Positions 1 through 25,743 of a DNA stretch of 25,743 nt are shown piece by piece (the first letter of the stretch is position 1; each line of letters begins with the position of its first letter). The DNA comes from Promethearchaeota archaeon Loki_b31. GTDB lineage: Archaea; Asgardarchaeota; Lokiarchaeia; Sigyniarchaeales; SOKP01. The stretch is from positions 1 to 25,743 of the forward strand of contig NJBI01000050.1 of assembly GCA_005222975.1 (NCBI GenBank), in the 5' to 3' direction. A program made the position numbers and the translations under genes. Below the pieces are notes generated by a model. That model saw only the letters and a list, made by a program, of their open reading frames with translations, ran no database searches and had not been told where the DNA came from.

Positions 1-2
1 CG

Positions 3-62
3 TCTTGTGGAGCTCAAAAATTCCCCGAACATCACGGTAAGCCGATGGAAATCATTGAATAA
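3..62 (+). CDS. 3' end of a small Cys/His metal-binding protein (partial, runs off the window start)
   Basis: Manual translation of frame 3 gives SCGAQKFPEHHGKPMEIIE* (TAA 60-62). The CG-x4-P-x-HH-x3-M pattern parallels CG-x6-P-x-CC-x3-M in the next ORF. Confidence 0.6.
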   Translation, partial: SCGAQKFPEHHGKPMEIIE

Positions 63-83
63 ACCAATCCGAAAAAAAGGTGA

Positions 84-272
84 ATGTATAAAATGGAAAA
101 AATGGAAATATACAAATGTAGTGGATGCGGAAAAGTAATTGAAACACTTCCTCAGTGTTGTGCCCAAGATATGGTTTTTAACGAAGAGAAAAACGAATTT
201 GAGTGTTTTATGGGCGAAGACTGTGGATATGTAAGCCTATCTGAACTAAAATGCGACGATTGTTGTAAATAA
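84..272 (+). CDS. Small Cys-rich metal-binding protein (desulforedoxin/Zn-ribbon-like)
   Basis: 62 aa with 9 Cys: YKCSGCG..PQCC..M, CFMGEDCG and CDDCC. The true start could be ATG 93 or 102. Confidence 0.7.
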   Translation: MYKMEKMEIYKCSGCGKVIETLPQCCAQDMVFNEEKNEFECFMGEDCGYVSLSELKCDDCCK

Positions 273-320
273 TAAAATCTTTATTAATTTTTTTTTCTAA
301 TTTTAAAAATATTCTATATT

Positions 321-1604
321 TTATTTCTTACCTATGTTGTTCTTTAATTTAATCCATATTTCTAATACTAAAAATATAATTAAACCAATCCCAGTTATCA
401 GTGCTCCTACGAGAAAAGCAGCCTGATATGCGAATACTTCCCCGAAACCCTCACCGATTAAAAAATCAATTAAAGGTCCTGAGATAATCGTACAAGACAA
501 TCCCCAGGAAAGAAAAAAGGTTGTATTATACATTCCAAACCATTTTGCTCTGATTCTTGAAGGTATTAAATCAGAAGCAATAGCATAAGACGATGCAAAA
601 ATAATAACTTCAGACATGCCTAATATAAAATTCCCCATAAATATAAAAGGTAAAGTTGTTGTCAGAGCAGTAATCGTCAAAGCGATAATTGCTAATATCA
701 CACCCAGTATAAGAGTACGAGAATGTCCAAATCTTCTGCTTAAAATACCTGCGATAAATCCAATCGTCAATACTGCTAACGAGCGAGCGTTAGCAATAAA
801 ACTTAGCATTAAGCTATCTACTCCAAAACCGCTTTCTAAAATTAGATACTGACTATAGATCGTTGCTATGGAATTGCGTCCGAAATTTATGAATATTAAC
901 GAAATTAGAAAGATTATAAAGATTACTTTGAAATTATCGTTTTTTGTTGGTTTATTATTAATATCTTCCTCTAATTTTTGCTCAAAATGTGTTCCTCCTT
1001 CTGGTGTAAATAACATTGGAATGGTAGACGCAAGCATAACAAGTGAAGCTACAAAAAACAAAGGTCCATCTCGAAATCCAAAACCACTATTATAGAGTAT
1101 TCCTCCTATAGAAATTCCAATTATGCGACCAAATCCACCAACACTAGTCAATTGACCCATGACTTTGCTTCTTTCTACAGAAGGATAAATGTCACTAATG
1201 AGAGCACTCCAACTAATATTTGACATCGACCAAAACGCTTCGATACACATTAAGCCAAAAATAATAACATATCCAGCAACAATTAAATTCGAAAATATTG
1301 AGTGTATAAACCAAACCAGCGTAGTACCTACTCCTGCTAAAACCTCACCTAAAATGATGAATGTTCTTCGCTTTTGAAATTTATCGCTTAAAGGCCCCCA
1401 AACAAAATTTTGAAAAATCACGCTCATTATCATTGGAAGTGTAGCGTATAAAGTCGTTTCAGTAACGGATAAATGTAAGAAATCTCTTAAATAAATTGAT
1501 AAGTAAGTATAAAACAACCCTCTTCTAAACATTGCGAGTAACTGAAAAGAGGATAAACCGATGAATGTTTTTCTCAACGAATATCTTTTGTTTTTGATCG
1601 TCAT
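321..1604 (-). CDS. Major facilitator superfamily (MFS) transporter
   Basis: 427 aa with about 12 hydrophobic segments. MFS motif A-like GPLSDKFQKRR and a second-half copy GILSRRFGHSR are present, as are SDIYPSVERSK and SDLIPSRIRAK. Confidence 0.92.
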   Translation of the reverse strand: MTIKNKRYSLRKTFIGLSSFQLLAMFRRGLFYTYLSIYLRDFLHLSVTETTLYATLPMIMSVIFQNFVWGPLSDKFQKRRTFIILGEVLAGVGTTLVWFIHSIFSNLIVAGYVIIFGLMCIEAFWSMSNISWSALISDIYPSVERSKVMGQLTSVGGFGRIIGISIGGILYNSGFGFRDGPLFFVASLVMLASTIPMLFTPEGGTHFEQKLEEDINNKPTKNDNFKVIFIIFLISLIFINFGRNSIATIYSQYLILESGFGVDSLMLSFIANARSLAVLTIGFIAGILSRRFGHSRTLILGVILAIIALTITALTTTLPFIFMGNFILGMSEVIIFASSYAIASDLIPSRIRAKWFGMYNTTFFLSWGLSCTIISGPLIDFLIGEGFGEVFAYQAAFLVGALITGIGLIIFLVLEIWIKLKNNIGKK

Positions 1605-1662
1605 TTTAACTCGAATTAGTTCATATATAGATTGTCAAAATTAAAAACAAAATGTACATGAT

Positions 1663-3996
1663 CTATTTAGCTTTAGATTCAATACTAAATACAACTATAT
1701 CCTTTTTAGGAAAAATTTTGATAACTTTTGGCAAATCTTCTCCTAGCCTTACTCTTTCTACTACTGCTACATATAAAGGGTAATAATTATTCAGAATTTT
1801 ATATAGCGTGTTCCAAACTTGTTGCTCTTCCGTTTTATTACCAATTTCTTTCCTAAGCTTAGAAAAAATAGCTCTTGCTTTCTTTCTTTTTAGAAATTTC
1901 ATGTAATTCTTTATTACCTTAATTCTAACTTTTTTGTATTCCTCAGGTCTGAAATTTGCAAGTGAATAACTTAAATCGTCGTCTGCGACTGGGAAAAAGC
2001 TAACTTTTTTATCCTCTGGTTCTTCTGGATTTTCAATTAAAATTAATTCTAAATCTGATTCGTTAATACTCTCTAAAATTGGATAGAGTTCACCTGGAGA
2101 GATACGGGTTTCCATTTGAACTTGAGAAGCAATTTCTGATATACTAAAATGGAAATCCGGATACTTCTCTTCGTTTTCAATTCGGTATGAATATTCTTTT
2201 TTTAAAATATCCATAATTAATTTTTTTAAAGAAGTAGGGATTTCTTTTTTAGTGAAAGAAATCATGGTTTCTTTTTGTTTTTGCCCAAAAAGCATCTCAT
2301 CTTTTTGCTTCTTGCTAAAATCTGTGGAAAGAGAAGTTAGAAATTGATCCGAAGCTTTATCATTATTGTTAATAGTGCCTAAATTAAGATGGCTGCGTTT
2401 CTTCTTAGTCATAGTGGTATAGAGTCTTTCTGATAGATACTTTTTTGCTTTTTTTTGAGCGATTCCTTTTTTATCGTAACTTTCTATAACGGAGGTAAAA
2501 TCTATCATCTTTACCATAGTCCCATAATCATCTTTCTTTTCAGTTAAAGTAATGTCTATGTCAATTTTTGCCAAATTCTCAACTAATGAGTAAATTTTGT
2601 TTTTTGGAAGTTTGGTTGCTCTAATTAACTCCCGATCTAAAATTTCAAGAGGATAAGCTTTAGCTCTTCTTATGTATTCGCTTCTTATCAATTGATAGAT
2701 GATGTCCATGCTTTTTTCTTCTTGGTTAACGGTTTCTTTATGTAGGCGAATGAACATAGATGTTTCGTGTGGTTTTAAATAGTAAAATAACAATGTACTT
2801 CCAAGGAAAATTATCATTATTAAAGAAACAATGTATTTATCAGCCATAAAGAACTGACCAAGAAGTGTAATCTCTTGATTTGGAATTTGCGTTTGTAGAG
2901 CAAAACGCGTTAGAGTTTGAGCAAAAACACACCCTAAAATTAATAAAATCAGCCCATCTCTTTTAAACATAAGAAATCTCCATTCTAAAGAACGCCCCAA
3001 TTTTTTTACAATTCTATATAAGAAGTACATTGAAAAGGCAAATTCAATAATAATAATAAACCATATTGTTGAGCTTGTGTCCCCAACTGTAGCCTTTAGT
3101 GCGGTGATAGTGGCTGGGTTTAACACAAGAAACATAGTTAATTGAAATACTTGAAAGAAAAAAATGAATAAAACAATTAAAGAAAAAGTATAGTTGTCAA
3201 ATAAACCGGCTCTTCTTGTTTCAGCTCGTCGTCTTGTAAAAACATACTCAAAAATGATAAACATTAGCGTTAATATTAAACTAAAATAAATTAAAGGCAT
3301 GATTAATCGCATTTCTAATTCATAAACACCTACTGCTTCATGAGGAGCATGCGGTCCAAAAAAATCTAAGGATATGAAAACTAATAATCTACGGTAAAAC
3401 AATGATACTACAACAAGCACTCCTAATATTAAATACGGGGCGATAAAAGCCAAAAATCCACGAAATGCTGAATATTTTGTTATGAGTCTAGCTTCTATTT
3501 TTGTAGCAAACTTCCTTGAATACATAAAAAACCTAATACTTAATAGAACAAGCCAGACTGTTGATAATCCTAATAAATAGCTTATAAAGTTAAGATTTAT
3601 TGAATATATAAATAAAGAAATTAAATAGATACCAGTTATCATTATGATATATAAAACAACCTGTTTAATTGCTGTATACTTCTCAAAAATGAAAACTCTA
3701 ATTTTATCGACACTGTATAATAAAGACAACGCAAGGAAAAAAACTACCAATGCATTACTAAAAACAAACGGGTTTCCAAATGTAAGGATGTTTAGATAAG
3801 GCCCCGGAAAATTTATCCCAAATAAAATTAATAACGAATATAATACAAATATCGCATATAATCCAAAGAATTTTCTCTTAAAACAGTACGATTTTTGAGG
3901 TTCCTTTCCCTCAACATATAATTCGTGAATAAAAATTTTTCGAATAATATGTTGTAAACTATCCTTAATTTTTGTTATTATTTCTATAGGTTTCAT
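1663..3996 (-). CDS. Uncharacterised polytopic membrane protein with a large soluble C-terminal region containing two related helical (winged-helix-like) repeats
   Basis: Long ORF. ATG 3996 is preferred over the track's TTG at 4032. About 10-11 hydrophobic segments occupy the first ~420 aa, followed by a charged tail with an internal repeat. Confidence 0.8.
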   Translation of the reverse strand: MKPIEIITKIKDSLQHIIRKIFIHELYVEGKEPQKSYCFKRKFFGLYAIFVLYSLLILFGINFPGPYLNILTFGNPFVFSNALVVFFLALSLLYSVDKIRVFIFEKYTAIKQVVLYIIMITGIYLISLFIYSINLNFISYLLGLSTVWLVLLSIRFFMYSRKFATKIEARLITKYSAFRGFLAFIAPYLILGVLVVVSLFYRRLLVFISLDFFGPHAPHEAVGVYELEMRLIMPLIYFSLILTLMFIIFEYVFTRRRAETRRAGLFDNYTFSLIVLFIFFFQVFQLTMFLVLNPATITALKATVGDTSSTIWFIIIIEFAFSMYFLYRIVKKLGRSLEWRFLMFKRDGLILLILGCVFAQTLTRFALQTQIPNQEITLLGQFFMADKYIVSLIMIIFLGSTLLFYYLKPHETSMFIRLHKETVNQEEKSMDIIYQLIRSEYIRRAKAYPLEILDRELIRATKLPKNKIYSLVENLAKIDIDITLTEKKDDYGTMVKMIDFTSVIESYDKKGIAQKKAKKYLSERLYTTMTKKKRSHLNLGTINNNDKASDQFLTSLSTDFSKKQKDEMLFGQKQKETMISFTKKEIPTSLKKLIMDILKKEYSYRIENEEKYPDFHFSISEIASQVQMETRISPGELYPILESINESDLELILIENPEEPEDKKVSFFPVADDDLSYSLANFRPEEYKKVRIKVIKNYMKFLKRKKARAIFSKLRKEIGNKTEEQQVWNTLYKILNNYYPLYVAVVERVRLGEDLPKVIKIFPKKDIVVFSIESKAK

Positions 3997-4142
3997 TTTC
4001 AGACTATAGGTCAGATTATTGTAGAGGATCAAAAAAAATGATTATTTTTTTAAATGAATTAAAATAAATAAAACAAACCAAATTGCATATCACATGTTAT
4101 TTTATTGCTGAAAATTTTAAAAGGTTACAAAAATATAATATA

Positions 4143-4421
4143 ATGTATATGGAAAATCAACCAGACAAAGAAACGTTAATAAAGCTTGTTAAGCAAGCTA
4201 TTGAAATGTTGTGCGAAAAAAACATTTCTAGTGTAGTTATTCTATCTTCTTATAAAGTAAATTCCATTTTAAAAGATAATTTTGCGATAGATATTAAAGT
4301 AGATAGAATTGGACGAGTGTTAAGCAATGTAGCGAAAAGAAATCAGTTAAAACGTTTATCCACGAATATCCCGAAATATCAATTGCAAATATCGAAAGTT
4401 TCCAGCCTTAAGTATTTTTAG
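4143..4421 (+). CDS. Small basic hypothetical protein, possibly winged-helix-like
   Basis: ORF divergent from the membrane protein gene. ATG 4143 or 4149 is more plausible than TTG 4083. The pattern SSYKVNSIL..KVDRIGRVLSNVAK..PKYQL suggests three helices then a strand; the fold is inference only. Confidence 0.6.
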   Translation: MYMENQPDKETLIKLVKQAIEMLCEKNISSVVILSSYKVNSILKDNFAIDIKVDRIGRVLSNVAKRNQLKRLSTNIPKYQLQISKVSSLKYF

Positions 4422-4447
4422 TAGTCTATTTTAAGAAATAAAAAGAA

Positions 4448-5830
4448 TTATTTTTTAATATTACGAAAATCAGGAATTATCTTTTGTAATCTCTCAATAA
4501 ATGTTTCAAATTCGTCAAAATTCTCTTTGAATGGTTCGAGTTCCGAGATTAATTTATCGTAGTTAGTAGATAGATTTGTTTCGAAAGGGTGGTTTATCGC
4601 ACTTATCCCTTTCAACATATCAATCGAAAGATTTTGGATTTGTTCCGTCAAACTTGAAATTTCTTTAGTTGAATTTTCAATTCTTTCTTTTATCTTCGCA
4701 TCTAGCATCGAAATCTCGTATAATTTATTAATTGTCTCGTTGAGATCTTTTTTAATCGACTTAGTGATATAATCAATACTCTGCTCTAAGTGTTTGTTTA
4801 TTTCGCTCGTTAAGATTTCTTTAATTTCGCTTGTATTAGCTTTCAAATCTTCTTGTCCTGGAAGGCGTTTATTTACATATCCTTCTACTTTTTCTTTATA
4901 TTCGTTAATCCTTTCTTTAAACTTCGTTTCTATCCATTTCTCTACTCTTTCAAAGCCATTATCTATTGTTAAATTCATTTGTGCTAACGAATCACTAATT
5001 TTATTTAGACCTTTTAACGCACCGTCGTTAAATTCAGACGACCAAGTTTCTAATTCCGATTTGTAATCATTTAAAACTAAGTTCGAAAAATTTTGTAATC
5101 CTTTTTTAAAACCATCTACAACTGGATTAATGTCTTGGTATTCTAAATCGATTTCCATTTCCAATTGTTCCGTGGACATTGGAATTTCTTGAAGGTCGCG
5201 CGGAACTTGTTCTCTTAATTCTAATCTTTCCTTAATTATTATAGGGTTTTTTATTTGTCCATATTCAACGAATTTTTGAACCCATTTGTAAAAATCTAAA
5301 GAGTTTGGCACCTCTATTTCGTATTTAACTTTTATATAATCGCTCTTATCTCCTTTTGAGTGATCTTTTAATCGAAAAACTTCTAAACCAAAATTATCTG
5401 ATTTTTTCAGTTTGGAATGGTCGAAAACAATTCCAAATCCATATTGGAATTTATCGTTCTGAAAATAAAGGTGATTTTTTTTATCAACATCAGCAAAGAA
5501 AAGCGTTTCAGCCTCAGGATGAGAGTGATACCATCCTACTACTGAAAGATTATCGCTTGAAGCTTCTTCTTGGATTTGGATAAGTGAATTGTGAATCTTT
5601 TCAGAAAAACCTAATTCTACTTCATCTCCATGCGTGATTGGAATAATCTTTGTTATGGTAATGTCATCGTTATCAGGGTTCTTTTTTCCAATGCAAAATC
5701 CAAGAACCTGTTCGTTATATTCTAGTACAACATTAGCGAATCTTAATACATGGGTAAACATGTCTTTAAAAGGGGTCATTTTAATGAAAACTCTACCTTT
5801 CTCGCTAATTTCTCGATTGTTATCTGTCAT
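4448..5830 (-). CDS. MPN/JAMM-domain protein with degenerate catalytic motif and long C-terminal helical/coiled-coil region
   Basis: Contains HVLRF..EQVLGFCIG..IPITHG..VGWYHSHPEAETLFFADVD. The catalytic Glu position reads Q and the motif Ser reads A. A GGAGG RBS-like sequence lies just upstream, in the end of the previous gene. Confidence 0.85.
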   Translation of the reverse strand: MTDNNREISEKGRVFIKMTPFKDMFTHVLRFANVVLEYNEQVLGFCIGKKNPDNDDITITKIIPITHGDEVELGFSEKIHNSLIQIQEEASSDNLSVVGWYHSHPEAETLFFADVDKKNHLYFQNDKFQYGFGIVFDHSKLKKSDNFGLEVFRLKDHSKGDKSDYIKVKYEIEVPNSLDFYKWVQKFVEYGQIKNPIIIKERLELREQVPRDLQEIPMSTEQLEMEIDLEYQDINPVVDGFKKGLQNFSNLVLNDYKSELETWSSEFNDGALKGLNKISDSLAQMNLTIDNGFERVEKWIETKFKERINEYKEKVEGYVNKRLPGQEDLKANTSEIKEILTSEINKHLEQSIDYITKSIKKDLNETINKLYEISMLDAKIKERIENSTKEISSLTEQIQNLSIDMLKGISAINHPFETNLSTNYDKLISELEPFKENFDEFETFIERLQKIIPDFRNIKK

Positions 5831-5832
5831 CT

Positions 5833-7287
5833 TTATTTGTTACCTCCTTGTTCTAGCTTCTTGATTTTTAATAATAGTTGTTTTTTTTCAGATTCTAATT
5901 TATCAATTTTCTCTAAAATAGGAGCTTTTGTGCCCTCCAAAATCAAAACAGCGGCTTTAAAATTTGTTAAGAATTTTTGCGACTTTTTATTAAGGTTGTT
6001 AAGGTTATTTAATATTATATTGTGTTTCTTTGAGGTCACATTGTAAGTTTCTTTTTGCATTGCTTTTATCTTATCAAGAGTAGCATTTTTTATTGATTTT
6101 ATTTGTTCAGATAAGGAAATTAATGAATTTTCTAATTTTTCTAAATTATCAAGATTAACAGACACGCTACCATTATAATCTATCAATTTTTTCTGGCAGT
6201 CATCAAAATCTCTCGAGAAATCATTTATTAATCCTTCGAACTTATCTTTAAATAGCGTATTAACTTTTTCTTTAACGATATCATTTATCTCTTTTAGTAA
6301 TTCGGCAATTTCTTCTTGATATCCGTCAATTTGGTCAAGAAAATCGTCAACATACCCTTCTGCTTTGAATAACTCCGAATTTAAATCGTCTTTGTATTTC
6401 CTTTGTATTTTATCAATTCCCGCGTTTATCCTATCTTTTAAAAGAGTTAAATCTTTTCTAATTTTTATATTATTACCTTCTATATTTGCTGAAATATTTA
6501 CGCTAAGAGAATTAAGGAAATTAATTAAAGGAGTTAACGATAAATCCAAAAAATTAGCGAGTCCTACTTGGAAAGAATCAATTATTTTGCGCTGATTTAT
6601 CTCTGGCTGTTTAAACTGTAATTGGCTAAGCTCAGGAACTTTTACATCTCCAAATATATCCACCGTTTCATTTTCTTCAGTTATGGGGGGTTCTCTCGAG
6701 TGTACATTATTAATTAATTCTATAATTTTAAAGTAATATTCAAAATTATCTGGTGTCTCAACGATTGTCTTAACTTGGTGAAAATTTGAATCTCGAATGT
6801 TTGATGGATTAGTTAATCGAATTGCTCTAAATCCAGGATCGTCGGGGCTATCTAAATAAGCATGATCAAAAACTAGCGCGATTCCACTAGGATTCAATTC
6901 GTTTTGCCAACCAAACTGGTTTTTAACATCTGTAGGTGAAAAGAAAATTTTATGCTGGAACAAATTGGGATGTGAATGATACCACCCAACCATGAACCAG
7001 TTCTTTTCCAAGTACAAGGAATTCGCTTTTTCAAAAAATATATAATCGTTAATCGAGAATTCTACTTCTACGCTGCTCCCGTGAGAAATTGGTATGGCAT
7101 CCTCAATAATGACATTCTTAAATTTTTTATCTTCGCCATCTTCAAGGTGTCCAATAAGTACTCCCATTACTTCGATACATTGAGAATTATTTTTAGCCCT
7201 ATTTCCAAAACGTAAGACGTGTAATATCATCTTATAATACGCGAGAGATTTGATCTTTACTACGCTGTTATCCACATCTTTCCCCAT
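5833..7287 (-). CDS. MPN+/JAMM metalloprotease-domain protein with long C-terminal helical/coiled-coil region
   Basis: Contains HVLRFG..IEVMGVLIG..AIPISHG..VGWYHSHPNLFQHKIFFSPTD. E, HxH, S and D are all present, with a longer H-to-S spacing (10 vs 7). Start is ATG 7287 (TTG 7293 in the track). Confidence 0.88.
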   Translation of the reverse strand: MGKDVDNSVVKIKSLAYYKMILHVLRFGNRAKNNSQCIEVMGVLIGHLEDGEDKKFKNVIIEDAIPISHGSSVEVEFSINDYIFFEKANSLYLEKNWFMVGWYHSHPNLFQHKIFFSPTDVKNQFGWQNELNPSGIALVFDHAYLDSPDDPGFRAIRLTNPSNIRDSNFHQVKTIVETPDNFEYYFKIIELINNVHSREPPITEENETVDIFGDVKVPELSQLQFKQPEINQRKIIDSFQVGLANFLDLSLTPLINFLNSLSVNISANIEGNNIKIRKDLTLLKDRINAGIDKIQRKYKDDLNSELFKAEGYVDDFLDQIDGYQEEIAELLKEINDIVKEKVNTLFKDKFEGLINDFSRDFDDCQKKLIDYNGSVSVNLDNLEKLENSLISLSEQIKSIKNATLDKIKAMQKETYNVTSKKHNIILNNLNNLNKKSQKFLTNFKAAVLILEGTKAPILEKIDKLESEKKQLLLKIKKLEQGGNK

Positions 7288-7512
7288 TTTCAATCACTTT
7301 AATTTTTAAATATAGATATACAAAATATTTTTGTTATATTTATACTTTGAACCATTTAAATTTTAAACACTTAATATAAAATATAATTTTATATCTTTTT
7401 TATTGATATTTGAAAATTTAAAAAATTAAGTACAGATATTTCAAAAAAGTAGTATTAAAATGTAAATTAAGAAGGAGTTATAATAAGGAAATAAAAAATT
7501 AAATCAAATTTT

Positions 7513-8157
7513 CTAATGCGGTAAAGGTTTTCCGCAGTAGGGACAGAATTTCCAATCCAAGTCTTTTCCACAATGAGGGCAAAATGTAGAAGCTGAGCCT
7601 CCTTCTCCTTTTGGAATCGCAGGCAACTCTCTTGTAGTTCTCAAAGAAGATGGAGCAGTACCAATCGCTTGCGCCCTTTTTTCTTCCTTTATTATCCTCA
7701 TTCTCTCTTGGAAAGCTTGGCGCTTTTCTTCTTCTAGTTCTTGGATCGACTTCATACCCTCCTCTTTAACCCACCCTGTTACTTTAGGTCTTTTTAATTC
7801 GCTTTCAGGAACTTTTTCTAACTCTACTTTTTTAGTTTCCGAAATTGGGGCAAAAGTTTTTTTTTGTTCTTTTTTCTCAATAGCTTGCTTTACCAAAGCT
7901 TGGGTGGTTTTCATGACTTGATGAGGATTTATATTTGGGATTGCTACCGTTCGCAAAGCCCAGCCGACTATAAGATTTTGGTTAGGAATACCAGATTCAC
8001 TTATATCTTCATCCTTAAAAACATATGAGTCAATAACAGACTTTCCTTTTAGCAAACGAGTTGCAAACTTGCCGTTTATAAGCCCTAATTGGATTCTATA
8101 CGACGTTCCTGAGATCCCCAGCTGACTCGACAACGGTTGAAATCCTTTCTCTGCCAT
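7513..8157 (-). CDS. Hypothetical protein with C-terminal zinc ribbon
   Basis: C-terminal FCPHCG-x6-FCPYCG, with a charged helical middle region. Start is ATG 8157 (TTG 8166 in the track). Confidence 0.82.
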   Translation of the reverse strand: MAEKGFQPLSSQLGISGTSYRIQLGLINGKFATRLLKGKSVIDSYVFKDEDISESGIPNQNLIVGWALRTVAIPNINPHQVMKTTQALVKQAIEKKEQKKTFAPISETKKVELEKVPESELKRPKVTGWVKEEGMKSIQELEEEKRQAFQERMRIIKEEKRAQAIGTAPSSLRTTRELPAIPKGEGGSASTFCPHCGKDLDWKFCPYCGKPLPH

Positions 8158-8394
8158 TTTAATCAACTATCCTTTACTATACAATTTTAATTAGTTGGAA
8201 TTGCAGTTAATTTAATTAAAAGTAATAATATAATCATAAATTTTGAATTTAAATAATTTTATATTCATCTCAAAAATAATTAGTATTTGTGGGGGTTTGA
8301 TTTTTTTATAATAAAAAAATTTCTTCAAAAAATAACACATAAATACACGTAATAGTATAAGGTTTACAAAAAATAATATATTTATAATTAAAAT

Positions 8395-9345
8395 ATGACA
8401 GTTTTTATCCCTAAAGATGTTTATTTAACTATAGTGGCTGCTTGCGTGAGACAGGCTAATAGACGCATTGATAAAGACGATTGGCTTGAAGTTTCAGGTA
8501 TTTTTATAGGAAAAAACGAAGGAAATGATGTCCTTATTACAAAAACTTATCCTATAATGCATCAAGAATTAGATAAAGACGCTGTTATCGATCAATATAA
8601 GTGGAGCGACGAAGATTATGAAGCACTATATATTATAGACGACGAAGCGTTTTCGAGGAACGAATTCACAGTAGGTTGGTGGCATTCTCATCCAGGATTC
8701 AAAATCATGATGAGCCACATAGATATCAAAACGACATTGAGCTATCAAACCAATAATCCGCTCGCAATATCGCTCGTGTTTAATCCTGATAGGTTAATAA
8801 GACAAATAGAGCTTCCTAATAAAAAAGGGGATCCGGTGAAACAGCTGAAAAACGATCCCGGTTTTAAGATATTTAGGTTAGACGATGTTACCAAAGGAAT
8901 ACAAGCATCGTATCATACTACAGATTACAAAATTGCGGGATATGAAAGCATGGAGCATTTGGTCGTATTAACACAGAAATTCGTAATCGACATTACTAAT
9001 ATGTTCCCTAAAGACAGCATATTTGAAACATACGATAAGTTCGTAACCGATAGGATTAACGAACTTAATTCTTTATTGCAAGGAACGGAAGAGTATTTAA
9101 TTACATTAATTAGAAAGGGGGAATCAAGTAGAGTACAAGAAGTTTTAAACGTTCAAACTCGAGATATTCGCAAATTTGTGGCTGAAACTTTTATAAAAAT
9201 TGAAAATATCAAGGAATTCACGAATTATTTGGAGTATAAAGAAAGAGAAAGTATTATTCCGAAAATAAAAGAAATATTATCTAAATGGGACGAAACTGTT
9301 GAAAAATTAGGCGTAAAATTGGCAGAAATTGCTAACAAATTCTAA
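8395..9345 (+). CDS. Rpn11/CSN5-like JAMM (MPN+) metalloprotease
   Basis: LEVSGIFIG plus a canonical HxH-x7-S-x2-D motif (VGWWHSHPGFKIMMSHID), followed by SYQ..AISLVFNP and a helical C-terminus. Confidence 0.9.
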   Translation: MTVFIPKDVYLTIVAACVRQANRRIDKDDWLEVSGIFIGKNEGNDVLITKTYPIMHQELDKDAVIDQYKWSDEDYEALYIIDDEAFSRNEFTVGWWHSHPGFKIMMSHIDIKTTLSYQTNNPLAISLVFNPDRLIRQIELPNKKGDPVKQLKNDPGFKIFRLDDVTKGIQASYHTTDYKIAGYESMEHLVVLTQKFVIDITNMFPKDSIFETYDKFVTDRINELNSLLQGTEEYLITLIRKGESSRVQEVLNVQTRDIRKFVAETFIKIENIKEFTNYLEYKERESIIPKIKEILSKWDETVEKLGVKLAEIANKF

Positions 9346-9451
9346 GATTCTTAAATTAATAGAGTTTATCATTACAATAGTATTAAATTTTTAATCAGAA
9401 AATAAGAAGGCTCTCTTTTTTTAAGTACAAGACTCTAACATTTTATATATA

Positions 9452-9622
9452 ATGACAGAAGTACAGCTTAAAGGCGAAAGATGTCCTGTTTGTAATGTTG
9501 AGATTGGTTGGAGTCAATTACCAGAACCCAACAAATTTAGAGGCAAGTGTCCTAATTGTGGTATGGGTTTCACATTTATGAATGGAACTATCTTTAGCGA
9601 CCCAAAATTTTCAAAAAAGTAA
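9452..9622 (+). CDS. Small zinc-ribbon protein (56 aa; absent from the ORF track)
   Basis: Manual translation: MTEVQLKGERCPVCNVEIGWSQLPEPNKFRGKCPNCGMGFTFMNGTIFSDPKFSKK*. It has CPxC and CPxCG knuckles. Confidence 0.8.
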   Translation: MTEVQLKGERCPVCNVEIGWSQLPEPNKFRGKCPNCGMGFTFMNGTIFSDPKFSKK

Positions 9623-9757
9623 TTAAAAGTATAAGGATAACGAAGATTCTGATGTAGGAAGACGACCTCCTGATCAAAAATTCTTTAAAATTGTCATTTA
9701 ATAGCTTTTTCTTTGTATGTTTTTGTTATTTAAATATAAAGAGGCGAAAATAAAAAT

Positions 9758-10414
9758 ATGAAAACTGATCGAAATGATATTTCTTGTTTTGAGGTGTCTC
9801 CCTATTTAGATTATGATGAAGACAATATTTTTCTAGAATGGTATTTAATTGAAGGCGAAGATCGAATTAAAGAACTGTCAAGGCAATTACGTACATTTTT
9901 GAACTATAAAAAATCTATAATATATTTAAGATTTTCAAGATCTCAAAGTTTCAATTACACTCAAAAAGAAGATTTAATTATTAAGAATGAAAGAGCACTC
10001 AACATCTTAACTTCACAGCTTATAACCCTATTAAAAATGATTGGCTCAGAAAATGATGCGATTTCAGAGAGAATTATTGAACTAATTACTAAAATAAAGT
10101 CCAATCCAACTGAACTTGAACTCGACCAATTTAAAGAGTTAAATTCGTTAAGTAATGAAGTATGGACTCTGCTTCACATCTTATCTGAACTCGAGATTCA
10201 CAACCATCCACGACTTATGAAAAGGATATTAGTAATTGCAAGTATTTGTTGTGAAATAAAAAGCGCCTTGTTTCCATTCTTTTCTGAATATTATCTAGAA
10301 TTGCAGAAGGATTATCTTCTTTTAGAAAAAGAAATTTCTGGTTTAATAAGGATAACCACCAACGATCCTGCTCCATCTATAAAAAAGAGAATTAAGGTGA
10401 GAGTTCTCGAATGA
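9758..10414 (+). CDS. Hypothetical alpha-helical protein, coupled to the downstream HNH protein
   Basis: 218-aa ORF whose TGA overlaps the next ATG (ATGA, 10411-10414). No recognisable motif. Confidence 0.7.
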   Translation: MKTDRNDISCFEVSPYLDYDEDNIFLEWYLIEGEDRIKELSRQLRTFLNYKKSIIYLRFSRSQSFNYTQKEDLIIKNERALNILTSQLITLLKMIGSENDAISERIIELITKIKSNPTELELDQFKELNSLSNEVWTLLHILSELEIHNHPRLMKRILVIASICCEIKSALFPFFSEYYLELQKDYLLLEKEISGLIRITTNDPAPSIKKRIKVRVLE

Positions 10415-13278
10415 ACTCCCAAATCGAAACCGTAAATAGGAAAGTCCTTCAAGAAGAGAGCATCGCAATATGTTCCCAATTTGGATGCAATTATATTAAA
10501 AAAATAAAACCATTAAAATTCAAAATCTTTGGGTTTCGAAAATATCCCAAATGCTCGAACCATCATATACCCTTAGTGTTCATTGATGAGTTTGTAGGTA
10601 AATTTATTACGGGGGTTAATGCTTGCTTATTTGATATTTCGAGCTTACCTCCTAAGCAATTATTAGATCAAATTAAACATTCCTCACCTGAAGAGATGAG
10701 TCTATTTGTAAACGCGTGGATGTATAGCAGTCCCATAGGAAGGGGAGCTGAAATCGTTTCGAAATATTTTGATGGATTATCTAGGGGATATATTAAAGCA
10801 TTAAGCAGAAAACAGAGATCAGCACTAAATTCTGAATCTACCAAGAAAAATCATTATAAGACACTCCGTCAAGGATTAAAAAAACTCGTTGATGATTATA
10901 CTCTTTTCCTAAGAGAACTTCGTGATAAGTCAGGAGCCTTTTATGAACCTGAGAAATTAATACAATTTTCAAGAACTGTCCAGAATATCATCGAAAATTG
11001 GATGAAAAACCAATTAAATACTATTCAAACTCAAACTAATAAAAAAAATAAAGAATCGGATGATGTGAATGACTTAATAGCTCTTAAAGAAAAATACGAT
11101 AAGATCCTAAATGCACGGACTTCTACTTTACTTTTAGGAATACCCCTTGATAAAAAATCAAAGAAAATATCCGCTTTTGAACTCTTTTCGGCTTATAATG
11201 AATTTTTTCACGCAAATTTGAGTAAAGAAGTAAAAAAAGAAGATGTAGAGCATTTGTTAGAGGAGTTTAACTATAATTATAAAGAAAACAGATTAGTTCA
11301 CAATGGATCTTTTGAGAATTTAATTGAGCAAAACAATGAGTTAAGGATAAAGCATATCATAAAAGATCAATTGGAATTATTATTTGATTCAATAAGTATT
11401 AAACTAAATCTAAAGAACACAATTATAACGAGAAGTCTGAAAATACTTGACGAATTCATCATTAGATTTCATACGAAAAAGGTCAAAATATCTGAAAAAA
11501 CAGACCTTAAAGCTGTTTCAGCAGCTATAATCTATGCTGTTTTAGTTTCAAATGAAAAAATGCCTAAAATTAATATTTCAGACATATCTAAGTTGCCTAA
11601 CTATACAATCTCAAAATATTACGGAAGATATTTTAAAGAGCTATATATGAATAAACAGTTTAACTTTCCACCTTATTATAATTTTCAAAGAATCAGGGAT
11701 TTAATTTCTTTTGATATTTTTGAAAAAATAATATTAGATAAGTCTGGTTCAAAAATTTCAAATTATGCTTTAGATTTACAGAAAAACTGTGATAAATTAC
11801 GACGTCTATTATCTAAAGAAGATCTTTTATTAATACAGGAGCTCTATAAAAACCATTTCGATAAATCTGTTAAATATTTTTCAGAATTAGCTGAAACCAT
11901 AAAATATCTCTATACCATTTCTATAATGTATAAAAAAATAAGAACAAATCTAATCATAAAACCTCTTGCAAAATACTTATTTAACAAAGAAATTACCATG
12001 TTCCAAGGTTTTAAAACATTTTATAATTCAATTATAGAGATATTTGATTTTCTTTATAAAAAATTTCCAGATATTCTTCCAAAACGATCAAAAACAGATA
12101 ATCATAACGAAAAACTTTATTCATCTCTAATTGGTAGTAGAATAAAGCTTTATCTCATTAAAAACCTTTATAACGGTAAATTTTTCAAGAGTGGAAAAGG
12201 AGAATGCCCAGAGTGTAAGAAAGAAGGATATAAAATAAATACAAATATTTCGAGATTAAAAGCATTGGAATTCCATCACACTACTGATGAAAAAGAGCAT
12301 AAATATTCTGCTACTGTTTTGTATGAATTGTTCAATGAAAATAGAGACAATCCTTTATTTTTAGAAAACCTAATCAAATCAATGGAATTAAAAAAAATCA
12401 CTCTTATATGTGCTAATCATCATGATATAGTTTCTTCTAAATATTATAATTTTTTCAGACATCTAATATCTTGGAAAGATTTACCAAATTATTTTCCTGA
12501 TAAAATACAATCTCTCTCTCCTGAATTAATTCATGCTCTTATAAAAATTTCAATTAATGCTTATCCAATTACTAAAAATCTAAATTCAAAACAAAAAGCA
12601 TACATAAAGCTTAGTATTATAAGTTTGTTAAAAAGAAAATATATTATTGAAACTCTATATGGTGAATCTTGCCAAATTTGTGGAGAATTTAACACAATTG
12701 AACATTTAGTATCATTTCATTTTAATCACATAGATGAAACAAAAAAGACCTTAGTAGCTTCTAATCTTTTTAAATCTGAAGAAATTACTTGTTCTGAGAT
12801 TGTCAGTAAACTTGATCAAGAACGTGGTGGATATTTATGTAATAATTGTCATACTGTTTTTCATAGGAGTAGTTATTATGATTTATTAGAACATGTCTAT
12901 ATTGATGAGAATGTTATGGAGAAAGTCTCTAAAGATCATATTCATGTGAAGCAAAATTTTAAACTTGTTTATAGTAGCGAATTGATTAAAGATCCATTTA
13001 AATTATCTAAGAGATTAAGTGGTAATTTTGAAAAATGTTTAATAGCTATTGATAAATTATCCAAAACGGGTGGAATTATAACTAACAGGATCTTAGCTAA
13101 TGCTCTTGGTGTTAAATCCCCTAAGATAGTAGCCCAATTTTTTGATAGAAATGAATATCTTAAACAATTTATAAGAATAAGTAGAGAGGATAGAATCACT
13201 GAGTATGAACTAACTAAAAAAGGTTTTAAAGCTCTATCATTGATGAATTATTTTAAGAAATATTATTCATCTCGGTGA
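10411..13278 (+). CDS. Multidomain putative nuclease: N-terminal Cys/His cluster, TFIIB/cyclin-like segment, two Zn-binding HNH-like domains, C-terminal winged helix
   Basis: Motifs in order: CSQFGC..CSNHH; AVSAAIIYAV..NISDISKLPNYTISKYY; CPEC..LEFHH..LICANHH; CQICG..FHFNH..LCNNCHTVFH; ITNRILANALGV..YELTKKG. Confidence 0.75.
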   Translation: MNSQIETVNRKVLQEESIAICSQFGCNYIKKIKPLKFKIFGFRKYPKCSNHHIPLVFIDEFVGKFITGVNACLFDISSLPPKQLLDQIKHSSPEEMSLFVNAWMYSSPIGRGAEIVSKYFDGLSRGYIKALSRKQRSALNSESTKKNHYKTLRQGLKKLVDDYTLFLRELRDKSGAFYEPEKLIQFSRTVQNIIENWMKNQLNTIQTQTNKKNKESDDVNDLIALKEKYDKILNARTSTLLLGIPLDKKSKKISAFELFSAYNEFFHANLSKEVKKEDVEHLLEEFNYNYKENRLVHNGSFENLIEQNNELRIKHIIKDQLELLFDSISIKLNLKNTIITRSLKILDEFIIRFHTKKVKISEKTDLKAVSAAIIYAVLVSNEKMPKINISDISKLPNYTISKYYGRYFKELYMNKQFNFPPYYNFQRIRDLISFDIFEKIILDKSGSKISNYALDLQKNCDKLRRLLSKEDLLLIQELYKNHFDKSVKYFSELAETIKYLYTISIMYKKIRTNLIIKPLAKYLFNKEITMFQGFKTFYNSIIEIFDFLYKKFPDILPKRSKTDNHNEKLYSSLIGSRIKLYLIKNLYNGKFFKSGKGECPECKKEGYKINTNISRLKALEFHHTTDEKEHKYSATVLYELFNENRDNPLFLENLIKSMELKKITLICANHHDIVSSKYYNFFRHLISWKDLPNYFPDKIQSLSPELIHALIKISINAYPITKNLNSKQKAYIKLSIISLLKRKYIIETLYGESCQICGEFNTIEHLVSFHFNHIDETKKTLVASNLFKSEEITCSEIVSKLDQERGGYLCNNCHTVFHRSSYYDLLEHVYIDENVMEKVSKDHIHVKQNFKLVYSSELIKDPFKLSKRLSGNFEKCLIAIDKLSKTGGIITNRILANALGVKSPKIVAQFFDRNEYLKQFIRISREDRITEYELTKKGFKALSLMNYFKKYYSSR

Positions 13279-13318
13279 ATTTTGATTAATATTTCTAATA
13301 ATTTGTAATAAGGGGAAA

Positions 13319-13326
13319 TTTTTAAT
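13319..13326 (+). promoter_or_regulatory. Possible archaeal TATA box, preceded by a purine-rich BRE-like run, for a leaderless chelatase-like transcript
   Basis: GGGGAAA followed by TTTTAATA ending about 27 nt upstream of ATG 13353. Weak evidence given the AT-rich background. Confidence 0.3.
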
Positions 13327-13352
13327 ACAAATGAAGTTTTTCTCAACTTGCC

Positions 13353-15595
13353 ATGGTAAAAAGGATTAATTTCCCATTTACAGCAATACTCGGTCAAGAT
13401 AAAATGAAAATGGCTCTCATTTTAAATGTTATTGACCCTCAAATTAGTGGAGTATTACTAACTGGGCAACAAGGAACTGGAAAATCGACTGCTGTGAGAA
13501 GTTTAGCTGAATTAATGCCTGAGATTGATGCGGTTAAAGGATGCGTATTTTCATGCGAACCAAGTTCAGAGATTGAAGATTTATGTGATGAATGTCGTAT
13601 TAAACACAAGAATGGAACTTTGGAAAAAATTAAAAGAAGTATGCCTATCGTTGATTTACCATTAGGAGTAACCGAAGATATGGTTTGCGGTTCACTGTCT
13701 ATTGATAAAGTACTTACAGAAGGAATCCGAAGTCTTCATCCAGGCTTACTCGCTAAAGCGAATCGAGGAATTTTATATGTCGATGAGATTAATTTATTAC
13801 AAGATCATATTGTTGATGTGCTTTTAGATTCCGCTGCTTCTGGAGTTAACATCATAGAACGTGAAGGAATTTCAGTTGCTCATCCATCTCGATTTGTATT
13901 AGTCGGAAGCATGAACCCCGAAGATCCTACTTTCATGTCGAATTAGGATTCGGAAAGGGAGAGCTCCGACCGCAGATAGCCGATCGTCTTGGATTAGAAG
14001 TTAAGATAAAAGCACCTAGAGATAGCAAGTTGCGAGCAGAGATTACAAAAAGTGTTATTGATTTTAACGATAACCCAAAGGATTTTATTGAGAAATACAA
14101 GCAAAAACAAGAAGATTTAAAAAAGAAAATCGTGAATGCTCGTCAAATTATAAAGGAAGTCCAAATTCCCTCAACTGTTTACGAATTCATATCAAGATTA
14201 GTTAGCGAATTGGATATTTTTTCACAAAGAGCAGATATCACGTTTATAAGATGCGCGAGAACTCACGCTGCACTCAATGGTCGAAAAGAAGTTATTGAAG
14301 AAGACTTAAATGCGGCTATGGAATTAGTGTTTGAGCATAGAATTCGATCGCTCCATTACGAGATGACTCCTGAAGAAGTTAAGGCGAAAATATTTGAAGT
14401 TTACGGAAAGATACAAAAAGCTTACGAGGATCCAAATATTTATCAACCAAATAGAGAAACTGAAGGACCGTTAAAGCACGACGACACCCCTCAAAAGGAA
14501 TTCAAAAGACAATCTGTTGATCCAAGAAAAATTGACATTCCAGAGTCAAAAGAACAAAAACTTCCACCCCCTAAATACCCTGATAATAAAAAAAGAAACC
14601 CAACACCTGGTGGAGGATGGAAGGTAAAAGATATTCCTGAATCTGACGAGCGAGATTTCATTTTTTTTGAAAACGGATTAGGTTCGATGCCATTAATTTA
14701 CAACATGGAAAGAAAAATGACTTCAATACTAGATAATATTCGAAAAGATCGAAAAATATCTGATTACGGAGGTAGAGGAATTGGGCGGCGCATAAAAATA
14801 GCTTCTTCTCAAAAGGGAAGGTATGTTTCATATCGACAGCCTATTAATCGACCTAAAAGTATAGCTCTTGATGCAACAATAAGGACTTATTTGAAAAATA
14901 CTATATATAATCAAACGGAAGTAGACTTTCCAATAAAATTTGATAAATACGATTTAATGGATAAAGTGTACGAATATCGCGCGCCATTAGTTTTATTTTT
15001 TGTACTCGACAGTTCCGCTTCGATGTATTACGTAATTAAACAAATGAAAGATGTAATTCTATCGTTACAACGAGAAGGATACCGGAAAAAGGATAAAATA
15101 AGCCTCATCATCTTTAGAGGAAAAGAAGCCGTCGTTCTTCAGAAACCTACCGTTTACTTTAAAACTGCTGTAAATAAAATGAAAAAGATTGAAGGAAAGT
15201 CTTACACGCCTATGGCAGCAGCGTTGACAAAATGTCTAAAGCTTATAAACGCTGAAAAGTTAAAGAATAGAAATATGATTCCCGTTATTTTTGTCTGTTC
15301 GGACTGCGGAGCTAACATTTCCTATAAATTTCCTGATTTAATTGCGCAAGTTCAAACAGACTACACATTAATTGTAAACGAATTAAAAGCATTAACAAAG
15401 AACTTATCCAAAAAAGGAGCACATATGGTCGTTTTAGAGCCGAAGAAGTCATATGCGACTAGATCCTTGGGCGTAAATACGTTTGCTGCGGATAATATTA
15501 AAAAGAACTTTAAAGAATACGGAAAAGCAGAGATATTTCAATTTGATGGCTATGACACTAAAAACTTAATTTTAGAACTTAAGAAAATCCTTTAA
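13353..15595 (+). CDS. ChlI/ChlD (Mg/Co-chelatase subunit D-like) AAA+ ATPase with Pro-rich linker and vWA domain; join(13353..13923,13956..15595), 736 aa after removal of a 32-nt insertion
   Basis: FPFTAILGQ, Walker A GQQGTGKS, PGLLAKANRGILYVDEINLL, reconstructed GSMNPEEGELRPQIADRLGL, SQRADI, and vWA MIDAS DSSAS..T..SD. Exon 2 is open from 13956 and in frame with track ORF 14030..15595. Confidence 0.88.
13924..13955 (+). other. Candidate archaeal bulge-helix-bulge (BHB-like) mRNA intron, 32 nt
   Basis: Sequence ATCCTACTTTCATGTCGAATTAGGATTCGGAA. Central helix CCGA(13918-21)/TCGG(13950-53), bulges AGA(13922-24) and AAA(13954-56), inner stem (A)TCCTA/TAGGA(T), outer pairs CC/GG. Cuts after the 2nd nt of each bulge give GAA-GAG-GGA (E-E-G) in frame. 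Confidence 0.8.
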
Positions 15596-15639
15596 GTTCA
15601 TAATTAAGTTCTTAAAGTTCTTATTTTATTATTTTATTA

Positions 15640-16878
15640 ATGTATAACAAAGTTTTAGTAGCGGGTTTTAACACACGTCCCCTAGCTTATTCGTTATATA
15701 AAGCAGGTTACGAAGTGTATGCTGTAGATTTTTTTGGTGACTTAGATCTTTATCCGTGCGTTAAAGATTATTTAATTCTTACCAAAATCTTAAGCGCTAA
15801 CTACGAAATTATAAAAAATAATTATAGCGAATACCTTCCGAACCTTATATTGGAACTTTTAGCTAAACATCCTGAAACTAATTATCTAATTATTGGAAGC
15901 GGTCTAGACGATGCTTTTAAAGAAAGAGTACTTATTTTAAATGAGATAAATCGAAAAAATTACAAAATCATTAATCTTAATAATAGTTTAGACGCAATTA
16001 AAAAGAGCCGTAACATAGATTATATTTTCAATTTTTTGAAAAATTTAGGATACAAGGTGCCTTCATCAACTTCATATGATAAAGTCAAATCTAAAATAAA
16101 CCAATTAAGTTATCCTTTTATTTTTAAAAAAGTAAGCGGTTCTGGTGGAATTAACGTATATAAAATAAAAAATAGAGATAAATTTTCGTTTATTCTTAAT
16201 GTAATTAGAACTCAAGACCTTAATCCTATAGATTGGTTAATTCAAGAATATATTGAAGGGTTACCAGTAAGTTGTACAACAATATCTAATGGAATCGAAA
16301 GTAGAGTAATATCTATTAATCGTCAAATGGTTGGAGAAAAATTCCTCAACGCCCCAAAAGAATTTATGTACTGCGGGAATATAGTGCCTGCCAATATTTT
16401 TAAAGAAGATAAAAAGCTAATAGCTGAGATTTCGTTAAAATTATCAAACGAGTTGGGATTAAGAGGAATCAATGGATTTGATTTTGTATTAAAAAATCAT
16501 TATCCCTATTTAATGGAGATTAATCCCAGAATACCGGGGTCAATCAGAGTATCTGAAGAGGCAATGAACTTAAATTTATTAGATTTACATGTAAAGAGTT
16601 TTAACCTCGAAGGATGGGAATATGTTAAAGAGACATTGAAGGGATCAAAAATGGAAAATTTCGCAACTAAGATGATTTTCTTTGCTCCAAAAGAAATTGA
16701 TATGCGTTTATTAAAAAAAATTAACGATCTTAAATATATACACGATAAATCAGAACCTATTAAAAATATCTCCAAAAAAGAACCTTTATGCACAATTCTA
16801 TTTAAAGCTAAAACTTTTTCTGATTCGTATTTTGGAAGTCTAAAAGTAGCTGATGAAATTAAAAAGATTATTAAATAA
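15640..16878 (+). CDS. ATP-grasp carboxylate-amine ligase family protein (COG2232-like, substrate unknown)
   Basis: N-terminal GFNTRPLA..AVDFFGDLDL, then FKKVSGSGG, IQEYIEG, YCGN, GINGFDF and MEINPRIPGS. Confidence 0.85.
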   Translation: MYNKVLVAGFNTRPLAYSLYKAGYEVYAVDFFGDLDLYPCVKDYLILTKILSANYEIIKNNYSEYLPNLILELLAKHPETNYLIIGSGLDDAFKERVLILNEINRKNYKIINLNNSLDAIKKSRNIDYIFNFLKNLGYKVPSSTSYDKVKSKINQLSYPFIFKKVSGSGGINVYKIKNRDKFSFILNVIRTQDLNPIDWLIQEYIEGLPVSCTTISNGIESRVISINRQMVGEKFLNAPKEFMYCGNIVPANIFKEDKKLIAEISLKLSNELGLRGINGFDFVLKNHYPYLMEINPRIPGSIRVSEEAMNLNLLDLHVKSFNLEGWEYVKETLKGSKMENFATKMIFFAPKEIDMRLLKKINDLKYIHDKSEPIKNISKKEPLCTILFKAKTFSDSYFGSLKVADEIKKIIK

Positions 16879-16888
16879 TTATAAGAAT

Positions 16889-17623
16889 TTATTTGATAAT
16901 TGATTTAATCTTAGCAATATAAGAGCCTAATTTTCTCTCGTCTGCTTCTGGAACTGCGATTGCGAGTATCCTACTCTCATCTAATTCGTGGATAATTATT
17001 GAACCGTTATCTCCCCCTATAATCGAGAATTCTAATCCTTCTTCCAAAAGAATCCCTGCTAAATTGAAAATAGCCGAAGTCATCGCTGAAAGTATAGGCT
17101 CTGGCATAGTAGCTTGAACTTTAATTGGCAAACCATCTTTAGTAATTATCGCGATAACTAATGCGTTTGGAATTGCTCTCTTAATGGCTACGAACACTTC
17201 TTCTTTAATAAGATCGCTAGTTTCTACGAATGCAGAAATTTGTATCGCAAATTTCCTCAAGGAAGTTATATAAGAATCCAAACCCTCAAGTTCAGCTATT
17301 TCTCTATTTAGGTAAGCGATAAGAGCGATATTTTCAGTTAAAATTGATAAAATTATTCTTTTTTTTCCTGTGATCAAATTGTACGAGATTTTCTGGTTTA
17401 GTGAGTCGTTTAATATTTTAGAAGATATAAAAACTAAGCTACTACTCGCAGCAGAAATCTCAGAATTTGTCATTGTAATATCTTTTTTTAGTTTACTCGC
17501 TATGAAGGTCCCGCCATGGGTGGAAATTGAAATACCTAGAATGCTTTTACTGTTATTAATTTCTTTTTCTAATAATTCAGATAGTTCAATGTTTAGTTTT
17601 TTTATATTCTCATCAGAAGTCAT
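16889..17623 (-). CDS. Tandem roadblock/LC7 domain protein
   Basis: Two ~120-aa units with the roadblock pattern: ILGISISTHGGTFIAS..EISAASSSL..LITGKKRIILS, and LVIAIITKDGLPI..ILSAMTSAIF..IIGGDNGSIIIH..ILAIAV. Confidence 0.8.
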   Translation of the reverse strand: MTSDENIKKLNIELSELLEKEINNSKSILGISISTHGGTFIASKLKKDITMTNSEISAASSSLVFISSKILNDSLNQKISYNLITGKKRIILSILTENIALIAYLNREIAELEGLDSYITSLRKFAIQISAFVETSDLIKEEVFVAIKRAIPNALVIAIITKDGLPIKVQATMPEPILSAMTSAIFNLAGILLEEGLEFSIIGGDNGSIIIHELDESRILAIAVPEADERKLGSYIAKIKSIIK

Positions 17624-17701
17624 GAAATTATAATAATAGTAATCAAATTTAAAGATATTCTTATATTTGTAAAAATAGGATAAAAAAAAACGCTTGATTT
17701 T

Positions 17702-18544
17702 ATGCCTTCTTCAATAAACACATATGTAATTATACTGGCAGCAGGTAAAGCAACGAGATTAAGACCTTTATCTAATACAATTCCTAAACCGCTAATTAAA
17801 ATCAATGGAATACCAATAATATCCCGTATTATTCACACATTTAAAGAAGCGGGATTTATTAACTTTATTATATTAGTCGGCTATAAACAACAAGCAATTA
17901 AAACGGAATTATTAAAAATTCATGATATCAAATTAGAGTTTATAGAGCAAACAAACCAGTTGGGGATGGCAGACGGTCTTTTATTATGTCTTAATCAATT
18001 TAGCGAAAAAAAAAGAAAGCAAGATTTATTCAATTTTTTTGTAACTGCCGCTGATGTTGTTTTTTCAAAACAAAAAATAAATCAGATGTTTTCTTTGTAT
18101 AAAAACGCTAATGCGGACATAATCCTAGGTTTAATGAAATCAAAAGATAAAAGAATTGCTAGCGGGCACGGAAATGTTAAGATTTCTAAAGATTCAAAAT
18201 TAATTAGAGATTCAGATATGAAGCACGGATTAAAGATTGATGATATTGTAGAGAAACCGGAAGAAAATCAAATCTTAAGTGAATATTATTCCCTCCCCTT
18301 CTATATATTTAATCAAAAAATTATATCTTATTTGGAAGAAGTTGATTTTTCTTTACGAGGAGAAAAAGAAATGCAAGATTCAATTAAAGCATCTATACAA
18401 AAGGGCGATATAGTAAGGGGTATAAATATAATTGACCACGATATAACAATAGAGAATATTGGAAGTTACCATTTAACATTCATAGATGATATTATCAAAA
18501 TGGACAAAAGATTTCGATATATTGAAATTGATAAGAAATTTTAA
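17702..18544 (+). CDS. Sugar-phosphate nucleotidyltransferase (RmlA/GlmU N-terminal-like)
   Basis: ILAAGKATRLRPLSNTIPKPL, EQTNQLGMADG, IVEKP and SLRGEKEMQD. No hexapeptide-repeat acetyltransferase tail. Confidence 0.9.
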   Translation: MPSSINTYVIILAAGKATRLRPLSNTIPKPLIKINGIPIISRIIHTFKEAGFINFIILVGYKQQAIKTELLKIHDIKLEFIEQTNQLGMADGLLLCLNQFSEKKRKQDLFNFFVTAADVVFSKQKINQMFSLYKNANADIILGLMKSKDKRIASGHGNVKISKDSKLIRDSDMKHGLKIDDIVEKPEENQILSEYYSLPFYIFNQKIISYLEEVDFSLRGEKEMQDSIKASIQKGDIVRGINIIDHDITIENIGSYHLTFIDDIIKMDKRFRYIEIDKKF

Positions 18545-18673
18545 TTGTTTTAATAAAAAAGGAATAAGAATTCCTCTTTTTTTTAAATGAAGATATCTAT
18601 ATTTAACTAAGAATTATAAAGAAATTCTTTTATTATTATTCATAAAATAGAGAATAAATTCTAGTATTTTAAG

Positions 18674-19630
18674 ATGGATGAATTAAACAACCTTACTGAG
18701 GCAAATAAAGATTATTTAGCAAATCTACAAGAGGAACTAAAGCAAAAAGAAAATATTATTAACGAATTACGGGAAAGACTTTTATCAATAGAAGAAGGAT
18801 TGAAAAAGTTCGAAGATATTGACCTTAAATTGAAAATTAAAGATGATCTAATTGAAAATTTGAAGAGTTCTCTAAGCCTTAAAGATGATCAAATAAAAAC
18901 TATAAAATCCTCAATGGATTTAAAAGATGGACAAGTTGAGACACTCCACAATTCTTTAAAAATTAAAAACGAGAAAATCAAGACTTTAGAAAAGTCTATC
19001 AGTTTAAAAGAGGAACAATTGAAAGAGTTGGCTTCTTCTACGGTTGAGAAAAATTTTTTAATGGAAAAAGACGAAAAAATCGAGAAACTTCAGGAAAAAC
19101 TCAATATCTTAAATGGAGAATTAGAAAAAGCAGATGAAGATTTAGAAGCGCTAGAGACGGAAAATGAGAGGTTAAGAAATAACCTGGCTTCGGCATCTGG
19201 TCCTAAAATTGTAGACTGGACAGACATAGAGATTTCTAAGGCAGATATTTTGAAAAAAATGAGAGATATACTAAGTAAAGCATTACATAACATAACTATA
19301 GCTGTTCCCGACATTAAGGACTTGCAAGAGCTACATTTATATGAGGTACGATCGTCTGTTAATATGAAGGTCTCTTGTTCAATTGACCCCAGTCTTGAAG
19401 ATGATGCTGAACTTTTAGAAGAATTTGGAAGTCTAGATAATATCTCAATAAGATTATACGATCAGAAAGATAGATTTGTTATCGATCGTGATGGAGAGGA
19501 ATTATTATTTGCAATTATTGGAAAAAACAAAAATAACAATTTAGTTATCCATACAAGAGACTCTAAACATCAAAGATTGCTAAGGAGCTTAGTTATGGAA
19601 GGATGGCTACGCTCACGAAAAATTGATTAA
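18674..19630 (+). CDS. Coiled-coil protein with 14-aa repeats and a C-terminal globular (TrmB/PLD-fold-like) domain
   Basis: The N-terminal ~175 aa are heptad-rich. The C-terminal DILKKMRDILSKALHNITIAVP..VIDRDGEELLFA resembles the TrmB effector-binding/PLD-like fold and has no HKD motif; the fold call is inference. Confidence 0.7.
   Translation: MDELNNLTEANKDYLANLQEELKQKENIINELRERLLSIEEGLKKFEDIDLKLKIKDDLIENLKSSLSLKDDQIKTIKSSMDLKDGQVETLHNSLKIKNEKIKTLEKSISLKEEQLKELASSTVEKNFLMEKDEKIEKLQEKLNILNGELEKADEDLEALETENERLRNNLASASGPKIVDWTDIEISKADILKKMRDILSKALHNITIAVPDIKDLQELHLYEVRSSVNMKVSCSIDPSLEDDAELLEEFGSLDNISIRLYDQKDRFVIDRDGEELLFAIIGKNKNNNLVIHTRDSKHQRLLRSLVMEGWLRSRKID
18830..19039 (+). repeat. Five degenerate tandem 42-nt (14-aa) coding repeats
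   Basis: LKIKDDLIENLKSS / LSLKDDQIKTIKSS / MDLKDGQVETLHNS / LKIKNEKIKTLEKS / ISLKEEQLKELASS. Confidence 0.8.
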
Positions 19631-19685
19631 AGCTTTTAATTTAATGTGGTTTTTATCTGATGTACAAAACCATCTCATATTTTAA

Positions 19686-20546
19686 TCAAATTTCTATAAA
19701 TGATCTTTTTCTTTTATTGTAATGTGCAAGCTGATTATAACCAATATTTTTTAATAAATCAATTATATATTTAAATTCATAAGCTATTTCATCAATTTGG
19801 TGTGCATCTGAACCTAACAAAACGGGGATATCTAACTCGTACATTTTTTCAATAATCTCAACACTCGGATATTGTTCTCTAATTTTTTTTCTCAAACCAC
19901 TAGAATTAATTTCTATGGCTAAATCTCTCTTTTTTGCTAGTTCAAGAGTCTCTACTACTTTTTCCATGATAAGATCGTATGTTTCAGCCCTTTTATCGAA
20001 TTTTTTGGGTAAATCAAAGTGACTTACAATGTCAAAATCAAATTTTTTTGATTTAATCATATCTTGTAGGGTGTTGTAAAACTCAAGATAAATCTCATCG
20101 TTATTATCGTAAACCTTATACTTATTTAGAAATCGACCATCATCAAAAGCAAAAATACCTGCCTTTCCAAACAATATATGAACAGATCCTAAAATATAGT
20201 CAAGTTTATAAATGTAATCTTTAAGATATCGATTAATAACATGTTCTTGATTCTTAAAATAATCAATTTCAAAAGCTGATTTTATTTGAATTTTGTTCTT
20301 GTATTTTTCTTTAAGATGCTCTAATTCTAAAATATATCCCTCAACTTCATCTGAGGTCATTGCATACCTTTTATATGGTATATCATCAAGAGATGATATT
20401 TCTGAGCTTAAAAACTCGTAAGGAAAATGATCACTCACTCCAATAACGTTTAAATTAAGCTCAACAGCCTTTTTAATATAATCCTCAATTGAGCCTTTTG
20501 CATGCCGACAAAGTGAGTTATGAGTGTGCCAATCTTCAAATCTCAT
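19686..20546 (-). CDS. hisK: PHP-family histidinol-phosphatase (HisJ/HisK type)
   Basis: DWHTHNSLCRHA, GVSDHFP, FEID, DYILGSVH, SHFDLPK, EINSSGLRK..YPS and GSDAH. Confidence 0.88.
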   Translation of the reverse strand: MRFEDWHTHNSLCRHAKGSIEDYIKKAVELNLNVIGVSDHFPYEFLSSEISSLDDIPYKRYAMTSDEVEGYILELEHLKEKYKNKIQIKSAFEIDYFKNQEHVINRYLKDYIYKLDYILGSVHILFGKAGIFAFDDGRFLNKYKVYDNNDEIYLEFYNTLQDMIKSKKFDFDIVSHFDLPKKFDKRAETYDLIMEKVVETLELAKKRDLAIEINSSGLRKKIREQYPSVEIIEKMYELDIPVLLGSDAHQIDEIAYEFKYIIDLLKNIGYNQLAHYNKRKRSFIEI

Positions 20547-20626
20547 TTTAAAGGTATCCGAAATTTATAAAATTATTCTAATATTTGACACTATTAAATA
20601 AATTAGATAAATTTTTTTATTATCTT

Positions 20627-21453
20627 ATGGTGAAAAATTACTGGAATTTAAAGAAAAACAATATGACGGCATATACGAGGTATCTGAGGTTGAAATACAT
20701 AACCAAAATCAAATCTTTAAAGGTATACTTTATTTTCCTCCAGCAACTTTTCATAAACCTTATCCATTAATAATTTATTTCCACGGTTTCCCACAATTAT
20801 TTGGGTTAAAAGAAATCGTTAAAGACCACCAATATCTTTTAGACATGGGTTATTCCTTTCTAGTTTTTAATTTCAGAGGATATAGATCTAGTCAAGGGGA
20901 AGTTTCTATTACATCTCAAGTGTCAGATTCCATTAAAATTATCGAATTTGTCATAAAAATGGCAGAAAGAAATGTATTTAACTTAAACAGCGTAAATCTT
21001 CTTGCTCATGATTTTGGAGCGTACGTAGCGCTCATTCTAAATTCAAAAATAAACTTTTTAAATAGAATGTTGTTAATAAGTCCAATTATTAATTTAGAAA
21101 AACATGTGTATCATATTGATTTCTCAAAATCTTTGCGTTATATAAACCAATTTCTTCCAGGAAATGTAAAGGGAATAGAAAATGTAGATGAGTTTATTAA
21201 GAAAACTAAAAACGAATTAAAAACCAAGAGTTACCAAATAAAAGAAGTGTTAAAACAACTTAACTGTAAAACTTTAAGAATTGTAATTGGCAATTTAGAT
21301 AAAATAACTCCTGTTAATGAAATTACTGAAATTGTTCAAAACTCAATAAACAATTTAGACCTCGTAATTATTGATAACATGGATCACGAAATTATTCAAG
21401 AAGAAGAGGTTGAAAAAATTCACGAAGAGATCAAGAATTTCTTCAAATTTTAA
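20627..21453 (+). CDS. Alpha/beta hydrolase with an apparent 1-nt frameshift just after the start codon (or a non-canonical start)
   Basis: The frame of track ORF 20845..21453 is open back to 20611 and encodes GILYFP..PLIIYFHGFP, followed by FNFRGYRSSQG, AHDFGA, GNLDKIT and MDH. The only nearby ATG (20627) is out of frame by one base at the A5 run 20633-20637. Confidence 0.72.
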
Positions 21454-21561
21454 TTTCAATAACAAACAATTAATATTGTTTTTAAAATATGAAGCAAAAT
21501 TTTTTAAGAGTGATAAGAGTAACAATCTTACATAAGCATATATTTTATTAGGTGCGAATAG

Positions 21562-24500
21562 ATGAGTTCAATTAAAAAGTCAAAAAGTTTTAATGTTACA
21601 AAATTATTCGAATCAGACGAAAAGCTTACTTTTTTAGTGGGTGCGGGAGCTTCGATCGAAGCGCCTTCTCAATTACCATCAACTAATGATACGATGAAGG
21701 CACTAATTAAGCTTTCCTGCGCTAATTCTGAGATCGAAACAATCTTGAAATTACAAAATCTGAGGTTTGAGGTTTTAGTAGGAATTATTCACAAATCGAT
21801 TGAGGACGATTTTCGATTTCTAAACTTTTTTACAAAAAGCGATAAACCCAATCTTGAGCATTTTGTTCTAGCTGAAATGATAAAAAAGGGAAATTATATT
21901 ATTACCAGTAACTTCGATTTTCTGTTAGAATACGCTTTGCTACAATCTAATGTTCCTAAAAAGAAGATTGTTCCTGTAATAACTAAGAAAGATTACGAAA
22001 AATTCAGTGACCCAGAAAAGTTGTATAAAAATGGAAAGATACCCGTTTATAAAATTCATGGTTCTCATAGAAACATCATCACCGGTGAAGATACGAGAAA
22101 TTCGTTTATCAATACTTTAAAATTAATTGGGCTGAACCAAACAGAGAGTAACATCGTCCAATTAGAGCCCTATAAAGCACAATTCTTAGATAAAATCTCA
22201 AACGAACGTTCACTTATAATAATTGGTTATTCTGGTAAAAATGATTTCGACCTTATGTCGACCCTTAAAATAATGAAAAATTTAAAAAATTTAATCTGGA
22301 TAAATCACATTTCAGACGGAGGATCAAAGGAAGACCTCTACGAATTTGACGCACAAAAGGGTAGTGATCTTAAAAATCTAGATAAATTGGACCAATCCTT
22401 GTTAGAAATTAAGCAATTAAATGGTTCTGTCAATGTTTTTCGATTAAATGTGAATACTTCCAAATTTCTTGAGAAATTCTTTAAGGAAAAAGAAAAATTA
22501 AGTAAAGATAAATTTTCTATTGACTTAATGGAATGGTTTAAAACTAACATTGATGAACCCAACGAATTAACTAAGTTGTTTATATCTAATAAAATCTACT
22601 TTGAGACTAAAAACTATACCGATGCTTTAAGGTGTTTAGAAAGAATTTTTCGGATAAGTGAAGATTCGGGAAATACCCAATGGAAAGCATTTGCTCTTAT
22701 GGAAATGGGAATTATCAACTATGTTCAATTAAATTATAGCGATGCTTTAGAATGGTTGCGTAAATCCTTACAAGTTCAGCTAAAATTAAAAGCCTTTCCT
22801 CAACGAACTTCAATTTTTAAATATATTGCCCTAATTCACCAAGCTCAGAAAAATTATTCTGAGGCTTTACAAAATTTTGAATTTGCTTTAAAGGAAAACG
22901 AACGAATTAAAGATTTTTATGAAAAATCTAAATTATACAAACATATTGGTATTAATCATCAATATCAAGAGAAATATCAGGATGCTCTAAAGTATTTCGA
23001 AGCTGCAATTAAAATTAATGACAGGCTTGAAAATCTTAGCGAAAAAATGTTTAATTACAAGCAAATAGGGAAAATTTACTATTCAAAAAAGAATTTTAAC
23101 GAGGCACTTAAATATTTTAATGAAGCTTTGAAACTTAGCGAGCAATTTGAAAACCTTGAAGATAAAGCAGAAAATCTTAATTTCTTAGGGCGTATATTTC
23201 ATGAAATGGGCGATTCCCTAAATGGTTTGGATAAGTGTAACGAAGCTTTGAGGATTTATGATCGGTTAAAAAATTATGAAGGGAAATTGGATTCTCTAAA
23301 TTATTTAGGGATAATTTACAGAGATCAGTGGAATTACATCAAAGCTCTAGATTATTTTGAGGATGGGTTTCAAATTGCTGAAAACTTGGGGAAAATCGAG
23401 TTAAAAGCCAACTTCTCAAACCAAATAGGTACAATTTTCCAAAATCAAGATAAATATTCTGAAGCGCTAAAATGGTTTGAAGATTCTTTAAAACTCTTTG
23501 ATCAGGCAGGAGACCTTAAAGGGAAAGTAGATGTGTTAAAAAAAATAGGACTTATACATAAAGGGCAAAAAATGTATCTAAAAGCTTTAAGACGATTTGA
23601 AAAGGCATTAGAGATATTTGAGCGCCTTGAAGATTTAAACAGTAAAGCCTCCACTCTTAATGTCATAGGACAAATTTATCTGGACCAAAGAAAGTTTTTA
23701 GAGTCACTTAGAAATTTTCAAGAAGCTCTTAAAATTTGTGGAGAAACAGAAAACCTTGAAGGAAATGCTGACACTTTGAAAAATATTGGAAATTTCTATG
23801 CCGAACAAGCAAATTTCAAAGAAGCTTTGAGTATGTATAAGAATGCCCTAGATGTTGTTAATAAATTAGGCAAAAAAGGGAAAAAGGCTGAATTACTTAA
23901 CAAGATAGGATCTATTTTCCAAGATCAGGGTGTGTATTCTCAAGCTATGGAAAAATTTGAAGAATCGCTTGAAATCTTCAATCAGGAAAATAATATGGAA
24001 GGGAGAATTGAAAGTCTTCATTTGATTGGTATAAACTACCATTATTTAGGACAAGATAATGAAGCTTTAAAGGTATTTGAAGAGGCAGTTCAAATTGCTG
24101 AGCAAATTGGAAATCTACACAAAAAAGCACTCTGTCTTAACATTATAGGTGATATATTTCGAGAAAAATGGGATTATGTTGAGGCTTTAAAACGCTATGA
24201 AGAGGCTTTACTGATAGCGGATGAATTAGACCATCTTGATGAACAAATTCAAATACTTATTATTATTAGCAAAATATATCAAGCCCAAAAGCATTATCCA
24301 GAAGCTATAAGACATTATAACGAAGCAGTCTATGTTTCAGAAAGTATAGGAAATCTTGAAACCAAAGCGGATATCTTCACAAGTATAGGGGATATCTATT
24401 TTGACGAGGATAATTTTCCAGAAGCGTTAAAAATGTACGAAGCAGCGTTAAAAATTGACGATCAACTAGGAAATGCGAAAGGGAAAGCACAAAGGCTTCT

Positions 24501-25617
24501 ATGTATTGGTAATGTTTTCTTGGTTCATAAGAAATACAATGACGTATTAAAAAAATATAGGGAAGCGTTAGAAATCGAAGAACAACTAGGAAATTTAACT
24601 AATGAAGCTGCAATTATACGAAAAATTGGGGATATTTATAGGGTTCAAGAGCATTTCAATGAGGCTCTAAAGTGGTACGAAGATGCTTATAAATTATTCG
24701 ATGAAATTGAGAATCTAGAAGGTAACGCTGATTGTTTTGAGAGCATAGGTTCAATTTATCAAAATTTAGATAACTATCCTGAAGCATTGAAGTGGTATAG
24801 CGAATCTCTTAAGATAGCCACACAAATTTATGACGATGACAGGAAAGCACAAATTCTTTGTAAAGTAGGTGTTATTTTCCACGAGCAAGGTATATATAAA
24901 GATGCTTTTAAACGTTATAATCTCGCTCTTGATTTATTTGATAAAAGAGGAGACTTGATCGGTAAAACATATTGTTTAAATAAAATTGGGTTAGTGTATC
25001 AAGATCGAGGTGATTACAACCAAGCTCTTAAGTGGTACGATCGAGGAACAAAACTGTTTAAAGTTTTAGGACCATCAAATGAGAGAGCCGAAAATCTTTA
25101 TAACACGGCTATGATTTACCGCGACCAAGGATTGTACCTTGACGCTTTAAAAACTTTTGAACAATCTTTAAAAATAGACGAAGAGTTAAACAATCTTTCT
25201 AGAAAGGCAGAAAGTCTTAACAACATAGGGTTGATATATTTAGACGAAGGCAATTATCCCGTTGCGTTAAAACGTTTCGAGGAGGCTTCGAAAATAGCTG
25301 ATAAAAACGATGATAAGAAGAAGAAAGCTCAATATATTAATAATATAGGTTTAACTTATCTCAATCAAGGGAAATATGCTGATGCGTGGAAAAGCTGTAA
25401 TAAAGCCCTTAAAATATTCGAGGATATTGAAAACAGTGAGGGAATAGCAGACAGTCAATATAAATTAGGATTAACATATTTAGAACAAAAATCTTATATG
25501 GAAGCTTTAAAAATTCATGAAAATGCGCTTAATACGCTTATTCAGAGTGGTACAGGAAAAGTCCCTTTAGCAAAAGTTCTTAAGAGCAATATAAGATTGA
25601 TTAAAAGTAAAATATAA
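21562..25617 (+). CDS. SIR2-like domain protein with long TPR array
   Basis: FLVGAGAS..LP, ITSNFD, KIHGS and IIGYSGKNDFD in the first ~250 aa, then ~25 TPR-like units. Confidence 0.9.
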   Translation: MSSIKKSKSFNVTKLFESDEKLTFLVGAGASIEAPSQLPSTNDTMKALIKLSCANSEIETILKLQNLRFEVLVGIIHKSIEDDFRFLNFFTKSDKPNLEHFVLAEMIKKGNYIITSNFDFLLEYALLQSNVPKKKIVPVITKKDYEKFSDPEKLYKNGKIPVYKIHGSHRNIITGEDTRNSFINTLKLIGLNQTESNIVQLEPYKAQFLDKISNERSLIIIGYSGKNDFDLMSTLKIMKNLKNLIWINHISDGGSKEDLYEFDAQKGSDLKNLDKLDQSLLEIKQLNGSVNVFRLNVNTSKFLEKFFKEKEKLSKDKFSIDLMEWFKTNIDEPNELTKLFISNKIYFETKNYTDALRCLERIFRISEDSGNTQWKAFALMEMGIINYVQLNYSDALEWLRKSLQVQLKLKAFPQRTSIFKYIALIHQAQKNYSEALQNFEFALKENERIKDFYEKSKLYKHIGINHQYQEKYQDALKYFEAAIKINDRLENLSEKMFNYKQIGKIYYSKKNFNEALKYFNEALKLSEQFENLEDKAENLNFLGRIFHEMGDSLNGLDKCNEALRIYDRLKNYEGKLDSLNYLGIIYRDQWNYIKALDYFEDGFQIAENLGKIELKANFSNQIGTIFQNQDKYSEALKWFEDSLKLFDQAGDLKGKVDVLKKIGLIHKGQKMYLKALRRFEKALEIFERLEDLNSKASTLNVIGQIYLDQRKFLESLRNFQEALKICGETENLEGNADTLKNIGNFYAEQANFKEALSMYKNALDVVNKLGKKGKKAELLNKIGSIFQDQGVYSQAMEKFEESLEIFNQENNMEGRIESLHLIGINYHYLGQDNEALKVFEEAVQIAEQIGNLHKKALCLNIIGDIFREKWDYVEALKRYEEALLIADELDHLDEQIQILIIISKIYQAQKHYPEAIRHYNEAVYVSESIGNLETKADIFTSIGDIYFDEDNFPEALKMYEAALKIDDQLGNAKGKAQRLLCIGNVFLVHKKYNDVLKKYREALEIEEQLGNLTNEAAIIRKIGDIYRVQEHFNEALKWYEDAYKLFDEIENLEGNADCFESIGSIYQNLDNYPEALKWYSESLKIATQIYDDDRKAQILCKVGVIFHEQGIYKDAFKRYNLALDLFDKRGDLIGKTYCLNKIGLVYQDRGDYNQALKWYDRGTKLFKVLGPSNERAENLYNTAMIYRDQGLYLDALKTFEQSLKIDEELNNLSRKAESLNNIGLIYLDEGNYPVALKRFEEASKIADKNDDKKKKAQYINNIGLTYLNQGKYADAWKSCNKALKIFEDIENSEGIADSQYKLGLTYLEQKSYMEALKIHENALNTLIQSGTGKVPLAKVLKSNIRLIKSKI
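22681..25560 (+). repeat. 24 consecutive 40-aa TPR-like coding repeats, with one more degenerate unit upstream
   Basis: Regular 120-nt register of xKA..L..IG..Y.....Y..AL..(F/Y)E.AL.I units from WKAFALMEMG to GIADSQYKLG. Confidence 0.88.
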
Positions 25618-25649
25618 CGAAGTTTTAAGTCTGTTTTATTTCTTTAATT

Positions 25650-25742
25650 CTATTTTTTTCTTTTAATTCCTATTTCTTTTTCTTTTATTTGATCTTTTTT
25701 AACTTTACTACTAACCTTTGGTATTACCATATCGTATAAAAT
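25650..25742 (-). CDS. Possible 3' end of a convergent gene running off the window
   Basis: An open frame on the minus strand reads ILYDMVIPKVSSKVKKDQIKEKEIGIKRKK*. It is short and low-complexity. Confidence 0.3.
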   Translation of the reverse strand: MLYDMVIPKVSSKVKKDQIKEKEIGIKRKK

Positions 25743-25743
25743 G

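What the first reader, a model, noticed from the sequence alone, without database searches (positions are those of the whole stretch)
13911..13990. Candidate tRNA-endonuclease-type (BHB) intron inside a protein-coding chelatase-like AAA+/vWA gene
Seen in sequence: the conserved ChlI/ChlD motif MNPEEGELRPQ is split by exactly 32 extra nt that carry an in-frame TAG (13944-46) and shift the frame. The insert is a hairpin (ATCCTA/TAGGAT plus TTC/GAA). Its junctions pair with the exons as a 4-bp helix CCGA/TCGG, flanked by AGA on the 5' strand and AAA on the 3' strand, and closed by CC/GG. Established: archaeal splicing endonuclease (EndA) cuts BHB motifs after the 2nd nt of each 3-nt bulge and RtcB ligates; the well-known mRNA case is crenarchaeal cbf5. 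Applying that rule gives cuts at 13923/24 and 13955/56, which removes 32 nt and regenerates GAA GAG GGA GAG (EEGE) and a 736-aa ORF with Walker A/B, Arg-finger region and MIDAS intact. The structure-predicted cut sites and the homology-required deletion agree independently. Inference: this is a spliced mRNA in a probable Asgard archaeon, in a gene family I do not know to carry such introns. Caveats: the 5' bulge is imperfect (A13924 can pair with T13949, or T13949 is left unpaired) and the outer stem is only 2 bp, so a relaxed-specificity endonuclease would be needed.
Basis: partly seen in the sequence, partly recalled or inferred. Interest (0 to 1): 0.95.

Follow-up and report, generated by a model that had tools for sequence, protein, structure and literature searches.

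The report
tRNA-type mini-intron in Asgard ATPase gene
A working ATPase gene of an Asgard (Loki-type) archaeon is split by a 32-base insert shaped like the introns archaea cut out of tRNAs, so its messenger RNA is very probably spliced, and the insert has spread sideways between species, usually next to a selfish DNA-cutting-type gene; the papers I could search describe such splicing inside an archaeal coding region only for cbf5.

Summary
A 32-nt insert (13924-13955) breaks the only ChlI/D-like AAA+/vWA gene of a Promethearchaeia genome. It folds as a relaxed bulge-helix-loop, matched by about 1 in 10,000 random inserts. Homologous inserts sit at this site in 8 other species genomes; most of the other ~110 orthologues are intact. 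Relatives fix the boundary where the EndA rule cuts. Both exons are under purifying selection (dN/dS 0.02-0.14). The genome encodes a two-subunit EndA with the broad-specificity loop, plus RtcB. At least 7 other genes, including single-copy aIF2-gamma and DnaG, carry 29-33-nt inserts of this kind.

Splicing itself is not shown. An RNA contig of the sister lineage lacks exactly 32 nt, but an intron-less DNA allele of that lineage also exists.

One allele received it as a 66-82-nt patch, and 6 of 7 species alleles with the upstream double-HNH-like cassette carry it, which suggests collaborative homing (about 55%).

The scan has noted both BHB mRNA introns and nuclease pairing before on other Asgard DNA. 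New variant of a known kind.

The parts
13353..13923 (+). Exon 1 of the ChlI/ChlD-like AAA+/vWA gene (Walker A, Walker B, sensor-1 up to the first base of codon 191)
13924..13955 (+). 32-nt BHB/BHL-type intron with in-frame TAG 13944-46; inner helix 13925-29/13944-48, hairpin 13932-34/13940-42 with 5-nt loop, unpaired U13949
13916..13924 (+). 5' half of the splice motif: outer helix 13916-17, central helix 13918-21, 5' bulge 13922-24 (cut 13923/24)
   Evidence: cut rule from PMC2738675
13950..13958 (+). 3' half of the splice motif: central helix 13950-53, 3' bulge 13954-56 (cut 13955/56), outer helix 13957-58
13956..15595 (+). Exon 2 (Arg-finger region, AAA lid, Pro-rich linker, vWA with MIDAS)
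13890..13987 (+). Extended exon-exon stem that backs the 2-bp outer helix (predicted)
13353..14032 (+). Block (exon 1 + intron + 77 nt of exon 2) with a different ancestry from the rest of the gene; breakpoint at 14032/14033
10411..13278 (+). 955-aa free-standing protein with two CxxC..H..CxN(C/H)H HNH-like units and a C-terminal winged helix; candidate homing-type nuclease ending 74 nt before the host start codon
   Evidence: HNH fold search inconclusive
9758..10414 (+). 218-aa partner gene of the cassette, overlapping the nuclease-like gene (ATGA)
8395..9345 (+). JAB/MPN gene; directly adjacent to the host gene in genomes without the cassette, so it marks the cassette's insertion interval

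Best explanation
The insert is a real ORF-less intron of the archaeal tRNA type. Steps: (1) SHOWN by sequence and prediction: the pre-mRNA folds a 4-bp helix with a 3-nt 3' bulge and a 3x1 loop at the 5' site. (2) INFERRED from known enzymology: the cell's (alpha-beta)2 EndA, which has the L1/CSL broad-specificity loop, cuts after the second base of each bulge (13923/24 and 13955/56), and RtcB joins the exons, giving the 736-aa AAA+/vWA protein. (3) SHOWN by comparison: the intron spreads between species by gene conversion at this one site. (4) INFERRED, about 55%: the drive comes from the upstream double-HNH-like cassette, which cuts intron-less alleles near this site while the intron shields its own allele (collaborative homing). 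The confidence given is for steps 1-3.
For: Boundary and structure: (94.6% of cells paired; C-G to U-A compensatory change in the inner helix). G026 and GCA_030605085.1 carry a 30-nt version one base over that is a canonical BHB and still restores EEG. G086 has a second, textbook BHB insert at aa 108/109. Function kept: single copy in the genome; no second lesion; dN/dS 0.02-0.14 in both exons among close intron-bearing alleles, against 0.03-0.08 in intron-less pairs. Machinery: catalytic alpha subunit with Tyr/His/Lys and a loop aligning to the A. pernix CSL, a beta subunit lacking the His, and RtcB; PMC5829648 reports L1 in Asgard EndA. Census: 8 of 1263 conserved genes are broken by 29-33-nt inserts; 4 of 8 meet the strict motif class against 0 of 28 open in-frame indels of 21 nt or more; aIF2-gamma (P-loop) and DnaG are among them and single-copy. 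Mobility: G127's intron is 31/32 identical to G096's while exon 2 is about 73% identical; L303 has the G000-type intron as a 66-82-nt patch in a G107-type gene; exon-1 and exon-2 trees conflict (p-AU 5e-8), and one clade of intron bearers is rejected (p-AU 5e-5). Cassette: 6 of 7 species alleles with it, or a remnant, upstream carry the intron; 4 of 10 cassette-family loci in this genome flank an intron-split gene, 0.13 expected. RNA contig X18 is 32 nt short at this site.
Against: No spliced read of this organism was seen. The RNA contig is closest to intron-bearing G107 (8/249 mismatches) but nearly as close to the intron-less DNA allele L299 (12/249), so it does not prove splicing. The 5' site is relaxed, and A13924 or A13922 is predicted to pair with U13949 in most of the ensemble. 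Covariation rests on 8 related sequences and essentially one event. The HNH call rests on motifs and weak hits only (Pfam E 0.065-0.14; fold Z under 3). Most relatives of the cassette at other loci have no detectable intron-split neighbour. G084 has a cassette remnant without the intron; G096, G106, G107 and L303 have the intron without the cassette.
Confidence: 0.92

Rival explanations
1. The intron is spliced, but its spread is ordinary recombination or hitch-hiking in a recombination-prone region; the upstream cassette targets some other site or is only a neighbour.
For: The cassette family sits beside many genes without detectable introns. Four intron alleles lack it. G084 has it without the intron. 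G000 and G097 share the nuclease gene (94%) but have different exon-1 blocks. Nuclease activity is untested.
Against: Short conversion patch centred on the intron (L303); 6 of 7 co-occurrence across three genera, plus GCA_030605085.1; 4 of 10 cassette loci in G000 flank split genes. Kin are not independent, so these counts overstate significance.
Confidence: 0.4
2. The insert inactivated the gene (a pseudogene, or a dead hairpin element).
For: The frame is broken at DNA level; the host gene's function and essentiality are unknown.
Against: dN/dS 0.02-0.14 on both sides over dS 0.13-0.45, with no second lesion; single copy; same-type inserts in aIF2-gamma and DnaG; the intron pattern occurs only at this site in 135 genomes, so it is not a dispersed repeat.
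Confidence: 0.02
3. No splicing: the ribosome bypasses or frameshifts over the hairpin, or two separate polypeptides are made.
For: Hairpin plus stop codon resembles bypass signals in general (own knowledge); an in-frame TTG exists at aa 216.
Against: A restart at aa 216 drops aa 191-215, including the Arg-finger region. Homologous inserts of 30, 31 and 32 nt occur at the site and would need three different recoding events, whereas the BHB rule restores EEG in each.
Confidence: 0.04
4. Splicing is regulated and works as an on/off switch for the ATPase (not exclusive of the best explanation).
For: The relaxed 5' site could be cut slowly; the same idea was proposed for cbf5 (PMC2738675).
Against: Most orthologues lack the intron, and an allele nearly identical to intron-bearing ones (L299) lacks it; patchy sideways spread fits a tolerated parasite better than a needed regulator.
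Confidence: 0.12
5. Assembly or sequencing artefact.
For: The genome is a MAG.
Against: Independent DNA run and 8 other species assemblies carry it.
Confidence: 0.003

Closest known systems
cbf5 pre-mRNA intron of Desulfurococcales and Sulfolobales (Watanabe 2002; Yoshinari 2006; Yokobori 2009, PMC2738675)
   Same: Short (16-44 nt) ORF-less intron in a conserved motif of a coding region, often with a relaxed BHB; cut between the 2nd and 3rd bulge base by a hetero-oligomeric EndA; patchy gain and loss.
   Different: Different phylum (Promethearchaeota) and host gene; one of at least 8 such genes in the genome; at least three occupied positions or registers in this gene across relatives; clear sideways spread with short conversion tracts and an adjacent nuclease-like cassette; splicing not yet demonstrated here.
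BHB intron in the 5' UTR of Haloferax HVO_1309 (PMC7714728)
   Same: EndA-type intron in an mRNA.
   Different: Untranslated region, euryarchaeal enzyme; not needed to restore a reading frame.
Non-canonical tRNA introns of Asgard archaea (bioRxiv 10.64898/2026.10.13.758758; PMC11291895 not read in detail)
   Same: Same lineage group, same motif and enzyme, repeated gains; the route of arrival is stated there as the open problem.
   Different: Those are in tRNA genes; a text search of the preprint found no mention of mRNA. Here a route of spread is visible.
Collaborative and trans homing in phages (free-standing endonuclease with an endonuclease-lacking group I intron; T4 MobE; reviewed in PMC2988022)
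   Same: ORF-less intron in a conserved site next to a free-standing nuclease gene; co-conversion of flanking sequence.
   Different: Those introns are self-splicing ribozymes in phage genomes; this is a 32-nt protein-spliced intron in an archaeal chromosome, and cleavage is untested.
Archaeal rRNA BHB introns that encode homing endonucleases (discussed in PMC2738675)
   Same: BHB-spliced intron made mobile by a homing nuclease.
   Different: There the nuclease ORF is inside the intron and the host is rRNA; here it is outside, about 650 nt upstream of the intron, and HNH-like.

Membership tests
EndA-spliced (BHB/BHL) archaeal intron | 4-bp central helix between exon 1 and intron end | tested here: met
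   CCGA/UCGG, pair probabilities 0.63-1.0; 96.9% of cells paired in 8 alleles
EndA-spliced (BHB/BHL) archaeal intron | 3-nt bulge at the 3' splice site closed by an exon helix | tested here: met
   13954-56 closed by CC/GG, probability 0.88-0.99
Canonical hBHBh' motif | Strict 3-nt bulge at the 5' splice site | tested here: not met
   Conserved extra U makes a 3x1 loop in all 31-32-nt alleles; canonical only in the 30-nt alleles of G026 and L321. Filed as relaxed (BHL-like).
EndA-spliced (BHB/BHL) archaeal intron | Cuts after the 2nd base of each bulge restore the functional sequence | tested here: met
   EEG restored in 30-, 31- and 32-nt alleles; register fixed by alleles starting with T or G
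EndA-spliced (BHB/BHL) archaeal intron | Host encodes an EndA able to cut relaxed motifs, and a ligase | tested here: met
   alpha subunit with L1/CSL-like loop, beta subunit and RtcB present; activity itself not measured
EndA-spliced (BHB/BHL) archaeal intron | Spliced RNA exists in vivo | tested here: inconclusive
   RNA contig 32 nt short, but the intron-less DNA allele L299 of the same haplotype group exists
EndA-spliced (BHB/BHL) archaeal intron | Cleavage by the cognate EndA in vitro | not testable with these tools
   Needs biochemistry
Collaborative homing unit | Free-standing endonuclease gene next to the intron-bearing gene | tested here: inconclusive
   Adjacency met; invariant CxxC..H..CxNCH motif, but only weak profile and fold support
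Collaborative homing unit | Co-conversion of flanks and sideways spread of the intron | tested here: met
   L303 patch of 66-82 nt, breakpoint at 14032/33, conflicting trees
Collaborative homing unit | Nuclease cuts the intron-less allele at or near the insertion site and spares the intron-bearing allele | not testable with these tools
   Needs cleavage assay
Group I or II intron, or other curated RNA family | Ribozyme core or Rfam match | tested here: not met
   32 nt is too short for a ribozyme core (own knowledge); no Rfam match at E<=1
Mg/Co chelatase subunit (host gene) | Equivalog score and a CobN/ChlH partner | tested here: inconclusive
   An intact orthologue scores below all cut-offs (TIGR02442 586 vs 779); PF02514 not found in a 92%-complete genome

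The most novel reading that the evidence does not exclude
Loki-type Asgard archaea splice about 1% of their mRNAs with the tRNA endonuclease, and these 30-nt ORF-less introns are spread by free-standing homing-type nucleases next to them. At this locus a double-HNH cassette would cut the empty MNPEEG site, and the intron would be copied in as a patch of under 100 bp. The intron-less allele L299, whose junction codons match intron-bearing alleles and none of 63 other intron-less ones, may be a precise loss through spliced RNA. Together that would be a full gain-spread-loss cycle for protein-spliced mRNA introns in the prokaryotes closest to eukaryotes.
Probability: 0.5. Interest if true: 0.9.

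Novelty: new variant of a known kind. Interest (0 to 1): 0.8.

Why it matters
The papers I could search document EndA splicing inside an archaeal coding region only for cbf5. If this holds, routine mRNA splicing exists in Asgard archaea, including in essential genes (aIF2-gamma, DnaG). Gene callers then split or mislabel such genes as pseudogenes. How BHB introns arrive and spread is stated as open in a 2026 preprint on Asgard tRNA introns. This locus offers a natural allele series (empty, 30, 31 and 32 nt; with and without cassette; a short conversion patch) that makes both splicing and nuclease-driven spread directly testable in vitro. It shows that gene-in-pieces architecture can spread without a spliceosome; it does not show ancestry to spliceosomal introns.

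Tried and rejected
RNA proof: run X18 gave a contig 32 nt short at the site. I first read this as spliced mRNA, because all three sequenced genomes of that haplotype carry the intron. A metagenome scan then found an intron-less DNA allele of the same haplotype (L299), so it was downgraded to inconclusive. Runs X17 and X19 do not cover the junction. No raw RNA reads and no same-sample DNA were available.

HNH confirmation by structure: two AlphaFold models (pLDDT 90 and 87). Searches returned the winged helix (Z up to 9) and only weak HNH rows (Z 2.3-2.7: retron HNH, Cas9 HNH, Endo VII, IscB), so this is inconclusive. PADLOC gave no hit for the 955-aa protein and the ESM Atlas only a lead under 0.9.

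Dispersed-repeat or MITE origin: the intron pattern occurs once per genome and only here. Rfam: nothing.

General rule that the cassette always sits by an intron: not supported at most other loci, though flanks were short. LAGLIDADG neighbours at C99 and C32 rest on a single motif each, with Pfam E 0.015 or none, and were not counted.

The 30-nt insert at aa 341-344 in G123, G110, G098, G126, L304 and L306 does not fit BHB removal in frame and was not counted as an intron.

The census is a lower bound: the reference G044 is 81% complete, and inserts noted by other readers in RadA, histones and an ABC ATPase were not recovered. Fisher and Poisson values ignore kinship; the 0-of-30 control typed there should read 0 of 28.

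Four literature searches aimed at archaeal or Asgard coding-region introns found no report for Asgard archaea; subscription papers are not covered.

Full report
OBSERVATION. The first ORF ends at TAG 13944-46. Removing 13924-13955 yields a 736-aa frame with Walker A, Walker B, the MNPEEGELRPQ motif and MIDAS. The halves match Mg_chelatase and AAA_lid_2 plus VWA. Random genomic 32-mers between the same exons give a full central helix plus five inner pairs in 1.1e-4 of trials. A DNA run of another study spans the insert without a gap. The window is contig C12 of a 3.5-Mb MAG whose closest named relatives are Promethearchaeota.

RELATIVES. 125 of 135 family genomes match exon 1, and most have an open frame of about 735-755 aa. 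The same site holds a 32-nt insert in G096, G127, G122, G106, G107 and G097, a 31-nt insert in G086, and a homologous 30-nt insert one base over in G026. G130 has an unrelated 30-nt insert two bases over. In G000 alone homology cannot tell 13924-55 from 13925-56. In G106, G107, G097 and G086 the first intron base is T or G, so only the cut after 13923 restores Glu, which is the cut the bulge rule predicts. The 30-nt alleles (G026, GCA_030605085.1) are canonical BHBs in the shifted register and also restore EEG. G086 has a second, textbook BHB insert at aa 108/109, and GCA_030605085.1 has a 31-nt insert at aa 107/108. Across 8 alleles 94.6% of cells pair, with one clear compensatory change in the inner helix; relatedness limits its weight. 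All 31-32-nt alleles keep an extra U opposite the 5' bulge, so the motif is relaxed (BHL-like). The outer 2-bp helix is backed by a long exon-exon stem.

THE GENE IS ALIVE. It is single-copy and has no second lesion. Among close intron-bearing alleles dN/dS is 0.04-0.10 in exon 1 and 0.02-0.14 in exon 2, against 0.03-0.08 in intron-less pairs. A restart at the next in-frame start (aa 216) would drop the Arg-finger region, and inserts of 30, 31 and 32 nt argue against a recoding signal. What the protein does is open: an intact orthologue is below all chelatase cut-offs, no CobN/ChlH was found, and the gene sits between JAB and ATP-grasp genes.

MACHINERY. The genome encodes two EndA subunits and RtcB. 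One has the Tyr/His/Lys triad and a loop aligning to the Crenarchaea-specific loop of A. pernix; the other lacks the His. PMC5829648 states that only such enzymes cut relaxed motifs efficiently and that Asgard EndA has this loop. A tRNA-Pro gene on C52 carries a BHB-flanked insert in the variable region, read by eye. A motif-free census against G044 found 8 of 1263 conserved genes broken by 29-33-nt inserts. Four meet my strict motif class, six have a full central helix at a homology-optimal cut, and none of 28 open in-frame indels of 21 nt or more meets the strict class. Two of the eight are single-copy aIF2-gamma (frameshift in the P-loop) and DnaG, which the cell cannot plausibly do without (established knowledge). 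This is the strongest indirect argument that mRNA is spliced.

RNA EVIDENCE. Metatranscriptome run X18 has a 923-nt contig aligned to 13776-13924 and 14033-14499 with 76 letters between, which is exactly 32 nt short. Its letters match the G107/G106/G097 haplotype, whose genomes carry the intron. However, DNA contig L299 (JABUBM010000142.1) has that haplotype without the intron, and X18 differs from G107 at 8 and from L299 at 12 of 249 sites. One of five known alleles of the group is empty, so the contig favours splicing only modestly. L299's junction codons equal those of intron-bearing alleles and occur in none of 63 other intron-less alleles. It is either a precise loss or the pre-insertion allele. 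G000 encodes one reverse transcriptase.

MOBILITY. The intron has not followed the species tree. G127's intron is 31/32 identical to G096's although exon 2 is about 73% identical. G000 and G096 group with G107, G097 and L303 on exon 2 (100/100), but exon 1 rejects that group (p-AU 5e-8); the switch lies at 14032/33. One clade of intron bearers is rejected on both exons. L303 has a G107-type gene with the G000-type intron and six G000-type flanking sites, a patch of 66-82 nt. Its right edge shares only 2 nt between the two types, too little for an assembly chimera. The intron family occurs nowhere else in 135 genomes.

THE CASSETTE. Between the JAB gene and the host lies a two-gene unit absent from most relatives. 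Its 955-aa protein has two CxxC..H..CxN(C/H)H units with invariant residues and a winged helix. Profile and fold support for HNH is weak, so 'nuclease' is an inference from motifs. The unit or a remnant lies upstream of the host in G000, G097, G026, G127, G086 and G122 (all with the intron) and in G084 (without). G096, G106 and G107 have the intron but no cassette. GCA_030605085.1 and L301 add two more cassette-plus-intron cases. In G000, 4 of 10 loci of this cassette family flank an intron-split gene, against 0.13 expected, but most family members elsewhere have no detectable split neighbour. I infer collaborative homing as defined for phages (PMC2988022) at about 55%.

COMPARISON AND VERDICT. 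It works like the cbf5 intron (PMC2738675) and meets every sequence-testable feature of a relaxed EndA intron. It is not a canonical BHB, and in vivo splicing is unproven. PMC7714728 lists cbf5 and one 5' UTR as the known mRNA cases, and my searches found no Asgard coding-region case. Earlier notes of this scan report the same phenomenon, and the nuclease pairing, on other Asgard DNA. I treated them as leads; my cassette idea was noted before I read the homing notes. Verdict: real intron, 0.92; new variant of a known kind; interest 0.8.

Noticed in passing
G123, G110, G098, G126, L304, L306 at host aa 341-344 (e.g. L043, L044): A 30-nt in-frame insert with TAA ends the AAA part in a conserved PL-stop; looks like gene fission or a decayed intron. 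In L304/L306 it lies in a near-perfect hairpin whose BHB-rule removal (32 nt) would shift the frame. Unexplained. G000's exon 1 is closest to these alleles.
   Followed up: partly
G000 contigs C99:11833-11802, C45:8619-8648, C68:1278-1310, C8:23629-23600, C32:7244-7216, C54:5290-5319, C46:25888-25918: Seven other genes split by 29-33-nt inserts (aldolase, AAA ATPase, hydrolase-like, sugar-kinase-like, aIF2-gamma, DnaG, SBF/Acr3-type transporter). C45, C54 and C46 flank the same cassette family; C99 and C32 flank ORFs with one LAGLIDADG-like motif.
   Followed up: partly
L039 (G086) aa 108/109; L321 and L322 aa 107/108; L038 (G130) aa 191/192: Further independent inserts in the same host gene; two genomes carry two introns in it.
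   Followed up: partly
introns of this locus and of C54, C99, G130, G086: Many of these mini-introns close with a 5-nt loop, often ending in TC or reading AATTC; possibly a shared origin or recognition feature.
   Followed up: no
window 9452-9622 +: 56-aa double-CxxC zinc-ribbon ORF between the JAB gene and the cassette; similar DNA in G110 and G097.
   Followed up: no
window 4448-9345: Three JAB/MPN paralogues next to the AAA+/vWA, ATP-grasp and roadblock genes, syntenic across the family; suggests a tagging or remodelling module rather than tetrapyrrole chelation.
   Followed up: no
window 21562-25617 +: 1351-aa SIR2-like plus TPR-repeat protein, possibly defence-related.
   Followed up: no
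G000 C32:7609-7241 (minus): aIF2-gamma has an N-terminal extension of about 100 aa that looks by eye like helix-hairpin-helix repeats, also present in G044.
   Followed up: no
G000 tRNA genes: Only 23 tRNAs were called and several have inserts outside 37/38 (e.g. tRNA-Pro C52:9361-9464), suggesting more hidden intron-split tRNAs.
   Followed up: no
L086 (DATKTW010000008.1): A contig labelled Nanopelagicaceae bacterium carries the Loki-type JAB plus ATPase locus at 80-82% identity; probably mis-binned.
   Followed up: no
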